From the IMG/VR virus record IMGVR_UViG_2531839476_000018: a stretch of 42,961 bases of DNA; one strand, 5' to 3'. Numbering within the stretch: position 1 is the first letter of the stretch; the number at the start of each line of letters is the position of its first letter. A program made the translations under genes and the position numbers. This DNA is from a virus. Taxonomy: Duplodnaviria > Heunggongvirae > Uroviricota > Caudoviricetes. The notes below the pieces were generated by a model that was not told the origin of the DNA, searched no databases, and saw nothing but the letters and a program-made list of their open reading frames with translations. This document shows positions 1-42,961 of this stretch, one piece after another.

Positions 1-507
1 ATGCAAAAATCTATTGGGCAACCAAGTGATAACGAAGAAACTGAGTTCGAGGAAGTTGAGGAAGAGCTAAGTAACGAGATTATCCAAAACCCAGATGCAT
101 TTACTCGCGTGCTTGACCGACCAGAAATTCAGGAAATTGTTGTTGCTCATCACGCGTTCCAGGGACCACTTCCACCACCTTATCTTCTTCGTGGGTATCA
201 GGATATTTTACCTGATGCCCCTGAACGGATTTTCCAGTTGACGGAAAAAGAGTTTGCTCACCGCCAAAAAATGGAAGAAAAGGCCCTTGATGGAGCGATA
301 AACCGGGATAAACGAGGACAATTTTATGGTCTTGCTGCGACTCTTTTTACAGTAACATGTGCAACCATATTGGGGCTAACTGGTCACGAAATTTTGGCAG
401 GAACAGTGATCGGTACTGTTGTCGCAGTTGCGGGTATTTTTGTTCTTCGAAAAAAACCAAGCACTAAAAGCAAATCTAAAAACGACAATACCCACGATGA
501 AGAATAG
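1..507 (+). CDS. Hypothetical protein with acidic N-terminus, proline-rich motif (GPLPPPYLLRGY) and C-terminal hydrophobic segment; cargo gene distal to the invertase. The window starts at its ATG, so the 5' end may be incomplete.
   Basis: 168-aa ORF followed directly by a hairpin plus T-tract; composition resembles DUF2335-type phage-associated membrane proteins (from memory, not verified). Confidence 0.45.
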   Translation: MQKSIGQPSDNEETEFEEVEEELSNEIIQNPDAFTRVLDRPEIQEIVVAHHAFQGPLPPPYLLRGYQDILPDAPERIFQLTEKEFAHRQKMEEKALDGAINRDKRGQFYGLAATLFTVTCATILGLTGHEILAGTVIGTVVAVAGIFVLRKKPSTKSKSKNDNTHDEE

Positions 508-529
508 CCCGCGCTGCGGGCTTTTTTAT
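507..529 (+). terminator. Intrinsic terminator after ORF 1-507
   Basis: Stem gcccgc / gcgggc (507-521) with 3-nt loop, followed by TTTTTTAT (522-529). Confidence 0.55.
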
Positions 530-599
530 GGACGAAACAAAAGTCAGTGCTACACTCATTGACGCCACATTGAGGTGGCTTATAGATGGAAATCTCACA

Positions 600-800
600 A
601 TGAAAAAAGCATTTGCTGCCTGTTCGTTTTGTTGTCTCTGGTGGCTTCAACTCAGGCCTCTGCTGGTCGTTGTCAGCACGACAGCGATACTGCCGCTGAC
701 GGCTCCCGCTGCGGTGGGCGCTCTGCGGATTCCCGCCCGGGAGGTGGTGGCATTCGTTAAAAACAAGATCGCAAAAACGGCCTGTGACATGCCACATTAA
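600..800 (+). CDS. Possible small hydrophobic ORF (66 aa, MKKAFAACSFCCLWW...); weak ribosome-binding site
   Basis: ATG at 600 in a GC-rich segment between the terminator and the invertase 3' end; no recognisable homology. Confidence 0.2.
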   Translation: MKKAFAACSFCCLWWLQLRPLLVVVSTTAILPLTAPAAVGALRIPAREVVAFVKNKIAKTACDMPH

Positions 801-848
801 CTTTTCAGTCAACCGTAGCACGTTCTTGTATACGACGTGTCTGCGGTT

Positions 849-1405
849 TTATATAACCCTAGCTGGAAACCTCTTATACAAAGTCGATTCGCCAACATCA
901 TAGATGATCGCCACCTTCTGGCGAGGAATTCCTGCTGCAATTAATCGTCCGGCCTGTGTGCCCATTGTTCTGGTGTAAGTTTGGGACGACGTCCACCAAT
1001 TCGTCCCTGTACGCGAGCAGCTTCCAGTCCAGCTTTTGTTCGTTCAACAATCAGTTCTCGTTCCATTTCAGCCAGGGCACCCATCACATGAAAGAAAAAG
1101 CGCCCCATTGGGGTACTGGTATCAATTGAATCCGTCAGACTACGAAAGTTGATGCCTCGTTCGCGCAACTCCTCCACCAGCACGACAAGATGCCGCATAC
1201 TGCGCCCCAGTCGGTCAAGTTTCCAGACCACCAGCGTATCACCTGCCGATAATGTCCCGAGCAGTTTTTTCAGTCCCGGCCTTTCGGACTTTGTACCGCT
1301 TATCTTGTCTTCAAAAATCAGCTCGCATCCTGCACAGTTCAGCGCATTACGTTGTAGATCTGTGTTCTGGTCATTTGTTGACACACGTACATAGCCAATA
1401 AGCAT
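849..1405 (-). pseudogene. pin: Serine DNA invertase (Hin/Gin/Pin/Cin family), apparently frameshifted between the catalytic domain and the C-terminal HTH domain
   Basis: N-terminus MLIGYVRVSTNDQNTDLQ...VVWKLDRLGRS is the hallmark resolvase/invertase catalytic domain with a GGAG ribosome-binding site 8 nt upstream of ATG 1405. The ORF stops at 941 (…RPKLTPEQWAHRPDD*), while the HTH (QAGRLIAAGIPRQKVAIIYDVGESTLYKRFPARVI*) is encoded in another frame, 849-955. The frames are consistent with 2 extra bases in a CACA repeat near 956-959. Confidence 0.8.
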
Positions 1406-1459
1406 GGTAGATCTCCCTGACAAAAGCAGGAATGATGCCATTTGCTCGTTATTTCTGCA

Positions 1460-1485
1460 TTTTCATAAACGTTGGTTTGGGAGAA
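1460..1485. repeat. hix/gix-like recombination site (right boundary of invertible segment)
   Basis: tttcataaacgttggtttgggagaa; its reverse complement ttctcccaaaccaacgtttatgaaa matches the site at 3395-3419 in 21 of 25 positions and resembles hix half-sites (TTATCAAAAACC). Confidence 0.7.
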
Positions 1486-1863
1486 GCGGCAACGAGGAAC
1501 GTCGGAACGGATACCGGGCAAGTACCAGATATGAGTAGTTTTACAACGGGGCACTCTGGAGTAGCAGACTGGCCGAATCCTAAATCTGGATGGAGTAAGG
1601 GGCCGGATGGGGTAATTACACAATGGGGCATTTTCGGTTTCCCCGTTGGACAGACAGGGACGAATGTTGTTTTCCCGCTACCTTTCCCCGCGCGGGTCGA
1701 ATCAATTACACTGACAATGGCAGATATCCAGGAGTCTCTGCTTTCTCCAACAACCATGCCTGCTTATGGAGTTAACTCAACTGGTACTTCAAGAACGGGT
1801 TTTACAGCCCGTATGTCAGGCGCCGGTGGGTTTAATCTTTGCTATATAGCGAAAGGGAGATAA
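1486..1863 (+). CDS. Alternative tail-fibre C-terminal variable domain (silent in this orientation; would be fused to the constant N-terminus after inversion)
   Basis: The reading frame continues through the crossover site encoding ...VGLGE|AATRNV..., the same LGLGE junction as the expressed fibre at 3395-3420; no start codon or ribosome-binding site of its own. Confidence 0.6.
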   Translation, partial: AATRNVGTDTGQVPDMSSFTTGHSGVADWPNPKSGWSKGPDGVITQWGIFGFPVGQTGTNVVFPLPFPARVESITLTMADIQESLLSPTTMPAYGVNSTGTSRTGFTARMSGAGGFNLCYIAKGR

Positions 1864-1867
1864 CAGA

Positions 1868-2311
1868 ATGAATAAAGTTAAAAGTGTTTACAGCCCGTCC
1901 GAAAATGCAATCTACAACGCAGCGCTATATGAAAGTTATATCAAGGAGGGGACATGGCCGCAGGATGGTATTGAAATCAGCGATGAGGATGCTGTCAGAT
2001 TTAATGGGGGAAATAAGCCAACAGGAAAAATGCTGGGAATGGTTTCAGGGGCCCTTGCATGGGTTGATGAGCCGCCGCTTTCACCAGAACAGAAAATATC
2101 AGATGCAGAAAACATGAAAGCCACATTTCGTGCAAAAGCTGACAGTGAAATATCCTGGCGTCAGGATGCTGTTGATGCTGATATCGCAACTGATGAAGAA
2201 ACTTCAACTCTCACCGAATGGAAGAAATACCGTGTGCTGCTGATGCGTGTTGATACGTCAACAGCACCCGATATTGAATGGCCTACGCCTCCGGCAGTTC
2301 AGGCCAGATGA
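1868..2311 (+). CDS. Tail-fibre assembly protein (alternative copy, for the silent fibre variant)
   Basis: 147 aa ending ...DIEWPTPPAVQAR, the typical Tfa C-terminal motif; immediately follows the alternative fibre exon. Confidence 0.7.
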   Translation: MNKVKSVYSPSENAIYNAALYESYIKEGTWPQDGIEISDEDAVRFNGGNKPTGKMLGMVSGALAWVDEPPLSPEQKISDAENMKATFRAKADSEISWRQDAVDADIATDEETSTLTEWKKYRVLLMRVDTSTAPDIEWPTPPAVQAR

Positions 2312-2876
2312 CATCCGGCGCGGTGCTGGTATCTGTTGCCGTCACCGCGTCAATGTAATCCAGCACGGCGTTAAGTCGGGTTGTTTCTGCCTGAGTCAGT
2401 TTCCGTCCGGTCTGTAATTTCAGCTGAATCAGACTGATGGAAGCCATTGCAGCATCAATCAGTGACTGGCGCTGTGCTTCTGCCGCTTCTACTGCGGCGC
2501 TATGCTGTGCCTCGGTATCCGTCACCCATTTCTCACCATCCCATTTATCGTATGGCGTTAACGGTGAAAGCGTGACATAACCGTCTTTGATGGCACCGAT
2601 ATAATCCACTGTAACAGCTGCGCCATTTTCAGTTGAGTAAACGGTCTCATTGCGATGGTCTTCTTCATGGCTCCATCCCTTACCCGTAAATACTGCCACT
2701 TTTCCCGGAATGTTTTCGCCCGGGTCAATACCAGTGGAACAGGCGGGTATACTTACGCCAGTATTAATATATTCATCAGACCAGCCGGTATATTCATACG
2801 TTACTGCATTATAATAAAAACAACGCATATCGCCCGGCACTGTAGCCAGCCCATTTTCATCAAAAACAGGTTTCAT
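2283..2876 (-). CDS. Tail-fibre assembly protein (expressed orientation)
   Basis: 197 aa ending ...TSTAPDVIWPELPEA; directly downstream of the fibre gene; 3' end convergent with and overlapping the alternative tfa. Confidence 0.75.
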   Translation of the reverse strand: MKPVFDENGLATVPGDMRCFYYNAVTYEYTGWSDEYINTGVSIPACSTGIDPGENIPGKVAVFTGKGWSHEEDHRNETVYSTENGAAVTVDYIGAIKDGYVTLSPLTPYDKWDGEKWVTDTEAQHSAAVEAAEAQRQSLIDAAMASISLIQLKLQTGRKLTQAETTRLNAVLDYIDAVTATDTSTAPDVIWPELPEA

Positions 2877-3763
2877 TATTTAGCCCTCACCAGAAAGTTA
2901 AATGCAATATTTCGTGGACGGGTTTCTGTACCTACATTTTCACTAATTTCACCATAACGTTTAACACTACGAGAGCTAATAGCTCGTAGTGAGGAAGGCA
3001 CATTAAGACCGGGTTCGTCCGTTTTAACTATTCCCCCGTCACCATATGTAGCCAGTATTCCTGGGTTTACTCCTTCCCGTGCACTTCCTGCGGCAAGCCC
3101 GTCCCCCGTCCACAATTCCATATTGTGTGCATGATCCATAATTGTGTGTGATTGCCCTGAAAGTAGGGTACGTCCGACATCAATCCCGCGCCCGTCATCC
3201 CAGATACGAATGAAATCACCGCGTGCGTCAGGTAATGCCAGAGCCGGAAACACTTTCGCCAGCACAGGGTAATCAGTGGCAGAGAATTTCGCGCCGTTGA
3301 ACTTCAAAAACACCATACCGGACCAGCTATCGATTACGGTATCTGGCATTGCAGCGGACGGCCAGAAGAACGGAACGCCAATAGCTGGAGCTCCTTCTCC
3401 CAAACCAAGGTTTTCGAGAGCCGTTTCCACCGTGCCATCCGATTTGATATCACCAAACGGATTCTTGCGGCTCAGGTATTCAACAGCAAACCCCGATCCC
3501 AGCAATTCAACAAAACCGGGCAGATCACCATTATCAAGCACATCCCGTTGCGTTTTGTCACTTACAAACTGGGCCAGAGCTGCAGCAATAAAGCTGGCCT
3601 GCCGAATAACCTTATTGACTTGCGCACTGGATGCTTTCCCTGCTGTAAATCCGGATAAAAGCGCAGGCAACGCTTCCCATTCCTCCTGCGACATAACATT
3701 GGCATTCCGATCAGTTGCAAACGCTTTAAAGTCATTTTTCGCCATCAGAGTAATACTCCCCAT
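2876..3763 (-). CDS. Tail fibre protein (constant N-terminus about residues 1-115, variable C-terminus inside the invertible segment)
   Basis: 295-aa ORF with a fibre-like N-terminus ([30 protein letters not shown]...); the crossover site lies in-frame at the codons for LENLGLGEG. Confidence 0.75.
3395..3420. repeat. hix/gix-like recombination site (left boundary, inside the tail-fibre gene)
   Basis: ttctcccaaaccaaggttttcgagag, inverted relative to the site at 1460-1485. Confidence 0.7.
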
Positions 3764-3767
3764 GCCC

Positions 3768-4424
3768 CTACATCAAAACCACTGATGAATTCGTTATCCA
3801 TATCAAAACCAAAAATTTTGAACCTTCCGATGGGGTTTCCACCGAAGGTGTTTCAATGCCACCCGCCCATACCCCGGCGGCTTTTACTGTGAGATACCCC
3901 TGTTTAATTGCCGCAATTAACTCACGCGATACATCTGAAATATCAGTATCAGGAAAGACCCAGACCGATATCGTCATGTCATGGTTATCGACTATCTGCA
4001 TTCGCAGTCCGGATCCTGCTGTTGCCGCGTCAAGAATTGCCGGAAGCGAATCATTCCGTCCGTCCCAGTTATTAATCGCAATCTTCGCTTTAAGGATGAC
4101 ACGATAAGTTTCATCGCTGAGGTACATGTATCCGGAATCAGGATCGTATGGCCCCTGCCATACACCCTGATCATATCCAAGCCCGTCGGTATCCCAGCTG
4201 AAATAGACACCTGAAATAGGCTGGCTGACAACACGGCTACGTCCGATCCACAATCCCAGAATGTCAAGTTGCACACCAACCGCAGAGTCAATATCAAATG
4301 CAGTAATCAGCCCTCTGGTGGCAGCCGCAACATCAATAAGCGGCCGGGTCATCAGATCAACATGTGCAAGAAATTTAGGTTTGGTGGCGTGGTAGTTTGT
4401 GATTAGTTCGGTGTATTTGCTCAT
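3768..4424 (-). CDS. Baseplate / tail protein (P2 gpI-like or Mu gp48-like position)
   Basis: 218-aa ORF between the baseplate J-like gene and the tail fibre; the family call rests on position and recollection. Confidence 0.5.
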
Positions 4425-5620
4425 GACTCCACCGTTATAACGATATTTTCCGGGGTACAGGACGCAGATTCGTTGTATCTGATATCAATGTTTGATGACG
4501 ACAAAGCCCCCGGGGATTTCCCAATCGTCAGTTCCTGAATATCGTAATAGCGTGCATTCCCGCCACTCACCACGCCAAGATTCGCCGGTGAGTAAATGCG
4601 ACTTAAAAGGACCGAATCACCGATCGTAAGACTATTGATATAGTCGGAAATAGCCTGCTGGATCTGCTGCCCTATCTGTGAGGTATAACCCGTAAAAACT
4701 TTTAATTTAATCCGGGCATAAACAGGCACATCACTGGAACGCGAGAATTTGATTACATGGGGATTGCCGTATTTATCCGGAACCGTAACGGATGTTGTAC
4801 CGTGAGTGGCTGTCCCCTGGCCTTTATTTCCTCTGATAGCCTGAGCAATATCCGTTACATCACCGCCATCCACAATTACAGCAACAGAGTGTGGCGGTAA
4901 CCCGTTACCGTCCTCCGAACCAGTATCGTTTTCATAGAGTTTGTGGCGGGTTACACCGGTAACATTAGAAACAGCACCATCCAGTGCTTCAAATGGGGTT
5001 ATTGATGGCAACGCAACACTTTGCGACTGGCGGATACGTAACTCCGCATCAGTTTCTGCTGGAGTGCCTACAGTAGCTGCAGCAGGATTGGTTACCGAAA
5101 CCCAGCCACGGGTTGGCGTATTAATTTCAGTGATAGTTCCAGCCAGCGCCGCCACTGCACCACTGACGGAACATTTTGCGGTCACCATCACTGTACCATC
5201 CACGCCGACCACCACTGAAGCAGGCAAACGCCATATCACATTATTACTGTCTTTCACGCTGCCATTAATGATGGTTGTTCCGGCAGTTCCTGTAAGAAGC
5301 AAATCAACCGTAGAATTCGTCGCGCCTTTACGTGAAATACCATTTATTTTCACGTTACTGGTCAGTGCAGCCCCATAGCCGGTTGCCGGTGAAAAACAGT
5401 TGTAGACAGTTATCGCCATATTATTGACATCATGAATCGCCAGCGCCATCAGAGCCACCATCTGGCCGTCTTTGCTGTCCGGTTCGAGGTAGGCATCACT
5501 GCCATAAATCTGCTGAAAATAGCTAATCAGGGTGCTGAGTATCGTCTGATAATCAGGCGCACTGATCCCCTCCGCGGTTACCTTTGCAGATAAACCGAGA
5601 GAATCAAGGTTCAGAGCCAT
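4421..5620 (-). CDS. Baseplate J-like protein
   Basis: 399 aa; position and sequence character of the Baseplate_J family (MALNLDSLGLSAKVTAEGISAPDYQTILS...). Confidence 0.7.
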   Translation of the reverse strand: MALNLDSLGLSAKVTAEGISAPDYQTILSTLISYFQQIYGSDAYLEPDSKDGQMVALMALAIHDVNNMAITVYNCFSPATGYGAALTSNVKINGISRKGATNSTVDLLLTGTAGTTIINGSVKDSNNVIWRLPASVVVGVDGTVMVTAKCSVSGAVAALAGTITEINTPTRGWVSVTNPAAATVGTPAETDAELRIRQSQSVALPSITPFEALDGAVSNVTGVTRHKLYENDTGSEDGNGLPPHSVAVIVDGGDVTDIAQAIRGNKGQGTATHGTTSVTVPDKYGNPHVIKFSRSSDVPVYARIKLKVFTGYTSQIGQQIQQAISDYINSLTIGDSVLLSRIYSPANLGVVSGGNARYYDIQELTIGKSPGALSSSNIDIRYNESASCTPENIVITVES

Positions 5621-5973
5621 TACGCCTCCGATGTAACAGTCGTTATTCCATAGAGAGTGTCGATTTCAGCGGAAAACATGACACGTCGGGTCGTGGTATC
5701 CACCGTCGTATTGAAAGAGAGGATTGATTTAACGCCCTGCGTTTCCAGAATGCGCTTACGGATCGCCAGGTTGTAGGTTTCCGGCTTCTGCTTACCGAGT
5801 ACGGACTGGATCCACGGAGTCCCCTCGGTGGTGTCGAGAAACCATTGCCCATACCACAATTCGAATCGAGTTTTTACCGCCTGCGCCACGGCCTCCGGTG
5901 AGTTAATCAGCCAAGTGTCATCACCGCTGCCAAAGGTGTAATCGCCATCGGCGTCTTCACGTCTGTATCGCAT
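5620..5973 (-). CDS. Baseplate wedge protein (gpW / gp25-like)
   Basis: 117 aa, between the spike and J genes, start overlapping the upstream stop. Confidence 0.55.
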   Translation of the reverse strand: MRYRREDADGDYTFGSGDDTWLINSPEAVAQAVKTRFELWYGQWFLDTTEGTPWIQSVLGKQKPETYNLAIRKRILETQGVKSILSFNTTVDTTTRRVMFSAEIDTLYGITTVTSEA

Positions 5974-6725
5974 CAGTTTACTCCGTCGGTATTGCTTCCA
6001 CCGCGCTGAACACCACCATGAGTGTGCGTATCATCGATTGGCTTGCCGTTAGCCTTCACGCTACCCAAAAACTCAACAGCACCAGTGATTTTTGAAGCCA
6101 CACCAGAAACAACAGACCCCACCATGCCTCCCATCCAGGTTAACAGGCCATGAATGGTTACTTTCTCAGAAAAATCAGCCAGAGGGGCAACCACATCAAG
6201 GCCCCCCGGAGCGACAATTTTAATTTTCCTGGTATCAGGATTAAGCTCAAAATAGGTGCTGCCGTCATCACTACGCAACTGTGTGGCACTGGTATTAATA
6301 CCGCTAATCTTCCTTGCCTGCGACTGGGGACCGACAATACAAAACGCATCCGATAAATCATGCATTCTGTCATCGACCGGCTCCTGTATCCCGCCACTCT
6401 GCCACCAGAAATCAATACAACGATCGGCAAAAATCACCAAACATTCATCACCGGCTTTAACTGGAAACGTTAGCGTACAGCCTCCGCCACGCGGGAATAC
6501 CACTGGCACATCCACCAGCAATGGGTAATTTTTGGTAATGCGGTTGCCGTCGTTATCAATTTCAACGTAACGGATAGCAGGCTGTACAACCGCCGTCACC
6601 GCATCAGGAGCGAATGACTGAACAATGCCAGGCAAGGCGACACGGATCTGGTTCTTTGTTGTTTCCCGTTCAGATTTAAATGTTTCGGCAAGGTCGCCGC
6701 TGCGGGTCTGGTCAGATACTGCCAT
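5973..6725 (-). CDS. Baseplate spike / assembly protein V-like
   Basis: 250 aa with an OB-fold-like N-terminus and a glycine-rich C-terminal tip (HTHGGVQRGGSNTDG); GGAG ribosome-binding site. Confidence 0.6.
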   Translation of the reverse strand: MAVSDQTRSGDLAETFKSERETTKNQIRVALPGIVQSFAPDAVTAVVQPAIRYVEIDNDGNRITKNYPLLVDVPVVFPRGGGCTLTFPVKAGDECLVIFADRCIDFWWQSGGIQEPVDDRMHDLSDAFCIVGPQSQARKISGINTSATQLRSDDGSTYFELNPDTRKIKIVAPGGLDVVAPLADFSEKVTIHGLLTWMGGMVGSVVSGVASKITGAVEFLGSVKANGKPIDDTHTHGGVQRGGSNTDGVN

Positions 6726-6740
6726 TTAGTAGGCTCCAGA

Positions 6741-6770
6741 AAGCAAAAAACCCGCCAAGTGGCGGGTTTG
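6741..6770 (-). terminator. Intrinsic terminator downstream of the 6790-7949 cassette (could also act on the plus strand)
   Basis: Stem cccgcc / ggcggg (6751-6766, loop aagt); on the minus strand it is followed by UUUUUUGCUUU. Confidence 0.65.
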
Positions 6771-6789
6771 AATTTTGAGAAATTTCAGC

Positions 6790-7218
6790 TTATGCAGTTA
6801 ACGAGTCATCACCAATCTTCAGTAATTGATTAACGATTGCATCGACCTCTTCCGCATCCAGAATTACACTTCTCGCGGTAATCCGGTTGATTTTCCGCTC
6901 AAGCTTGTAATCAGAATTAACACGTTGGGCATGCGTCATTTTCAGTTTAACGCCGATTTTCTTTACTGCGTTAACATCAACATCGTTAAGTGCAGCTGCC
7001 TCACCACTACAAAAGGCCGTATAGACTCGCATGTGAACTCCACCTTTTAGTTTTTCACCATCTTGTGTAGCGGTCGGTACCAGATTGTTGGTGATCCGTA
7101 AGGCGGAATGGTACATACCATAGTATGCTCGGCTAATAGCATTTCTCGTCCACATCTCACCGTTTAGAGCCAGGGAATGCTTAGCCAATTCAAGAAAACA
7201 GGTATGCTCAACCGACAT
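6790..7218 (-). CDS. Hypothetical protein, candidate HEPN-like domain (cargo gene B)
   Basis: 142 aa; contains R-x6-H (RAYYGMYH) after an N-terminal helix, compatible with the HEPN Rx4-6H signature; start overlaps the stop of the upstream gene (TAATG). Confidence 0.4.
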   Translation of the reverse strand: MSVEHTCFLELAKHSLALNGEMWTRNAISRAYYGMYHSALRITNNLVPTATQDGEKLKGGVHMRVYTAFCSGEAAALNDVDVNAVKKIGVKLKMTHAQRVNSDYKLERKINRITARSVILDAEEVDAIVNQLLKIGDDSLTA

Positions 7219-7949
7219 TAGAGTTCCCCGGCTTCAAAGCATCCGACGCATTCTGAATCCGCAAGCCCCGCAATAATAATCTCATCAGCCAAGGCATTAT
7301 TCATCTGCGAAAGAAGCACTGGATCGTCTGTTTTGACTTCAACGAACAGCGTATCAAGTTCTGACATTACATAAAAAGCATGAGCGCCAGCAAGACGAGC
7401 GCGGTACTTTTCTGCAACGTTCATCATGAGCCGCCCAATAGTTTTTAGCTCCTGAGCATGATCTTTTTGGGTATGCAGATAATTGAGCGTGTCATACCAT
7501 TTGCCCATATCTTCAGGGCGCGGCACTTCCATTGCAGTTAGCATCGGCATCACCTTTTCAAGCAAATCGATATCAACCCAGTATGCAGAAATTGTAGCAA
7601 CCTCAGCCAATATCGTTGGATTAAGTGAATCAGATGCTTTCTGAATCATCACATACTGGCGAGCATGCAAACCTAAGTTACGCAGCGCAATCGTATAGTT
7701 ACAAAAAGAAACTGGATCGTTAGGCGCTATTCTCAACCCCCGCTCACAGAGTGAACATCCTTCATCTATTTCACCAAGAACAAGCTTAGCTAAGCCTTCA
7801 ATTGATAGCCCCTGATAACGTTCAGGTAGTTTCTTCGCTTCACGAATGATTCGATGGATTTCAAACTCACTCAGAAGGTTTTCACCCTTAGTTAATGAAG
7901 GAGTCAGAAGATCTAACAGTTCTCCTGATTTTGGCTGCGCTAAGCTCAT
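7218..7949 (-). CDS. Hypothetical protein (cargo gene A), translationally coupled to gene B
   Basis: 243-aa alpha-helical ORF; weak GLS-x11-EIDE motif near the N-terminus could be a degenerate nucleotidyltransferase signature (speculative). Confidence 0.35.
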   Translation of the reverse strand: MSLAQPKSGELLDLLTPSLTKGENLLSEFEIHRIIREAKKLPERYQGLSIEGLAKLVLGEIDEGCSLCERGLRIAPNDPVSFCNYTIALRNLGLHARQYVMIQKASDSLNPTILAEVATISAYWVDIDLLEKVMPMLTAMEVPRPEDMGKWYDTLNYLHTQKDHAQELKTIGRLMMNVAEKYRARLAGAHAFYVMSELDTLFVEVKTDDPVLLSQMNNALADEIIIAGLADSECVGCFEAGEL

Positions 7950-8035
7950 GTTTTAGTTATTCCTGGCTTTAATGAAGTAGCATATCGATGGCAATCCACC
8001 ATCAAAAAGTCAGTGCAGTGTAATCGCTCGTCTCA

Positions 8036-8073
8036 AAAAACAACAGTTTTTAGAGCACATTTTGTTGTTTTTC
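8036..8073 (-). terminator. Weak AU-rich hairpin, possible terminator after the lipoprotein gene
   Basis: acaaca / tgttgt stem with a 15-nt loop followed by a T-run on the minus strand; lies in the 150-bp gap upstream of the cassette. Confidence 0.3.
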
Positions 8074-8098
8074 AGGCGTTACGAATTTCAGGTTACCT

Positions 8099-8440
8099 TC
8101 ACCCAGCCACTTTTTTACAAGGGAAAGATCCGATGATTTTCGGCGCATCCATGCTGTTCTGCAGAAGCTGGACATTCAGGAATCGCGTTTCGGTACCAGG
8201 GCGACGAATGTATTCAAAGCCGTAGTTGTTACCGTCTTTGGCAGGCATAAGCCCCATGTCTACTTTCAAACCATTGGTACCCAGTTCGGTGATTTTTTGA
8301 GAGGTAACTCTTTCACCGTTGATAGTCGATAACTCGCCCTGGTTTGCAACCATAGTGTAGCCACCGCATTTAACCGTGAAGCCATCCGCCCACGCGCTGC
8401 ACGCAGAAAAGACAGCTAACAGAAAAATAATACCCCTCAT
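8099..8440 (-). CDS. Small secreted protein or lipoprotein (cargo in the tail operon)
   Basis: 113 aa with an N-terminal signal peptide MRGIIFLLAVFSACSAWA and a lipobox-like FSAC; no virion-protein features. Confidence 0.55.
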   Translation of the reverse strand: MRGIIFLLAVFSACSAWADGFTVKCGGYTMVANQGELSTINGERVTSQKITELGTNGLKVDMGLMPAKDGNNYGFEYIRRPGTETRFLNVQLLQNSMDAPKIIGSFPCKKVAG

Positions 8441-8443
8441 TGC

Positions 8444-9505
8444 TCATCCCCTTTGCAAAGCCGATCGCGTATACAGATCCGCCGCGCCACGCGCTTCGCA
8501 CATCATATCCATGTACCACGCCTGGCCCCTTGTGTCGCCAGTGTACATAATCCCGCGCACAATATAAACGCCATCCGTTGCGATGCTGGCAGGCTGCGAT
8601 GTGGTGCCGCTTAGCGTGATATTTCCATCCGTGTTCTGGTCGGTGATCTGACCACCAGCCATCGCAATATCGTTGTTCGACAAGGCGGTACGATACACGG
8701 AAGCCTGATCCAGCTGAATAAGTCCGTTAACCCGGATGTTCGGATTAATAAGCGCGCGGACGTTTACGCCGTTACCGATAGTCTGCTGCGGCATGCCAAT
8801 AAGCCCGGTAGCGCTGTTGAGCACAATCGCTTCATGAACATATTCGTTATTCGCCACCATCTGGCGCTGACCGTCCACGAATTGCCATGTTGTGCCACAT
8901 TGCCCGGCTACGTTATCCATTAGATGCCGCGTCATGCCAAAGAGTACCCGCCCCCGGGGGAATACAGTAGCAGGCATTTCAGGCGTCAGGCCTTCGGTCG
9001 CGCCTTTGGCTTCGAAGTCTTTCATCAGCGCACGGTTTACATCAGCGACCGTGTAACCGGCAGCCAGCGTCTGTGAGGTTATACTGGTGGCAAAAGCCAG
9101 ATCAGTATCTGCTGCCTGAATCAGGACGTAGGAATCAACCGGACTGTCTTTTCCTGTGACCGAGTAGCGAATTTCACCGCTGAAAATCAGTCCGTAGTTG
9201 CGGCCATCACTCTGACCCACGTCCGCCGCGTCAACTTCCCGCACGGTCCCGACGTCGCTTGCCGACACCTCCGGCGCGATACCGTCGTAACCGGCAATCA
9301 GACGCACTTTCGAAAACTCCTGCCCGGTGATTCGGTTCACAGTATCTGCCGAGAGGTTATAAATTTTGATAGTCCCTACCCGGGACGCGCTGCTGATGTT
9401 GAACCAGTCGATCGTAAAGGTGACTTTAAAATCACTTAGCTCAATTCCCTGACCGTTCCCGTCCACAAGCTGCAGCTCGAAATGTCTCATCCAGTTCTGT
9501 GACAT
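8444..9505 (-). CDS. Baseplate hub / late control D-like tail protein
   Basis: 353 aa, positioned between the tape-measure-proximal genes and the spike gene; family call by position and sequence character. Confidence 0.5.
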   Translation of the reverse strand: MSQNWMRHFELQLVDGNGQGIELSDFKVTFTIDWFNISSASRVGTIKIYNLSADTVNRITGQEFSKVRLIAGYDGIAPEVSASDVGTVREVDAADVGQSDGRNYGLIFSGEIRYSVTGKDSPVDSYVLIQAADTDLAFATSITSQTLAAGYTVADVNRALMKDFEAKGATEGLTPEMPATVFPRGRVLFGMTRHLMDNVAGQCGTTWQFVDGQRQMVANNEYVHEAIVLNSATGLIGMPQQTIGNGVNVRALINPNIRVNGLIQLDQASVYRTALSNNDIAMAGGQITDQNTDGNITLSGTTSQPASIATDGVYIVRGIMYTGDTRGQAWYMDMMCEARGAADLYTRSALQRG

Positions 9506-9507
9506 GC

Positions 9508-9810
9508 TTACTCCGTTGATACCAGTAAATGGCTGCGACCGCCCAGGTCAGTTTTTGTGGGGTAATCCTGTGTGTTGTCATCACAGACCACCACCAGCTT
9601 AAAACCAAGCCCCATACAGGCGTACTGCGCCAGCAGGTCAGCACCAGTGACGAGAGGAATACCGGAGATTACCGGCTCCCCTCTGTCGTTCTGCAGGTCC
9701 ATAATCCAGTACAGATCGCGCCATATGATGCTAATCCGCCAGGTGACACCACCCAGGACGATGCTGAACTGCTGGTTGTCCGCTGTCAGCGGAATTTCCT
9801 GAATTGTCAT
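9508..9810 (-). CDS. Tail protein (small, baseplate-associated)
   Basis: 100-aa ORF tightly packed in the tail operon. Confidence 0.4.
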   Translation of the reverse strand: MTIQEIPLTADNQQFSIVLGGVTWRISIIWRDLYWIMDLQNDRGEPVISGIPLVTGADLLAQYACMGLGFKLVVVCDDNTQDYPTKTDLGGRSHLLVSTE

Positions 9811-10397
9811 TAGCCGCCCCCCAGTAATGACGCCACGTTACCCGTGATGCTTTTCAGCAGTGAAGTATCTGGAGGTTTTGTGGTTTTGTTGCCGCTGTTC
9901 TGTACCGCCGACGTGCTGGCCCCTTCCTTCATGTTGGTTTTATCCGCGACGGTAATCTGCTGTGTCCGGGAGATAATGACCTCCCTCAGGGTGAGGACGG
10001 CGGACAGGACGTTTTCGGTTGTCTTGTCCGTCGTCACTTCCAGCGCCCGGATCAACATGTTGCTGTACAGCCGTTTACCGGTTACCACATCGAAGGGGAT
10101 ACGGCTTTCCTGCAGATCCAGTAGCTCCTGATACGTCTGCTGAGGACTCAGGCCGAGCAGGCTGGTAGCCGTCAGGTTACTGGCAAAATCCAGCAATGCG
10201 CCGCCACCGGCGAAACCAACCTCCATCACCACTTCTGACGGTTTTTTATAGGCATGATCAGCGACAGCGGCCCCGACCTCTACCGGATGCTCTGTTATTT
10301 CAAGCATATCTGTATGCTTCTCTGAAATAACAACACTGGGAACAATCATTCCTATTTTTCTGCTCTGCTGATGAAAAAGTGTAGAGAGAATATCCAC
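9810..10397 (-). CDS. Tail protein (tape-measure-distal baseplate assembly protein)
   Basis: 195-aa ORF whose start overlaps the tape-measure stop. Confidence 0.4.
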   Translation of the reverse strand: MDILSTLFHQQSRKIGMIVPSVVISEKHTDMLEITEHPVEVGAAVADHAYKKPSEVVMEVGFAGGGALLDFASNLTATSLLGLSPQQTYQELLDLQESRIPFDVVTGKRLYSNMLIRALEVTTDKTTENVLSAVLTLREVIISRTQQITVADKTNMKEGASTSAVQNSGNKTTKPPDTSLLKSITGNVASLLGGG

Positions 10398-12382
10398 TAA
10401 CCCACCCTCACCTGATTACTTCGCATGACCTGAGCATTTGCAGACTGTTGCCGACGTGCAACCTCATTACCGACAGCGTGCGGATCTCCGCCACCGTAAA
10501 TATGGTAGGTATTTTGCTGGTTAACCTCTGTCACTTTGCCACTAATTCCCGCCACGGCAGCCTTATTAATCAGCTCTCGAGAATAGATATTTCTTCCATT
10601 CTCATGCTGGATAATGCTGCTCATCAATGCTGACATGGTTTGCGGATCGCTCATATTCAGGGCAGCCCGGGGATCCACTCCCAGTCGTTGCGATACAGCC
10701 CTGATATACGCGGTTGTGTTGTTATTATCAGACGCAGGTGCCCAGGTAGAGATAATTTTCTCCACACTGTTTATTCCCCGTCCGGCGTACAGCATTAACT
10801 GACGAGCAAGAGCCCGTAATCCATCAAAAGCGGTTTCAAATCTGGCAAATCGCCCGCCCGGTCGTTCAAGAGAAGCCCCCGCCTGACCAGCAAAATTAAG
10901 GTTTCCCGGATTGTTATTCCGTTCTCCTCGCTTCGTAGCCTGTGCATGTTGTTCCGGCTCAGCACCTGGAATATCTGACTGAATATTTGCGCCTTTTACG
11001 GTATGAGGATTACGACCAAAATCGGTATCAATGCCAAGCCAGCGCAATGAATCTCCAATATTTTGTTTCGTGTAATCCCAGGATGACTTCGCACTGGCAC
11101 CAATATTTTCGCGATCGGAGTACAAATAAGCAGCATAAGCCATCCAGCCTTTTAACCATGGCGGTACCGGCAAACCAGATATTTTCCCGAAAGCCCCCAG
11201 AACCCTGGATACCCAGACACCCGCGATGAATGTACCGAGGATTTCCAGTGCATTTTGCCAGCCGCCAACACCATCTTTTAGTTCCAGAAGGTGATCACGA
11301 AGCCAGGTGATCGCATCCTTCGCTTTATCTATTGCCGGTTGCCATTTTTCCCAGTCGATAAGACTGTTACCGCCTTCTTTCCATGTTTTGTAGTCTTCCC
11401 ACAAGAGACCGAGAGCCACGATCAGACCGGTAATCAGCCCTATAGGTGACATCCAGAAAGTAGAGTTAAGTATCCGCATGGCGACAACCAGACCGCCGAT
11501 AACCTCTATCAGGGTTTTCGTTTCGGCATCCAGTTTCCCCCACCACTCGATGATATCTCCGACACCATCGACTATCCGAAATGCTACCCGCCCGACTATC
11601 TCACCCAGCCAGAGGATCCCCTTTATGACCTTTGTGATGGTGACTTCAATTTTGGGAAAATTTTCAATTATCTTTTTGCGCAGGTTATCAATCTGCCCCG
11701 CCAGTCCGCCCGCAAGATTCGATCCGATTTTGTCCCGCGCCATCCCGGCCATTTCACCGAGCGATTTCAGCGAGGTCATAAACCGGTTTGACGATAAGGC
11801 AGCCTGATCGGCATTAAATCCGATCGCTTTCACCATTTCTGAATACTGAGCGCTGAACTGCCCCACTCCGCGACGCATAGCCATCAGGGTATTTTCGTCA
11901 ATGCCCAGCATCTGCGCATACTGGTTAGCCCGGTAATACGGCATACCGCTGAGCTTCTGGCCTACACCTGTAAAAATAGCGGCCATGTCACGCATGTTGC
12001 CGCTGGCATCACGGGTCTGTACGCCCAGGCGATTCAGGAAGCCTTCCGCCCCGGGATTGTTACGAATAAACCGGGAGAGGCTTTCCAGAGAAGATCGCGC
12101 AGCGTCCACGCTGCCGCCAACCTGCGAAACCGCATAGCCAATAGACTGAATTCCCTGGACTGTCGCGCCGGTGCGCTGTGACGCCCAGTAAAGATTATCC
12201 AGACCGGAGGCGATCTTAGCCGTAAAGGCCACCACGGACAGCGCAGCTCCTTCAACAGCCAGCCCCATTTTGATGACATTTGCAGTTGTACCGGCGAGGA
12301 CAGAACCGAACTTTTTCGCTCCTGCATCATCCACACTGAAGCCAAGCGAGACGAGGAAATCTTTAATAGTTTCAGCGTTCAT
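10397..12382 (-). CDS. Tail tape measure protein
   Basis: Long, Gly/Ala-rich helical ORF of about 660 aa following the chaperone gene. The ATG at 12382 (MNAETIK) with a GGAGAGAGG ribosome-binding site is preferred over the upstream TTG at 12403 used by the ORF track. Confidence 0.8.
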   Translation of the reverse strand: MNAETIKDFLVSLGFSVDDAGAKKFGSVLAGTTANVIKMGLAVEGAALSVVAFTAKIASGLDNLYWASQRTGATVQGIQSIGYAVSQVGGSVDAARSSLESLSRFIRNNPGAEGFLNRLGVQTRDASGNMRDMAAIFTGVGQKLSGMPYYRANQYAQMLGIDENTLMAMRRGVGQFSAQYSEMVKAIGFNADQAALSSNRFMTSLKSLGEMAGMARDKIGSNLAGGLAGQIDNLRKKIIENFPKIEVTITKVIKGILWLGEIVGRVAFRIVDGVGDIIEWWGKLDAETKTLIEVIGGLVVAMRILNSTFWMSPIGLITGLIVALGLLWEDYKTWKEGGNSLIDWEKWQPAIDKAKDAITWLRDHLLELKDGVGGWQNALEILGTFIAGVWVSRVLGAFGKISGLPVPPWLKGWMAYAAYLYSDRENIGASAKSSWDYTKQNIGDSLRWLGIDTDFGRNPHTVKGANIQSDIPGAEPEQHAQATKRGERNNNPGNLNFAGQAGASLERPGGRFARFETAFDGLRALARQLMLYAGRGINSVEKIISTWAPASDNNNTTAYIRAVSQRLGVDPRAALNMSDPQTMSALMSSIIQHENGRNIYSRELINKAAVAGISGKVTEVNQQNTYHIYGGGDPHAVGNEVARRQQSANAQVMRSNQVRVG

Positions 12383-13012
12383 TATCCTCTCTCCATTTCT
12401 CAATGCGCCGCTGGTTATCCGCTTTTACCGCCAGATGGTCATTCAAAAGAGCAATATCGTACAAATCGACAGAGCCATCTTTAAGTGCTGTATAAGGAAT
12501 TAACCCGGCGTCAACCGGATTGAGAAGGTAGGACAGCCCGTCCGGCAGGCTGTTAAACGTCAGCCATGTTGCAGGCTCTGCGTCGTGCTGGTAAGGGGTG
12601 TAGGCAAAAAATTTCCCAGCGAATCGGCGACCACCCGCGCCACCAGCTGCAGCATGACCAGCAAGTCAATATCATCAAACATCAGTTCGCCCTGGGTAAA
12701 TACCGGAACCCATCCGTCCATATGACGCCGCGATACCACCGCAAGACAGGGATGAATAATCGCATCGGTGTCATCTTCGGTCAGGGAAGACAGTTCCTCA
12801 GCGATACGCGGGAGCATGGTTTCAAACACCGGTTTTAACTGCTCGAATTTCACGGTGTCGATTTTGCCATCAGCAGGCAAACGGGAGCGAATGCTCCCGA
12901 AATCTGACATCATTCCTGCCAGCACCGGCAGAAGTTTGCGGGTCACTTTCAGCTGATCAAAAACGCTGAGTTTTGCCGCGCGATATTTCACGCCTTTGAT
13001 TTCGAATTCCAT
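12372..13012 (-). CDS. Tail assembly chaperone: G product 12560-13012; predicted -1 frameshift GT product extending to 12372
   Basis: 150-aa ORF between the tube and tape-measure genes; the heptamer AAATTTT lies 14 codons before the stop, and the -1 frame stays open for 77 codons, ending at a TGA that overlaps the tape-measure start. Confidence 0.6.
12608..12614 (-). promoter_or_regulatory. Candidate -1 programmed ribosomal frameshift slippery heptamer (A AAT TTT)
   Basis: XXXYYYZ heptamer in the zero frame GGA AAT TTT TTG of the chaperone gene. Confidence 0.55.
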
Positions 13013-13015
13013 GTA

Positions 13016-13456
13016 TTAAAACTCCCCGAGAACCTGGTCAATCTTGCCGCAGTCAAACACCCACGGCATCGTATTACCGGTTTTAGCGTTGGCATTATCC
13101 GGTTGTTTCTGGAACGCAACACTACGTGCCGTGATGATGTCGCCGCTGACCTTGTTTCGGATCACAATAACGTTATTCCCCCATGTGGCAGAAGACTGGC
13201 TCTGTGCGTTATACGCCAGCGACAATTTTTTATTTGTCGGTGATGTCTTCAGAAGGTTAACGGTAATCGTCCCGCTTTTATCTGCATGGAGACTGTGCAT
13301 CACTTCGCCATCAGCACCGATGGTCATGGTGTTTTTAGGACCGCCCATCGCAACCACAATCCCCTCTTCAGAACTTGCAGAACCGTACCCGAGGTCAATC
13401 GAACCGGTCGGCCCGGTCAGCGTCGCAGTAACATCCATAAAAGAATAGGTAGACAT
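13016..13456 (-). CDS. Tail tube protein
   Basis: 146 aa, immediately downstream of the sheath gene. Confidence 0.6.
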   Translation of the reverse strand: MSTYSFMDVTATLTGPTGSIDLGYGSASSEEGIVVAMGGPKNTMTIGADGEVMHSLHADKSGTITVNLLKTSPTNKKLSLAYNAQSQSSATWGNNVIVIRNKVSGDIITARSVAFQKQPDNANAKTGNTMPWVFDCGKIDQVLGEF

Positions 13457-13466
13457 TCACTTCCCC

Positions 13467-14612
13467 TTAGCGAACAACGTTAATCTGTACGTCAGCGTAA
13501 TGAACCGCGCCTGCAAGTTTTATTGCAGCCTGAATCACCGGAGCCTTACGGGCTTCACGTTCTGATTGTGCCTGTTCATCCAGCGGCTGGGCGTATACGT
13601 AATAACCTTTGGGCAGCGTGTCACCTGATGACAACTGGCCAAGGTCGCCCCCGTTCCATACGCCCGGAGCAATCAGTCCATTCTGAACGGCCTGATCCAG
13701 TGATTTTTCAACATTTGATAACAGTCGGGTAATACCGGCTTCAGTCTGGGGAACTTTCGTGGTGCTGGTATAAAGCAGGTTATAGAGGTTGGTCTGCACA
13801 TAATTCTGTAACCAGTCCAGGCCGTGGCGTTCATCAAAGAAATCGCCGTTAGCCATCACTCCCTGCTGGAGGATAGCTGTATCATTCTGGTAGTACACGA
13901 ACACATTGCAGTTTTTTGCATCAAGTGCCGATGCCTGGCTGACTGTCAGTGTTTCATACCCGACACCCGGCTCCTGCTTAAACTTGAGCGTAATCGCGGT
14001 ATTACTGCCATTGAAATTAACCGTGAATGCCCGGCCAAATGCAGATAACGCAGCGTATTTATTACCCGATGAATACTGAATAAAACTGCGTGAATATCCG
14101 GCGGTTTTCAGTTTTGATGCCAAATCATCGCTGGATGCAGTCTGCAGGCATTTATCATCGCTTGTCGTAATCGCCAGAATACGGCTTACAGAAGAGGATT
14201 CGATCGCCGCAGCCACTTTCAGCCAGTCTGCATCCGGAATATCTTCATCGTCTGCAATCCCCAGCCCATACCATGAAGTATAATCGAGCATGGCATTCAC
14301 AGCCTGCTCCAGCGTCTCAGGCGTGGCCTGTTCGCTGTCTCCCTTCGTTTTCACCCAACGACCAACAAAAACCTCCTGAGGTTTCGGTGATTGAGAGAAA
14401 AACACCTGCGCAGCCTTATATTCTGGTGATTCCACGCCAAAATCTTTTCCAATATCTTCCGCGGCAGAATAACGGCGAATGCGCTCACTTACCGGAATGA
14501 TTGTGGACGGGCCGAGAATGAGTAATGCACCAAAATTTCGCCCTGATGCTGCACGCGGCGACATGATCACATCAACATTAACAACGTTTGATACAGGCAA
14601 GCCCTGTGCCAT
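13467..14612 (-). CDS. Tail sheath protein
   Basis: 381 aa upstream of the tube gene; contractile-tail gene order. Confidence 0.7.
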
Positions 14613-14615
14613 AGC

Positions 14616-15182
14616 TTAATCTCCGAAAAAGATGACTGGTGCTTCCACCAGCGATTTAATACCGTACTCGCGCACAACCTTCCGGCGCAGACGCACCGTC
14701 ATATCGTAGCGGCGGACCCATTGCTGATTAATAAGTTCAGGGAAGGGAGTCAGACCTGTGTAATCGCCAAGAGACAGCCCCAGCGCATTCAGTGCTGCAT
14801 TGTTCTGCGGCACAGATATACCGTCACGAAACCGGGACGCATACACCATCCCCGCCGGTCCATAAAACGAAGCCATACACTCAATCGTTTCATGCCGCCA
14901 GAGCTGAGAGCCATCATCGGTCTGTCTGGTGAATGCCGGACTGTCATCACCTGACCATCCGATAACCCCAAACGCACACCAGTTCGTTTCAACCGGTAGC
15001 AGTGGCGGCTGCTCTTTCTGCCAGCGCGGGCGAACCATCCCGGCAGACAGGCCGGAAACGTTACGCATCCACTGGCTTAACAGCCTGTCGAGCGCTTCGT
15101 CATAATCCGGATCGCCACTGGTTGGTATCAGCCATCCGAGCTCTGTACTGGTGTTATTGCTCAACCGGAGTTCCCCCATCAA
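14616..15182 (-). CDS. Virion structural protein (tail completion or sheath-associated)
   Basis: 188-aa ORF in the head-tail joining region; no specific motif recognised. Confidence 0.4.
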   Translation of the reverse strand: MMGELRLSNNTSTELGWLIPTSGDPDYDEALDRLLSQWMRNVSGLSAGMVRPRWQKEQPPLLPVETNWCAFGVIGWSGDDSPAFTRQTDDGSQLWRHETIECMASFYGPAGMVYASRFRDGISVPQNNAALNALGLSLGDYTGLTPFPELINQQWVRRYDMTVRLRRKVVREYGIKSLVEAPVIFFGD

Positions 15183-15543
15183 ACGGCATCAACTCACAAT
15201 GCGCCTGAACGAATCCGGCCCCATAAGCTGTATACGGGTCGACGAAGGTCACACGATAATCACGGCCCTGATACGTCACGATATCGGCATCACGCCCAGT
15301 CTGTCCCTGCGTCAGTCGCTCAGTCGTCACAATCAGAATTGCACCGCTGATTACCTGCCCTGCCTGCATACGGCGGTTTTCCAGAGAGCGATCAACAGTT
15401 ACGACTCCGGCAAACTGCTTTTTAACTTCACTGTCGCTACCGATCCCGTCCTCATCCACCGTTTGCACACGGCGTGTTACCCACAAATTGAAGTCGCAAA
15501 AATCGGGGTCAAAAAGCACATCTGTTACATCAAGAGTCGGCAT
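15154..15543 (-). CDS. Head-tail connector / neck protein
   Basis: 129-aa ORF; short overlaps with its neighbours are typical of this cluster. Confidence 0.4.
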   Translation of the reverse strand: MPTLDVTDVLFDPDFCDFNLWVTRRVQTVDEDGIGSDSEVKKQFAGVVTVDRSLENRRMQAGQVISGAILIVTTERLTQGQTGRDADIVTYQGRDYRVTFVDPYTAYGAGFVQAHCELMPFDGGTPVEQ

Positions 15544-16084
15544 CTTTATCCCTCACAACATGGGTAATAGCTCTGCGATATTGCCCGGTGTCAATTAATG
15601 GTTTCGCCAGATCGGTTCCGGGAGATTCGCCAGCAGCGCGCCGGGCAAGTTCCAGTGTTGCCCCCTTGCGCCCCCGACGAGCCCGGGCTTCAACAGTGCT
15701 GTCAGCAAGCGGCGTAAAGCCGGTAATGGTCATGTAACGCCTGACGCCATTAGCGGCCAGCGTTCCGGCACGGTTGAGTGCGCGTTCTGCTCCCGCAGCA
15801 TTACCATCAAGTGCAGCCTGCGCCGCGGCTTTGAGCTGCGGCACCGTCTGCTCTTCTGCCGATTTAACGCCGGGGACCAGGTGAGGTCGTGGCGGGATGT
15901 TCTGCTCTGGTGAGCCGTATTCGTTGAGGTAACCGATGCCCGCATTACCAAACGGAACATCATCCCGCCCGCTGTCTTCCGAAGGGATGCCGACCAGCAC
16001 ATCTTTTTTGGTTAACGACCTGAGCGCATCCAGAATGGCCTTAGCGTTATCCACCCTCGTTGTTACACCGCTTTTGAAACTCAT
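15530..16084 (-). CDS. Head-tail joining / virion morphogenesis protein
   Basis: 184-aa ORF in the connector cluster. Confidence 0.4.
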
Positions 16085-16488
16085 AGCTGGCGACCGCCTG
16101 CACCGAACATCGTGATCAACTGATAAAATTCAGCGCCATATCGGGTGTTATTCCAGAAACCTGCATCAGGATTCAGCGTCGCGCTGGTGTCATAGCTGAC
16201 GCTTACCTTGTCAACGGACTTGGAGGATTGAACACCATTGGTTGAACCGCCCGGGCCGCCAACCAGCATTGCCCGACTATCTGCCGCCCATAGCGTCATG
16301 TAGTGAGCCACGAACAACCCGGCAAAGTACGGAAACAACTTTTTTCCGGTGACGTTTTCGCTCAGCAGTTCATCGGCCAGATTCAGACGAAACTGGATTT
16401 GCGCTTCGGGATATTTGGCAGGGTCAGCAAACTGCGGGAAGTCGCGGCGAAAATCACTTACCGCTGGCAGACTTTGATTCTTTGGCAT
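16081..16488 (-). CDS. Head completion protein
   Basis: 135-aa ORF in the connector cluster. Confidence 0.4.
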
Positions 16489-16675
16489 TTTTTACCTCGT
16501 TACGCGCGTCTGTGGCTTTGCCAACGGATACCTCCGCGTGCGCACGAGTGAACCAGTGCGTGGCAACGTCTTCCTCCACAGCATGACGGCCTTTAAGAAA
16601 CTCGCGCCGTGAACCGTCGGGAAGCGTGAGCACAAACGGGGTATGTACGTGTATTACTGCATTATTTTTTGCCAT
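16454..16675 (-). CDS. Small protein downstream of the capsid gene
   Basis: ATG at 16675 ([14 protein letters not shown]...) with an AAGGA ribosome-binding site; the ORF-track extension to 16906 overlaps the capsid gene and is rejected. Confidence 0.4.
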
Positions 16676-16715
16676 CAGGTCATCCTTAATGACCCCGCCA
16701 GGGGCCATGTGGCTG

Positions 16716-17657
16716 TTAAATGCCATCAACGTACGAAATGGTTTCTTTGTACACTGGCTCAACCGCACCCAGCTTGCCGTAGTAAGTGACGATCTGATAC
16801 AGACCGCGATACTGCACCGGCACGCTCTGAAGCGGAACCAGCGGGTAGCGGACGTATTTTTTATCGTTGGTGTACGCAACCATGCGATCCTTTTTCCCCA
16901 CACCACGGCCTTTCAGCCATTTAACCGCGCGGATATTCAGCGGAACACCGTTCTGGTGATAGCTGATGGTGTTGGTCTGAAGATACGTCAACAGGGACTG
17001 GTTACCCGCAGATGAAACGATGATGCTGGACAACAGAGCAAACTGCTCAGGCGGGATCAGCAAATCACGCGGAACCACAGAGTAACCGGAAGCGGCCCAC
17101 GCATCAGACAGCACCTGGTTAATGCTTGCGCGGATTTCGTCCGGTGTTGAGGTTGCCCACGTTTTGGCAGCGTTGTTGGCAGGAACACCGTCCAGGGTAA
17201 CAAGACCTTTCAGGTTTAATGCGGAATCGCCAACATACACCTGTTCATCGTTATCCATCTGCCATTTCAGTTGCATCCCGTCATACTTCTGCGTATCGAT
17301 CGGGCGTCCGACCTGCTGAGCAGCCTGCAATTCTATGACCGTCCAGCCAAGCTCCATCCCCCACAGGTTCAGCGGGTTACCGGATTTGCCGATATCCACG
17401 TTTACGCCAGCAATAGCGGTTGAGTCTTTGCCTACCCAGTTTTTGCCATTCGGATTTGCACCAGTACCCGCAGCGGCGAAGCTGGTATTCGTCCAGCTGG
17501 AAATGTCATCTGCGATAGAGACATCTTCACGCAACTGAATATCGCGGGTCCAGGTGTACCCCACCAGTGGCAGGTTCAGCGTCTGGTCGAGTCGCTCCAG
17601 CTCCCCGATGAGAAAGGCACCAGAGCTGTCAACGGTTGCCTGATCAAAAGTAATCAT
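16716..17657 (-). CDS. Major capsid protein
   Basis: 313-aa ORF following the scaffold and decoration-like genes. Confidence 0.65.
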   Translation of the reverse strand: MITFDQATVDSSGAFLIGELERLDQTLNLPLVGYTWTRDIQLREDVSIADDISSWTNTSFAAAGTGANPNGKNWVGKDSTAIAGVNVDIGKSGNPLNLWGMELGWTVIELQAAQQVGRPIDTQKYDGMQLKWQMDNDEQVYVGDSALNLKGLVTLDGVPANNAAKTWATSTPDEIRASINQVLSDAWAASGYSVVPRDLLIPPEQFALLSSIIVSSAGNQSLLTYLQTNTISYHQNGVPLNIRAVKWLKGRGVGKKDRMVAYTNDKKYVRYPLVPLQSVPVQYRGLYQIVTYYGKLGAVEPVYKETISYVDGI

Positions 17658-17668
17658 TCGTCTGTTCC

Positions 17669-18175
17669 TTAAATCTTCCAGGAAATTTCTGCATTGCCGT
17701 CAGCATCACCGGCACCTGTGAATTCAGCGTTGGTCAGCACCACGTTTTTGCCACTGACTGACGTGGACATGAATCCACCCAGCGGCACTTTGATGGATTC
17801 ATCAGTGGAGACGACAACGTATACCGGGTCGCCTTTTTTGATGGTGCTGGCATCAAAATCAGAACCGAGATTAACGGTCACGTAGCCACGCTTCATGGCG
17901 TCGCCCGGGAAGTTCTTGCCACTCCCCACCTGGCGAACCATGTCCGGCTGCGAAGTGGTCGGATAAGGGCGCACGTAGATCCCCTTCACCTTGTCTGCGG
18001 TATCACCATCTGCCAGCGGCACGAAAAAACCGTCATCATCGTATTTACCAGCCAGCCCATAAGCAGCGAAGGCGTTATCGGATTTAAGGACTACCGGTTC
18101 GACGGTTAAGTCCTGCGGGCGAGAGACAGCCCCGGCAATGCCAACAGGCATCCGGTACAGAAATACATTATTCAT
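17669..18175 (-). CDS. Capsid-associated protein (decoration or cement-like)
   Basis: 168-aa ORF between the scaffold and major capsid genes. Confidence 0.4.
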   Translation of the reverse strand: MNNVFLYRMPVGIAGAVSRPQDLTVEPVVLKSDNAFAAYGLAGKYDDDGFFVPLADGDTADKVKGIYVRPYPTTSQPDMVRQVGSGKNFPGDAMKRGYVTVNLGSDFDASTIKKGDPVYVVVSTDESIKVPLGGFMSTSVSGKNVVLTNAEFTGAGDADGNAEISWKI

Positions 18176-18177
18176 TT

Positions 18178-19398
18178 TTACCCTTTACGGTTTGCCCAGA
18201 ATTCAGCGTTTTGTTTGTTCAGGGAAGCGATACTGGTCATGCCCATGTTTGGGCGCTGTGCATCGCCGGTGGTGGCGCGGGTGTTTCGCCCTTTGGCAAT
18301 CTCAGACACGGCATTAAACGCCATGTCGACCGATTGTTTCGGTAATTTGCGGATATCCGCATCACCGACTATCTGGCGAACCAGCGTTTTGTCAGCAGAA
18401 GCCAGAACCTCACGTTTGAACGCGGTCGGTTTCATCTTACGGCTCAGATCGATACCCGGAACGATAACTTCGGCACGCCAGGCTGAGTCACCAGTAATCG
18501 TGGTTTCCTCTTCATCGTCCTCGCCGTCACCGGTCGGATTATCGTCAGGCTTATTGTCGTTATCGCCCGTCGCATTTCCTTCCAGCTTAGCCAGCAGGGC
18601 TTTCAGTAATGTTTTGAGGTCATCATCACTGTCGCCGGTTGGACCTCCGCCCATCTCTGGTGCTTTGTCCGGTAGCGGTTGCTGCGGGGACAGGTTGATG
18701 TTGAGATTAACGCCCTGCGGCAAATCCCCCTCATCTCCTGTAACCGATGCGGGAGCCGACTCCACCAGTTCGTTCATGGTGTCAGCGTCACCCGTTTTGA
18801 TGGCCGTGCGCATGCGGGTCCACCAGCTTTTCTTTTGATTTGCCATTGTGTCTCTGTCTCCAATTGCACAACGATTTCCGGCTCTGCCTTTAGGGACAAG
18901 AGCCACATGGTTTCCGGTAATATCGACCTGCTGAGCCTTACCCGGCTCAGCCTGTTTATATTCCGCGTCATAGCCACACGACACTTCGCGCAGGCCATCT
19001 TCGATCAGCTGAATGGCGTTTTCGTCTTTGACGATAAGGTCAGCCAGCATCAAATCAGACTGCACACCCGCCCCGCGCCGGACATTCTGAAGATGCCCGA
19101 CCGCGAGCTCTTTCCAGTTCTCTGGATTCACCAGCCGCACATCCCCGTTTTCATCCTCGGGATGCAACACCGTGATACTCATTCCTTCGAATGAGGCAAG
19201 CGTGGCGGGATGGAATACCTGCTCAGGAGAACGCGTGACGACTATTTCACCGAACTTATCGGGTTTCAGTTTTGGCAGGTCATCAGCACCATAGAGCTGC
19301 TTACCTGTTCGTCCTATCGGCACGTCTTTGCACAGCAACGAGCCGTCAGCCAGCTGATAGCGGGTTTCCCCCAGCCGGGTATTGAAAAAATATTTCAT
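18178..19398 (-). CDS. Scaffolding or prohead protease-like protein
   Basis: 406 aa with an acidic, low-complexity central region (GDSDDDLK...DGEDDEEE), typical of scaffolds. Confidence 0.5.
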   Translation of the reverse strand: MKYFFNTRLGETRYQLADGSLLCKDVPIGRTGKQLYGADDLPKLKPDKFGEIVVTRSPEQVFHPATLASFEGMSITVLHPEDENGDVRLVNPENWKELAVGHLQNVRRGAGVQSDLMLADLIVKDENAIQLIEDGLREVSCGYDAEYKQAEPGKAQQVDITGNHVALVPKGRAGNRCAIGDRDTMANQKKSWWTRMRTAIKTGDADTMNELVESAPASVTGDEGDLPQGVNLNINLSPQQPLPDKAPEMGGGPTGDSDDDLKTLLKALLAKLEGNATGDNDNKPDDNPTGDGEDDEEETTITGDSAWRAEVIVPGIDLSRKMKPTAFKREVLASADKTLVRQIVGDADIRKLPKQSVDMAFNAVSEIAKGRNTRATTGDAQRPNMGMTSIASLNKQNAEFWANRKG

Positions 19399-19412
19399 GT
19401 GTTACCTGCGAT

Positions 19413-20201
19413 TCAGGCGGGATAAGAATGGGAGGTGGGAAAAACGATTTCTTTATAACAGCGACAATTCGGGAGCTCTCCAGCGTGACCGGTCATGCCA
19501 TCAAGCGTTGGAGGTTTGCCCCATTCGACAAATTTACCTTCCATTTCCCGATGAGAATGCCTGACGTCACCATCTTCGGCTGTACGCCAGATATAACCAT
19601 TCGAACCAATTGACAGCGCACGCGCCTGATCCAGCGCGCCGGTTGCACGTCCAAGTTCAGTACGGGCAATCAGGTCAGCTCTGGACTTTGCTATATCACC
19701 CGATGCGGCTATTTCTTTAGCAAAATGTTCCGCTCTCCCACCGGTCACAACAGCTTCTGTCGCCCGATTCTGGATGTCGTACACCCTGTCAGCCGCCTCG
19801 AGGGGGAGCGATTTGATGTACTTAACCTGTTCAGCAACGATGGATTTCATCACCTGCCCTGGAGGGGCACTGTTTACCAGATTGCGTAGCTCACGGCTGA
19901 TGGTTTTGCTGTGTTTACGCCACTGCTCATCATTCTTGCGCACAATGTCGGCAGTAAAGTTTTCCGCGACCTTTGTCGCCCAGGGGGTGATGATTTCACT
20001 GTAGCGTTCCAGCGCCTCAATAATTTCCGTGATACTGTCATTTGAACCATCGTAGCGACCATTTACGATGTCCCCGACCGCCCGCGCTATCCTGCGTAGG
20101 CTGGTTCGATAGCGGATTTCCGCCTGACGGTTCCTGCGGTTCGTCATCAGGTTCGCCGATGCCGGGCGGCGCTTCGTCTTCGGCATTCTCGATGTCCTCA
20201 T
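19413..20201 (-). CDS. Head morphogenesis protein (Mu F / SPP1 gp7 family); 5' end uncertain
   Basis: C-terminal region with ...RTELGRA... and HSHREM...CRCY motifs typical of Mu-F-like minor head proteins; the ORF-track start overlaps the portal 3' end. Confidence 0.65.
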   Translation of the reverse strand: MRTSRMPKTKRRPASANLMTNRRNRQAEIRYRTSLRRIARAVGDIVNGRYDGSNDSITEIIEALERYSEIITPWATKVAENFTADIVRKNDEQWRKHSKTISRELRNLVNSAPPGQVMKSIVAEQVKYIKSLPLEAADRVYDIQNRATEAVVTGGRAEHFAKEIAASGDIAKSRADLIARTELGRATGALDQARALSIGSNGYIWRTAEDGDVRHSHREMEGKFVEWGKPPTLDGMTGHAGELPNCRCYKEIVFPTSHSYPA

Positions 20202-21504
20202 CGGTAATGGATGCCCCGATGCCGGTTACGTCAGAATTTTCGCGCAAATCGGTCATAGCGGCTTTCAGTGTCATCAGACCATCACCCAGCGCTGTACTGA
20301 TTGCGTTGGTGGTGTTTAACGCCACCGTTGAGCGATCGACATCAGACATTTGCCAGAGCGGGTTAAACTCAAACGTGAAATCATCCGGGAGCGGCTTGCC
20401 AAGTTCCGAACGATGCATGATGTCCAGTATCCGACGCACCGGAAGACGTAAACGCCTCTCCTGCAACGAACTGATGCGGTCGTAATAGTTGGCAAGGTCT
20501 GCATCACCGGTAGAAAATCCTTTCGGGGACTGTCCGAACAACCGCACCAGTGGGATACCAACAGCGCCACTAATCTGTTCTGCAAACTGTGATAGGATGT
20601 CATCCAGACCACTGAAGCTGTACTGATGCGTTTCAAACTTATCCCGCGAGTCCATGAGCGTCATGCCTTCATTGCTCTGGAACTGTCGAATCAGGTCGAT
20701 ATTCTTCAGCAACGCTTCATACGCAGGACCACCAAGTGCGATAAGCTCGCGTAGCTTCTCCACGCTGTAGGTACGCAAATGCGCTTTGTAGACCAGCTGC
20801 GCCGCGCCGACAGTAGCGCTGTCGAACGCGGTAAGACGATCCCAGATACGCTCTACAACCGACATTCCCCATTCGTTCTCGGTCATCTTCTGCTGAAATG
20901 GCAGCGTGACGCCATCAAAGCGAATCAGTCGACTGTGATGAATGCGCCAGGCAGGAATTCCCGTTGCTGTGGTCACCACATCGTAAAACTCAGGTTTACC
21001 CAGGTCCGGCCCCATATCTTTAATGCGGCGGGTCAGTACCGGGTCAATCATCCAGCGGTCGAGCGGGAGAATCCCCTTAAACTTGCCCTTACCGATGGTT
21101 TCGGGTCGCAGCGGGGTCATTGGTGCCTGCCCCTCAATCATGATGAAACCCACCGCGCCGCCGTAGAGGCGCGACCATTTCAGCACGTCATTCAGCGCAT
21201 CCCAGATTTGCAACTCATCCAGTTGTGATTCGAGAATGCCGCGATCTTTTGCATCAATTTCCGAAGTGATGCGAATGCCTTTGCGGGTCATATCATCCGG
21301 GATAGCATCGACTGCTTCGCCGATGATCCAGGATGAACGATAGGACCATTCCACCAGCATGCGGTTACGACTGGTGAAATTAGCCCGGTAGGTGGATGCT
21401 GAGTGCTGGTTAGGTGTCTGCATCCCTACGCGGGCAATAAAATTCTCATAACCATCAGCTGTAGCCTGCGCAGTTCGCCGCAGGGCTTGTTTGTTTCGTG
21501 CCAT
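20038..21504 (-). CDS. Portal protein
   Basis: 488-aa ORF immediately downstream of the large terminase, portal-like in size and character. Confidence 0.8.
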   Translation of the reverse strand: MARNKQALRRTAQATADGYENFIARVGMQTPNQHSASTYRANFTSRNRMLVEWSYRSSWIIGEAVDAIPDDMTRKGIRITSEIDAKDRGILESQLDELQIWDALNDVLKWSRLYGGAVGFIMIEGQAPMTPLRPETIGKGKFKGILPLDRWMIDPVLTRRIKDMGPDLGKPEFYDVVTTATGIPAWRIHHSRLIRFDGVTLPFQQKMTENEWGMSVVERIWDRLTAFDSATVGAAQLVYKAHLRTYSVEKLRELIALGGPAYEALLKNIDLIRQFQSNEGMTLMDSRDKFETHQYSFSGLDDILSQFAEQISGAVGIPLVRLFGQSPKGFSTGDADLANYYDRISSLQERRLRLPVRRILDIMHRSELGKPLPDDFTFEFNPLWQMSDVDRSTVALNTTNAISTALGDGLMTLKAAMTDLRENSDVTGIGASITDEDIENAEDEAPPGIGEPDDEPQEPSGGNPLSNQPTQDSAGGRGHRKWSLRWFK

Positions 21505-23126
21505 CAGGCCTGTCTCCCTAGCAGCTCCCAGATGTTCAGGGCTGAATTCATTGGGGCATAGTTGATCATCACCGAGTCGGCAAGGTTTGGCGATCGGGTT
21601 CCATCAGGCTGTTTATCAATAACGATTTTTCCCACACCATTAATGGAATAGGTCGGCTGCGAAAGCTCGATGATGAGTTTATCTTTGAGTGCCATGCTAC
21701 TGCTGATTGAGATGATTTCGTCCGGGTTGTAAGCCATACCTTCAACCACGGCGCGCCAGGTATTCTGAAAAAGTTTACGTAACCGCCACCAGCTCTGGGC
21801 TTTGGCGTTAGCGAAGAAGTCCTTGTTCAGACGTGCTGCTTGCCCGTTGTCCCCGCGAACAGCTTCATCATCCGGATCAAATACCGCGCCACTACCTCGA
21901 AACGGTGTGGCAAGTATTGACGGTCGACGCGCAGCGTTACGCAGTTCGTTGATAGCGCGTGCATCGCCGCGAACGCCAGCGCCCAGCCCGTCCTCGTCAA
22001 AGCGAAACTCTTCGAGGTTGTCCTGTTCGCAAAAGCCGAAAACCTTCTCGACGGACTGATAAATGTCGCTGCCCACACCGGACCATTCCCGCACATTTTC
22101 CAGGAGGAAGCCATGACGGGTGGAAAAGGCATTTTTGTCCCTGCCTTCGTCGGCGACATCCATCGCGCCAAGTCGTTTGCCTGTTGGCTGGATACCCAGT
22201 TTGATATGCGCATCAACGGCAGCCTGTACCCATTCGGATGGAATCAGAACGCCTTCCGCTGATGCGCTGTAGTTCAGATCAAGTTCCTGTGCCACCACCA
22301 CCGGATTATCGATTTTCTCGCATTCCCTGCGATACCACTCTTCATCCTTGCGAGGATCATCCCGCCAGTGGAATGTGAATACCGGTATCTTCCCGCCATG
22401 ACGCTTCTGAGCGAACGGGTTAGCCATGCCGTTAACTGAACTCAGGTCGATACGGCAACGCGTCGTTTGTGACAACGCCGCATCAATCAGCAGAGGACGC
22501 TGAAGGAATGCAGCCTCATCAACCAGATAAAGCGTGGTACGGTCACCACGACCAATATTATCGCCAGCCTCGCCTTTGATAACGGCACCAGTTTCAGGAA
22601 ACTCAACACGCATATATGGCGCGTGCTTCTTCTCACTCCACGAACCGCGAAACTCTACAGGTAGCGTTTCCACGAACTTGCGTGCCTTCCAGAACAATGC
22701 TTTCGGGTCACCAGTGCTGTCGACGTATTCCTCTTTACGGGAGCCGAAACCGATAACCATTTCTTTGTTGAAGAGACAAAGCGAGCAGGCCAGTCCGATC
22801 GCGGTCCAACTGAGCCCCATTTCACGGGATTTTTCGGTAATACCATTCTCCCGATTGCCCCAGCGTTCCATAATCCAGTGGATCCACTCCTCCTGCTTAG
22901 GGAAGAGTAAAAACGGAATGGTCACCGGCAGGCCATAATCAATATTACGCGGGTCCGTTGTCATGCCCCAGTCGATGATGAACTGAGCCGGATTGGTTCG
23001 GTAAAACTGCTTCAATACGGGCAATATTTCAGGATTCTGGCGAATGCGCTGTAGGCGTTCCATCCGCCATTCAAAAACCATCTGGTAATCAGGATGTTTA
23101 AAATCGAAGGGGAATGGTAACGGCAT
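21504..23126 (-). CDS. Terminase large subunit
   Basis: 540 aa with an ATPase-like N-terminal half and a nuclease-like C-terminal half, between the small subunit and the portal. Confidence 0.85.
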
Positions 23127-23128
23127 AC

Positions 23129-23701
23129 TTAGCCCATCATTTTTCTATACGCCTCTGCAGCCTGCTCCGGCGTTAAGTTGGTAATTTCTGTTCTGACGGG
23201 TCCTCCATCAGCGCCAGTCACTTCATTTTTGACGTTGTCTTTAAACGCCTGAACAGAAACATGACGCCCAAGCAACTCAAGGTTTTTAACCTTATCAGGC
23301 CACTTAATCTTTTTAAGGATCCCGACCATTTCTCTGTCATCTCCTCGCCCCTCAAACATTTCAGCGAGGTTAAATCCACTCAGGTACCGACGCCACGATT
23401 CCGGCCACGCAGACAGAGGCTTAATACTTAAATCGTCCTCCAGGATGTCAGCCACATCGAGCCTGTCGATCTCAACCAGTCGCATCAGCACATAATTCGC
23501 ATCAATGCCCAGTTGATCAATACGCTCCTGCTTTAGCTCGTTAATACGGGCGCGTATCTCAGGTTTACCGTATAGTTCAGCCCCCGTAACATGTGCTCGA
23601 CTGGAGACGTAGCCTGCGCGAATAGCTGCTTGTGTAGCATTCAGATCGACAAGAAACTCGCGACAAAACACCTCGTGTTTTGCTTTCAGCTTCTTAGTCA
23701 T
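23129..23701 (-). CDS. Terminase small subunit
   Basis: 190-aa ORF immediately upstream of the large subunit, with an N-terminal HTH-like region. Confidence 0.65.
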
Positions 23702-23762
23702 TTTATTTTCCAGTTATCAGGTCATTATCGAAGCCCCTCCTGGAAGAGCTTCTGTAATGCTA

Positions 23763-24287
23763 TTACCGGGACTGTTCTATTTGTCGGACACCAGCCAACT
23801 GGTTATTCGCCTTCTCGATGGCAGCCAACAATGGGTTAATCCACAGAACAGCCTGGCAATATGTCAACGTTCTGGTGGTAGTGGCACGATCACCGGCTGA
23901 GTCAATGTCCCCGGAATCGGCGTGCAATGCGCTGGCGCGTAAACGGTTCGCGTAGTTGAGCAACCCGACAGCAATATCAACAGGAACAGGGAAATCACAG
24001 TTCTTTTCACGGAGCAGAACCTCACGGTATTTGATGACTGTCTTCTCGTGACCGATGTCGACCAGAGAATTTAATCGGCTTGCGTTTTCTGCTATCTGGT
24101 TAAAACGATTGAAGTTTAATGCCTGATTAGCTATCACTTTCCCTTGATATTCAGCTTCACCTTCCGCTTTATCAGCCCGCAACTTTTCTGCCTGATACTT
24201 GCTGTGGTAATGGTTTGCAGACCAGACGAGCGCCCCAAAGGCAGAGAAGAAAAATGCCGCGATGACAATCTTATAAGTCAGCTTCAT
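23763..24287 (-). CDS. i-spanin (Rz-like)
   Basis: 174 aa with an N-terminal transmembrane helix (MKLTYKIVIAAFFFSAFGALVW) and a coiled-coil body; start overlaps the endolysin stop. Confidence 0.65.
   Translation of the reverse strand: MKLTYKIVIAAFFFSAFGALVWSANHYHSKYQAEKLRADKAEGEAEYQGKVIANQALNFNRFNQIAENASRLNSLVDIGHEKTVIKYREVLLREKNCDFPVPVDIAVGLLNYANRLRASALHADSGDIDSAGDRATTTRTLTYCQAVLWINPLLAAIEKANNQLAGVRQIEQSR
23864..24010 (-). CDS. o-spanin (Rz1-like) embedded in the +1 frame of Rz; GTG start at 24010 (alternative 24025)
   Basis: Translation gives (M)KRTVISLFLLILLSGCSTTRTVYAPAHCTPIPGTLTQPVIVPLPPER*: a lipoprotein signal with lipobox LSGC and a proline-rich tail; GAGG lies 9 nt upstream. Not in the ORF track (under 60 aa). 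Confidence 0.55.
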   Translation of the reverse strand: MKRTVISLFLLILLSGCSTTRTVYAPAHCTPIPGTLTQPVIVPLPPER

Positions 24288-24747
24288 TTACCACCCCACC
24301 AGCATCTTTAAACCTGGAAATCAGGTCACCGATTTTATGTTCATACTGACCGTAACCTGCACCAGGTAACGACGCCCAGATATTGCTGCAACGGTCGATT
24401 GCCTGACGAATATCGCCACGGTCAATCATCGGTAAAGCGCCACGCTCTTTAATCTGCTGCAGCGCCACAGCGTCCTGACTTTCTGGCGAAAAATCTTTCA
24501 GGCCAAGCTGCTTACAGTAGGCATCCCACCAGCGTGAAAGAAGCTGATACCGGCCTGCGGCTGTTGATTTAAGCTTCGGGTTTAGCGTGACAAGTTTGCG
24601 AGGGTGATCGGAGTAATCAGTGAACAACTCACCTCCGACGATAACGTCATAACCGTGATTACGTGTCGGTTGTCGCCCGTTATCCGTTCCTTCTGACCAT
24701 GCCACCATATCCAGGAAAGCTTTACGTTGGGAATTTAGTGTCTGCAT
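24271..24747 (-). CDS. R: Endolysin, lambda R-type lytic transglycosylase
   Basis: 158 aa nearly collinear with lambda R as recalled (…QRKAFLDM.AWSEGTDNGRQ.TRNHGYDVIVGGELFTDYSDHPRKLVTLNPKLKST…RCSNIWASLPGAGYGQ). Confidence 0.9.
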   Translation of the reverse strand: MQTLNSQRKAFLDMVAWSEGTDNGRQPTRNHGYDVIVGGELFTDYSDHPRKLVTLNPKLKSTAAGRYQLLSRWWDAYCKQLGLKDFSPESQDAVALQQIKERGALPMIDRGDIRQAIDRCSNIWASLPGAGYGQYEHKIGDLISRFKDAGGVVNEADL

Positions 24748-24750
24748 GAA

Positions 24751-25092
24751 TTACTCCTTAGAGCCACCAAACTTGTTACCGATTACTCGCATTGCAGCCC
24801 CACGAATAGCATCGACACCGATCAGCCCAACACCACCACCAATGGCAACAGAAAGCGATTTAGGCCATCCGACATACTCAAGAGCGGATGCAAAAGTCAG
24901 CGTCAGAGCACCACAGAGCAAAATCTCAAGCGTTTTTCGTTTCCAGCCGCCGCCACCGCCAAAATAGGCAATGCGCAAGCCAGCCATAACAATTGACATA
25001 ACCACTGCGCCCAACGGCGTATCTCCACGCCACCAACTTTGTAAGAGTTCCAGTAAGTCAGGCCAGGAATGAGGAGCATTGTGCATTTTCAT
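24751..25092 (-). CDS. Holin with a Met-Lys-Met dual-start motif (holin / antiholin)
   Basis: Hydrophobic protein with 2-3 predicted TM segments; GGAGGTGG ribosome-binding site 7 nt upstream of the ATG at 25092 (MKMHNAPHSW…), as in lambda S107/S105; the ORF-track start at 25110 is less likely. Confidence 0.6.
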   Translation of the reverse strand: MKMHNAPHSWPDLLELLQSWWRGDTPLGAVVMSIVMAGLRIAYFGGGGGWKRKTLEILLCGALTLTFASALEYVGWPKSLSVAIGGGVGLIGVDAIRGAAMRVIGNKFGGSKE

Positions 25093-25193
25093 ACTTCCCA
25101 CCTCCGCCATTACGGGGTGTTGTTGAAAGGCGGGCCCTGCGTATACGCCCGTAGGATTGGGTTATGAGCCGTCCTTCGGTGGGCCCTGAATAC

Positions 25194-25216
25194 AAAAAAA
25201 GTTCGCCATAGCGAAC
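25194..25216 (-). terminator. Strong intrinsic terminator on the late-transcript strand
   Basis: Minus-strand RNA GUUCGC-UAUG-GCGAAC followed by U7 (plus-strand A7 at 25194-25200). Confidence 0.6.
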
Positions 25217-25537
25217 CTTGTTAAATTTGTTAAAAAAGGAGGTTATTTAACATAATGTACGTTATAGGAACCACACGATCCCCGCTCGCAATAGATTTGC
25301 GATGAAAGGCCTATTTAATCAACTTAAGTGGTCCAGAATGACGAAATTCGAGTGAATAAAAGGTGCATAAAAAAGGGCAAAAACTGCATAGCGTTTTTTC
25401 GCAGCGAAAGCCCTGTTTTATTAACTTTTCCCCAGAATGGGGCAATAAAAAAGGCCCCCTTGCGGAAGCCTCTTCGTGATGAACTGTTTTCAACAGATAT
25501 CAGGCTAATCGGCTTTTTGGAATTCCACAACTATTTT
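25217..25537 (-). promoter_or_regulatory. Late regulatory region (candidate pR'-like promoter and Q-utilisation segment); exact elements not resolved
   Basis: About 430 bp of AT-rich non-coding DNA between the Q region and the holin, containing two intrinsic terminators on the transcribed strand. Confidence 0.35.
25444..25470 (-). terminator. Intrinsic terminator (candidate tR'-like, or end of the early-right transcript)
   Basis: Minus-strand RNA GGCUUCC-GCAA-GGGGGCC (7-bp stem with two G-U pairs) followed by UUUUUUAUU. Confidence 0.55.
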
Positions 25538-25879
25538 TTATCTTACCTTGATGCCTGATGCCGTCAGATGTTTACGACAGTCCTGAATACCTTCGTTATA
25601 ACCCGCATCGTAGAAGCTATCCGGCTTTGCCTTCAGCGCAGGAAGCGTAACGCTGGTAGCTCTTCGTTCGGCCAGAACACCTGCCTGAAAGAGTGTCCAC
25701 ATCAACTGAACTGCTGAATCACAGTAAGTAACATCTTCACTGTACAATTCTCGTTCAATCCTGATGCCAAGTTGAGCCTTCATTGATGCGCCAATATTAC
25801 CTTTGACCTGCAACGACAGGTCTGGGTACCTCTGTTCCATGAAGCTTTCAAATCTGTTGCGAACGCTGATCAGAGCCAT
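25538..25879 (-). CDS. Hypothetical protein between Q and the late regulatory region
   Basis: 113-aa ORF; no recognisable family. Confidence 0.45.
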   Translation of the reverse strand: MALISVRNRFESFMEQRYPDLSLQVKGNIGASMKAQLGIRIERELYSEDVTYCDSAVQLMWTLFQAGVLAERRATSVTLPALKAKPDSFYDAGYNEGIQDCRKHLTASGIKVR

Positions 25880-25910
25880 CTGGTTCCCTTACGTGATTGA
25901 TTGCTGGATA

Positions 25911-26333
25911 TTATGCCGCCGAGCAGCTCCTACGCAAAGTCCTGATAGCCTGAGGCTTTGACTGAACCGACTGATCCATTTCGAGCACCACATCCAGCAT
26001 GGCTAAGCAACCGTCAATAAATCCCTCTGCCGCCTGAAGCCTCTTCAGAACGTGGGTGTGAGATACGCCGAGCTTCTCACCCATCGCCCGCACGGGCATG
26101 GCCTGGACGTAATGCCACTCAAGGAGCGTGCACAGATACGGATCTTTTTTCTTCAGGCAGCTCATAGCGGAGTTGATGATAAGACCGTCATTGTCACTGC
26201 ATTTCAGCCTTCCAGACTGCGTCGCGGGTAGCAGATTCTTAAACCCGGCTGCAACAGGAGGAAAGTAGACGCTACCACCTTCACTCGCTGCCCAGCCACC
26301 CCAGCGCTCTAAAACCTGTTGAATATTACGCAT
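25911..26333 (-). CDS. Q: Late-gene antiterminator Q (phage 82 / QuuD type)
   Basis: 140 aa beginning MRNIQQVLERWGGWAA and containing ...KKKDPYLCTLLEWHYV...; resembles the DLP12 QuuD protein as recalled; sits upstream of the lysis cassette. Confidence 0.75.
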   Translation of the reverse strand: MRNIQQVLERWGGWAASEGGSVYFPPVAAGFKNLLPATQSGRLKCSDNDGLIINSAMSCLKKKDPYLCTLLEWHYVQAMPVRAMGEKLGVSHTHVLKRLQAAEGFIDGCLAMLDVVLEMDQSVQSKPQAIRTLRRSCSAA

Positions 26334-26378
26334 AGCTCTGACCTCTACGTTTTGCTACGTTTGGAAATTTTCTACTAC

Positions 26379-26609
26379 TCAATACTCGTTGAATGTCAGG
26401 TGGCCGCTAACACTGACGTTTGGCCCGTCAGATAACACAAGCTGGAAATTGTCGTCGCAAACAGAGCAGCCGAGGTCAATAACTACCGTTTTGTCGTGTT
26501 TATGCGCTCGCATGGCGACATCGCGAATAAACACGCTGTTACTAGCGCAGCGTGGGCAGGTAATTTCGTTATTTCCGTCGATATGATTTTTTAATCCTGA
26601 AACTTTCAT
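26379..26609 (-). CDS. Small zinc-ribbon protein
   Basis: 76 aa with CPRC ... CSVC pairs spaced about 27 residues apart. Confidence 0.45.
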   Translation of the reverse strand: MKVSGLKNHIDGNNEITCPRCASNSVFIRDVAMRAHKHDKTVVIDLGCSVCDDNFQLVLSDGPNVSVSGHLTFNEY

Positions 26610-26631
26610 GTTGTTTACTCCAGCTAGTTAT

Positions 26632-26954
26632 TTGCAAATATTTGCAAGTTAATTTCCGGGTGACGGCTAGGTGACGCGTAATTACATATCCGTCACCTGC
26701 TGCAAAGCGCGCCATATAAAGCCTGAAGATGTTTTAGGTGACAGGTGACGGTTGATTTTAGTTCTATATATATATAAGCGATCGTATAATACCTAAAATA
26801 CACACTCTCGCGTATATAGTTTTAAATTCTGCCGTCACCTGTCACCTTTAGCACATTCCCCATTGTTTTATATATACTTTTTAAGGTGACGCTTAAGCGT
26901 TTTGCCGTCACCTAGCCGTCACCTTTTTACAATCCAGATTGCAAAATTTCGCAA
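26632..26954. repeat. Putative replication origin: iteron cluster around an AT-rich core, bracketed by TTGCAA-N4-TTGCAA palindromes
   Basis: About ten copies of the core GGTGAC(G/A)G / C(C/T)GTCACC in both orientations (26659-26751 and 26832-26923) flanking an AT-rich stretch (26760-26830, tatatatatata). Perfect palindrome ttgcaaatatttgcaa at 26632-26647 and imperfect ttgcaaaatttcgcaa at 26939-26954. Adjacent to the primase-type gene. Confidence 0.6.
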
Positions 26955-29188
26955 GATTTATATATTTCGCGCAATTCTTCGTTGCTGAAATCGTTATTTT
27001 TTACAAGAATCCAAATCCTATATACAAACCCGTCAATTTTTACGCGTACGGGTTCCCGCTTTGTTCTTTCTTTCAAAATGCGAGTAATATGCTTCTGGTT
27101 AATTTCTACATCCATTCCTGCTTCTGCCAGTATTGCGTTAACAATTTGTTGATAAGTCATTGCTGGCACAGGCGGATTATCCAGGATTTCAATAAGAGCA
27201 GCCTCCACATCGCTCTTATTGCTTTCAATCATCAGAAGGCGTTCTTTCGTCTCGGGGGCGCGCTGCCAGTTAAAGCGAGACAGGTCAACGCCCATTAGAT
27301 ACCAGTACACCTGGGCGATAAAGTCGCTGTCGCTTAGCGCACCGTACAGGCTGGCGTAATGCTCTTCAGTTGCGGCGAAGTCAGGGCCCCCCAGCACAGC
27401 TATACGTCGGTCTTCCTCTGGCAGCGCCAGCGCATCAAAGTGGTTGGTGTAGAACAGAAAGCCGGTGTATATATCCATCGTTTTTTTGCTGCCATATTTG
27501 CGGTTCACTTCAAACCGTGGTTCTGTCAGCACGTCACGGATCTTATCGTTCACCTCATACCGCTTATCGTTTTCGCGCACCTCGTCAATGGTGCATAGAA
27601 GTGTATTGTACAGATAGTCATGGAACTGGTTATCGCACAGGATCTTCATGCGAGTACGAGCACAGTTCCACGGGCCAAGCACGCGCTCCATTAACTGACT
27701 GACCCATCCTCTGCCCGTACCATGTGCGGTAGCCACATGCAGAATAGAAATCGGGCATCGACGCTCCGGACGCTGAACCATCCACCCCAGACGGGCGATG
27801 AAAAACTCGCGCTGCCAGGCATCAGGTACCAGATACGCCATATGATTAAGGAACGTGGACACCTTACTTGTATCCGCTGTACGTGGATGCTCAGGCATAT
27901 AAAATTCGTTTATCTCAAACCGCCCGTCGAAACGCTCGATAATACGTCCCGCACCGGGCTTATAGCCTGTCGTCTCAGCAATCTTCTTATGCCGATGCTC
28001 TATCCACCGTTTGGTTGCGGGAGTTGGTTGTCCTTTCCCTTCTGGCGGGAACTGGTAAGGCGCCATCAGGTTTTTGAACGACTTCATATCCATCATGCAC
28101 TGATATGGCGGTCGGCTAAGATCACATACCTGGTCACCCTCGATGACGTAGATAAAGCGTTCCAGAAAATGAGCTGTCATATCTGTATTAATATCGGTAA
28201 ATTCAGGCTTATCGCCATCTTCAGCCACCGTGAGATCTTCGAACAGGGATTGCGTATAGCCGTAGCCTTCCAGCCAGTCGGCATCAGTAAGCCCCGCATC
28301 GGTGTTGTGCATGCTTTTAAAATGTCCCTGTTCAAATCCCCCCGTCCCTTTTGGGAAATACTTAATGGATGTTTCGCTGCAACCGTTGCTGTATTCTGAC
28401 TCATCCCGAAACGGTTTCAGATTGCGGGAACCATCAGAGCTGACTGACAGAGTCCACCCGTTCGCGTCAAGCCAGTCGGCGACATCATCTGTCGCGGAAG
28501 GATCAACACAGGAAAGGTCACGCTGACGTCCTGCACCTGCGGTATAGCTGTCTTTCACGGGTAAGTTATCCGCCAGACGCTGCCACAGGCTTTCGAGCTG
28601 TTCAGATGTAATTTTCAGAGGTTCGCCGGGCAAACCGCTGTCCCACTGAATACGTTCGCCTGCCGGATGGGTACCACAAGCCACAAACTGCTGGCCCTTA
28701 GCGAGCAGCTCTATTTGTTTGTTTTCGCCTTCCAGGCGGTGACCACGTTTACGGTAGTCGCCATCAACAGCAATCAGGTACAGGCATTTATGACTGTCAG
28801 CCCGCCAGCGACGTGGCGGAAGTTCCCCCAGGCATGATAGGATAATATTGCGTACGATCTCCTGCATCCCGGCGTCATTGATATCGCAGTCCAGAGCCAC
28901 CACCCCGTCGCCAGTACGAACGCAAATACCGTAATCGGGTTCGTTCGACCACCGGGCAAAATCGTTTTCCGTAACAACATAGTTAGCCCAGTCGGGGATA
29001 CCAACAACCTTACGTTGGCCATTGTAGCGACTGGGGGTTTTGCCGAAATTATGAGACAGCTTGCTATTAGGCGACAGTTCTGCACAGGGATTGGACACCA
29101 CAGGTAAAAGCCTGTCTGTCATCCCCAACACCAGATCGAAGTGGAACCACTCATCGGGCGTAGCTCCCCATGGTTTGTTATCAGACAT
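26927..29188 (-). CDS. Replication protein, primase-polymerase type with a large C-terminal domain (P4 alpha-like architecture)
   Basis: 753-aa ORF directly downstream of the cro-like gene and upstream of the iteron cluster; N-terminal region has a prim-pol-like character (…GICVRTGDGVVALDCDINDAG…). No GxxxxGK[ST] P-loop was seen by eye. Confidence 0.65.
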   Translation of the reverse strand: MSDNKPWGATPDEWFHFDLVLGMTDRLLPVVSNPCAELSPNSKLSHNFGKTPSRYNGQRKVVGIPDWANYVVTENDFARWSNEPDYGICVRTGDGVVALDCDINDAGMQEIVRNIILSCLGELPPRRWRADSHKCLYLIAVDGDYRKRGHRLEGENKQIELLAKGQQFVACGTHPAGERIQWDSGLPGEPLKITSEQLESLWQRLADNLPVKDSYTAGAGRQRDLSCVDPSATDDVADWLDANGWTLSVSSDGSRNLKPFRDESEYSNGCSETSIKYFPKGTGGFEQGHFKSMHNTDAGLTDADWLEGYGYTQSLFEDLTVAEDGDKPEFTDINTDMTAHFLERFIYVIEGDQVCDLSRPPYQCMMDMKSFKNLMAPYQFPPEGKGQPTPATKRWIEHRHKKIAETTGYKPGAGRIIERFDGRFEINEFYMPEHPRTADTSKVSTFLNHMAYLVPDAWQREFFIARLGWMVQRPERRCPISILHVATAHGTGRGWVSQLMERVLGPWNCARTRMKILCDNQFHDYLYNTLLCTIDEVRENDKRYEVNDKIRDVLTEPRFEVNRKYGSKKTMDIYTGFLFYTNHFDALALPEEDRRIAVLGGPDFAATEEHYASLYGALSDSDFIAQVYWYLMGVDLSRFNWQRAPETKERLLMIESNKSDVEAALIEILDNPPVPAMTYQQIVNAILAEAGMDVEINQKHITRILKERTKREPVRVKIDGFVYRIWILVKNNDFSNEELREIYKSCEILQSGL

Positions 29189-29191
29189 GGG

Positions 29192-29392
29192 TTACGCCTT
29201 TTGTCTAGCTGTCACTTCCTGAAAAAGCTTTTCTATCGCACGTACTGTAGAAAAGCGAGGGTCAGAATGAACCCCGGTGAGAAGCCGACTAATAGAAGAC
29301 TGCTTCACGCCTGCAATTTCGGCAATTTGGTTTTGGGTATACCCTGAATCAATCAAGCTTTTGACCATCTCTTGTGGTGTTAGTCCGGACAT
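29192..29392 (-). CDS. cro: Cro-like HTH regulator
   Basis: 66 aa with HTH TQNQIAEIAGVKQSSISRLL; divergent from cI; GGAG ribosome-binding site; first gene of the early-right operon. Confidence 0.65.
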   Translation of the reverse strand: MSGLTPQEMVKSLIDSGYTQNQIAEIAGVKQSSISRLLTGVHSDPRFSTVRAIEKLFQEVTARQKA

Positions 29393-29533
29393 ATTTAAGT
29401 CTCCACTTTCGTCTATAGCGCAAATTTATACGAAAACGGATTATTCAGCAATACGGCAATTCTATATCATCCTGTATTAAAATATCCGATAACGCATAAT
29501 CACCGTCCCTGTATACAACATGGATGAATCCAA
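29393..29533. promoter_or_regulatory. Immunity switch region (divergent cI / cro promoters and operators); individual operators not resolved
   Basis: 141-bp AT-rich intergenic region between divergent repressor genes; candidate promoter toward cro (ATTGCT-16-TATAAA) and CATAAT 24 bp upstream of the cI start. Confidence 0.5.
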
Positions 29534-30208
29534 ATGATTGATACTACCGATATCCTTTCTCAAAACATCAAGTACCTGATGGACAAAACCAAGATAAGCT
29601 CGATAACTGAGCTGGCACGTCGGTTACAGCTGAACCAACCAACGCTACACAGGCTGGTATCAGGAGAGGTGAAAGATCCGAAATACGCAACGTTAAAGCA
29701 GATCGCCGACTACTTCCACGTGTCACCAATAGACCTGGCAGAAAGGAGCCTTCAAGAAATGGAGAAAGAGGACGCGACAGGTATAAAAACGTATATTTCT
29801 CTTAGGTTTAATAAAGTACCTGTTTTGGGAAACACTCAGCTAGGCGTTGGAGGACTTTGGAGCGACACCCAATATTCAGTAGGTAGCAGTGATGGTTTCA
29901 TATACTGGCCGACAAAGGATGAAGATGCATACGCCCTGAAATGTGTTGGTGATTCAATGATGCCTAGAATCAAAGAGGGTGAGTTCGTAATCGTCGAACC
30001 CAACCACGACTACACTCCTGGTGATGAAGTACTTGTGGTTACCCGGGACGGTGAGGTCATGGTTAAAACCTTCTTGTTCGAACGCGATGGCCTGTTCCAT
30101 CTAATGTCTGTAAATGAAGATCATCCACCAGTCAGAGTACCACGCGAAAACATTGAAAAAATCCATTACGTGGCGGGGATCGCCAAATCCGCGCTACGCA
30201 TGTACTAA
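29534..30208 (+). CDS. cI: CI-type repressor (HTH plus LexA-like S24 autopeptidase domain)
   Basis: 224 aa; N-terminal HTH; C-terminal domain with GDSMMP (catalytic Ser) and a downstream Lys (EVMVKTF), as in lambda cI / LexA. Confidence 0.85.
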   Translation: MIDTTDILSQNIKYLMDKTKISSITELARRLQLNQPTLHRLVSGEVKDPKYATLKQIADYFHVSPIDLAERSLQEMEKEDATGIKTYISLRFNKVPVLGNTQLGVGGLWSDTQYSVGSSDGFIYWPTKDEDAYALKCVGDSMMPRIKEGEFVIVEPNHDYTPGDEVLVVTRDGEVMVKTFLFERDGLFHLMSVNEDHPPVRVPRENIEKIHYVAGIAKSALRMY

Positions 30209-30239
30209 CCTTTACAGTCTGATAACTTACCTCTGATCA

Positions 30240-30271
30240 AACCGCTCTCCACAAGGGCGGTTTTCTTATTT
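30240..30271 (+). terminator. Possible terminator after cI
   Basis: aaccgc ... gcggtt stem with a long loop, followed by TTTCTTATTT. Confidence 0.35.
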
Positions 30272-30292
30272 GCAAAATAATTCATTTTTGTA

Positions 30293-30321
30293 TTGACACA
30301 AAATCCCATAACGCATATAAA
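30293..30321 (+). promoter_or_regulatory. Near-consensus sigma-70 promoter (pL-like), TTGACA-17 bp-TATAAA
   Basis: TTGACA at 30293-30298, 17-bp spacer, TATAAA at 30316-30321; directed away from cI into the early-left region. Confidence 0.6.
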
Positions 30322-30356
30322 TACGATACCGCATAATTAATGCATTTTCTAATACC

Positions 30357-30369
30357 AGCTCTTTAACAA
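30357..30369 (+). promoter_or_regulatory. boxA-like element (AGCTCTTTAACAA), candidate nut / antitermination site
   Basis: 12 of 13 match to the rrn boxA consensus TGCTCTTTAACAA (lambda nut boxA is CGCTCTTA); about 30 nt downstream of the predicted start site. Confidence 0.45.
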
Positions 30370-30514
30370 ACAGAACCGCGTGACAGGTAAGCCGCAGTGC
30401 TCCTGGCAAAACGAAATAGCACCCGATGGGATCGAGGTAAGCGCCGAGTCCGTATGCGTACGGTAAGCGTAGAGGACAACACCGCGACGAACTGATAAGT
30501 CACGCAAGTTGAAA

Positions 30515-30532
30515 CGCCCCGATGATGGGGCG
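30515..30532 (-). terminator. Hairpin cgcccc-gatgat-ggggcg; possible terminator for the convergent 172-aa gene, or a boxB-like stem-loop of the pL leader
   Basis: Perfect 6-bp GC stem; on the minus strand it is followed by TTTCAACTT (moderate T-tract). Confidence 0.3.
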
Positions 30533-30635
30533 CTTAGTTCCTTTAACTCTGGGTGACCGGAAGGGTACCCATGCTTAAAGAAATTACTGGTTGTAAGGAT
30601 CGTAATCCGTGATTGCCTTCCCCGGATTTTCATCT

Positions 30636-31154
30636 TCAGAAGGCAGTCGGGCCTCTAAAGCATTTCGGGTTGAACAGATAGGAAGCCCTACAGTACGAAC
30701 AAACCATATTAACGACTCGCCCAAGGCCTGGCTTAGTAACCAGACCTTCCGCTTGCAATATAGATTTTCTCTTTTGCTCGTAGCAATTGGGACAAATATA
30801 AACCGGAGATTGGTCAGCATCTGCAGAAAGCTTGCTGCGATAGACCAGAGTACCCCGCATAGGCTGGTAAAGTTCATAGCTCGCCGCTTCAGCGGCCCAG
30901 TTCTCTTGCTTTACTTTCTCATTTTCCAGTTCAACAATTTTCTCCTTAGCCGCAATCAGCAGCTCCTGAAGCGACATTTGCTGCATCTGAACATCCATTA
31001 GCTTATCGAGTAAGATGTGCGTCTTCTCTTTAACTGCATAGTCGACAGTCAGATTCTGAATCTCTCTTGCTGCTCCAACCGCGCTTTTAATTGCTCCTCC
31101 CACACCGGATAACGATTCAGTTATCCGGGAAAGAATTCCTTTTTCTTCAGACAT
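30636..31154 (-). CDS. Hypothetical coiled-coil protein with a C-terminal zinc ribbon; cargo gene convergent with cI
   Basis: 172 aa; helical N-terminal two-thirds (…LQELLIAAKEKIVELENEKVKQENWAAEAAS…) and CPNCYEQ…CSYCRAS near the C-terminus; has its own upstream region with direct repeats. Confidence 0.55.
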   Translation of the reverse strand: MSEEKGILSRITESLSGVGGAIKSAVGAAREIQNLTVDYAVKEKTHILLDKLMDVQMQQMSLQELLIAAKEKIVELENEKVKQENWAAEAASYELYQPMRGTLVYRSKLSADADQSPVYICPNCYEQKRKSILQAEGLVTKPGLGRVVNMVCSYCRASYLFNPKCFRGPTAF

Positions 31155-31164
31155 ATCTAATCTC

Positions 31165-31220
31165 TCTCAAACTGTAGGGGTGAAGAGATATTAGACGATT
31201 TCTCACTGTAGGGGTACAAG
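31165..31220. repeat. Direct repeats (core ACTGTAGGGGT twice, 34 bp apart) in the putative promoter of the 172-aa gene
   Basis: actgtaggggt at 31171-31181 and 31205-31215, each preceded by tctc(a); candidate regulator binding sites. Confidence 0.4.
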
Positions 31221-31293
31221 GAGAACCACCTCGCCTGATGTGGTTAAAAGCAGGCACTCGATGATATCCATGTAATTGCTGTGTGTAGTCTTT

Positions 31294-31320
31294 GCCCGCC
31301 GCAAGTGACGGGCTTTTTTA
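31294..31320 (+). terminator. Intrinsic terminator (tL1-like) on the plus strand upstream of the early-left genes
   Basis: gcccg-ccgcaagtga-cgggc followed by TTTTTTAT. Confidence 0.55.
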
Positions 31321-31345
31321 TGTCTGAAAGCGCACTCGCAACAGC

Positions 31346-31528
31346 GTGCTCCCCGATATGAAAAAAGGAATACAACCGATGAAACCTGAACACATCCATC
31401 GACTGACGGGGCGCGATGTTCTCCGTTATCGCCGTAAAAACTTCGATTTGATGACCGGTCTGGCCGTTGCCACTGCGCTCGGTCTGATCATCACTTTCAT
31501 TCTCCTTGTAGCGAGGACCACAGTATGA
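31346..31528 (+). CDS. Small membrane protein with an arginine-rich N-terminus
   Basis: 60 aa: basic segment RLTGRDVLRYRRKNF followed by one transmembrane helix (LAVATALGLIITFILLV). Confidence 0.4.
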   Translation: MLPDMKKGIQPMKPEHIHRLTGRDVLRYRRKNFDLMTGLAVATALGLIITFILLVARTTV

Positions 31529-32427
31529 GTTTAGAAACCAGTCTAGAACTTAATAATCAACTTCTGGCACAACATAATGCGCTGCTTGAACGTCTTATCC
31601 GCACAATGGCATCAGGTATTGTTATGCATCCTGACACGATTTCACGAGTGCAGGAATGTCGGGATACAGCAACTGAAACTGAAAATATGTCAGCGGCAAT
31701 GACACTGGATGATCTGGAGTTCAGCGACGTTATCGCACTGGCTGGTTTCTACCCGGTAGCCACCCCTATCACAGAAGATATGCTGCAACGTGCTGTTGCC
31801 TACCGTGATGCTGAAGGCGATAAACGAGTAGTTCAGATTGATGCTCTCGACAGCGCATTGCAGGGCGTCAAACGAGCCAGGGCGCTGCTTAAACCTGCTC
31901 TCCTGGACCTGTCCCGTAACATCCTTAAGTTCTGGGACGACCTGCCAACCATCGGCGAGCGACGTGCTTTTGCCGAGCAGCTACTTGATGCACCTGCAGA
32001 TGGGCGTGATGAAGTTAAGCCGAAAAAGGCCAGTAACAAAGATGGAGAACGCACGGGGCCGTTTTACGTCAAAAATGTATCCGGCACAGCAGCCAGTGAA
32101 CTCCACACCTTACGCAAGTTGAACGAGATGCTTAAAAAAGGCCATATCGAGATCAACCGTGTTGAGTACCTTCAGCTGCAGGAAGAATTTGCACGCAGAG
32201 ACGCAGCAAATTCCAGCCAGAATAATGACGCCAAAGATGACCATACAATTGATTTCGCGGCACTACGCAAACAAGCTGAAGGGTTGATCCTCCAGTTAGC
32301 AAAAGGGGGCTACCGGGCAGAAGCTATTGCAATTCTGGAAAAACAGGGAGCCAGGAAACTTGGTGAAGTAACGGATGAAAATCTCGCTGAAGTAATCACC
32401 CTGGCTGAAAAAGCACTGGAGGGTTAA
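31525..32427 (+). CDS. Hypothetical protein (early-left operon)
   Basis: 300-aa ORF, start overlapping the upstream stop; no family recognised. Confidence 0.55.
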
Positions 32428-32429
32428 TC

Positions 32430-33731
32430 ATGCCAGACGTTCACGCACAACTTTCTCCATCATCAGCGCATCGATGGATGCGCTGCCCAGGAAGTCTGGC
32501 GCTGGAGGCCACACAACCGGATAAAGAAACAACTTTTGCAATCGAGGGCACTACAGCGCACGCGCTTGCTGAAAAAGTTCTACGAAACAGGCAAAGCCAC
32601 CCGGAACACTACGCCGGATGCAATGTTTCTATGTTTCTCGGCTCATACCCCCTTCGCGAAAATCCTGATGATACATCTGGCCCACAGGTGGATGATGAAA
32701 TGGTCGAAGCCGTCGGCCGGTATGTTGATACGGTCTGGACTCTTGCACAGAATAATGAACTATTGGTTGAACAACGTGTTGATTTCTCACATATAACGGG
32801 TGTGGAAGAATCTTTCGGAACTGCCGACGGCATAATCATCGCTGGTAACGAATTACAAATCCACGACCTGAAATATGGCAAAGGCGTCCGCATTGATGCA
32901 GAACAAAATGAGCAACTACAACTGTATGCTCTGGGTGCTCTCGAACAATTCAGCATGCTGTATGACTTTGAGACTGTAAGATTATTTATTCACCAGCCAA
33001 GGCTCAACCACGTTTCAGAATGGTCGTTAACCGTACAGGAACTTCAGTCTTTCGGTGAACGGGCACTGGAGGCCGCAACCAGTGCGATCCTTGTTCTCAA
33101 TATTGCTGAATGCGAAGGCATTGAGACACTACCGCTGGAAAACTTCATACCTGGAGAAAAACAGTGCCGCTTCTGTAAAGCAAAAGCTATTTGCACTGCC
33201 CAGAAAATGCAGCATTTACAAACAGCGGCCAGCGATTTTGAAGATCTGACAAAGCCTGTCAGCGAAATAATCACCAATGCCAGCGCACGTGTACCTCTGT
33301 TAACCATTGAGCAGCTTGCAGAGATCTATAGCCAGGCCGACTTTATTGAATCCTGGCTAAAGGCAGTACGGGACCGGGTTCACGATGAACTCAATGCCGG
33401 ACATCCGGTACCGGGGTTTAAACTGGTAACAGGAAAACAAGGTAACCGGGCCTGGAGTGATGAAGAGGCAGCTCGCGCACTTCTGAAGGACCAGTTCAGG
33501 TACAAAACTGAAGAAGTATTCGACTTTAAACTTATTAGTCCCACAAAAGCCGAAAAACTTATCAAAAAGGCCAGTCCGCGCCGTTGGTCAAAAGTCGAGG
33601 CACTGATAACACGAGCTGATGGAAAACCCACCGTCGTTCCCGAGTCAGACCCACGCCCCGCACTCAATATCAACCCTGTAAATGATTTCGACGACGTATC
33701 CGACGATACGCTAACCGCAGACCTCATCTGA
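32430..33731 (+). CDS. PD-(D/E)XK-type nuclease (DUF2800 / Cas4-like) with a C-terminal Cys cluster
   Basis: N-terminal [15 protein letters not shown] signature and a C-terminal [10 protein letters not shown] cysteine cluster, as recalled for DUF2800 phage exonucleases. Confidence 0.65.
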
Positions 33732-33746
33732 TTTAAGGAAATACCC

Positions 33747-34295
33747 ATGAAACTGAAGCTGAACAATGTTCGTCTGGCCTTCCCGTCTCTGTTTGAAGCT
33801 AAAACTGTAAACGGCGAAGGCGATCCGCGTTTCTCCGCAGTATTTTTAATGTCTCCCAAACACCCACAACTGGAAGAAATCCGTAAAGCTATGAAGCAGG
33901 TAGCGAAGGAAAAATGGGGAGAGAAGTGGGAGCCCATTTATAACCAGCTGGAGAAAAAACTCAATCTGTGCCTGCATGATGGTGATGAAAAAGCAGAGTA
34001 TGAAGGCTTCCCCGGTAATTTCTTCCTGAATGCTGCTAACAAAGCGCGCCCAGCTGTTCTTGATCGCGATCGTTCGCCACTTATTCAGGCTGACGGACGT
34101 CCCTATGCAGGGTGCTATGTAAACGCCGTTATCGATATCTGGGCACAGGACAATAATTTCGGTAAACGCATTAATGCCTCACTCGGCGGAGTCCAGTTCC
34201 TGCGAGACGGCGATGCATTCGCTGGCGGCGGAGTGGCAAGCGCTGACGATTTCGACGATATCAGCGAAGGTGCTGATGCTGAAGCACTAATTTAA
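33747..34295 (+). CDS. DUF2815-type phage protein (putative ssDNA-binding partner of the DUF2800 nuclease)
   Basis: N-terminus MKLKLNNVRLAFPSLFE typical of DUF2815 as recalled; directly follows the nuclease. Confidence 0.6.
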   Translation: MKLKLNNVRLAFPSLFEAKTVNGEGDPRFSAVFLMSPKHPQLEEIRKAMKQVAKEKWGEKWEPIYNQLEKKLNLCLHDGDEKAEYEGFPGNFFLNAANKARPAVLDRDRSPLIQADGRPYAGCYVNAVIDIWAQDNNFGKRINASLGGVQFLRDGDAFAGGGVASADDFDDISEGADAEALI

Positions 34296-34310
34296 CCCTA
34301 CTTCATAGAC

Positions 34311-34329
34311 GCCCGGTTAAACACCGGGC
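34311..34329. other. Hairpin between convergent genes (gcccgg-ttaaaca-ccgggc)
   Basis: Perfect 6-bp stem between the 3' ends of the DUF2815 gene and AT-rich island 1; no strong T-tract on either side. Confidence 0.3.
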
Positions 34330-34347
34330 TACTGATTAGGCGTATAA

Positions 34348-34542
34348 TCACTCAGGAATCTTAATCTTTCTCAATTCTTTATTTAGTTCACAGATCTTTT
34401 TCTTAGACGGGAAAGTATCATACATCCAAAAACCAACAGTCTCTAAAACTATTATCATAACCATATACACAAGATAATTTAAAAGGCCTTCATTTTGCCC
34501 TATGGAAATAATGCAGATAATAGAAAAAAGGGTAAACAGCAC
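34348..34542 (-). CDS. AT-rich island 1, distal ORF (membrane protein fragment); possibly the frameshifted C-terminal part of one gene
   Basis: 64-aa hydrophobic ORF overlapping the upstream ORF in another frame across an A6/T6 homopolymer (34524-34529). Confidence 0.4.
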   Translation of the reverse strand: MLFTLFSIICIISIGQNEGLLNYLVYMVMIIVLETVGFWMYDTFPSKKKICELNKELRKIKIPE

Positions 34543-34976
34543 AAAACACAGAAAGGAAAACAGACGACTAATAATAAATAAAAAACCTGAAAAATCAACA
34601 TTAATAAAAACACTCCGTTATCTTTCTCTATATAATTCTGAAGCTTAATCAACTGATTTATATACTGTCTTTTTTCTAATCTATTGCAAATGTAAATAAC
34701 ATCTCTTCGGTTATAAGATGATTGCAATTTCAGCGCATCACGAATAATTTTATCATTTATTCTTTTTTCTATGGCACTCTTATCCTCCTCATCCAGATAA
34801 CGTTCATACTTAACTAAATATAAAATTAACTTCTTAACATATTTAGGCTCTTTATACTTATAATTAAAAATGATCTTTCTTATCCAGACTCCCATAACAA
34901 TCAAACATGAAAAAATATATCCAGCTATTTTCTCCAGATGCTCTGTATGGTCAATCAAGTATTGGATCATATGCAT
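34500..34976 (-). CDS. AT-rich island 1, proximal ORF: membrane protein of unknown function (cargo, antisense to the early operon)
   Basis: 158 aa with an N-terminal TM helix, a charged middle and a hydrophobic C-terminus; flanking intergenic DNA and the gene are visibly more AT-rich than neighbouring genes. Confidence 0.5.
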   Translation of the reverse strand: MHMIQYLIDHTEHLEKIAGYIFSCLIVMGVWIRKIIFNYKYKEPKYVKKLILYLVKYERYLDEEDKSAIEKRINDKIIRDALKLQSSYNRRDVIYICNRLEKRQYINQLIKLQNYIEKDNGVFLLMLIFQVFYLLLVVCFPFCVLCCLPFFLLSALFP

Positions 34977-35022
34977 AATTAATCTTTTAATCAGTTAATA
35001 GAATAAAAACCAAGGTAAACAC

Positions 35023-37086
35023 ATGTCCAATATACTATGGGGCGACCTGGAAACCTATTGCGAAATCCCTATTACGAACGGTACCCATGCGTATGCCGAA
35101 GGCGTTGAAGTGATGCTTTTCGCATGGGCTATCAACGACGGGCCAGTAAACGTGTGGGATATCACTGCCGGTGGTGGTATTCCACACGGCTTATACGAAG
35201 CAATCGCAGACCCTGAAACCCTGCTTTATTTCCATAACTCTCACTTCGACCGCACCGTTCTGCGTTATGCAATGCCGCGCCTGGCACCGCCAGTCGAACG
35301 TTGGCGCGACACAATGGTGCAGGCGCTGGCGCACGGCCTCCCGGGGTCTCTGGGGGAACTCTGCGAAATACTCGGCGTCCCGCAAGACAAAGCGAAGGAC
35401 AAAGAAGGTAAAGCGCTGATCCAGCTGTTCTGTAAGCCACGCCCGAAAAACAGCAAACTGCGTCGGGCCACCAGTAAAACCCACCCGGAAGAATGGCGGC
35501 GCTTTGTTGCTTACGCCGGACTGGATATCGAGGCAATGCGCGAAGTCTATAAACGTCTGCCGAAGTGGAATTATCAGGGGACAGAACTGGCGCTCTGGCA
35601 TCGTGATCAGCAGATCAACGACCGGGGCGTCTGCATGGACATTCAACTCGCGCGCGCTGCGATCGAAGCGGTAGACCAGGAGCAAAAGCGCCTGGCAAAG
35701 CGTACACAGGAAATGACTGATGGCGAAGTGCAGGCAGCCACACAACGAGACGCGTTGATTAAGCACATTGTTGAATCCTACGGTGTGGAGCTACCAGACA
35801 TGCAACGCAGTACTCTGGAACGTCGTATTGCCGACCCCGATTTACCATCTGCCGTGAAAGAACTGCTGGCTATCCGCCTGCAGGCCAGTACTACCAGCAC
35901 CAGTAAATACAAGGCACTGATGAAAGGCGTAAGCCACGACGGGCGCTTACGCGGTACGCTACAGTTCTGCGGGGCGTCACGTACCGGTCGTTGGGCCGGA
36001 CGGCTATTCCAGCCCCAGAACCTTCCCCGCCCTTCACTAAAACAGGAACAAATAGACGAAGGCATCGAAGCACTGAAAGCCGGATGTGCAGACCTGCTGT
36101 TTGACAATATCATGGAACTAACCAGTTCAGCGTTACGTGGCTGCATTATCGCGCCAACAGGCAAAAAGCTGGTGGTAAGTGACTTGTCGAACATTGAAGG
36201 CCGTATGCTGGCATGGCTGGCGGGAGAAGAATGGAAACTGAATGCATTCAGAGAGTACGACGCCGGAACGGGTCCGGACTTATATAAACTGGCGTATGCA
36301 AAAGCTTTCGATATTGCACCAGATGATGTTGATAAACACATGCGTCAGATCGGTAAAGTCATGGAACTCGGTCTGGGTTATGGTGGTGGTGTGTCGGCCT
36401 TCATCACTTTTGCACTGGTTTACGGTCTCGATCTCGACGAGCTGGCGAACGCCGCACTACCAAACATTCCCCGCGATGTTATCCGCGAGGCGAAAAGCTG
36501 GTACGACGAATCGGTTAAACGCAAGTCAACCTACGGGCTTTCTGAACGGGTATTTATCGCCTGCGACTCACTTAAACGTCTCTGGCGCCGGGCGCATCCC
36601 GCGACCTGTGATTTCTGGTACGAACTGGAGCGCACCGTCCGCACTGCAATCGCCACACCGCAAAAAACATTGTATTGCGGTTATCTTAAAATCCGCCGCG
36701 ATGGCGCGTGGCTGCGCATACAGCTACCATCCGGACGCGCTGTATGCTACCCGTCTCCGGTTATCGAAAAAGGGAATATCACCTACATGGGGGTTAACTC
36801 TTATTCGCGTAAATGGCAACGACTCAAAACCTACGGCGGAAAGCTGGTGGAGAACATCACCCAGGCGGCCGCCCGCGACATTCTGGCCGGAAACATGCCG
36901 CTTATCGAAGATGCCGGTTACAGCATTGTGCTGACGGTACACGACGAGGTGATCACCGAAGCACCTGACACAGAAGATTTCAACGATAAAGCGCTTTCCG
37001 CGCTTCTCTCCACTGACCCCGAATGGGCGCCCGATATCCCACTGAACGCTGGCGGTTTTGAGGCGTACCACTACAAAAAAGATTGA
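35023..37086 (+). CDS. Family A DNA polymerase (phage type, with N-terminal 3'-5' exonuclease-like domain)
   Basis: 687 aa; polymerase motifs recognisable: motif A-like [15 protein letters not shown], motif B-like [16 protein letters not shown], motif C LTVHDEV. Confidence 0.85.
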
Positions 37087-37150
37087 TATAACTCACCTTA
37101 TCGAGCTATGGCGACATGCTGAATTCGAGTAAATTAAAGGAACAATACTT

Positions 37151-37912
37151 ATGCAGGAACTAACTGAAATGCCGATCACCTATCCATACCCGAGAGAAAC
37201 TTTTCCTGACTTTTTGAGGGAGTGTGGGTTCACCAATTTTTCCCACGAACAGCGTGAGACTTGTGACTGCTATCGTTTAACGAATGGCGTAATTGTTAAC
37301 CTTTACACCACCCGGACCATTCAGTTTCAAGGTAACCCTCAAGAACGTCCCAATGTTGAAACTGCAATAATGACCCATTTAGGAACGCCGCCCACGGCAA
37401 CACCACTAGCCGTAGAACAGCCATCTGAGCTCCCCAAAAAGATATTCATTGTTCACGGCCATGACCATACTGCAAAGGAGCAACTTGAGCTAATCCTTCA
37501 TAAACTTGGATTACCAGACCATTTCATTTTGCAGAATACGGGAGGGACTGGACTCACCATTATTGAAGAGCTTGAACGTGAAATTGGGCAAGGACAAACT
37601 GCTACCCGTTTCGGGATTGTTCTTTTGACACCTGATGATATGGGATACTCAAAGCGCGCCGGTGAAGCAGAAATCCAACCCCGCGCAAGACAGAACGTTG
37701 TACTCGAGATGGGTATGCTTCTTTCGTCCTTAGGGCGCAGCAATGTAGCAATCCTTCAGAAACAGCACCTAGAACAGCCTTCTGATGCTAACGGGATTTT
37801 GTATCTGAATTTCAACGACCATGTACGTGAAACAGTTCCTCGTCTAGTGCAACGGTTACAAAATTCTGGTTTCGAATTTACACAAGCTCAAATAGCTAAC
37901 GCTTCCTCGTAA
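37151..37912 (+). CDS. Hypothetical protein with a C-terminal TIR-like / nucleoside-deoxyribosyltransferase-like motif set; candidate defence effector
   Basis: 253 aa; residues about 100-250 contain KIFIVHGHDHTAKEQLELIL … GIVLLTPDD … NVVLEMGML, resembling TIR-like (COG4271-type) domains as recalled; unknown N-terminal 95 aa; AAGGA ribosome-binding site; own terminator. Confidence 0.4.
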   Translation: MQELTEMPITYPYPRETFPDFLRECGFTNFSHEQRETCDCYRLTNGVIVNLYTTRTIQFQGNPQERPNVETAIMTHLGTPPTATPLAVEQPSELPKKIFIVHGHDHTAKEQLELILHKLGLPDHFILQNTGGTGLTIIEELEREIGQGQTATRFGIVLLTPDDMGYSKRAGEAEIQPRARQNVVLEMGMLLSSLGRSNVAILQKQHLEQPSDANGILYLNFNDHVRETVPRLVQRLQNSGFEFTQAQIANASS

Positions 37913-37935
37913 TTACCCCTTATTGTTGATTACAA

Positions 37936-37960
37936 CCCTGCATCGCGGGGTTTTTTATTT
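37936..37960 (+). terminator. Intrinsic terminator after the TIR-like gene
   Basis: ccctgc-atc-gcgggg stem (one G-U pair) followed by TTTTTTATTT. Confidence 0.55.
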
Positions 37961-37975
37961 GGGAATAAAAACCCT

Positions 37976-38110
37976 ATGTCATTTAAATACCGGGACAGTC
38001 CGCTTTATTACCGGACTGTGCGGGAGGCTTTGCACCTTGAACAGTCCGGCGGGTACGACCGGGCGATGCAGGTCTGGGCCAAAGCGAACGTCGGTTTGAT
38101 TTTTGTCTGA
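37976..38110 (+). CDS. Possible small ORF (44 aa)
   Basis: ATG at 37976, stop TGA at 38108-38110; weak ribosome-binding site; not in the ORF track (under 60 aa). Confidence 0.2.
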   Translation: MSFKYRDSPLYYRTVREALHLEQSGGYDRAMQVWAKANVGLIFV

Positions 38111-38146
38111 TGCAGAACATGCGCGAAAAGCGTAAGGAGGTGGACG

Positions 38147-38341
38147 ATGTCTAATATCGATAATAAGGGTTGGGGGTTCCCCGCTCTGTCAAAAAAAGCA
38201 CATTTCTTTAATTCGGGGGAAGCCATATCACTATGCGGAAAATGGATGTTCATAGGTATCAGGATTGATGAATGGCATGACCATCCTGAGAACTGCGCTA
38301 TCTGCATGAAGAAACGCAAAAAGCAGGAAGGCGAAAGCTAA
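38147..38341 (+). CDS. Small Cys-rich protein
   Basis: 64 aa with C…C…CAIC; stop overlaps the VRR-NUC start. Confidence 0.4.
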   Translation: MSNIDNKGWGFPALSKKAHFFNSGEAISLCGKWMFIGIRIDEWHDHPENCAICMKKRKKQEGES

Positions 38342-38628
38342 TGGCCTATGAACGTGAAAACCTAATCGAAAAGCACCTCGTCGCTGAAGTAAAAAAGGCT
38401 GGCGGGGTTGCCTTTAAGTTCGTATCCCCCGGTCGCCGCTCGGTACCAGATCGCATTGTTCTGCTACCCGGCGGTCGTATCATTTTCGTTGAATGTAAAT
38501 CCCCCGGCAAGCCACCACGGCCTGACCAGTTGCGCGAACACGGACGGTTGCGCGCGCTGGGCTTTACCGTAGTGGTGCTGGATAGCAAAAATCTGGAGGC
38601 CATTATTTTAAGCCGCAATAAAGGATAA
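38341..38628 (+). CDS. VRR-NUC domain nuclease
   Basis: 95 aa with PDRIVLLPGGRIIFVECK (PD…(D/E)xK core) as recalled for VRR-NUC. Confidence 0.7.
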   Translation: MAYERENLIEKHLVAEVKKAGGVAFKFVSPGRRSVPDRIVLLPGGRIIFVECKSPGKPPRPDQLREHGRLRALGFTVVVLDSKNLEAIILSRNKG

Positions 38629-38640
38629 AAGACTTATGCT

Positions 38641-39273
38641 TTAATCCGTATTTTTAACACGTATTTCGAAACACCCTTTTAATTTAGCTATTTCCTTTTT
38701 AGAGGACATGATTGTGAATCTCATCCCTTTTAAATCATTAACAAATTCAAATTTTGCGCTATTTGACTCACAATCACCAACAACAAAACCACTACCAAAT
38801 GAATTGAGCAACACTTTAGTATTACTACCATCTACCATATAATATTCGTTATTTTTAAATGCAGTAACCTTCCCGAATGTATAGCTCAATATCAACAACG
38901 TTATCACCCCTAAAGGAAAAGCTGACTTTAGGATTTTTAAATCGATATAATAAAATACGTTCTTATACTCTGCAAGCCTCCCAAATTTTCTAATGCTCTC
39001 CATATGATGTTCGTGTCTCTTACTATGGATTGGCATGGACACCACATTGTGATAATTCAACAAAAGCATAGCAAATAATAAAATATCCTGAACACTCATC
39101 ACAGAAGTTTCGGAGAAATAACCAAAAGGCCAATGAAATCCTATTATACAAATATTAGCCATTAGCATAACAACTATAAATACAATAAATGGAACATAAT
39201 ATTTCCCTTTCAAATCAAACATCAACGCCGCATATAAGGCGCCGAGAAATAAAAAACTAAAAACAAAAGCCAC
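38641..39273 (-). CDS. AT-rich island 2, distal ORF: polytopic membrane protein of unknown function (cargo, antisense)
   Basis: 210 aa with several TM helices followed by a soluble C-terminal domain; AT-rich. Confidence 0.5.
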   Translation of the reverse strand: MAFVFSFLFLGALYAALMFDLKGKYYVPFIVFIVVMLMANICIIGFHWPFGYFSETSVMSVQDILLFAMLLLNYHNVVSMPIHSKRHEHHMESIRKFGRLAEYKNVFYYIDLKILKSAFPLGVITLLILSYTFGKVTAFKNNEYYMVDGSNTKVLLNSFGSGFVVGDCESNSAKFEFVNDLKGMRFTIMSSKKEIAKLKGCFEIRVKNTD

Positions 39274-39437
39274 ACAGCCGAATACAATAGCGTATTTAAG
39301 TCTATTTTAATAAAAAGGTCTGGATAGCCATAATACGATGCAACACCTTTCTGAAAAGAATATGCCATCGCATAAGCTAACGCTGAAAACATAGTTAATA
39401 AAGAAACTTGCTTTGTAAATATTTTCGCCAGGGGCAT
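39222..39437 (-). CDS. AT-rich island 2, proximal ORF (membrane protein fragment); possibly the frameshifted N-terminal part of one gene
   Basis: 71-aa hydrophobic ORF overlapping the 210-aa ORF in another frame across A/T homopolymer runs (39247-39269). Confidence 0.4.
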   Translation of the reverse strand: MPLAKIFTKQVSLLTMFSALAYAMAYSFQKGVASYYGYPDLFIKIDLNTLLYSAVWLLFLVFYFSAPYMRR

Positions 39438-39500
39438 ACCCGCCTCCGTTAGTTATATATATAGAGAGAGAAGTGACCATATTCTACCATAGGTGTATTA

Positions 39501-40895
39501 ATGAATAGCATATTCCACCCCAGAGTTTATCAAAACCTCATAATCAATCACCAAACTAACATTCTGCGCGGCAACATCTGGGCGGGTATGGGAATGGGTA
39601 AAACCGTGGCAACGCTCACTGCGCTGGAAGATCTCTTTATGGCAGGGGCAGAAACATGCCCCGCACTGGTCCTCGCGCCGCTGCGCGTGGCTGCCAGCAC
39701 ATGGCCGGATGAAGCACTGAAGTGGGGACATTTGCGCAATATCGAGGTGCAGCCAATTATTGGTAATGCCAAAGCGCGCTCTATGGCGCTGACGAACAGC
39801 AACGCAAGCGTGTTCACCATCAACTACGATAACCTTGTCTGGCTGATTGAAGAATTGGGAGAACGATGGCCGTTCGGTACTGTCATTCCAGATGAAAGCA
39901 CCCGGCTAAAATCCTTCCGGCTGCGCGGTGGTGGTAAGCGCGCGGCGGCGCTGGGCAAAGTGGCGCATAAGTATGTCCGGCGCTGGATAAATCTCACCGG
40001 TACGCCAGCACCGAACGGCCTGGTAGATTTGTGGGGACAATCGTGGTTTGTGGACCAGGGGCAACGTCTCGGGCGCACTTACGGCGCGTTTACCTCACGC
40101 TGGTTCAACTCGATACAGTTTCCGGGGCAGAGCTGGACCAAACTGGAGCCTTTTGCTCACTCACAGGGTGAAATACAGCGAGCGTTAGCCGATGTAACCC
40201 TCTCGCTGGATGCGGCCGACTGGTTCGATATCAAAGACCCCATCCATAACGTAATCCGCGTGGATATGCCACCGAAGGCCCGTCAGCAGTATCGTGAAAT
40301 GGAAAAGGAAATGTTCCTCGAGCTGAATGGCGAAGGCATCGAAGCACCGAACGCCGCGGCAAAGACACTGAAGTGTCTGCAAATCGCCAGCGGCGCAGTA
40401 TACACAGATGACACCGGAAGTTGGTCAGAACTGCATGACACCAAACTACAGGCGCTGGACAGCATACTGACCGAAGCAGCTGGCGCACCTGTGCTGGTTG
40501 CTTATCACTGGAAACACGATCTTGAACGCTTGCTTAAAGCATTCCCTCGCGGTCGTCACCTCGACCAGGATCCACAGACACTGCGCGACTGGAATTCCGG
40601 AAAGATTCCTGTTCTCTTTGCACACCCAGCCAGCGCGGGCCACGGCCTGAACATGCAGGACGGCGGAAATATACTGGTATTTTTCTCACACTGGTGGGAC
40701 CTGGAGCAATATCAGCAAATTATTGAACGTATCGGCCCCACCAGGCAGATACAGGCCGGACACAATCGTCCGGTATTTATTCACCACATTATTGCTGCCG
40801 ACACTATGGATGAAATGGTGATGGAGCGGCGCAACTCAAAACGAACAGTGCAGGACATCCTGCTCGATGCCATGAAAAAGAGAGGTATAGCATGA
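39501..40895 (+). CDS. SNF2-family helicase / ATPase
   Basis: 464 aa; Walker A GMGMGKT, DEXx-like VIPDEST, and C-terminal helicase motifs. Confidence 0.8.
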   Translation: MNSIFHPRVYQNLIINHQTNILRGNIWAGMGMGKTVATLTALEDLFMAGAETCPALVLAPLRVAASTWPDEALKWGHLRNIEVQPIIGNAKARSMALTNSNASVFTINYDNLVWLIEELGERWPFGTVIPDESTRLKSFRLRGGGKRAAALGKVAHKYVRRWINLTGTPAPNGLVDLWGQSWFVDQGQRLGRTYGAFTSRWFNSIQFPGQSWTKLEPFAHSQGEIQRALADVTLSLDAADWFDIKDPIHNVIRVDMPPKARQQYREMEKEMFLELNGEGIEAPNAAAKTLKCLQIASGAVYTDDTGSWSELHDTKLQALDSILTEAAGAPVLVAYHWKHDLERLLKAFPRGRHLDQDPQTLRDWNSGKIPVLFAHPASAGHGLNMQDGGNILVFFSHWWDLEQYQQIIERIGPTRQIQAGHNRPVFIHHIIAADTMDEMVMERRNSKRTVQDILLDAMKKRGIA

Positions 40896-41092
40896 GCGAG
40901 AAACCCGACGATTTACTCACCCCGGATGAAGTATGCCAAAAGTTAGGTATTACACAGAAAACGCTATGTGAGTGGAATATTAAGCATCGTCATCGGGCTA
41001 TCCTGGCACCAATTCGTTTCAGTGCAAAAGTAGTTCGTTATGAGCGCCGAAATATCGACGCTTTTATTCAAAAATGTCGCAGCCAGTATTAA
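40892..41092 (+). CDS. Excisionase / AlpA-like HTH regulator
   Basis: 66 aa with HTH LLTPDEVCQKLGITQKTL; adjacent to and convergent with the integrase. Confidence 0.6.
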   Translation: MSEKPDDLLTPDEVCQKLGITQKTLCEWNIKHRHRAILAPIRFSAKVVRYERRNIDAFIQKCRSQY

Positions 41093-42492
41093 CCTCGCCG
41101 CCGTAGCAATGCCACCTGCGCAAGTATGCTCCGCTCGTGAGCCTCGAAAGCTTCGCGCTTCAACGCAATCTCTTCCTGTAAAATCTCATCAGAAAAGTCG
41201 TAATGTTCTGCCATCGGGTCATCTGACTTGCTGGAGTGGTGAAGGCAAAGGAGGCTGATTTCCCTTCGGTCTGAGCGGGAATAGCCTCTTTCCTTCATCA
41301 AGGCAATAACATTGCTCTTAAGGAATTTACGGCACATCGTATTAAATGCACCGTCTTTCCCTTTAACAGTCCCATCATGTTTTATTCCTTTTACAGCCCC
41401 GTCCGGGCTGTATGTTTTCACCAGCTTATCCAGTGATCGTTTTGAAAATGGCTGCATTGGATCACGTGGCTGCAAAAATACATAATCCCTGTTGCACTCA
41501 GGAACTGAATCACGCCAGGCTTTCTGCTCGTCGATAATCCGCCGGATCTCAGGGGTTATCGGCAGGCGGAAAGCCTTTTGTGTTTTCATAGCCCCTCGCA
41601 TGCCGATAACCCCTTCCGGATAAACAATTTCACCAGCCTCCTCGTGAACGTAGTCCCAGCGCAGGTTATGGACATTAATCGGACGAACACCAGTGATGAT
41701 CATGAAGCGAACAGCATTCTTCTGGTGTACAGAGGTGCAGGCAGCAACATTGAGCCAGAGTCGGGCGATTGATTCAATATCGGTAAAAAGCCGTGTGGGG
41801 GTAGGTTTCTGTACGCGGGAGGAAACATAATCATCTGGCAGACTGGCGGCAACATTGCGGCCGTTGCAAAGAGTAGGTGCGCAGAACTTCCAGAACCGAC
41901 GGAGCTCGGCAAACAACTCCAGGGCGTTATTGTTCGAGCGAGTAGCGATCCACTCGTCCAGCACTTCCACCAGCCGATTGTATGTTACGTCGCTGAACAC
42001 CTCGCGCTCGCCGAACGTTGCTTTAATCCGGTCGATACGCACCCCGTAGGTTGTGAAACTGTCCGGGCTCAGCTTCTGCCGGGCGACTTTGGCTTTGAGG
42101 TCATCCCGGTACATTTCCAGCGCTGCATGTACGGACTCTGCCCGCAGGCCACCGTCAGCCATACCTAGCGCTTTTTCGCGCGCCAGCTGGATAGCGAGCT
42201 CCGGCCACTCGCCGAGCTTTTTACCTTTGAGGCCCATCTTTTTTGGAAACTCGGCGTAAAATGTAACCTTACCGGCTTTGCTGAAATCGATACGGAGATA
42301 GTTCTCTTTTTCGTATTTGGAACGGCGAGCCACGCCGGAAGCAGCGAGGATGATTTTGGCGGCAGCAACACAGATTTTCATGTGTGCGCTAGTATAGGGG
42401 GGTTTACAGGCGTCCCATTTTTCAGAAGCGGCTAAAACATCGTCATTATTGGGGCTATCCGGATTATGTGTTACAGTGCGCGGCATTCTCAA
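41089..42492 (-). CDS. int: Tyrosine site-specific integrase
   Basis: 467 aa; C-terminal catalytic region with …LCLHHSSK… and …AEHYDF… (candidate catalytic Tyr); located at the prophage end beside host yfhL. Confidence 0.8.
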   Translation of the reverse strand: MRMPRTVTHNPDSPNNDDVLAASEKWDACKPPYTSAHMKICVAAAKIILAASGVARRSKYEKENYLRIDFSKAGKVTFYAEFPKKMGLKGKKLGEWPELAIQLAREKALGMADGGLRAESVHAALEMYRDDLKAKVARQKLSPDSFTTYGVRIDRIKATFGEREVFSDVTYNRLVEVLDEWIATRSNNNALELFAELRRFWKFCAPTLCNGRNVAASLPDDYVSSRVQKPTPTRLFTDIESIARLWLNVAACTSVHQKNAVRFMIITGVRPINVHNLRWDYVHEEAGEIVYPEGVIGMRGAMKTQKAFRLPITPEIRRIIDEQKAWRDSVPECNRDYVFLQPRDPMQPFSKRSLDKLVKTYSPDGAVKGIKHDGTVKGKDGAFNTMCRKFLKSNVIALMKERGYSRSDRREISLLCLHHSSKSDDPMAEHYDFSDEILQEEIALKREAFEAHERSILAQVALLRRRG

Positions 42493-42691
42493 TCCTTATC
42501 TGCGTAGGCGCAGAAAACAAGCTCACACATACAAGTCTTTTCTACGGGACAAAATGCAATGTGTTGCGGTTTAGTGTTGCTGGACTGAGTTTATCAAGGT
42601 TAAATACACTGGATCAACATACAGTAAGTTAATGACAGTAAAGCATACAAACTCGATACAACTTACTGATTTTAAAATGATTTAACGGTAA

Positions 42692-42961
<270 letters not shown>

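Follow-up and report, generated by a model that had tools for sequence, protein, structure and literature searches.

The early-left region analysed here raises the question of how RNA polymerase could travel from a promoter beside an immunity repressor to early genes about 1 kb away, across sequence without a credible plus-strand gene and past a strong intrinsic terminator, in a phage with no detectable N protein. The window, that is the whole stretch of DNA analysed (42,961 nucleotides), belongs to a 43-kb temperate phage, and a 1.2-kb query taken from it (30200-31400) was 98% identical to Escherichia phage vB_EcoM-606R2 and to E. coli prophages. Processive antitermination is the textbook model for the reprogramming of elongating RNA polymerase, and to our knowledge few phage solutions have been described, namely the N, Q and put systems. 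An earlier note on this DNA had found no obvious N-type gene, and this was borne out: tblastn searches with eight N types and Nun returned nothing below E = 0.5 in the window or in the lambdoid prophage L113, while PHROG scans of the early proteins, like the annotations in the record, yielded only Q, the sole antiterminator being a Q-family protein of the right/late operon. The same note had suggested an N-independent, rrn-like or put-like leader. That suggestion is the one now favoured, given the missing N, the retained boxA and a position otherwise taken by putL or by N with nutL, although the 176-nt module on which it now centres had been overlooked. From genomic context and covariation we consider it rather probable that 30357-30532 is a cis-acting, promoter-proximal, N-independent processive antitermination RNA cassette.

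The cassette follows directly on the immunity region. The cI-like repressor gene lies on the plus strand (29534-30208), with the primase-helicase gene and a cro-like gene on the minus strand on its upstream side, and its transcript is closed by an intrinsic terminator (30239-30263, plus strand) consisting of a 10-bp stem followed by a T-rich tail. Directly past the primase-helicase gene, GGTGACGG iterons in both direct and inverted orientation are densely packed around an AT-rich centre (26650-26930), an arrangement that looks like a replication origin. The early-left, pL-like sigma-70 promoter, TTGACA-17-TATAAA, occupies 30293-30321 on the plus strand and was the only site in the whole window to match TTGACA-N16-18-TATAAW, where 0.05 would be expected by chance. 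A stricter promoter scan omitted it because the final base of the -10 hexamer is A where T is usual; the promoter itself is real, and its earlier description as near-perfect was therefore slightly generous. Two tandem 18-nt repeats (family D1, 30300-30317 and 30318-30335, without assigned strand) overlap the spacer and -10 hexamer of the promoter as well as the start site, and a third copy (29481-29498) lies between cI and cro. This is the picture expected of operators and fits control of the early-left promoter by the repressor. Relatives with other immunity types carry a promoter of their own in the same position.

The early-left operon begins with genes for a 49-aa membrane protein and a 300-aa protein (31379-32427, plus strand), followed in order by those for a DUF2800 exonuclease, a DUF2815 single-stranded DNA-binding protein, DNA polymerase, nuclease, methylase and SNF2 helicase. 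In the record of vB_EcoM-606R2, the closest phage, a TIR-like domain protein is annotated after the DNA polymerase of this operon (L001, 15952-16713).

About 30 nt past the predicted transcription start lies a boxA, AGCTCTTTAACAA (30357-30369, plus strand), 12 of whose 13 positions agree with rrn boxA. With at most one mismatch allowed, no other site in the window matches (0.08 matches expected), and the boxA-like element first noticed at this place is upheld. Its core is identical to that of rrn, GCUCUUUAACAA, in the window and in most relatives, whereas class D has GCUCAUUAAGAA. When 30209-30640 was used as a BLAST query against complete E. coli genomes, the block at query positions 150-324 (window 30358-30532) recurred with unrelated flanks on both sides, different repressors and promoters lying upstream, and different genes or none downstream. 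The mosaic breakpoint at query position 150 falls at window position 30358, and boxA accordingly marks the 5' edge of a mobile module of 176 nt (30357-30532), of which it forms the first 13 nt. It heads every copy of the module, including those of divergent Enterobacter phage classes, and in at least five sequence classes boxA and the fold behind it recombine as a single unit. In all copies boxA is 12-63 nt 3' of the early-left promoter and the module points into the early-left operon. Conservation of boxA in relatives had been named beforehand as one of the points on which its proposed role could fail, and every relative was found to carry it.

Matches to the module were present in 104 of 5,426 complete E. 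coli genomes (~2%), and exact-pattern scans recovered about 100 further copies in IMG/VR contigs. Citrobacter, Pseudocitrobacter, Trabulsiella and Pluralibacter also carry it, as seen in one scan of species-representative genomes; since that scan gave only these four species, the family appears narrow. Divergent classes, among them that of Enterobacter phage BHUENT6, emerged from a core-motif scan combined with a covariance model, a search in related prophages that had been recommended at the outset. There is one copy per locus and one per prophage, as checked across the whole of the lambdoid prophage L113, and neither a second copy nor a nutR-like boxA was found in the right operon of the window or of L113. 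The true lambdoid prophage L003/L113, which carries the module between the immunity region and the recombination genes, possesses O/P replication genes, a nin region, Q and gam/bet/exo, with no N annotated. Directly 3' of the module, three-codon mini-ORFs (MKN*/MKH*, MHK*) with a strong Shine-Dalgarno sequence were noted in L003 (3190-3215) and L004 (3185-3215).

The position of the module becomes informative when its relatives are compared. Among 54 viral contigs encoding the same 300-aa early protein, 28 had the module and 22 a putL homologue, none had both, and the four with neither are loci incomplete upstream. The putL homologue of these sister phages is 77% identical to HK022 putL, with an identical core, AAACCAUGCGUCGGGA, and compensatory changes in stem II; it sits in the same place, behind the same type of promoter and upstream of the same RprA-like terminator, described below. 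L102, a module carrier, and L114, a put carrier, have the same promoter as far as the -10 hexamer, as well as the same sequence after the cassette, CCUUUGGGGUGCGG, which resembles lambda boxC. Because sequence is thus shared on both sides of the cassette, module and put are alleles of one slot. No boxA was found in the put-type sisters. The two alleles are about equally frequent in complete E. coli genomes, put occurring in 98 and the module in 104 of the 5,426, and E. coli O55:H7 DEC5E (module) and DEC5B (put) harbour sister prophages at the same yfhL site, yfhL adjoining the matching prophage in DEC5E. Genuine HK022-type putL homologues were thereby seen in non-lambdoid, myovirus-type prophages of the vB_EcoM-606R2 family (L114, 3372-3460; L217, that is DEC5B, 14001-14099).

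The module was also considered as a homologue of HK022 putL and rejected in that capacity, there being no nhmmer or covariance-model match to HK022 and no AAACCAUGCGUCGGGA core in module loci; put-like matches with three mismatches within those loci were judged to be chance. In lambdoid relatives of L003/L113 the same slot is filled by N genes together with a boxA-boxB nutL, by put, or by boxA with other long non-coding leaders, the N genes in question having arginine-rich motifs (for example MDAQARRRERRAAKQ...). Leaders of the last kind were observed in other N-less lambdoid prophages, where boxA and a non-coding leader of 350-480 nt, without covariance-model relation to the module, stand in the N slot (L169, 3148-3500, and L180, 2925-3280; L201, 3003-3500, and L202, 1711-2200). 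The L169-type leader folds better than shuffled sequence (z = -2.3), and both the L169 and the L201 type may belong with the module in one functional class of RNA cassettes.

Downstream of boxA the transcript is predicted to form a structured RNA domain, P1-P5 (30378-30505, plus strand), on the grounds of covariation, conserved G-U pairs and a covariance model (R1). In this fold of about 130 nt, a three-way junction with nearly invariant junction bases, P1 (30378-30384 paired with 30499-30505) and P2 (30391-30399 with 30480-30488) lead to the nearly invariant P2b (30401-30404 with 30473-30476), an A-rich single-stranded junction, GGCAAAACGAAAUAGC (30405-30420), precedes the P3 hairpin with its bulged A (30421-30438), and P4 (30441-30444 with 30467-30470) encloses the P5 hairpin (30450-30463), all on the plus strand. 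A perfect GC hairpin at 30515-30532, CGCCCC-GATGAT-GGGGCG, was present just as first reported; this P6 has no U-tract on the plus strand and is missing from class C, which marks it as accessory to the module. No boxB, as a short hairpin with a purine-rich pentaloop, could be recognised after boxA in the window, nor any hairpin upstream of it; the GCGUGAC that follows boxA pairs instead, with covariation, with 30499-30505 some 115 nt away.

The evidence for this fold is comparative. RNAalifold gave a poor consensus on the raw MAFFT alignment because divergent rows were misaligned, and it was replaced by a manual structure and a covariance-model alignment. In the raw alignment of 63 distinct sequences, two-sided changes occurred in 10 pairs as against 5.3 in shuffles. 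In the model-based alignment including the divergent classes, which is fitted to the covariance model and therefore favours the structure, two-sided changes occurred in 30 of 43 pairs (15.9 +/- 2.0 when shuffled, 3-7 with slid partners), paired cells amounted to 93% (25-45% when slid) and the covariation score was 0.30 (0.12 shuffled). Compensatory changes can also be seen by eye in unaligned sequences: P1 reads GCGUGAC/GUCACGC in the window and AGCAGC/GCUGCU in BHUENT6, and in L100 a C-G pair across the P3 bulge has become U-A. Recurrent G-U pairs assign the RNA to the plus strand, for in the complementary strand they would turn into A-C mismatches. While the helices vary, the junction bases CCUGGCAAA..GAAAU.GC and AGAGGA are near-constant, as is typical of RNAs that present a specific three-dimensional surface for binding. 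The folding of the single sequence, which the earlier note had proposed as a check, did not contribute, the plus strand being no more stable than shuffled sequence (z = +0.38) and the minus strand giving a weak z = -1.98.

Other identities for the region were examined. A search for tRNA and tmRNA found none, and Rfam 15 gave no match to the module, either at gathering thresholds over the whole window or in permissive local scans (E <= 10) of the region and six relatives. Contrary to the statement that the first part of the transcript holds no plus-strand ORF, two such frames exist, a 32-aa GTG ORF (30397-30495) and a 130-aa GTG ORF (30609-31001). The former, arginine-rich, was rejected as coding, since the L003 class lacks its start codon and the region covaries as RNA; the latter lies antisense to the minus-strand gene of 172 aa described below. 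Deletion variants lacking P4/P5 or P2-P3 were encountered at three loci (L053, 6473-6622; L088, 1319-1468; L097, 4964-5089), having arisen by recombination between the three GGUAAGC repeats of the module, and these may be defective prophages, or else the P4/P5 or P2-P3 arms may be dispensable.

The degree of conservation bears on the idea that the module is a decaying, functionless remnant of a nutL/N leader left behind after the loss of N. Its position and its boxA are indeed those of nutL, and in some relatives, among which the window does not number, the module is followed by a boxC-like UUUGGGGUGUGG. Against this, sequence and structure are strongly conserved, with the 30 compensatory pairs spread across classes and genera, the module persists in ~2% of complete E. 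coli genomes and in about 100 viral contigs, and it contains neither an ORF remnant nor any similarity to N genes. We regard a relic of this kind as highly improbable.

Beyond the module, the transcript enters a region in which a convergent gene of 172 aa (phrog_1244, unknown function) occupies 30636-31154 on the minus strand. Among the overlapping ORFs it is this one that has family support, and the early-left transcript accordingly runs antisense to it, as had been proposed. Its promoter region (31152-31257, minus strand) is of the sieB type, 81-90% identical to the sieB promoter region of lambda and P22, and the homologous region is labelled 'sieB: promoter' in the P22 record; this homology identifies the gene as a moron occupying the sieB slot. 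Its leader contains two copies of an 11-nt direct repeat, ACTGTAGGGGT (31171-31181 and 31205-31215). Relatives of the 172-aa gene were noted in HK446 and ev099, and it is possibly an exclusion or defence gene.

Two further proposals of the earlier note were that the transcript is an antisense RNA controlling the convergent gene, or that an N-like function lies with the small arginine-rich protein encoded at 31346/31379. In their favour, the transcript is indeed antisense to that gene, and the 49-aa protein contains an RYRRK motif. However, the module is unchanged in phages without the convergent gene (L004, L038, L101), and antisense passage through the gene in the sieB position is normal in lambda and P22, pL transcription opposing sieB in lambda. 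The hydrophobic C-terminal stretch of the 49-aa protein (phrog_11981, unknown function) reads as a membrane helix, and the protein is found equally in put-type sisters and is absent from the lambdoid module carriers. Taken together these proposals seem very doubtful, whether as an antisense regulator or as an N-like protein.

Immediately before the first early-left gene, in module-type and put-type phages alike, lies an element resembling the host small RNA RprA (31210-31323, plus strand; Rfam RF00034, 47.5 bits against a gathering score of 70). In relatives the element scored 48-60 bits, likewise under the gathering score of 70, and only its 3' half aligned well (L054, 7971-8064; L038, 5664-5765; L011, 944-1038; L114, 3690-3799). 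That 3' part (31258-31323, plus strand) comprises AAUUGCUGUGUGUAGUCUUUGCCC and a strong intrinsic terminator with its stem at 31294-31313 and T-run at 31314-31319. The hairpin and T-run previously reported at 31294-31320 are thus real (31294-31319), and what had been missed is that they belong to this element. The 3' 45 nt (AAUUGCUGUGUGUAGUCUUUGCCC, terminator and U-tract) are nearly identical to those of host RprA, whereas the 5' half of the prophage element is unrelated; the element also differs from RprA in its prophage location, within the leader of an operon. It might act as a mimic or competitor of RprA, or have a connection with how RprA arose.

An RprA-like element was located 0-750 nt 3' of the module in 65 of 106 loci, and of 80 distinct contexts at least 48 had a strong plus-strand terminator beyond the module. 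The most compact form is seen in L038, L101 and L011, where module, short hairpin, RprA-like seed and terminator follow one another within about 95 nt, and where the Shine-Dalgarno sequence of the first early gene comes only 2-10 nt past the terminator U-tract. Therefore, in this minimal arrangement, the early and replication genes need read-through of the terminator from this promoter.

A leader that precedes a terminator could alternatively be a regulated attenuator, its three-way junction sensing a metabolite or host factor and so setting the level of read-through. A 5' leader in which several helices meet at a junction whose unpaired bases are invariant does have the look of a riboswitch aptamer. 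No alternative pairing, however, joins the aptamer-like domain to the terminator, and module and terminator stand anywhere from about 70 nt to more than 750 nt apart, entire genes having been inserted between them, a spread incompatible with an expression platform. A riboswitch would also give boxA no role, and the module is without an Rfam match. A sensing leader of this type is accordingly unlikely in our view, if less so than a relic or an antisense regulator.

The main rival to the antitermination cassette is that boxA alone, by recruiting NusB/E-NusG, shields the long untranslated leader from Rho, the folded RNA being a product of its own, made at the very onset of lytic growth, that would act in trans or as a decoy, for instance against host defences or to sponge up a host factor. 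A Nus-dependent shield against Rho by boxA alone is established for rrn operons and CRISPR leaders; it might leave the fold free for another purpose, and a nearly invariant junction is what a specific binding surface would be expected to show. In many relatives, moreover, a hairpin or terminator some 20-70 nt 3' of the module could delimit a discrete RNA. Yet boxA and fold always move as one recombination unit, in at least five sequence classes, and this unit is the exact positional alternative to the antiterminator put of the sister phages. Since boxA is missing from the put-type sisters, this operon has no independent need of it. P6, lacking a U-tract and missing in class C, defines no conserved 3' end. 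We hold this explanation to be a minority prospect, at perhaps one chance in several, and the riboswitch, relic, antisense-regulator and small-protein readings likewise fit worse than the cassette.

Comparison with known systems helps to define what the cassette would do. Like HK022 put, it is early-left and promoter-proximal, occurs in N-less temperate enterobacterial phages, and is a folded non-coding RNA without a dedicated phage protein. It differs in being a three-way junction of about 130 nt, as opposed to the two stem-loops of about 70 nt in put, and in always being headed by boxA, which put lacks. HK022 put acts via the beta' zinc-binding domain. Lambda and HK022 each have two sites, left and right, and the single site per phage, without a counterpart in the right operon, counts against antitermination by the module; yet the put-type sisters also have a single site each. 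Put reportedly needs no Nus factors (PMC9378689). The boxA of the module, in contrast, argues for Nus involvement, and the cassette probably makes use of Nus factors.

With lambda nut/N the module shares its slot behind pL and a boxA about 30 nt into the transcript, and some of its relatives keep a boxC-like GU-rich tract 3' of the module, as in lambda nutL; it has, however, neither boxB nor an N gene, and the fold of about 130 nt stands in the place of boxB. With rrn leaders and CRISPR-array leaders it shares the boxA core, a position at the start of a long untranslated transcript and independence from a phage protein. In rrn leaders, however, the order is boxB-boxA-boxC with no counterpart of P1-P5, whereas the module faces a strong intrinsic terminator in a phage setting and under apparent repressor control. 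Antitermination in rrn operons involves boxA with NusB, NusE, NusA and NusG, SuhB and S4, and the rrn literature describes Nus-factor/boxA complexes as countering mainly Rho, not strong intrinsic terminators, a point that counts against the cassette. The EAR RNA of the Bacillus eps operon is likewise structured and has been proposed to act in cis by protecting polymerase from termination; it differs from the module in organism and sequence, in lying within its operon and in lacking boxA; the module itself matches no Rfam family. The mEpimmI 'Nus-dependent non-lambdoid' phages were set aside as a separate group with an N-like Gp17 (PMC11893012). The lambdoid phage LLS lacks N, and for it a put-like mechanism was merely guessed (PMC12315714). 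No earlier description of the module was found in Rfam 15 or in the searchable literature.

A sequence of events can be proposed for the cassette. Upon induction of the prophage, the repressor-controlled promoter at 30293 would fire, and the nascent RNA would first present the rrn-type boxA, known from nut and rrn as the binding site of NusB and NusE (S10), on which these two factors would load. The transcript would next fold into the P1-P5 three-way junction, and the folded RNA, together with the Nus factors held at boxA, would remain on the elongating polymerase and render it resistant to termination. The polymerase could then travel on through about 0.8 kb in which the transcript is untranslated, antisense to the sieB-position moron and likely a good substrate for Rho, and pass the RprA-like intrinsic terminator at 31294-31319, so that read-through would reach the genes for the DUF2800 exonuclease, the DUF2815 single-stranded DNA-binding protein, the DNA polymerase and the helicase. 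The cassette would thus play the part of N with nutL in lambda and of putL in HK022, its fold supplying the contribution of N-boxB or, as in HK022, of an RNA by itself. The anatomy, the conservation and covariation, the lack of N, the slot shared with put and with N/nut and the terminators downstream were observed directly; the antitermination activity, any Nus dependence and any contact with RNA polymerase are inferred. The most specific version, in which a boxA-anchored RNA of about 130 nt, its three-way junction tethered through NusB/E, replaces N and boxB and itself makes the polymerase resistant to both Rho and intrinsic terminators, is put forward more tentatively, its chances being a little short of even.

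RNA-mediated processive antitermination is of a known kind, while the module is a new RNA family. The module probably gives phages a third means, beside N/nut and put, of getting polymerase past terminators, and, at ~2% of complete genomes each, it is about as common in E. coli as put. Many lambdoid prophages lack N, and the module offers a concrete and widespread candidate for their early control. The sister prophages of DEC5E and DEC5B, which differ only in the cassette and share an attachment site, provide a ready-made comparison of the two alleles. The attached RprA-like terminator in addition hints at phage mimicry of a host stress sRNA. If the proposed role of the cassette is true, the assembly of Nus factors on boxA and the modification of polymerase by RNA only, which have so far been treated apart, would become linked.

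What the first reader, a model, noticed from the sequence alone, without database searches (positions are those of the whole stretch)
30636..31290. Coiled-coil zinc-ribbon protein convergent with cI, with direct-repeat motifs in its promoter region
A 172-aa gene is transcribed toward cI from its own upstream region, which contains two copies of ACTGTAGGGGT (31171-31181 and 31205-31215) overlapping the expected -35/-10 positions. The protein combines a long coiled coil with a C-terminal CxxC…CxxC ribbon. The position, in the immunity region antisense to the pL-like transcript, is where lambdoid phages carry exclusion or defence genes (rex, sieB-like). Its function is unrecognised.
Basis: partly seen in the sequence, partly recalled or inferred. 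Interest (0 to 1): 0.55.

Follow-up and report, generated by a model that had tools for sequence, protein, structure and literature searches.

The report
Prophage Rip1 pore-forming defence gene
This gene is a member of the recently characterised Rip1 family of prophage anti-phage proteins.

Summary
The 172-aa ORF (30636-31154, minus strand) is real. It is a clear homologue of Rip1 ("ring interacting pore 1"). It is 52% identical to phage HK446 Rip1, whose cryo-EM structure with T6 small terminase is PDB 9oox (phmmer E=5e-47). An AlphaFold model of the near-identical intact allele superposes on that structure.

Rip1 (Patel et al., Nature 2026, read only through a review) is a prophage defence protein. 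It senses ring-shaped portal or small-terminase oligomers of an invading phage and forms a membrane pore.

The window copy carries a 1-nt insertion that removes a 27-residue C-terminal tail. The core is intact, and the same allele occurs in three other E. coli genomes.

Both ACTGTAGGGGT copies are real. They belong to a ~95-nt cassette shared with the region upstream of sieB in P22 and lambda and upstream of rip1/hkaP in HK446 and HK620. Aligned to the P22 sieB promoter annotation, the upstream copy overlaps -35. The downstream copy is the first 11 nt of the transcript, not -10.

A consensus-like, operator-flanked pL-type promoter downstream of cI reads antisense through the gene.

Verdict: a new member of a known family. 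Modest interest.

The parts
30636..31154 (-). rip1 homologue, 172-aa frameshift-truncated allele. It has an N-terminal amphipathic Gly/Ala-rich helix, a long second helix, and a C-terminal beta domain with CxxC...CxxC.
   Evidence: ORF list. phmmer to PDB 9oox_L Rip1, E=4.7e-47. phrog_1244, E=1.8e-38. Hydrophobic moment and Cys positions.
30667..30670 (-). Site of the 1-nt insertion (GGG on the + strand versus GG in relatives) that shifts the frame after codon 162.
   Evidence: Alignment with phage 606R2. The same 519-nt allele is annotated in E. coli DEC5E, EPSSH018 and CAU16175.
30584..30666 (-). Out-of-frame remnant of the ancestral C-terminal tail (..RNALEARLPSEDENPGKAITDYDPYNQ) and its stop codon.
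   Evidence: The ORF 30584..30877 (minus) ends with this peptide. The tail is present in P0001, P0003 and P0011.
30505..30535 (-). Intrinsic terminator of the rip1 transcript (GCGCCCCAUCAUCGGGGCGUUUCAACUU).
   Evidence: RNA fold of 30495-30590 (minus): -33.6 kcal/mol, z=-3.6. A compensatory A/G change in the loop region in 606R2 keeps the hairpin.
31164..31257 (-). Conserved sieB-type promoter cassette, about 83% identical to P22, lambda, HK620 and HK446.
   Evidence: blastn against phages and E. coli genomes. Alignments A5 and A6.
31205..31215 (-). Upstream copy of ACCCCTACAGT (minus-strand reading). It overlaps the -35 hexamer TGTACC (31213-31218).
   Evidence: Position derived by alignment to the P22 sieB promoter 29690-29720.
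31188..31193 (-). -10 hexamer TAATAT.
   Evidence: It aligns with P22 TAAACT. In 54 distinct cassettes the hexamer at this position is always TAnnnT.
31171..31181 (-). Downstream copy of ACCCCTACAGT. The predicted transcription start is its first A (31181), giving a 27-nt 5' UTR.
   Evidence: The P22 'sieB RNA start site' at 29727 is the A of the homologous ACCCCTACAG.
31224..31245 (.). Conserved hairpin AACCAC-N10-GTGGTT upstream of the promoter. Its role is unknown.
   Evidence: Invariant in alignment A6. Variants such as AGCCAC and CACCAC appear among the distinct cassette sequences printed.
30293..30334 (+). pL-like early promoter: TTGACA (30293-30298), 17-nt spacer, TATAAA (30316-30321). 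It carries two operator-like 14-mers (30303-30316 and 30321-30334). Its transcript runs antisense through rip1.
   Evidence: Sequence. 18-nt repeat family shared with the cI-cro intergenic region. 14-mer scan.
31271..31319 (+). RprA-like 3' module plus an intrinsic terminator on the pL-sense strand, between the rip1 cassette and the first early-left ORF (31379).
   Evidence: Rfam RF00034, 47.5 bits, below the gathering score of 70. 24 nt identical to K-12 rprA.

Best explanation
The gene encodes a Rip1-family abortive-infection protein.

Proposed mechanism, inferred from the characterised homologues:
1. In the lysogen the gene is transcribed at a low constitutive level from a sieB-type promoter (TGTACC, 19-nt spacer, TAATAT). 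The mRNA starts at the A of the downstream ACCCCTACAGT repeat.
2. The protein alone is harmless.
3. When a superinfecting phage reaches late gene expression, its ring-shaped small terminase or portal oligomer is bound by the C-terminal four-cysteine beta domain.
4. About twelve Rip1 monomers assemble around the ring, and their N-terminal amphipathic helices form a pore in the inner membrane.
5. The cell is killed before progeny mature.

Shown here:
- Family membership by sequence and predicted fold.
- The amphipathic N-terminus and the conserved cysteines.
- Homology of the promoter cassette to P22 sieB.
- The antisense arrangement relative to an operator-controlled pL-like promoter.

My own inferences:
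- Activity and trigger specificity of this particular, C-terminally truncated allele.
- That antisense embedding in the lytic operon shuts rip1 off when the resident prophage itself is induced. Here and in HK620/HK446 that operon is pL. In D3112/DMS3 it is the late terminase operon.

The two repeats are part of the promoter cassette and do not depend on the cargo. The same cassette drives unrelated SieB proteins, so the repeats are not Rip1-specific operators.
For: Family membership:
- PHROG 1244, E=1.8e-38.
- tblastn: 52% identity over 97% of the protein to HK446_037. Weaker hits to HK620 hkaP and D3112 orf25 / DMS3-25.
- A profile of 64 family members hits PDB 9oox 'ring interacting pore 1 (Rip1)' at E=2.9e-52. 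The window protein alone gives E=4.7e-47 over residues 3-166.
- The AlphaFold2 model (pLDDT 82.5) of the 97%-identical intact allele matches 9oox_M, 'HK446 Rip1 in complex with T6 small terminase'. Foldseek E=3.8e-10, TM 0.87 normalised to the target, rmsd 2.4 A.
- Family-invariant residues are W86, Y93, Y105, C121, L133, Q134 and C152, with C124 and C155 at >=90%. All are retained in the window protein.
- Residues about 7-35 have the highest hydrophobic moment in the protein (0.36-0.44), and there is no transmembrane segment.

Mechanism of Rip1, as summarised in PMC13434031:
- It is encoded between the small and large terminase genes of a P. aeruginosa prophage.
- It is not toxic alone.
- Escapers map to portal (Pseudomonas phages) or small terminase (E. 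coli phages).
- An 11-mer small-terminase ring is surrounded by 12 Rip1 monomers.
- The N-terminal amphipathic helix forms the pore and the C-terminal half contacts the ring. Liposome dye release was shown.
- D3112 orf25 and DMS3-25 sit exactly at that position.

Promoter.

pL-like antisense promoter.

The gene has its own terminator.

The truncated allele is inherited. It is present in three further complete genomes that carry different neighbouring modules.
Against: - No functional data exist for this protein. It is only 52% identical to the characterised HK446 protein.
- The window allele has lost a 27-residue tail whose TDYDPY motif is conserved in the three homologues that have such a tail and are 50-97% identical (P0001, P0003, P0011). 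Loss of activity or altered regulation cannot be excluded.
- The primary Rip1 paper could not be read. The mechanism is taken from a review and from PDB titles.
- The -35 element is poor (TGTACC with a 19-nt spacer), and the consensus scan found no promoter here. Expression rests on homology to the P22 annotation.
- Closer relatives of this phage lineage (L007-L009) carry rip1 without the repeat cassette, so the cassette is not required for the gene.
Confidence: 0.8

Rival explanations
1. The window copy is a decaying pseudogene. The frameshift that removes the conserved C-terminal tail inactivates the protein, so nothing functional is encoded here.
For: - A 1-nt insertion in a short homopolymer changes the last 27 residues.
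- The lost tail carries a TDYDPY motif conserved in the three homologues that have such a tail, P0001, P0003 and P0011.
- A second minus-strand gene nearby (34348-34976) is also split by a homopolymer indel relative to 606R2.
Against: - HK446 Rip1 is active and structurally characterised. It is 164 aa and ends at the same point as the truncated protein. Most family members are 150-175 aa and have no tail.
- All invariant residues lie upstream of the frameshift.
- The 172-aa allele is kept as an intact ORF in three other genomes with different flanking modules. One of them carries a further amino-acid variant.
Confidence: 0.12
2. The protein is a zinc-ribbon DNA-binding regulator that binds the two direct repeats and autoregulates, or regulates the divergent early-left operon.
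For: - It has a four-cysteine ribbon-like domain.
- Two exact 11-nt direct repeats flank its own core promoter.
Against: - The identical repeat cassette precedes unrelated membrane proteins (P22-, lambda- and O157-type SieB and others) in about 90 of 119 sampled cassettes. The repeats therefore cannot be operators specific to this protein.
- Relatives L007-L009 have rip1 without the repeats.
- In the solved homologue the C-terminal domain contacts a protein ring, not DNA.
- There is no Pfam DNA-binding hit.
Confidence: 0.02
3. The gene acts like SieB or Rex: a different, membrane-resident exclusion mechanism that is not triggered by ring-shaped packaging proteins.
For: - It occupies the same slot, has the same promoter cassette and has the same antisense orientation as sieB.
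- HK620 hkaP was annotated as a 'putative superinfection exclusion protein' on positional grounds.
Against: - There is no sequence similarity to SieB. Downstream ORFs classified as Rip1-type and SieB-type are separate groups in blastp.
- There is no transmembrane segment; the maximum Kyte-Doolittle 19-residue mean is 0.86.
- There is strong full-length homology to Rip1.
Confidence: 0.04

Closest known systems
Rip1 of Escherichia phage HK446 (HK446_037; PDB 9oox, complex with T6 small terminase; Patel et al. 2026, Nature 651:1060)
   Same: - 52% identity over 97% of the protein.
- The same helix-helix-beta-domain fold by prediction.
- The same four cysteines and an N-terminal Gly/Ala-rich amphipathic helix.
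- The same upstream promoter cassette with both ACCCCTACAG repeats.
- Antisense orientation inside the pL operon.
   Different: - The host phage is not a classical lambdoid. It carries PrimPol/DUF5906, DUF2800, Enc34-type SSB and DNA polymerase A modules.
- The lineage normally carries a 27-residue C-terminal extension, which is lost here by frameshift.
- Trigger specificity is unknown.
Rip1 of Pseudomonas aeruginosa Mu-like prophages (D3112 orf25 / DMS3-25 position)
   Same: - The same family: tblastn E about 1e-9, 32% identity.
- Encoded on the strand opposite to a lytic operon of a prophage.
- A single-protein sensor and effector.
   Different: - It lies between the small and large terminase genes rather than in the immunity region.
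- Escapers are reported in portal rather than small terminase.
- It has no sieB-type cassette.
HkaP of phages HK620, HK630 and HK629
   Same: - The same family (28% identity).
- The same cassette and the same slot between cIII and N.
   Different: It belongs to a more distant subfamily. It was never characterised, only annotated as a 'putative superinfection exclusion protein'.
SieB of P22 and lambda
   Same: - A homologous promoter cassette, including both repeats, the -10 position and the mapped RNA start.
- The same antisense-in-pL slot.
- Prophage-expressed abortive exclusion (established knowledge: Ranade & Poteete 1993, recalled from memory).
   Different: - SieB is an unrelated membrane protein with a different mechanism.
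- P22 escapes its own SieB through Esc and the sas antisense RNA (recalled from memory). No equivalent was identified here.
RexAB of lambda
   Same: Immunity-region abortive-infection genes expressed in the lysogen that act at the membrane.
   Different: Rex is a two-protein system co-transcribed with cI. There is no homology.

Membership tests
Rip1 (ring interacting pore 1) | Full-length sequence homology to an experimentally characterised Rip1 | tested here: met
   phmmer versus PDB 9oox_L gives E=4.7e-47 over residues 3-166. The family profile gives E=2.9e-52. 52% identity to HK446_037.
Rip1 (ring interacting pore 1) | Fold: two long N-terminal helices followed by a small beta domain, superposable on the solved structure | tested here: met
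   The AF2 model of the intact allele P0001 (97% identical to the window protein) has pLDDT 82.5. Foldseek to 9oox_M gives E=3.8e-10, TM 0.87 normalised to the target and rmsd 2.4 A. There is no other hit below E=0.1.
Rip1 (ring interacting pore 1) | N-terminal amphipathic helix, the pore-forming part | tested here: met
   Residues 7-35 have a hydrophobic moment of 0.36-0.44, the highest in the protein. The segment is Gly/Ala/Ser-rich with no transmembrane segment. The model predicts a helix at 2-34.
Rip1 (ring interacting pore 1) | Conserved C-terminal CxxC...CxxC and the KSILQ / YR motifs | tested here: met
   C121 and C152 are invariant. C124, C155 and K130-S131-I132 are >=90% conserved. 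L133-Q134 are invariant, as is Y105, in 64 sequences. All are present in the window protein.
Rip1 (ring interacting pore 1) | Prophage-borne, single gene, own promoter, encoded opposite to a lytic operon | tested here: met
Rip1 (ring interacting pore 1) | Anti-phage activity, non-toxic alone, activated by oligomeric portal or small-terminase rings, 12-mer pore | not testable with these tools
   Known for the homologues only, from a review and the PDB title.
SieB (superinfection exclusion B) | Sequence similarity to P22 or lambda SieB, and transmembrane segments | tested here: not met
   No Pfam SieB hit at E<=1. Rip1-type and SieB-type cargo form separate blastp classes. No hydrophobic segment.
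SieB (superinfection exclusion B) | sieB promoter cassette and the slot antisense to pL | tested here: met
   Alignment to the annotated P22 promoter and RNA start. The region upstream of lambda sieB also aligns.
RprA sRNA (Rfam RF00034), for the element at 31210-31323 | Score at or above the Rfam gathering threshold over the whole model | tested here: not met
   47.5 bits against a gathering score of 70. Only the 3' 50 nt align convincingly. 24 nt are identical to K-12 rprA. The rip1-less relative scores 52.7 bits.
Known defence systems in PADLOC-DB v2 (2023) | HMM hit | tested here: not met
   0 families at E<=1. That database predates Rip1.

The most novel reading that the evidence does not exclude
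The ~95-nt cassette consists of a hairpin, TACCCCTACAG, 24 nt containing a TAnnnT -10, and ACCCCTACAG at +1. It may be a portable 'lysogen-on, lytic-off' expression module that lambdoid and other temperate phages reuse for unrelated abortive-infection cargo (three SieB types, three Rip1 subtypes, other small membrane proteins).

In this reading, the invariant duplicated 10-mer would be a binding site for an unidentified factor, or an RNA-level element of the antisense pL transcript. Together with antisense transcription from pL, it would provide the self-immunity that lets the resident prophage assemble its own terminase and portal rings without triggering Rip1.

A second, independent possibility concerns the adjacent RprA-like module. 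It may be released by termination of the pL transcript and act as a phage-encoded RprA 3'-half mimic on host targets.
Probability: 0.2. Interest if true: 0.5.

Novelty: new member of a known kind. Interest (0 to 1): 0.25.

Why it matters
- It assigns a function to a 'hypothetical protein' present in about 150 of 5,426 complete E. coli genomes.
- It shows Rip1 in a non-lambdoid PrimPol/PolA temperate phage lineage.
- It documents a naturally truncated allele that could help define which parts of Rip1 are dispensable.
- The shared sieB/rip1 promoter cassette offers a simple sequence handle (TACCCCTACAG-N24-ACCCCTA) for finding further exclusion genes in prophages.
- The antisense-in-lytic-operon arrangement suggests a testable route to self-immunity.
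- None of this changes the picture of how Rip1 works.

Tried and rejected
- **Pfam.** Only sub-threshold noise: CRM1 repeat, YjdM and ClpX zinc fingers.
- **PADLOC.** No hit.
- **Literature on 'HkaP'.** Only a biosensor paper that used the flanking intergenic regions as insertion sites.
- **Tab of JBD26.** Considered because of the Pseudomonas homologues. Rejected because the paper's methods concern genes 30 and 31, not the orf25 position.
- **TerI of Listeria.** Rejected as an unrelated system in a different organism.
- **The repeats as cI/Cro operators.** Rejected. The operator-like 14-mers (ATCCGATAACGCAT type) occur at 29428, 29484, 30303 and 30321 and differ from the repeats.
- **The repeats as Rip1 autoregulatory sites.** Rejected because of cargo swapping.
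- **The third, 1-mismatch copy inside the gene (30684-30694, opposite orientation).** It lies in the CxxC codons. I treated it as coincidental and did not test it.
- **The pL leader 30328-30585.** It has no Rfam hit and no unusual folding, z=-0.45.
- **The + strand RNA across the cassette.** No unusual stability, z=+0.2.
- **The frameshift as a sequencing error.** Rejected because three other assemblies share it.
- **Unavailable sources.** The primary Rip1 paper is not held. Searches for the sas/esc literature returned nothing usable. No literature on phage RprA-like RNAs was found.

Full report
**1. The observation**

The window contains an ATG-initiated 172-aa ORF at 30636..31154 on the minus strand. 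It is convergent with a 224-aa repressor at 29534..30208 that carries HTH_26 and Peptidase_S24 domains. A 66-aa Cro-like HTH gene and a PrimPol/DUF5906 replication gene diverge from the repressor on the minus strand.

ACTGTAGGGGT occurs exactly twice, at 31171 and 31205. There is also one 1-mismatch copy in inverted orientation inside the gene, at 30684.

Taken alone, the repeat is not statistically impressive. A close exact 11-mer repeat somewhere in a 43-kb window appears in about 40% of Markov-1 simulations. Within the 191-nt intergenic region it appears in only 0.3%. Conservation settles the matter (section 4).

**2. The ORF is a truncated allele**

The window is 98.8% identical over this region to Escherichia phage vB_EcoM-606R2 and its relatives. 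In those phages the gene is 570 nt and encodes 189 aa.

Alignment shows a single extra C in the window, CCC versus CC on the coding strand, at about 30667-30670. After residue 162 the window protein reads PKCFRGPTAF. Relatives continue with RNALEARLP(A/S)EDENPGKAITDYDPYNQ. That peptide is still encoded out of frame down to 30584.

The frameshift is not a sequencing artefact. The same 519-nt ORF is annotated in three complete genomes: O55:H7 DEC5E, EPSSH018 and CAU16175. The last two carry different genes further downstream in the early operon, and CAU16175 has a different protein accession. The other full-length hits listed have the intact length.

**3. What the protein is**

Pfam and PADLOC give nothing. 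PHROGs gives phrog_1244, of unknown function, at E=1.8e-38.

tblastn against phage genomes finds:
- 52-53% identity to a gene of HK446, ev099 and vB_EcoP-720R6;
- about 28% identity to hkaP of HK620, HK630 and HK629;
- about 32% identity to orf25 of Pseudomonas phages D3112, DMS3 and MP38.

A profile search of the large protein database recovers 246 mostly unnamed proteobacterial proteins of 150-190 aa.

A 64-sequence profile hits one solved structure, PDB 9oox 'ring interacting pore 1 (Rip1)', at E=2.9e-52. The window protein alone gives E=4.7e-47.

An AlphaFold2 model of the intact allele (pLDDT 82.5) has helices at 2-34 and 39-90 followed by a five-strand beta domain. It matches 9oox_M, 'Cryo-EM structure of the Escherichia phage HK446 Rip1 in complex with the Enterobacteria phage T6 small terminase'. 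TM is 0.87 normalised to the target and rmsd is 2.4 A. No other hit falls below E=0.1.

The family-invariant residues (W86, Y93, Y105, C121, L133, Q134, C152) and the near-invariant C124 and C155 all precede the frameshift. Residues 7-35 form the most amphipathic stretch of the protein, and there is no transmembrane segment.

**4. What Rip1 does**

This comes from the literature, not from tests here. The primary paper is Patel et al. 2026, Nature 651:1060, and it is not held. A 2026 review (PMC13434031) summarises it as follows:
- Rip1 is encoded between the small and large terminase genes of a P. aeruginosa prophage.
- It protects against superinfection and is not toxic alone.
- Infected cells round up.
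- Escapers map to portal (Pseudomonas phages) or small terminase (E. coli phages).
- Cryo-EM shows an 11-mer small-terminase ring surrounded by 12 Rip1 monomers.
- The N-terminal amphipathic helices form a pore and the C-terminal halves contact the ring.
- The complex releases dye from liposomes.
- Homologues are widespread in proteobacterial prophages.

D3112 orf25 and DMS3-25 lie exactly between the DNA-binding/small-terminase-like gene and the large terminase, on the opposite strand. Two further papers cite Rip1 as a sensor of the small terminase.

**5. The promoter region**

A blastn search with 31195-31330 unexpectedly matched 3,116 of 5,426 E. coli genomes over positions 31196-31257. The matches lie just upstream of sieB in lambda and in O157 lambdoid prophages.

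In the phage collection, the block 31164-31257 is 83-88% identical to the region immediately upstream of two kinds of gene:
- rip1/hkaP in HK446, HK620, HK630 and ev099;
- sieB in lambda, and in many Salmonella P22-like phages.

Both repeats are present in all of these, always 24 nt apart.

The curated P22 record BK000583 annotates a sieB promoter at 29690-29720 and a 'sieB RNA start site' at 29727. In alignment A6 these map as follows:
- The P22 -35, TGTACC, corresponds to window 31213-31218, inside the upstream repeat.
- The P22 -10, TAAACT, corresponds to the window's TAATAT at 31188-31193.
- The P22 start is the A of the downstream ACCCCTACAG, which is window 31181.

This leaves a 27-nt leader before the ATG at 31154.

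In 54 distinct cassettes recovered from IMG/VR, the hexamer at the -10 position is always TAnnnT: TAAACT 22, TAAAAT 15, TATAAT 8, TAATAT 6, others 3.

The simple consensus scan found no promoter here, consistent with the poor -35 and the 19-nt spacer.

**6. The cassette does not depend on its cargo**

I took the first 120 IMG/VR matches to TACCCCTACAG-N24-ACCCCTA. Of these, 119 have an ORF starting within 90 nt downstream:
- 60 encode P22/O157-type SieB;
- 22 encode lambda-type SieB;
- 7 encode another membrane protein (MPNWIEAV...);
- 1 encodes a 105-aa membrane protein;
- 29 encode Rip1 homologues (19 HK446-type, 7 HkaP-type, 3 window-type).

The repeats are therefore not operators for Rip1 itself. 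Their role, and that of the invariant hairpin AACCAC-N10-GTGGTT at 31224-31245, remains unknown.

Closer relatives of this phage lineage (loci L007-L009, rip1 50-64% identical) lack the cassette and have a different upstream sequence.

**7. Context and the antisense arrangement**

Downstream of cI there is a terminator at 30239-30263. After it comes TTGACA (30293-30298), a 17-nt spacer and TATAAA (30316-30321) on the plus strand. This promoter is overlapped by two 14-mers, at 30303 and 30321. They resemble two sites in the cI-cro intergenic region at 29428 and 29484.

I read this as the pL-equivalent promoter. Its transcript would run antisense across rip1 and through a strong terminator at 31295-31319. 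It would then enter the early-left operon: a 49-aa ORF at 31379, a 300-aa protein, a DUF2800/PD-(D/E)XK protein and an Enc34-type SSB.

rip1 has its own terminator at 30505-30535.

The slot is mosaic:
- Strain A34 shares 30358-31700 at 99.85% identity but has a different cI/cro pair.
- Strain DETEC-P1056 lacks rip1 altogether. Homology resumes at 31267, and a 69-aa sense-strand ORF occupies the slot.
- L007 and L008 carry extra small genes between cI and rip1.

In HK620 and HK446, in this phage, and in D3112/DMS3, rip1 always lies opposite to a lytic operon. I infer that lytic transcription silences rip1 when the resident prophage is induced, which would give self-immunity. This is untested.

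**8. Verdict**

The protein belongs to a family whose mechanism and structure were published in 2026. It is a new, naturally truncated member of a known kind.

The points that go beyond plain annotation are:
- the shared sieB/rip1 promoter cassette with its invariant duplicated 10-mer;
- the truncated allele;
- the adjacent RprA-like module.

Noticed in passing
window 31210-31323 (+), core 31271-31319: There is an RprA-like module. Rfam RF00034 scores 47.5 bits, below the gathering score of 70. Twenty-four nt (AATTGCTGTGTGTAGTCTTTGCCC) are identical to the 3' half of E. coli K-12 rprA and are followed by a terminator. The module lies on the pL-sense strand, just before the first early-left ORF. 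It is conserved in relatives. A rip1-less relative (L014) scores 52.7 bits, and its similarity extends to an AAUCCUCUGA stretch. It could be a phage sRNA or RprA mimic, or merely a terminator.
   Followed up: partly
window 34348-34976 (-): A second AT-rich gene lies on the strand opposite to the early operon, between the SSB and DNA polymerase genes. It appears as two overlapping ORFs (158 + 64 aa, membrane-like). The cause is a 1-nt homopolymer difference (A5 versus A6, at about 34605) relative to the single 209-aa gene of phage 606R2. Other relatives carry an Nmad5-family gene in this slot instead.
   Followed up: partly
window 30293-30334 (+) and 29428-29497: A near-consensus pL-like promoter (TTGACA-17-TATAAA) carries two operator-like 14-mers of the type ATCCGATAACGCAT. 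Two related sites lie in the cI-cro intergenic region. This probably defines the immunity specificity of this phage.
   Followed up: partly
window 30384-30474 (+): GGTAAGC is repeated three times in the untranslated leader between the pL-like promoter and the rip1 terminator. There is no Rfam match and no unusual folding energy.
   Followed up: partly
IMG/VR loci L038, L063, L083, L094, L104, L117, L119: The sieB-type cassette also drives other small membrane proteins that blastp did not link to P22 SieB or to Rip1: a 177-184-aa 'MPNWIEAVIAYLKQN...' family and a 105-aa protein. These are candidate additional exclusion genes.
   Followed up: no
window 31224-31245: A hairpin, AACCAC-N10-GTGGTT, is invariant between P22, lambda, HK620, HK446 and this phage. 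It lies immediately upstream of the sieB/rip1 -35 region. Its function is unknown. A possible link to the P22 sas/esc antisense switch could not be checked, because that literature was not available.
   Followed up: no
locus L006 14052-14500 (phage 606R2), downstream of the DNA polymerase gene: A TIR-like domain protein is annotated in the near-identical phage 606R2. It is a possible further defence or counter-defence gene in the same early operon.
   Followed up: no
P0001, P0003, P0011 C-termini; window 30584-30666 out of frame: A lineage-specific C-terminal extension of Rip1 ends in a conserved (I/Q)TDYDPY motif. HK446 Rip1 lacks it, and the window allele has lost it. It is predicted with low confidence (pLDDT 60-65). 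It may be a short linear interaction motif.
   Followed up: no

Follow-up and report, generated by a model that had tools for sequence, protein, structure and literature searches.

Why a short AT-rich block should lie, read in the opposite direction, between two replication genes of an Escherichia coli prophage, and why the membrane-protein gene that it carries should be broken into two reading frames, are the questions raised by the locus described here. The window (the whole stretch of 42,961 nucleotides that was analysed) comes from contig AKNI01000032.1 in the draft genome of E. coli EPEC C342-62 (GCA_000268205.1), and the prophage that carries the block is a myovirus-type element of roughly 42 kb integrated beside yfhL. 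The best explanation for the locus as a whole, and one that we regard as probable, combines a single-gene cassette, a homopolymer artefact that splits the gene, and a candidate defence protein as its product.

An AT-rich antisense block between SSB and polymerase genes

The stop codon of the DUF2815 gene (34295), which encodes an Enc34-type single-stranded DNA-binding protein (SSB), and the ATG of the family-A DNA polymerase gene (35023) are separated by 727 bases with a G+C content of 30.0%. In 200-base windows, G+C ranges from 26 to 35% inside this block versus 47 to 60% in its flanks. When the window is divided into 400-base bins, its lowest G+C value falls in the block (0.295, positions 34401-34800), and the second lowest (0.32, positions 38801-39200) corresponds to a second antisense island. 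The original prediction, made from the letters of the DNA, of an AT-rich block transcribed against its neighbours is thereby borne out, with windowed G+C clearly below that of the flanks (30% vs about 50%). The two overlapping minus-strand ORFs in different frames that it described are present, as is the A6 run at which it proposed to join them. The features of the block and its flanks are as follows:

33747-34295, plus strand: left flank, DUF2815 / Enc34-type ssDNA-binding protein (PF10991, E = 7.6e-44)
34296-35022: cargo cassette, from the SSB stop codon to the polymerase ATG; 30% G+C, replaced by alternative cassettes elsewhere
34311-34329: inverted repeat GCCCGGT-TAAAC-ACCGGGC, directly after the SSB gene
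34348-34976, minus strand: whole cargo gene, 629 bases here versus 630 (209 aa) in relatives
34348-34542, minus strand: ORF 2, 64 aa, GTG start; the authentic C-terminal frame, open upstream to 34620
34500-34976, minus strand: ORF 1, 158 aa, identical to EIQ69750.1 of E. coli EPEC C342-62
34524-34529: A6 run named in the original prediction, of the same length in relatives
34606-34610: frame lesion, A5 (T5 on the coding strand), codons F123-F124; A6 in relatives
34763-34768: T6 run, T5 in the Logan assembly of SRR060744
35000-35029, minus strand: weak sigma-70-like match TGGACA-18-TATTCT, a consensus match only
35023-37086, plus strand: right flank, family-A DNA polymerase (PF00476)

The inverted repeat is shared with one of the alternative cassettes, the BRO-N variant described below, where a T-run comes after it; in the window it is not a canonical terminator. 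The sigma-70-like match is located upstream of the cargo-gene ATG and overlaps the start of the polymerase gene. Such sites are not significantly enriched (5 found vs 3.7 expected).

Position and origin of the frame break

An intact version of the gene does exist in related prophages. Among 5,426 complete E. coli genomes, 159 contain the flanking genes and 67 of these this insert; in the complete-genome relatives it consists of a single 630-nt CDS for a 209-aa product annotated as 'hypothetical protein' (WP_000551017.1, WP_000551020.1, WP_000551014.1, WP_000551021.1). Among the matches listed, the CDS is annotated in 58 of 60 genomes and all full-length matches span 630 bases. The copy in the window has no continuous 630-nt frame, its 629 nt being split into products of 158 and 64 aa.

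In the alignment, the only length difference from the relatives lies at 34606-34610, where the window has A5 and the relatives have A6 (or, in one case, G+A5, of the same total length). This is about 80 bases upstream, in the coding direction, of the A6 run at 34524-34529 to which the original prediction had assigned the junction. Both frames are open from 34502 to 34620, so that a one-base insertion anywhere in this interval yields a continuous ORF. Adding an A at 34524-34529 does so, but leaves 27 out-of-frame residues, and the junction at this run, whose length is unchanged in the relatives, is therefore ruled out. An A added at 34606-34610 instead reproduces WP_000551017.1 (209 aa) residue for residue. 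A single-base change thus restores one membrane protein, as had been proposed, at this other position. Two further readings of the split were also discarded: two genuinely separate genes, since the relatives have one CDS and the 64-aa sequence has no record as a product, and programmed frameshifting (the coding strand reads G-UUU-UUA at the site), since the normal gene is in a single frame.

As a consequence of where the base is missing, residues 1-123 of ORF 1 are authentic and comprise the first predicted transmembrane helix (TM1) and the cytoplasmic domain, and its last 35 residues form an out-of-frame hydrophobic tail. The frameshift falls at F123/F124, in a predicted beta-hairpin just before TM2; part of TM2, TM3 and a conserved tail are found in ORF 2. 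The 158-aa product loses TM2, TM3 and the conserved tail, and is very probably inactive if the frameshift is real.

Whether it is real can be approached by comparison with other sequences. In a comparison with four complete relatives, exactly four indels are private to the window, each of them an A/T6-to-5 contraction:

3811-3815: DUF2612 baseplate gene, 3' end
18175-18179: spacer between two head genes
34606-34610: cargo gene of the AT-rich block
39259-39263: second antisense cargo gene, 5' part

The Logan assembly of SRR060744, which was made independently, shows no substitutions relative to the window over 10,065 bases, is identical to it over a further 11,031, and has the unique truncated DUF2612 product of the window; from the lack of substitutions and this common allele, SRR060744 appears to come from the same strain. 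In this assembly, A6 is found at both 34606-34610 and 39259-39263, and a T5 at 34763-34768 splits the same gene otherwise, into 72 + 88 aa; the 3811-3815 contraction is identical in both assemblies of the strain. The two assemblies disagree at three A/T6 runs, i.e., homopolymer length depends on the assembler, as ambiguous homopolymer reads behave, and sequencing error explains this disagreement better than phase variation does. Since the second assembly has A6 at the lesion and is contracted at another run of the gene, the split in the window is quite probably an assembly artefact caused by a one-base homopolymer error. Of the three origins first considered (a frameshift mutation, a sequencing error at the homopolymer, or slippage-based phase variation), the second is thus the best supported, at 34606-34610 rather than at the run initially named.

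Several observations speak against an artefact. In addition to the DUF2612 contraction being reproduced, the same T5 allele occurs on another haplotype, in GCA_900607965.1 and in the Logan assembly of ERR12651206, whose copies are near-identical and differ from the window by 7 substitutions in 727 bases; this contraction can therefore occur, or be called, elsewhere. Other broken alleles of the gene exist in nature: E63* in O55:H7 DEC5B, Q104* on 8 contigs, an A6-to-A5 contraction at 34670-34675 on 4 contigs, and an in-frame deletion of 30 aa. Taken together, the recurrence of the T5 allele in two assemblies, the nonsense allele of DEC5B, and the Q104*, second frameshift and deletion alleles among cluster members would be compatible with a genuine loss of function, the cargo gene of the window being a pseudogene and one of several independent inactivations of a dispensable or costly prophage gene; the DUF2612 contraction seen in both assemblies would fit a decaying prophage. 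We nonetheless consider this unlikely, given the A6 at 34606-34610 and the contraction elsewhere in the gene in the SRR060744 assembly, the fact that all four private indels belong to one error-typical class, and the presence of the A5 allele in none of the 67 complete genomes (exact search with a 90-base probe across the site).

Some of the same data could be taken to mean that slipped-strand mispairing switches a costly membrane gene off and on as the run alternates between 5 and 6 bases: the same run is contracted on two haplotypes, further A6 runs are where the frame breaks in other alleles, and mixed populations could mimic the difference in run length between two assemblies. The run is merely 6 bases long, however, and is one of the ten A/T runs of 5-6 bases that the gene contains simply because of its 29% G+C. 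Moreover, the length of the tract does not vary among close strains as it would at a contingency locus, since all 67 complete genomes lack A5 and the full-length matches listed have the same 630 bases, and an unrelated gene, at 39259-39263, likewise differs between the assemblies. Slippage-based phase variation is accordingly not supported, and we regard it as most improbable.

A cargo site in the prophage replication module

With the gene restored, the block can be read as a cassette carrying one cargo gene, located at a variable hotspot within the prophage replication module. Across the 159 E. coli genomes with this replication module, the interval from the SSB stop to the polymerase start carries different inserts, the 209-aa gene being present in 67 and other contents in 92. 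One of these is an Nmad5-family gene, either alone or accompanied by different antisense genes (229 aa or 89 aa); others are a BRO-N gene and a 199-aa antisense gene. At least five alternative contents were found at the site, which, together with a composition unlike that of the flanks, identifies the block as an exchanged cassette. Most variants cease to be similar at the SSB stop codon and are alike again from the polymerase start onwards, meaning that most cassettes supply the ribosome-binding region of the polymerase; the BRO-N variant has a further ~35 bases in common after the SSB stop, including the hairpin.

In architecture the 199-aa protein matches the 209-aa one, with whose family it can be aligned, nearest to a clade of 204-aa proteins, but the two are only ~17% identical; a close relative of the 199-aa protein is found at the same site in Klebsiella aerogenes. 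Both unrelated genes and members of a single diverged family have therefore been exchanged at the site. Composition and orientation had been read as signs of a recent horizontal insertion: horizontal exchange is upheld by the swapping of contents at the site, whereas 'recent' is not, as a homologue with ~17% identity at the same site points to old diversification.

Further variable sites lie downstream. After the polymerase gene, the window encodes a TIR protein, PDC-S35 (PADLOC E = 6.8e-109), O55:H7 has a hypothetical gene and YfbU, and O103:H2 has ANR and DUF4406, with a cytosine methyltransferase after VRR-NUC. Another site, between VRR-NUC and the SNF2 helicase, carries antisense genes of 711, 798, 918 or 930 nt. 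The protein of the second AT-rich island (38641-39273) has no relation to the cargo protein by BLASTP.

In its behaviour, the cassette is comparable to a classical prophage moron that occupies a hotspot. As at the defence hotspots of P2 and P4 and the lambdoid sites upstream of Q, it is an AT-rich single-gene insert, independently oriented between conserved phage genes and replaced by unrelated genes in other genomes, and candidate defence genes such as the TIR protein PDC-S35 occupy neighbouring variable sites. Unlike those named hotspots, the present site is inside the replication module, between the Enc34-type SSB and PolA, and most swaps run from stop codon to start codon. No description of an SSB-PolA cargo site was found in searches of the literature.

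A small membrane-protein family and its possible role in defence

The intact product is one 209-aa predicted inner-membrane protein. It belongs to phrog_10579, a PHROGs family of unknown function, which it matches over residues 28-209 and profile positions 1-182 of 182 (E = 2.9e-108); matches to phrog_10579 were also obtained for 34 of 36 aligned family members. An exhaustive HMMER search over 1.84 billion representatives returned only 11 remote relatives, of about 150-260 aa and mostly 209-218, and a profile search gave 32 matches in E. coli, Klebsiella, Enterobacter, and Citrobacter. The members fall into clades of about 209, 204, and 199 aa and are 13-42% identical to the query, with length and architecture kept down to about 15-25% identity in four genera. 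Residues Y57, R90, Y95, F123, P190, I195, N199, and K204 are invariant or nearly so in the family alignment.

The AlphaFold model built from this alignment (mean pLDDT 80.5) consists of a helix at 11-37 (TM1), helices at 45-111, a beta-hairpin at 116-125, helices at 132-160 and 165-188 (TM2 and TM3), and a short helix at 192-202. Lysines and arginines together number 20 in the middle domain and 7 in the tail, and none are present in the N-terminus or the TM2-TM3 loop, which by the positive-inside rule fits an N-out/C-in topology with nearly all of the non-membrane mass in the cytoplasm. From an N-terminus that would be short and periplasmic, the protein would thus pass through TM1 into a basic, helical domain of ~90 residues in the cytoplasm that ends in the beta-hairpin, and then through the TM2-TM3 hairpin to a conserved C-terminal helix, also basic and cytoplasmic.

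Comparisons with characterised proteins yielded little. The protein has no match in Pfam, where the 36 members give only noise (best E = 0.002), none in PADLOC 2.0 at E <= 0.1, and matches only far below the cut-offs in NCBIfam. A search of PDB sequences with the intact protein and the 36-member alignment gave nothing usable, and fold searches retrieved generic helical bundles only. A CorA-like channel was ruled out, as the protein lacks the GMN motif in the C-terminal transmembrane loop: relative to CorA/MRS2-type channels, identity is 5-8%, the TM2-TM3 loop reads GQNEG instead of the CorA GMN signature, there is an extra N-terminal TM helix, and the length is less than two-thirds that of CorA. 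Nor does the protein match any holin family in Pfam; the lambda-family holin and the endolysin of the prophage are encoded ~9 kb from the cargo gene, which is outside the lysis cassette.

In their genomic contexts, the members of the family are always stand-alone cargo, with no partner gene in any context examined. They are found in the replication module (in the window and in K. aerogenes), behind umuDC, close to the end of a different prophage, in Klebsiella and Enterobacter, immediately upstream of the Q antiterminator and adjoining a dGTPase (PADLOC E = 5.5e-144) and a type II restriction-modification pair, at a prophage end, and in a conjugative element beside TraG_N. The reverse transcriptase that adjoins the Klebsiella copies is not clearly a defence reverse transcriptase.

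The family has also been flagged by an independent machine-learning study. Table S10 of DefensePredictor contains WP_000551021.1, which is the 209-aa product in O103:H2 strain 12009, under the label 'Predicted novel defense gene' and with a mean log-odds of 6.1, the strict cut-off being 4, and 45% of the tested predictions were validated (DeWeirdt, Mahoney and Laub, Science 2026; PMC13092281). The family thus appears among the 'predicted novel defense gene' clusters of that study as a prediction. In the parts examined of the other tables, which include screened and validated systems, neither the family accessions nor the N-terminal sequences of members were found (PMC13092281). Apart from Table S10, literature searches on the strain, related phages, accessions and hotspot yielded nothing specific.

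From the stand-alone cargo position, the defence neighbours (PDC-S35, dGTPase, restriction-modification) and the DefensePredictor listing, we infer a role in defence: the intact protein would be a stand-alone accessory gene product expressed from the prophage and protecting the lysogen against other phages. The superinfection-exclusion or abortive-infection role guessed at in the original prediction is in line with the DefensePredictor listing and the nearby defence genes. Its cytoplasmic domain may sense infection, upon which the TM hairpin would oligomerise and permeabilise the membrane, a mechanism of the abortive-infection type; blocking DNA entry would be a close second. A sensor-plus-membrane-effector mechanism is favoured by the distribution of conserved parts, which are predicted to be cytoplasmic, with almost nothing exposed in the periplasm. 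The most specific form of this proposal, in which phrog_10579 is a new single-protein membrane anti-phage system whose helical sensor gates a TM-hairpin pore and whose broken alleles reflect a self-toxic cost, is put forward only tentatively.

Membrane proteins that exclude other phages offer the nearest comparison. T4 Imm, P22 SieA, and HK97 gp15 block genome entry at the inner membrane, and lambda RexB acts together with RexA. Like Imm, SieA, SieB, RexB, and gp15, the present protein is small, encoded by a phage and of the inner membrane, has no enzymatic domain, and seems to be expressed without dependence on the lytic genes. No sequence relationship to them was found with Pfam or PADLOC models, however, and the architecture differs, in that TM1 is followed by a helical domain of 90 residues in the cytoplasm and then by the TM hairpin and the conserved tail; RexB works with RexA, whereas no partner gene is present here. 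By analogy, the protein would act, at most, like these small membrane exclusion and abortive-infection proteins of T4, P22, lambda, and HK97.

The intact protein could, then, act in superinfection exclusion by stopping phage genomes from entering at the inner membrane, and not be a suicide effector, as would suit a predicted inner-membrane prophage cargo gene oriented against the lytic operon and lacking a partner in any context. We find this rather unlikely: only 14 N-terminal residues and a 4-residue loop are predicted to be exposed in the periplasm, the conserved positions map to the cytoplasmic domain, to the hairpin preceding TM2 and to the tail, which is likewise cytoplasmic, and Pfam, with its phage exclusion families, shows no similarity. 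The presence of the family in a conjugative element also fits general defence better than exclusion of cognate phages.

A somewhat stronger competitor, which still falls short of an even chance, is that the protein has no defence role and serves host membrane physiology, lysis timing or prophage maintenance, or is simply selfish cargo. The lack of homology to any characterised protein in sequence, profile and fold searches is consistent with this, as are the failure of over half of the DefensePredictor candidates at validation and the several natural alleles that are broken. Against it stand the conservation of length and architecture across four genera at such low identity, the occupation of cargo hotspots beside defence genes, and the position of the gene away from the lysis cassette.

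For the biology of these prophages, the split gene, and with it phase variation, should not be pursued as such, since miscalled homopolymers in a draft assembly account for it best; at least one more such miscall is present in the window, at 39259-39263, where it truncates the second cargo gene. The gene and its family were already catalogued as hypothetical and predicted as defence, and are therefore not new as objects. The useful products are a corrected anatomy of the locus, a warning about homopolymer errors for this assembly, and a candidate family with its hotspot. The SSB-PolA junction of a widespread E. coli prophage family is a clean cassette-exchange hotspot and, together with the two hotspots downstream, a compact place to mine for accessory and defence genes. 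Its cargo here belongs to a small membrane-protein family of conserved architecture which, if validated, would represent a minimal membrane-acting defence protein with a new fold arrangement.

The prophage and its variable sites

The window is almost wholly occupied by one myovirus-type prophage of about 42 kb, integrated beside yfhL and shoB. Its kin include the induced phages Escherichia phage vB_EcoM-689R2 (ON470582), vB_EcoM-611R5 (ON470588) and vB_EcoM-606R2 (ON470579), in all three of which the 209-aa membrane-protein gene that is split in the window is intact. Three further genes lie towards the right end:

37151-37912, plus strand: TIR-domain protein gene (PF10137; PADLOC candidate system PDC-S35, E = 6.8e-109)
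38641-39273, minus strand: second antisense cargo gene, AT-rich (32% G+C), encoding a multi-TM protein
41089-42492: integrase gene (the right end of the window lies near yfhL)

The TIR-domain gene occupies a third variable site, directly 3' of the polymerase gene, which holds a hypothetical gene and YfbU in O55:H7, and ANR and DUF4406 in O103:H2. The second antisense cargo gene, for which no match was found in Pfam, PADLOC or PHROG, is located in the interval between the VRR-NUC and SNF2 helicase genes, where other strains carry other antisense genes of 711, 918 or 930 nt.

Homopolymer contractions and single-base frameshifts

In the window, an A6-to-A5 contraction at 39259-39263 shortens this second cargo gene too; its intact version, present in relatives and in the Logan assembly of SRR060744 (an independent assembly, apparently of the same strain), spans 798 nt and encodes 265 aa. 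Two other runs are contracted in the window:

3768-4424, minus strand: DUF2612 baseplate-wedge gene, with a contracted run at 3811-3815
18175-18179: window-private T6-to-T5 contraction in the few-base spacer that separates the stop of DUF2213 from the start of Gp24

The latter breaks no ORF. An A6-to-A5 contraction close to the 3' end of the DUF2612 gene leaves its product at 218 aa in the window, versus 226 aa in relatives. This contraction is common to the GenBank and Logan assemblies of the window strain and absent from all other cluster members sampled; it may be real or else a systematic error.

Private homopolymer indels also occur in complete-genome relatives. In FDAARGOS_1059 they affect DUF2213 and a baseplate protein, and in the O103:H2 strain 12009 the minor head protein and pinE; each of these genes carries the annotation 'frameshifted'. 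Single-base frameshifts are common in assemblies of this prophage family. In addition, many database entries in the 209-aa protein cluster are N-terminally 'partial', with assorted lengths of 135-173 aa; breaks within this AT-rich gene may be frequent in draft assemblies.

Cassette exchange between the SSB and polymerase genes

GCA_900607965.1 combines in one strain the T5 frameshift of the 209-aa gene (the coding-strand name of the A5 allele at 34606-34610) and an IS1 element inserted between the start of this gene and the polymerase gene (L020, about 9210-9874), the latter being absent from the near-identical ERR12651206 Logan contig.

The cassette edges lie at 34296 and 35022 in the window and, in most variants, the swap begins at the stop codon of the SSB gene and ends at the start codon of the polymerase gene. 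The BRO-N variant is exceptional at both edges, as it shares the window's hairpin after the SSB gene on the left, and its annotated polymerase start is further downstream on the right. At the same site, other E. coli and Klebsiella aerogenes carry a gene for a 199-aa protein (L005, 1123-1722; L014, 6001-6600). Despite an identity of only some 17%, this protein and the 209-aa one have the same architecture and alignable motifs. The hotspot therefore swaps diverged members of one family and, since the swap reaches the polymerase start codon, the polymerase ribosome-binding region varies with the cargo in most variants.

Follow-up and report, generated by a model that had tools for sequence, protein, structure and literature searches.

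What is a gene for a TIR protein doing inside the replication module of a temperate Escherichia coli phage, and what might its product sense? The gene lies in a window of 42,961 nucleotides, the whole stretch of viral DNA that was analyzed (Caudoviricetes; IMG/VR record IMGVR_UViG_2531839476_000018), between the family-A polymerase gene polA (35023..37086) upstream and a VRR-NUC gene (38341..38628) downstream, the position already given in an earlier, sequence-only reading of this DNA. The ATG-initiated open reading frame (ORF) for a 253-aa protein is intact, exactly as stated there, with M7 as a possible alternative start, and is preceded by its own ribosome-binding site, the Shine-Dalgarno sequence AAGGA at 37137-37141, 9 nt 5' of the ATG. 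Before VRR-NUC, it is followed by a frameshifted remnant of an ANR-family regulator gene (from 37976) and by a 64-aa ORF (38147..38341). In RefSeq, the protein is named 'TIR domain-containing protein'. The gene is under purifying selection, with dN/dS values relative to a second E. coli allele of 0.03 for the TIR part and 0.23 for the N-terminal domain, synonymous sites being saturated in this comparison. The coordinates of the features are collected in Table 1.

Table 1. Features of the TIR gene cassette and of the encoded protein, in window coordinates
Feature	Position	Strand	Details
Accessory cassette (moron) with the TIR gene	37075..37967	+	893 bp; homology breaks relative to 'empty' prophages
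Intergenic leader with the Shine-Dalgarno sequence AAGGA and weak -10-like TAAATT; putative promoter	37087..37150	+	Read from sequence
253-aa ORF: TBP-like domain, linker, CAP12-type TIR	37151..37912	+	PDC-S35, PF10137; PHROG match phrog_16442
N-terminal TBP-like domain, aa 8-78, putative sensor	37172..37384	+	
Disordered linker, aa 79-96	37385..37438	+	pLDDT <50 at residues 80-92
CAP12/Pycsar-type TIR domain, aa 97-253	37439..37909	+	PF10137, Foldseek
Predicted active-site stretch R180-Q-N182-V-V-L-E186	37688..37708	+	E186 codon GAG at 37706-37708; SfSTING alignment
D212 codon	37784..37786	+	Counterpart of the SfSTING trans-acting D110
Intrinsic-terminator-like hairpin and T-run, end of cassette	37934..37961	+	Scan, fold energy, second allele

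The intrinsic terminator that had been assigned to the gene itself was recovered 3' of the ORF by a terminator scan as a hairpin with a T-run, its stem (37934-37952) comprising 8 pairs, 5 of them G-C, followed by TTTTATTTGG. With a fold energy of -13.4 kcal/mol and a z-score of -1.74 relative to shuffled sequences, the hairpin is canonical in form, yet statistically unremarkable on its own. A second TIR allele, found in other prophages, is followed by a homologous hairpin and an identical T-run, which argues that the terminator is part of the cassette. Upstream of the gene, a scan for the sigma-70 consensus found no site, and inspection by eye yielded weak promoter candidates only, such as the -10-like TAAATT at 37130-37135; the TTGCTG-17-TATTTT/TAATTT arrangement conserved at the leader position in other alleles is missing from the window allele. 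Since the latter has no convincing sigma-70 promoter, its expression in a lysogen stays putative, and this point, together with the co-orientation of the gene with the replication genes, was counted against the explanation favored below. The dCTP deaminase DcdV has an sRNA regulator; here, an Rfam scan of the entire window had zero matches and thus gave no indication of a partner sRNA or riboswitch.

The TIR-like resemblance of the C-terminal part, previously put forward from sequence motifs, was borne out by profile comparison. PF10137 (CAP12/Pycsar effector TIR) matched residues 97-222 over profile positions 1-118 of 119 (E=2.9e-31; 108.4 bits versus a Pfam cut-off of 24.7) and also matched all 40 aligned relatives. 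The motifs FIVHGHD (99-105), LLTPDD (158-163) and VVLEMG (183-188) are present as described, in columns that are invariant or nearly so in the 40-sequence family alignment. The best structural matches of the domain, obtained with Foldseek, were TIR-STING, SPARTA TIR-APAZ, SpbK and SARM1, with the TIR-STING entries 9lmq and 7un8 at the top. The catalytic glutamate proposed within VVLEMG is E186, which aligns with the glutamate of NVVFEFG in SfSTING, the catalytic E84 (PMC9402430). More broadly, R180-Q-N182-V-V-L-E186 is aligned to R78-D-N80-V-V-F-E84 of SfSTING, and P-S-D212 to P-T-D110, whose aspartate acts in trans, completing the active site of the neighboring subunit (PMC9402430). Residues F99, H104, D105, R180, E186, P210 and D212 are kept in all 84 species-level members of the family, and N182 in 83 of the 84. 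In the AF2 model, strands 163-165 and 176-178, which come after the third core strand and before alphaC, form a beta-hairpin (163-178) at the place where SfSTING has its CC-loop insertion. The C-terminal domain is a TIR of the CAP12/Pycsar clade that retains the full predicted NAD+-hydrolase active site of TIR-STING, and TIR domains of the CAP12/TIR-STING clade are activated by oligomerization (PMC9402430).

At full length, the protein matched the PADLOC model PDLC05003 of PDC-S35 (E=6.8e-109; residues 10-253, profile positions 3-245 of 245) and is thus an ordinary PDC-S35 member; four other PDC-S35 models matched with E values from 1.9e-56 to 7.9e-43. A literature search, in which few subscription journals were covered, turned up no paper that names PDC-S35, describes its domains or puts it to the test, nor any account of a TBP-like domain joined to a TIR. 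The family numbers roughly 2,700 homologues and has a patchy distribution across at least 247 species and more than 10 phyla, where its genes reside in conjugative or integrative elements and in islands with Mrr, PemK, DUF4062, reverse transcriptase, ParDE and type I restriction-modification genes. The description of the gene as stand-alone held up as well: most of the 84 loci have no conserved partner gene, none shows a recurrent effector-like neighbor, and the neighborhood in the window contains no cyclase, CD-NTase or ThsA-type gene. A small upstream ORF that appeared to be conserved in two loci was dropped, because all-against-all clustering of the neighbors at the 84 loci failed to recover it.

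As cargo of a temperate E. coli phage, the gene is optional. According to the sequence-only reading, its own proposal would be refuted if the gene were a core replication factor conserved across related phages. No such conservation was found: in a comparison set of 158 E. coli genomes with a related polA region, the TIR gene is missing or replaced in ~70% of the related prophages. Homology with two 'empty' prophages (L010 and L012) ends after ...CACTAC at 37074, within the last polA codons, and returns at the ribosome-binding site and ATG of the ANR gene near 37968; in the empty slot, polA lies 6 nt from the ANR gene. Alternatively, the slot is filled with a gene for an HATPase_c protein or with YfbU plus a hypothetical protein. 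The GC content of the cassette is 0.445-0.47 versus 0.50-0.575 for polA, and a TIR allele is carried by 47 of 5,426 complete E. coli genomes (about 0.9%; 37 with allele 1 and 10 with allele 2). Presence or absence between otherwise collinear phages, sharp boundaries and a terminator of its own mark the cassette as a moron. When the alternative slot occupants and two AT-rich minus-strand genes were scanned with PADLOC and Pfam, only a weak DrmA-like match, in the HATPase_c protein, was obtained, so that the slot cannot be called a proven defense hotspot. The adjacency of polA and the TIR gene persists in phages with polA only 73-77% identical, which could hint at a role in the lytic program; in a Salmonella relative, the TIR gene occupies a different slot.

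The sequence-only reading had left the N-terminal 95 residues unassigned; the analysis identified a TBP-like fold in them. In residues ~8-78, a short N-terminal strand is followed by a predicted half-TBP fold of the alpha-beta4-alpha type, which can be superposed on RNase H3 and RnlA. The domain is nearest to the RNA/DNA-hybrid-binding N-terminal domain of RNase H3 and to the TBP domains of RnlA and LsoA, with all of which it has in common a beta3-turn-beta4 motif (Y/H-x-x-TG-x-h-Q-h-QG); further structural matches were with KA1, AMPK and Mediator. Profile comparisons gave fainter signals. The window protein scored 13.4 bits against PF15935 (RnlA_toxin), below the Pfam cut-off of 27, and among family members PF15935 was weakly matched by 11 of 40 (best E=8.5e-4) and PF11858 (DUF3378) by 1 of 40. 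Searched against the PDB, the profile of the N-terminal domain reached an E value of about 0.2, short of the threshold, and its hhalign comparison with E. coli RnlA gave a probability of 6% over 22 columns, so that the likeness to RnlA is taken at the level of the motif and not as proof of homology. The fold search against viral structures had no match at E<=0.001, and the profile retrieved only 11 short fragments from a word-indexed protein database. Across the family, the linker between the two domains varies from 9 to 31 aa, and the N-terminal domain is also found fused to a dCTP-deaminase defense effector (PADLOC dCTPase, 7e-173), to a multi-TM protein and to a domain of no known type. We consider it to be a putative modular, swappable sensor, delimited at ~8-78.

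We regard it as probable, at roughly 0.6, that the protein is a one-protein sensor-effector, namely an abortive-infection NADase carried as cargo by a temperate E. coli phage and activated by clustering. A single-gene sensor-effector was one of two functions proposed in the sequence-only reading, and it is this one that the full-length PDC-S35 match, the defense-island and mobile-element contexts and the swappable N-terminal domain support. In the lysogen, the protein would be inactive as separate molecules. Upon infection by another phage, a multivalent ligand would be bound by the N-terminal domains, gathering several copies, whereupon the TIR domains would pack side by side and the active sites would be completed in trans. 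NAD+ would then be destroyed, and the infected cell would no longer support phage growth. Our first choice for the ligand is a repetitive nucleic-acid structure, for instance an RNA:DNA hybrid; about equally possible is a phage protein that forms multimers.

The most serious alternative, possible albeit on balance unlikely, leaves the defense role and the architecture unchanged and holds that the N-terminal domain recognizes a multimeric phage protein, such as a capsid, portal or replication protein, with clustering activating the TIR. The N-terminal domain indeed evolves fast: its mean identity to the window protein is 22% versus 65% for the TIR, the mean pairwise identity across the family is 32% versus 67%, and the two E. 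coli alleles are 49% versus 89% identical, with dN five times higher in the N-terminal domain than in the TIR. Such divergence is more in keeping with a protein ligand than with a nucleic-acid structure of a generic kind. Moreover, the domain is neutral to acidic, at a net charge of -4 in the window protein and an average of -1.2 in the family, which does not favor strong binding of nucleic acids. On the other side, position 42 carries a basic residue in 74 of the 84 members. Activation of SpbK by YonE provides a precedent for a protein ligand, and the matches with KA1, AMPK and Mediator illustrate that TBP-like folds double as protein-binding modules. By structure and by sequence, however, its nearest relatives are the TBP-like domains found in RNase H3, RnlA and LsoA, which bind RNA/DNA hybrids or RNA (PMC3710099; PMC8266594). 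Also speaking against a protein ligand is a recurrent, translationally coupled neighbor: in 9 of the 84 species-level loci, representing 3 phyla and at least 3 positions in the tree, an RNase HI gene lies directly downstream, with overlapping stop and start codons.

The same RNase HI link and the affinity with RNase H3 underlie a more specific version of the favored sensor-effector reading, which we put forward as tentative and rather doubtful. The TBP-like domain would be a structure-specific sensor of RNA:DNA hybrids, the TIR domains would form an active NADase filament and RNase HI would serve as a safety catch. The hybrids could be R-loops or primer and replication intermediates accumulating as a phage replicates or disables the host RNase H. 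With many copies lined up along a single hybrid, the active filament would come together, and the co-translated RNase HI of some lineages would remove the cell's own hybrids; the dCTP-deaminase and membrane effectors would be driven by the same sensor. If true, this would add to bacterial immunity a new class of immune receptors that sense nucleic-acid structure independently of a guide. The small domain at the N-terminus of Dictyostelium TirB and TirD might descend from this sensor.

That the protein is a weapon of the phage in its own lytic growth appears improbable. It would act either as a counter-defense enzyme, the other function that had been proposed, destroying immune signals derived from NAD, or as an NADase for host shutoff or exclusion of competitors, expressed with the replication genes. 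The location directly 3' of polA in equal orientation, the maintained adjacency of the two genes among diverged phages and the lack of a clear promoter in the window allele are points in its favor. However, family members occur mostly outside phages. Only 3-4 of 50,697 deposited phage genomes carry the family, namely 3 induced temperate phages, near-identical to the prophage region of the window, plus 1 distant match, and no known virulent phage is among them, a distribution that disfavors the counter-defense option. Furthermore, the TIR belongs to a clade of NAD-depleting effectors, its trans-completed site is typical of switch-like activation, the same sensor domain is attached to the dCTP-deaminase defense effector, and the gene is dispensable in ~70% of related prophages.

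Very improbable is a replication accessory factor of this phage group whose N-terminal domain binds primer or R-loop hybrids at the fork and whose TIR fold is non-catalytic or nucleotide-binding. Such a role might be suggested by the position of the gene amid replication genes, with polA on one side and VRR-NUC on the other, by the resemblance to a hybrid-binding domain and by the RNase HI neighbor of some lineages. Yet most of the close prophage relatives lack the gene or have another insert in its place, it sits in a different slot in the Salmonella relative and is widespread outside phages, and a non-catalytic TIR module is not expected with invariant NADase catalytic residues.

New here are the fold of the N-terminal domain, the status of the gene as optional cargo, the modular sensor and the link to RNase HI. 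Single-protein TIR immune switches, such as SpbK, are already known, but for most of them what is sensed has not been established; the present protein offers a delimited sensor within a small polypeptide of ~250 aa. Should hybrid sensing fail, the locus would still be a clean case of defense cargo exchanged at a fixed slot in a prophage replication operon. In terms of annotation, a 'TIR domain-containing protein' becomes a two-domain sensor-effector with its predicted catalytic residues named.

Among known systems, the window protein belongs to PDC-S35 (PADLOC-DB v2), a single-gene candidate family defined by bioinformatics only. Its likeness to Cap12/TIR-STING (SfSTING, 7UN8) and PycTIR extends over the TIR clade (PF10137), the active-site residues, the CC-loop beta-hairpin and the best structural matches, and by analogy side-by-side packing of the TIR domains is probably shared with Cap12/TIR-STING as the mode of activation. 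[quoted passage not shown] Membership in CBASS as a Cap12 was rejected, given that the NCBIfam Cap12 models scored 34.8 and 30.5 bits versus a cut-off of 450, over the TIR part only, and that the neighbors are polA, ANR and VRR-NUC, with no CD-NTase gene and no STING or SAVED domain. The Pycsar PycTIR model of PADLOC likewise covers the TIR only (E=1e-08, residues 132-234), with no cyclase gene nearby, and Thoeris was set aside because PF10137 is the sole TIR match, with no ThsB-type match and no adjacent ThsA-type effector.

SpbK of the Bacillus subtilis element ICEBs1 (structural match 9phb_A) is similarly a single mobile-element-borne protein with a C-terminal TIR, which in SpbK is an NADase, and is activated by clustering on a multivalent phage component, the portal protein YonE (PMC12847820). 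It differs from the window protein in the TIR clade and in the N-terminal domain. RnlA, LsoA and RNase H3 share the TBP-like domain, but the effector is an HEPN RNase or an RNase H catalytic domain there and a TIR here; RnlA and LsoA are anti-phage proteins, too. In SPARTA, an Argonaute system of two proteins that depends on a guide, a TIR NADase is turned on by oligomerization driven by an RNA:DNA heteroduplex. The window protein has structural matches with TIR-APAZ chains, and SPARTA sets a precedent for hybrid sensing; unlike SPARTA, the system described here has no Argonaute or APAZ and would sense structure rather than sequence.

The window covers nearly all of a temperate Escherichia coli prophage. 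In the 2.2 kb surrounding the TIR gene, it matches strain FDAARGOS_1059 at 100% identity and strain IAI1 at 99.8%; in IAI1, the element adjoins yfhL and has a tyrosine integrase at its end. The induced phages vB_EcoM-689R2, -611R5 and -606R2 are 95.6% identical to the window over this region. The 253-aa ORF proposed from the sequence alone exists as described. Its product differs from the IAI1 copy by 1 amino acid, and comparison of the window version of the gene (allele 1) with a second, diverged E. coli version (allele 2) yielded dN/dS values of 0.03 and 0.23 for the C- and N-terminal domains, respectively (synonymous sites are saturated). The gene is under purifying selection.

Coordinates of the TIR gene, its surroundings and selected features of related loci
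Locus	Feature	Coordinates	Strand	Remark
Window	AT-rich accessory gene 1	34348-34976	-	between DUF2815 and polA
Window	family-A DNA polymerase gene (polA)	35023..37086		upstream of TIR gene
Window	accessory cassette, 893 bp	37075-37967		holds TIR gene
Window	polA-TIR intergenic region	37087-37150		
Window	Shine-Dalgarno AAGGA			9 nt 5′ of TIR gene ATG
Window	TIR gene, 253 aa	37151..37912	+	
Window	terminator hairpin	37934-37952		
Window	ANR-family regulator remnant, frameshifted	37976-38154		downstream of TIR gene
Window	64-aa hypothetical ORF	38147..38341		downstream of TIR gene
Window	VRR-NUC gene	38341..38628		downstream of TIR gene
Window	AT-rich accessory gene 2	38641-39437	-	between VRR-NUC and SNF2
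L008	HATPase_c (GHKL) gene, 341 aa	2095-3123	-	occupant of the slot
L009	hypothetical gene and YfbU-family gene	2173-3239	+	occupants of the slot
L010	DUF4406 gene	2305-2604		ANR/VRR-NUC interval
L097	TIR gene, Salmonella relative	4567-5301		upstream of polA
L104	RNase HI gene	6732-7256		
L144	RNase HI gene	3652-4182		
L170	RNase HI gene	6696-7181		

The related polA region was found in 158 of 5,426 complete E. coli genomes, only 47 of which carry the TIR gene at the slot between polA and the ANR gene (37 with allele 1 and 10 with allele 2, the alleles being 49% identical in the N-domain and 89% in the TIR domain). In some of the other genomes the slot is empty, with the ANR gene 6 nt after polA; elsewhere it is occupied by a HATPase_c protein with a weak PADLOC match to the N-terminal part of DrmA (1.9e-08), or by a hypothetical gene together with a YfbU-family gene. 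The limits of the cassette were set by alignment to the empty prophages, with which homology stops within the last polA codons and restarts at the ANR ribosome-binding site, and its G+C content is below that of the neighbours. The TIR gene is accessory cargo: it is absent or replaced in most related prophages, and the conservation as a core replication gene that had been named as evidence against the sequence-only reading is not seen. As a caveat, phages of the IMG/VR viral collection with polA just 73-77% identical keep the order polA-TIR-VRR-NUC-SNF2, and the family is thus a recurrent tenant of the slot. In a Salmonella relative (Logan SRR28794106), the gene occupies a different slot of the same module, where the order is Enc34 ssDNA-binding, Nmad5, TIR gene, DUF2335, Bro-N and polA.

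Directly 3′ of the cassette, the ANR gene of the window is a pseudogene with a 40-nt deletion relative to the related prophages L011 and L012, and the IAI1 copy is flagged as frameshifted by RefSeq. In the ANR/VRR-NUC interval many related prophages carry a DUF4406 gene (DUF4406 has a nucleoside 2-deoxyribosyltransferase-like fold, broadly in one class with TIR); its position is held by the 64-aa ORF in the window and by DUF7446 in other prophages. The replication operon is broken up by the two AT-rich (27-33% GC) accessory genes, whose products are hydrophobic and gave no match in a Pfam/PADLOC scan. Relative to IAI1, 1-nt deletions near 34605 and 39258 split their 209-aa and 265-aa ORFs, reflecting either real decay or homopolymer sequencing error. 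The VRR-NUC/SNF2 slot holds other genes in other prophages, e.g. DUF6338 or a cytosine methyltransferase.

A terminator scan identified an 8-pair G+C-rich hairpin followed by a T-run downstream of the TIR gene (fold energy -13.4 kcal/mol; a modest z-score of -1.74 versus shuffles). A homologous hairpin and the same T-run lie 3′ of allele 2 in other prophages, despite the strong divergence of the alleles. In diverged alleles (L028, L029, L030, L031 and L048), a -35-like TTGCTG, a 17-nt spacing and TATTTT/TAATTT are located just 5′ of the Shine-Dalgarno sequence; the polA-TIR intergenic region of the window lacks that -35-like hexamer.

The Pfam family PF10137 (‘CAP12/Pycsar effector protein, TIR domain’) matched residues 97-222 with 108 bits against a cut-off of 24.7, and the top structural matches of the AlphaFold2 model (mean pLDDT 77) were TIR-STING structures (9lmq and 7un8), followed by SPARTA TIR-APAZ, SpbK and SARM1. 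In the family profile, R-D-N-V-V-F-E of SfSTING, the TIR-STING of CBASS (the 7un8 chain numbering is the native SfSTING numbering +8), aligns with R180-Q-N182-V-V-L-E186, and P-T-D with P-S-D212. R78 and N80 of SfSTING are part of the NAD+ pocket observed by cryo-EM, and E84 is the catalytic glutamate (PMC9402430). All 84 species-level relatives carry F99, H104, D105, R180, E186, P210 and D212; N182 is shared by 83. Given this alignment, the residue roles and the invariance, the Glu of VVLEMG, earlier put forward as the catalytic candidate, was chosen correctly by homology, E186 corresponding to E84. The domain belongs to the effector clade and, judged by its residues, is catalytically complete, and we infer that it is enzymatically active. 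A predicted beta-hairpin (163-165, 176-178) marks the site of the CC-loop insertion typical of this TIR clade.

Of residues 1-95, previously left unassigned, positions 8-78 can now be assigned to a TBP-like domain. AlphaFold2 models this region as a compact domain (pLDDT about 91, in the full model and alone) with a predicted fold of a short N-terminal strand and an alpha-beta4-alpha core, followed by a disordered linker of 9 to 31 aa across the family. A profile search of PDB sequences placed RNase HIII and LsoA on top, yet with E about 0.2; both share with the N-domain a strand-turn-strand motif, Y-x-x-TG-x-h-Q-h-QG, with which RnlA residues 148-169 also align. Weak Pfam matches were obtained among 40 relatives, to PF15935 (RnlA_toxin) in 11 and to PF11858 (RNase HIII N-domain) in 1. 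Because none of these tests (PDB profile, RnlA alignment, Pfam) reached the family threshold, we call the domain TBP-like, with the TBP-like domains of RNase H3 and RnlA/LsoA as nearest known relatives, and do not place it in PF15935 or PF11858. [quoted passage not shown] The N-domain is neutral to acidic (net charge -4 in the window) and fast-evolving, with a mean pairwise identity of 32%, compared with 67% for the TIR domain.

When a profile of only the N-domain was searched exhaustively, 844 representative proteins were retrieved; most of the matches listed were fragments or had the TIR architecture. In others, the N-domain is joined to a region matching the PADLOC dCTP-deaminase defence model (7e-173) and Pfam dCMP_cyt_deam_1 (P0238, 617 aa), to a multi-pass membrane region (P0220, 428 aa) or to an unassigned domain (P0253, 297 aa), and P0148 carries a tandem pair of N-domains, in this respect resembling RnlA. 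Sensor-effector immune proteins of bacteria, such as CBASS, Avs and Schlafen architectures, are usually marked by a sensor-like module that recurs with different kinds of effector, and by analogy the reuse of the N-domain suggests such a protein here. TBP-like fusions to Schlafen nucleases are on record (PMC13056530).

Searches for the family found about 2,700 homologues that hardly vary in length. A pattern scan covering a single genome for each GTDB species led to 247 confirmed loci; the 80 retained represent Proteobacteria, Acidobacteriota, Verrucomicrobiota, Chloroflexota, Bacteroidota, Planctomycetota, Cyanobacteria, Campylobacterota, Spirochaetota, Actinomycetota, Firmicutes and one archaeal bin. 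The distribution is patchy and mobile, the sampled contexts being an integrase/TrwC element of Vibrio cholerae with an adjoining SMC-like ATPase, an island with integrase, Mrr, a TPR protein and PemK, a Vreelandella island with DUF4062, a reverse transcriptase and ParDE and Phd/YoeB modules, and two conjugative elements; type I R-M genes recur among the neighbours. The family thus resides on mobile elements and in defence islands. Of 50,697 deposited phage genomes, only those of the three induced phages named above and one distant match from Salmonella encode a relative. The protein matches PHROG 16442, a family annotated as of unknown function, and, over its full length, the PADLOC single-gene ‘phage defence candidate’ PDC-S35 (E=6.8e-109), for which we found no literature naming or testing it.

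When the ORFs lying up to 2.5 kb from the gene were clustered all against all for 84 loci, no partner proved to be present in most of them, in agreement with the initial description of the gene as stand-alone. The commonest neighbour (9 of the 84 species-level loci: L104, L144, L170, L157, L164, L166, L168, L171 and L172) is an RNase HI gene directly downstream on the same strand, its start overlapping the TIR-gene stop. The carriers belong to Dehalococcoidia, Vicinamibacterales (Acidobacteriota) and two Verrucomicrobiota, one of these on a conjugative element, and the RNase HI-linked members occupy at least 3 separate positions in a rough neighbour-joining tree. No RNase H gene is present in the window. 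These loci may represent a two-gene variant of the system, and the association, a minority feature, is notable in that it points to RNA:DNA hybrids independently of the N-domain fold.

We favour a defence function for the TIR protein, with a probability of about 0.6. The protein would be produced in the lysogen and stay inactive while its molecules are separate, until infection brings a multivalent ligand for the N-domain. The clustered TIR domains would then pack, with D212 completing the active site of a neighbour, NAD+ would be hydrolysed and infection aborted. The same clustering logic has been shown experimentally for TIR-STING filaments (PMC9402430) and for SpbK, a single-gene TIR abortive-infection protein, on the dodecameric portal protein (PMC12847820).

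Within the defence reading, nucleic acid and protein ligands have roughly even chances. A nucleic acid, especially an RNA:DNA hybrid, is favoured by the known proteins closest to the N-domain, by the RNase HI neighbours and by the precedent of SPARTA (short pAgo/TIR-APAZ), in which TIR is activated by a heteroduplex and whose TIR-APAZ is among the structural matches; however, the charge of the N-domain and its fast divergence, a pattern seen more typically in arms races with phage proteins, argue against it. Taken by itself, the hybrid-sensing reading has a low probability. A counter-defence or host-shutoff enzyme of the phage, supported only by the direction of the gene and by the absence of a clear promoter in the window allele, is contradicted by the mostly non-viral distribution of the family and by the switch-like active site. 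The presence/absence polymorphism contradicts an accessory role in replication, as do the NADase residues, which are invariant.

RefSeq and GenBank already annotate the TIR domain, and PADLOC lists the family; to this extent, the gene is an ordinary representative of a candidate family already known. In the searchable literature, we found no report that the sensor domain is TBP-like/RNase-H3-like, that it recurs on dCTP-deaminase and membrane effectors, that RNase HI is coupled to the TIR gene or that these related prophages share a defined slot for the cassette. The TIR cassette is a sound lead that can be tested; it is not a surprise, and the gene is of a known kind, the single-protein TIR abortive-infection systems. 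TirB and TirD of Dictyostelium have TIR domains of the PF10137 type that were acquired from bacteria; their small N-terminal domain, joined by a disordered linker, is reported as ‘resembling a partial KH domain’ (bioRxiv 10.64898/2026.04.30.722052). This could be the same TBP-like-TIR architecture, in which case transfer of the whole gene would be implied.

Follow-up and report, generated by a model that had tools for sequence, protein, structure and literature searches.

The two overlapping minus-strand open reading frames (ORFs) located between a VRR-NUC nuclease gene and an SNF2-family helicase gene of this phage sequence are the halves of one frameshifted allele, neither two genes nor a recoding device. 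By the window we mean the whole stretch of 42,961 nucleotides that was analysed; since it finds its matches in E. coli genomes, it is part of an E. coli prophage. Our overall account, to which we would give a probability of about 0.8, is that the split gene is a frameshifted accessory gene of the moron type, lying antisense within the early/replication operon of a temperate E. coli phage. The allele found in the window is a pseudogene or, possibly, a base-calling error. The features on which the argument depends are as follows:

34348-34976, minus strand: membrane-protein gene of island 1, 209 aa when intact, with an A6-to-A5 contraction at 34606-34610; GC 0.289
38341-38628, plus strand: VRR-NUC nuclease gene, which bounds the cargo slot on the left
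38641-39437, minus strand: membrane-protein gene of island 2, 265 aa, inner membrane; frameshifted in the window, a 798-nt coding sequence in relatives
38641-39273, minus strand: ORF for the C-terminal fragment, 210 aa from a GTG or 193 aa from an ATG
39222-39437, minus strand: ORF for the N-terminal fragment, 71 aa from an ATG, with residues 1-59 native and the tail out of frame
39251-39256: second run of six, 2 nt from the frameshift site, hit by other slip alleles elsewhere
39259-39263: frameshift site, A5 on the plus strand (T5 on the gene strand), a six-base run in the relatives checked
39443-39447, minus strand: Shine-Dalgarno sequence GGAGG, 5 nt upstream of the ATG at 39437
39454-39471, gene strand: microsatellite (TC)4(TA)5, presumably within the 5' leader
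39481-39489, minus strand: candidate extended -10 promoter element TGGTAGAAT, read by eye, which would serve the antisense gene
39501-40895, plus strand: SNF2-family helicase gene, which bounds the cargo slot on the right

A first-pass annotation had described this place as an AT-rich block between the VRR-NUC and SNF2 genes that encodes a polytopic membrane protein as two overlapping ORFs on the opposite strand, and its description of the sequence was borne out. The antisense block (38629-39500) has a GC content of 0.33 against 0.53-0.54 in the flanking genes; values across the block range from 0.32 to 0.35, and the gene itself stands at 0.327, to be compared with 0.528 for VRR-NUC, 0.540 for SNF2 and 0.495 for the entire window. 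Both ORFs are present in the ORF list and overlap by 52 nt. The frame change had been placed within 39247-39269, and that is where it lies: the window has A5 at 39259-39263 and its relatives have A6. The native part of the 71-aa ORF comprises the first transmembrane helix (TM1), a conserved YGYPxxFIxIDL loop and the beginning of TM2, while the downstream ORF encodes the remainder of TM2, TM3 to TM5 and a C-terminal domain. Hydrophobic segments in the repaired product, together with five long helices in a confident structural model, agree with a polytopic membrane protein.

In four annotated E. coli genomes, the same block is a single minus-strand coding sequence of 798 nt for 265 aa. Alignment of the window with these relatives revealed only one length difference inside the gene, namely the loss of one T from the gene-strand sequence GGCTTTTGTTTTTTAG, and restoring this T gives a protein identical to WP_001127515.1 across all 265 residues. 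A 91-nt query spanning the junction matched nine complete genomes, each with a one-base gap, and A5 was seen in none of the nine. Two further relatives (L002 and L003) carry T6 in the alignment, as do seven of seven IMG/VR prophage contigs, where the frame is open. All seven homologue clusters at 90% identity are of 260-265 aa, and among the cluster members well over 200 contigs carry a 265-aa form. A comparison of the two allele groups in E. coli gives a dN/dS ratio of 0.28, which indicates purifying selection on the intact gene. Homologues are thus single ORFs, and none was found that would correspond to either half as a gene of its own. The locus is best annotated as a pseudogene of WP_001127515.1, neither as a gene pair nor as a site of recoding. 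There is nothing unusual about the split: a prophage gene that is dispensable has been put out of frame by one base in a homopolymer.

Whether the base is missing from the organism or only from its assembly is a separate matter. Four A6/T6 runs of the window are contracted relative to its closest complete relative: one at 3811, where a DUF2612 baseplate gene has its C-terminus altered, one between genes at 18175, and one in each island, at 34606 for island 1 and at 39259 for island 2. None of these contractions occurs in complete E. coli genomes (0/500, 0/338, 0/67 and 0/9, respectively). Such a set of private contractions, one of them changing the end of a baseplate protein, resembles homopolymer miscalling, in which case the gene would be intact in the source organism; further A-run deletions, again private, are seen in L008, the Logan assembly of a strain related to it. 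On the other hand, 44 A6/T6 runs remain intact in the window, and we therefore rejected a systematic homopolymer collapse. Moreover, the Logan assemblies of two separate SRA runs, SRR124116 and SRR125865, also carry A5 at 39259. Their contigs equal the window across 36944-42961 and differ from it by 23 substitutions across 32714-36943. A common A5 in contigs that differ to this degree points to a related but distinct prophage with the same inherited allele. The exact frameshifted products were also called in Logan assemblies, the 71-aa form in one and the 193-aa form with its ATG start in two. Overall, the island-2 frameshift is probably a true mutation, and we would allow a sequencing or assembly error roughly one chance in five.

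The first-pass annotation had also raised the idea that slippage-prone tracts are used deliberately here, and this idea found no support, as the island-2 ORF is uninterrupted in all of the relatives checked and the island-1 gene is intact in 67 of 67 genomes. One form of it would be that -1 ribosomal frameshifting or transcriptional slippage bridges the split, so that full-length protein is still made. The required frame is indeed -1; the T5 allele yields G_UUU_UUA, one base away from the heptamer U_UUU_UUA, a slip at this site would give a near-native protein with one Phe-to-Leu change, and an 8-bp hairpin (39245-39222) begins 12 nt downstream. As a criterion, we applied a site of the form X_XXY_YYZ or an A/T run of at least nine, plus a stimulatory structure 5-9 nt downstream. 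By this measure, the heptamer (G_TTT_TTA in DNA) is wrong in its first position, the run has five bases, and the hairpin stands off beyond the usual spacer. A five-base run is too short for efficient polymerase slippage, which counts against bridging as well. The imperfect heptamer is present only in the mutant allele, the intact alleles require no recoding, and a two-ORF arrangement is not conserved, the relatives having a single ORF in the four annotated genomes, in nine of nine complete genomes and in seven of seven IMG/VR loci. We consider bridging of the split to be very improbable.

Another form would be phase variation by slipped strands, in which the neighbouring T-runs would turn a costly membrane protein on and off reversibly. 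The only runs of six or more in the intact 798-nt gene are two adjacent T6, at nt 175 and 183, and together they encode the LFFSFL of the Phe-rich second transmembrane helix. Slip alleles have arisen independently at both of them: a -1 in run 1 in the window and in two assemblies (L008 and L009), a -1 in run 2 in L008, and a putative +1 in run 2, with which a 74-aa product (P0026) is consistent. However, six-base runs are short for a contingency locus, and among these relatives the tract does not vary: L002, L003, the nine complete genomes and the seven IMG/VR loci all have T6. All 17 complete genomes that carry the gene appear intact, nine of them by the junction search, two by alignment and six by annotation only. 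The runs themselves follow from TTT codons, the gene being AT-rich and the helix Phe-rich; four of ten family members lack them at this place. Nonsense and non-run frameshift alleles are seen too, as plain decay predicts. At least four disrupted alleles besides that of the window occur in E. coli assemblies; apart from the slip alleles just listed, there are a 77-aa product consistent with a stop at codon 78, a 48-aa product, and an allele with a frameshift near codon 97. Such a mix is typical of a dispensable gene in decay, the runs being the places where it breaks most easily. We found no evidence of reversible switching of the T6 gene among the relatives compared, and the switch seems to us improbable.

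A longer tract, and one that truly varies, was found in a sister allele of 236 aa that occupies the same slot. Its A8 form encodes the intact protein in 10 complete genomes, including O55:H7 CB9615, and its A9 form leads to a 195-aa truncation in 12 complete genomes, including O26:H11 97-3250 and the probiotic strain M-17. This polymorphism speaks for a switch, but the A9 genomes may share descent from one event. In the A9 form, the conserved C-terminal motif is still legible in the +1 frame; as nine-A runs can support polymerase slippage, this form may not be fully null.

Island 2 had been likened to another split gene, island 1, the pair being taken as two islands of the same design in one early operon. 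The halves of island 1 are the minus-strand ORFs 34500-34976 and 34348-34542 of what is, when intact, WP_000551017.1, and the A6 is kept in 67 of the 67 complete genomes carrying this gene. At the DNA level, the parallel stands, as both genes are split by an A6-to-A5 contraction. At the protein level, it fails: BLASTP gave no similarity between the two island proteins (best E = 5.4), and we rejected their homology. What looks like a shared design is one type of mishap that befell two AT-rich genes; runs abound in membrane-protein genes of such composition, as TTT is a Phe codon.

The proposal that the place is a hotspot for membrane-protein cargo fared better. A megablast search with 38300-39800 against 5,426 complete E. 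coli genomes found the flanks in 134 and the whole block in only 17, and at least five different cargoes occupy the space between near-identical VRR-NUC and SNF2 genes, which share 88-93% identity around them:

Cargo a, antisense: the 265-aa gene, in 17 genomes
Cargo b, antisense: the 236-aa gene (L113, L115), matching the family profile at 1.6e-36 with about 25% identity
Cargo c, antisense: a DUF6338 membrane protein with a 47-aa ORF
Cargo d, antisense: a 108-aa ORF
Cargo e, sense: a 305-aa protein that weakly matches a TIR effector model (PADLOC PDLC00733 at 1e-6)

By its profile match, the 236-aa cargo would be a second allele of the same family. The GC content of the cargo is below that of the flanks throughout (0.38 for the 108-aa ORF, 0.39 for the 47-aa ORF and 0.33-0.34 for the rest). 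In one strain, FDAARGOS_1059, the prophage adjoins yfhL and acpS. No empty VRR-NUC/SNF2 slot was seen among the relatives, and that the gene was inserted here is suggested by the replacement of one cargo by another. Being present in 17 of 134 flank-matching genomes, the gene is accessory and not a conserved core component of related phages.

Diverged members of the family lie antisense in the VRR-NUC/SNF2 slot of other phages as well (L014, L022 and L104). L104 has the sister allele with its A9 tract, whereas L014 and L022 are more distant phages with the same module, whose family members show roughly 20-35% identity. The order in L014 is integrase, SNF2, family gene, an 89-aa VRR-NUC-like gene, TIR and PolA, and L022 repeats it minus the TIR gene. 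Further members take up moron positions of lambdoid prophages, be it the nin region, the interval from Q to the holin or a place past the replication genes, and one was found in a prophage remnant. The family members examined have a GC content of 31-35% in loci of 46-53%. Potential defence genes are recurrent in this neighbourhood: the window has a TIR gene, at 37151-37912, with a PADLOC match to the candidate system PDC-S35 at 6.8e-109, other relatives have a histidine-kinase-like ATPase in its position, and L022 has a SIR2_2 gene at the position of island 1. The literature on PDC-S35 and on the related phages yielded nothing relevant. Overall, the early region of this phage group contains, among conserved genes, two positions that exchange AT-rich cargo, which is of modest interest; the occupants and neighbours include a PADLOC candidate TIR defence gene, a protein resembling a TIR effector and a SIR2 protein.

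An exhaustive profile search returned 74 representatives of the family at E < 1e-3, mostly of 230-290 aa. The named ones, from Serratia, Yersinia, Enterobacter, Raoultella, Salmonella and E. coli, are all called hypothetical protein; the family was found only in Enterobacterales, and every context examined was a prophage. Its signature consists of an N-terminal Y..AY.FQ.G...YGYP..FI..DL, a GK..A....Y after the last helix, and a C-terminal LLNS.G...V.G.C......F....K.CF with two invariant cysteines, which are C223 and C256. An AlphaFold2 model built from a 48-sequence alignment (pLDDT 85.9, pTM 0.84) has helices at 2-36, 47-76, 81-99, 116-152 and 167-195, followed by a small beta-sheet (200-243) and a helix (247-264). 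Lys and Arg together number 2, 2 and 7 in the loops of one face and 1 and 0 in those of the opposite face; the positive-inside rule then predicts five transmembrane helices with the N-terminus in and the C-terminus out. In such a predicted topology, two conserved loops and the cysteine-bearing alpha/beta domain would be periplasmic, and C223 and C256 probably form a disulfide in that domain. The model has no structural relatives in the PDB or BFVD, and the family profile matches no PDB sequence. NCBIfam and Pfam scans of the repaired protein and of remote members, the Pfam copy used being one that lacks the PF27470 model, gave no usable match, nor did PHROGs (best E = 0.029, to a family of unknown function); PADLOC assigned 0 families to the repaired protein and four remote members, so that no defence or exclusion model recognised it. 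A tblastn search against 50,697 deposited phage genomes gave no match.

One label does exist. Precomputed Pfam tables place PF27470 'TfpB' on the N-terminal region of close and remote members, in some cases weakly, and list it for N-terminal fragments of 71-73 aa as well. Taken at face value, the label would make the protein a type IV pilin accessory factor that acts on pilus assembly and not on phage exclusion, and the general plan of TfpY-like proteins, N-terminal transmembrane helices plus a periplasmic C-terminal domain, is loosely similar (PMC11841053). TfpY-like proteins promote pilus assembly, not phage defence (PMC11841053). The members of the FimB-like TfpX/TfpY/TfpZ group (NF041437; PMC11841053) are also alike in size, at 235-265 aa, and in the globular form of the C-terminal domain, but they have three helices where the present family has five, they are pilin-adjacent whereas the present genes lay in prophages wherever their context was examined, and no profile similarity connects the two. 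As controls, we collected pilin-adjacent three-helix proteins from 80 pilin loci; these matched NF041437 (TfpX/TfpZ) at 1e-41 to 1e-58, whereas neither our protein nor three remote members did. Profile-profile comparison with the same proteins (hhalign) gave a probability of 0.5%, the family profile matched no ORF in the 80 pilin loci, and pilin genes were absent from all of the contexts examined. The 'TfpB' that we found in the literature is a PilB-like ATPase of Acinetobacter baylyi, and the pilin locus of Moraxella lacunata that we examined has no recognisable tfpB. We thus rejected membership in TfpX/Y/Z, and a role in pilus assembly appears to us very improbable.

Keeping in mind the cargo slot and its neighbours, it is tempting to suppose what the intact gene may do. 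The protein would be made in the lysogen from its own candidate promoter and would act at the envelope against incoming phages, as a superinfection-exclusion or defence-type factor; the gene would be dispensable for the phage and hence readily lost. In favour of a defence role, we counted the PDC-S35 TIR neighbour, the TIR-effector-like alternative cargo and the SIR2_2 gene of L022. An envelope factor for exclusion or defence, expressed by the lysogen, is a possibility that we would place somewhat short of an even chance. Slightly more tentative is the broader proposal that the intact gene belongs to an uncharacterised, fast-diverging family of such envelope factors that are long-term residents of the polA/VRR-NUC/SNF2 slot and of lambdoid moron positions. 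As a special case of this proposal, the paired T6 runs and the A8/A9 tract of the sister allele might serve as a crude means of turning a costly membrane protein on and off, which we regard as unlikely, at some one chance in ten. In any case, the family has neither a known function nor a structural relative, and it can reasonably be put forward as a candidate for a hitherto undescribed determinant of superinfection exclusion or defence.

Finally, three known kinds of systems invite comparison. The first comprises frameshift pseudogenes and contingency loci with homopolymer tracts: the present gene is likewise broken by one base in a homopolymer, and its sister allele varies between A8 and A9, but, unlike in contingency loci, the tract is only six bases long and invariant in complete genomes.

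The second is the morons, lysogenic-conversion or accessory units of temperate phages that were defined for lambdoid phages of the HK97/HK022 type. Like them, the present gene is a single gene within a conserved operon, opposite in orientation and distinct in base composition (0.33 versus 0.53), as are seven other family members; its neighbours are conserved in sister phages where the cargo itself is replaced, with five cargo types known. Its own ribosome-binding site is a further likeness, and its promoter is a candidate only: TGGTAGAAT was picked out by eye, a strong GGAGG was read from the sequence, a two-hexamer consensus scan gave no promoter upstream of the ATG, and a scan 3' of the stop gave no terminator. 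The number of TA units in the leader microsatellite is strain-variable in the alignment, L003 having one fewer and L004 two more than the window. The case differs from morons in that the slot was empty in none of the sister phages seen and that expression from the prophage is here a supposition.

The third comprises the inner-membrane superinfection-exclusion proteins of phages, such as HK97 gp15, P22 SieA and T4 Imm. We detected no similarity to them in sequence or fold, the architecture of five helices and a C-terminal domain being the family's own; the likeness lies in the kind of protein, as all of them are small inner-membrane proteins with a periplasm-facing part, non-essential and encoded outside the structural modules.

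Island 1, the other antisense, AT-rich membrane-protein gene of the window, is likewise interrupted by a frameshift:

34348-34976, minus strand: island-1 membrane-protein gene, frameshifted at 34606-34610

This gene is intact in all 67 complete genomes that carry it, where it encodes a protein of 209 aa with about four predicted hydrophobic segments, and it is split in the window only. A different A-run deletion within this gene, at 34524, is found in L008, a Logan (SRA) assembly of a related strain. In L014 and L022, two more distant phages sharing the module, the island-1 position is occupied by a membrane-anchored protein of 176 aa and by a SIR2_2 protein, respectively.

Two more private contractions of A6/T6 to five residues are present in the window, at 3811 and 18175, and they were absent from the complete genomes (0/500 and 0/338, respectively). 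One of them alters the C-terminal end of the DUF2612 baseplate protein, which has 218 aa in the window versus 226 aa in the relative; the other falls in a gap of 2-3 nt that separates two head genes.

Homopolymer length also varies in a second allele of the 265-aa family, which is approximately 25% identical and lies in the slot between the VRR-NUC and SNF2 genes of four compared loci:

L104:700-1287, L113:817-1527, L114:941-1528 and L115:817-1527: second allele of the 265-aa family

Here, the variation occurs among complete E. coli genomes: with an A8 tract the protein is intact at 236 aa (10 genomes, including O55:H7 CB9615), and with an A9 tract it is truncated to 195 aa (12 genomes, among them O26:H11 97-3250 and M-17).

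Two further features belong to the 265-aa gene of the window itself:

39454-39471: (TC)4(TA)5 microsatellite between the candidate promoter and ribosome-binding site of this antisense gene
39222-39245, minus strand: 8-bp hairpin within its coding sequence, beginning 12 nt past the frameshift site

The number of TA units differs by strain, being one fewer in the E. coli relative L003 and two more in L004, and the microsatellite could affect expression of the antisense gene. As for the hairpin, a comparison of the two E. coli allele groups revealed one stem pair in which both partners are replaced (C-G to T-A), and a second pair that is broken; these data are too few to call the structure conserved.

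Disrupted genes are seen elsewhere as well:

~37923-38110, plus strand: small ANR-family regulator gene, upstream of a 64-aa ORF

Annotations of the close relatives L001, L004 and L005 mark the ANR-family gene as frameshifted; it is similarly fragmented into short ORFs in the window, and is intact (222 nt) in the compared locus L103. The closest complete relative of the window, the FDAARGOS_1059 prophage (L007), is itself decaying: an IS66-family insertion lies inside a tail-fibre assembly gene, and its DUF2213 gene and a baseplate-region gene, both intact in the window, carry frameshifts.

Finally, we would like to comment on the TIR gene upstream of the slot and on the commonest alternative cargo of the slot:

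37151-37912, plus strand: TIR-domain protein, 253 aa
L005:1842-2759, plus strand: 305-aa protein, AT-rich (GC 0.34), encoded on the sense strand

Distant relative L014 retains the TIR gene at the same position, which in other relatives is taken by a histidine-kinase-like ATPase gene on the opposite strand. The 305-aa cargo gene is annotated as two ORFs in the deposited phage vB_EcoM-606R2 (L006:3342-3833 and 3952-4263) and, judging from this annotation, may be disrupted there too. Its protein weakly matches a CBASS-type TIR effector model (1e-6), and the 253-aa protein matches Pfam CAP12-PCTIR_TIR and PDC-S35 (E = 6.8e-109), which PADLOC lists as a candidate single-gene defence system.
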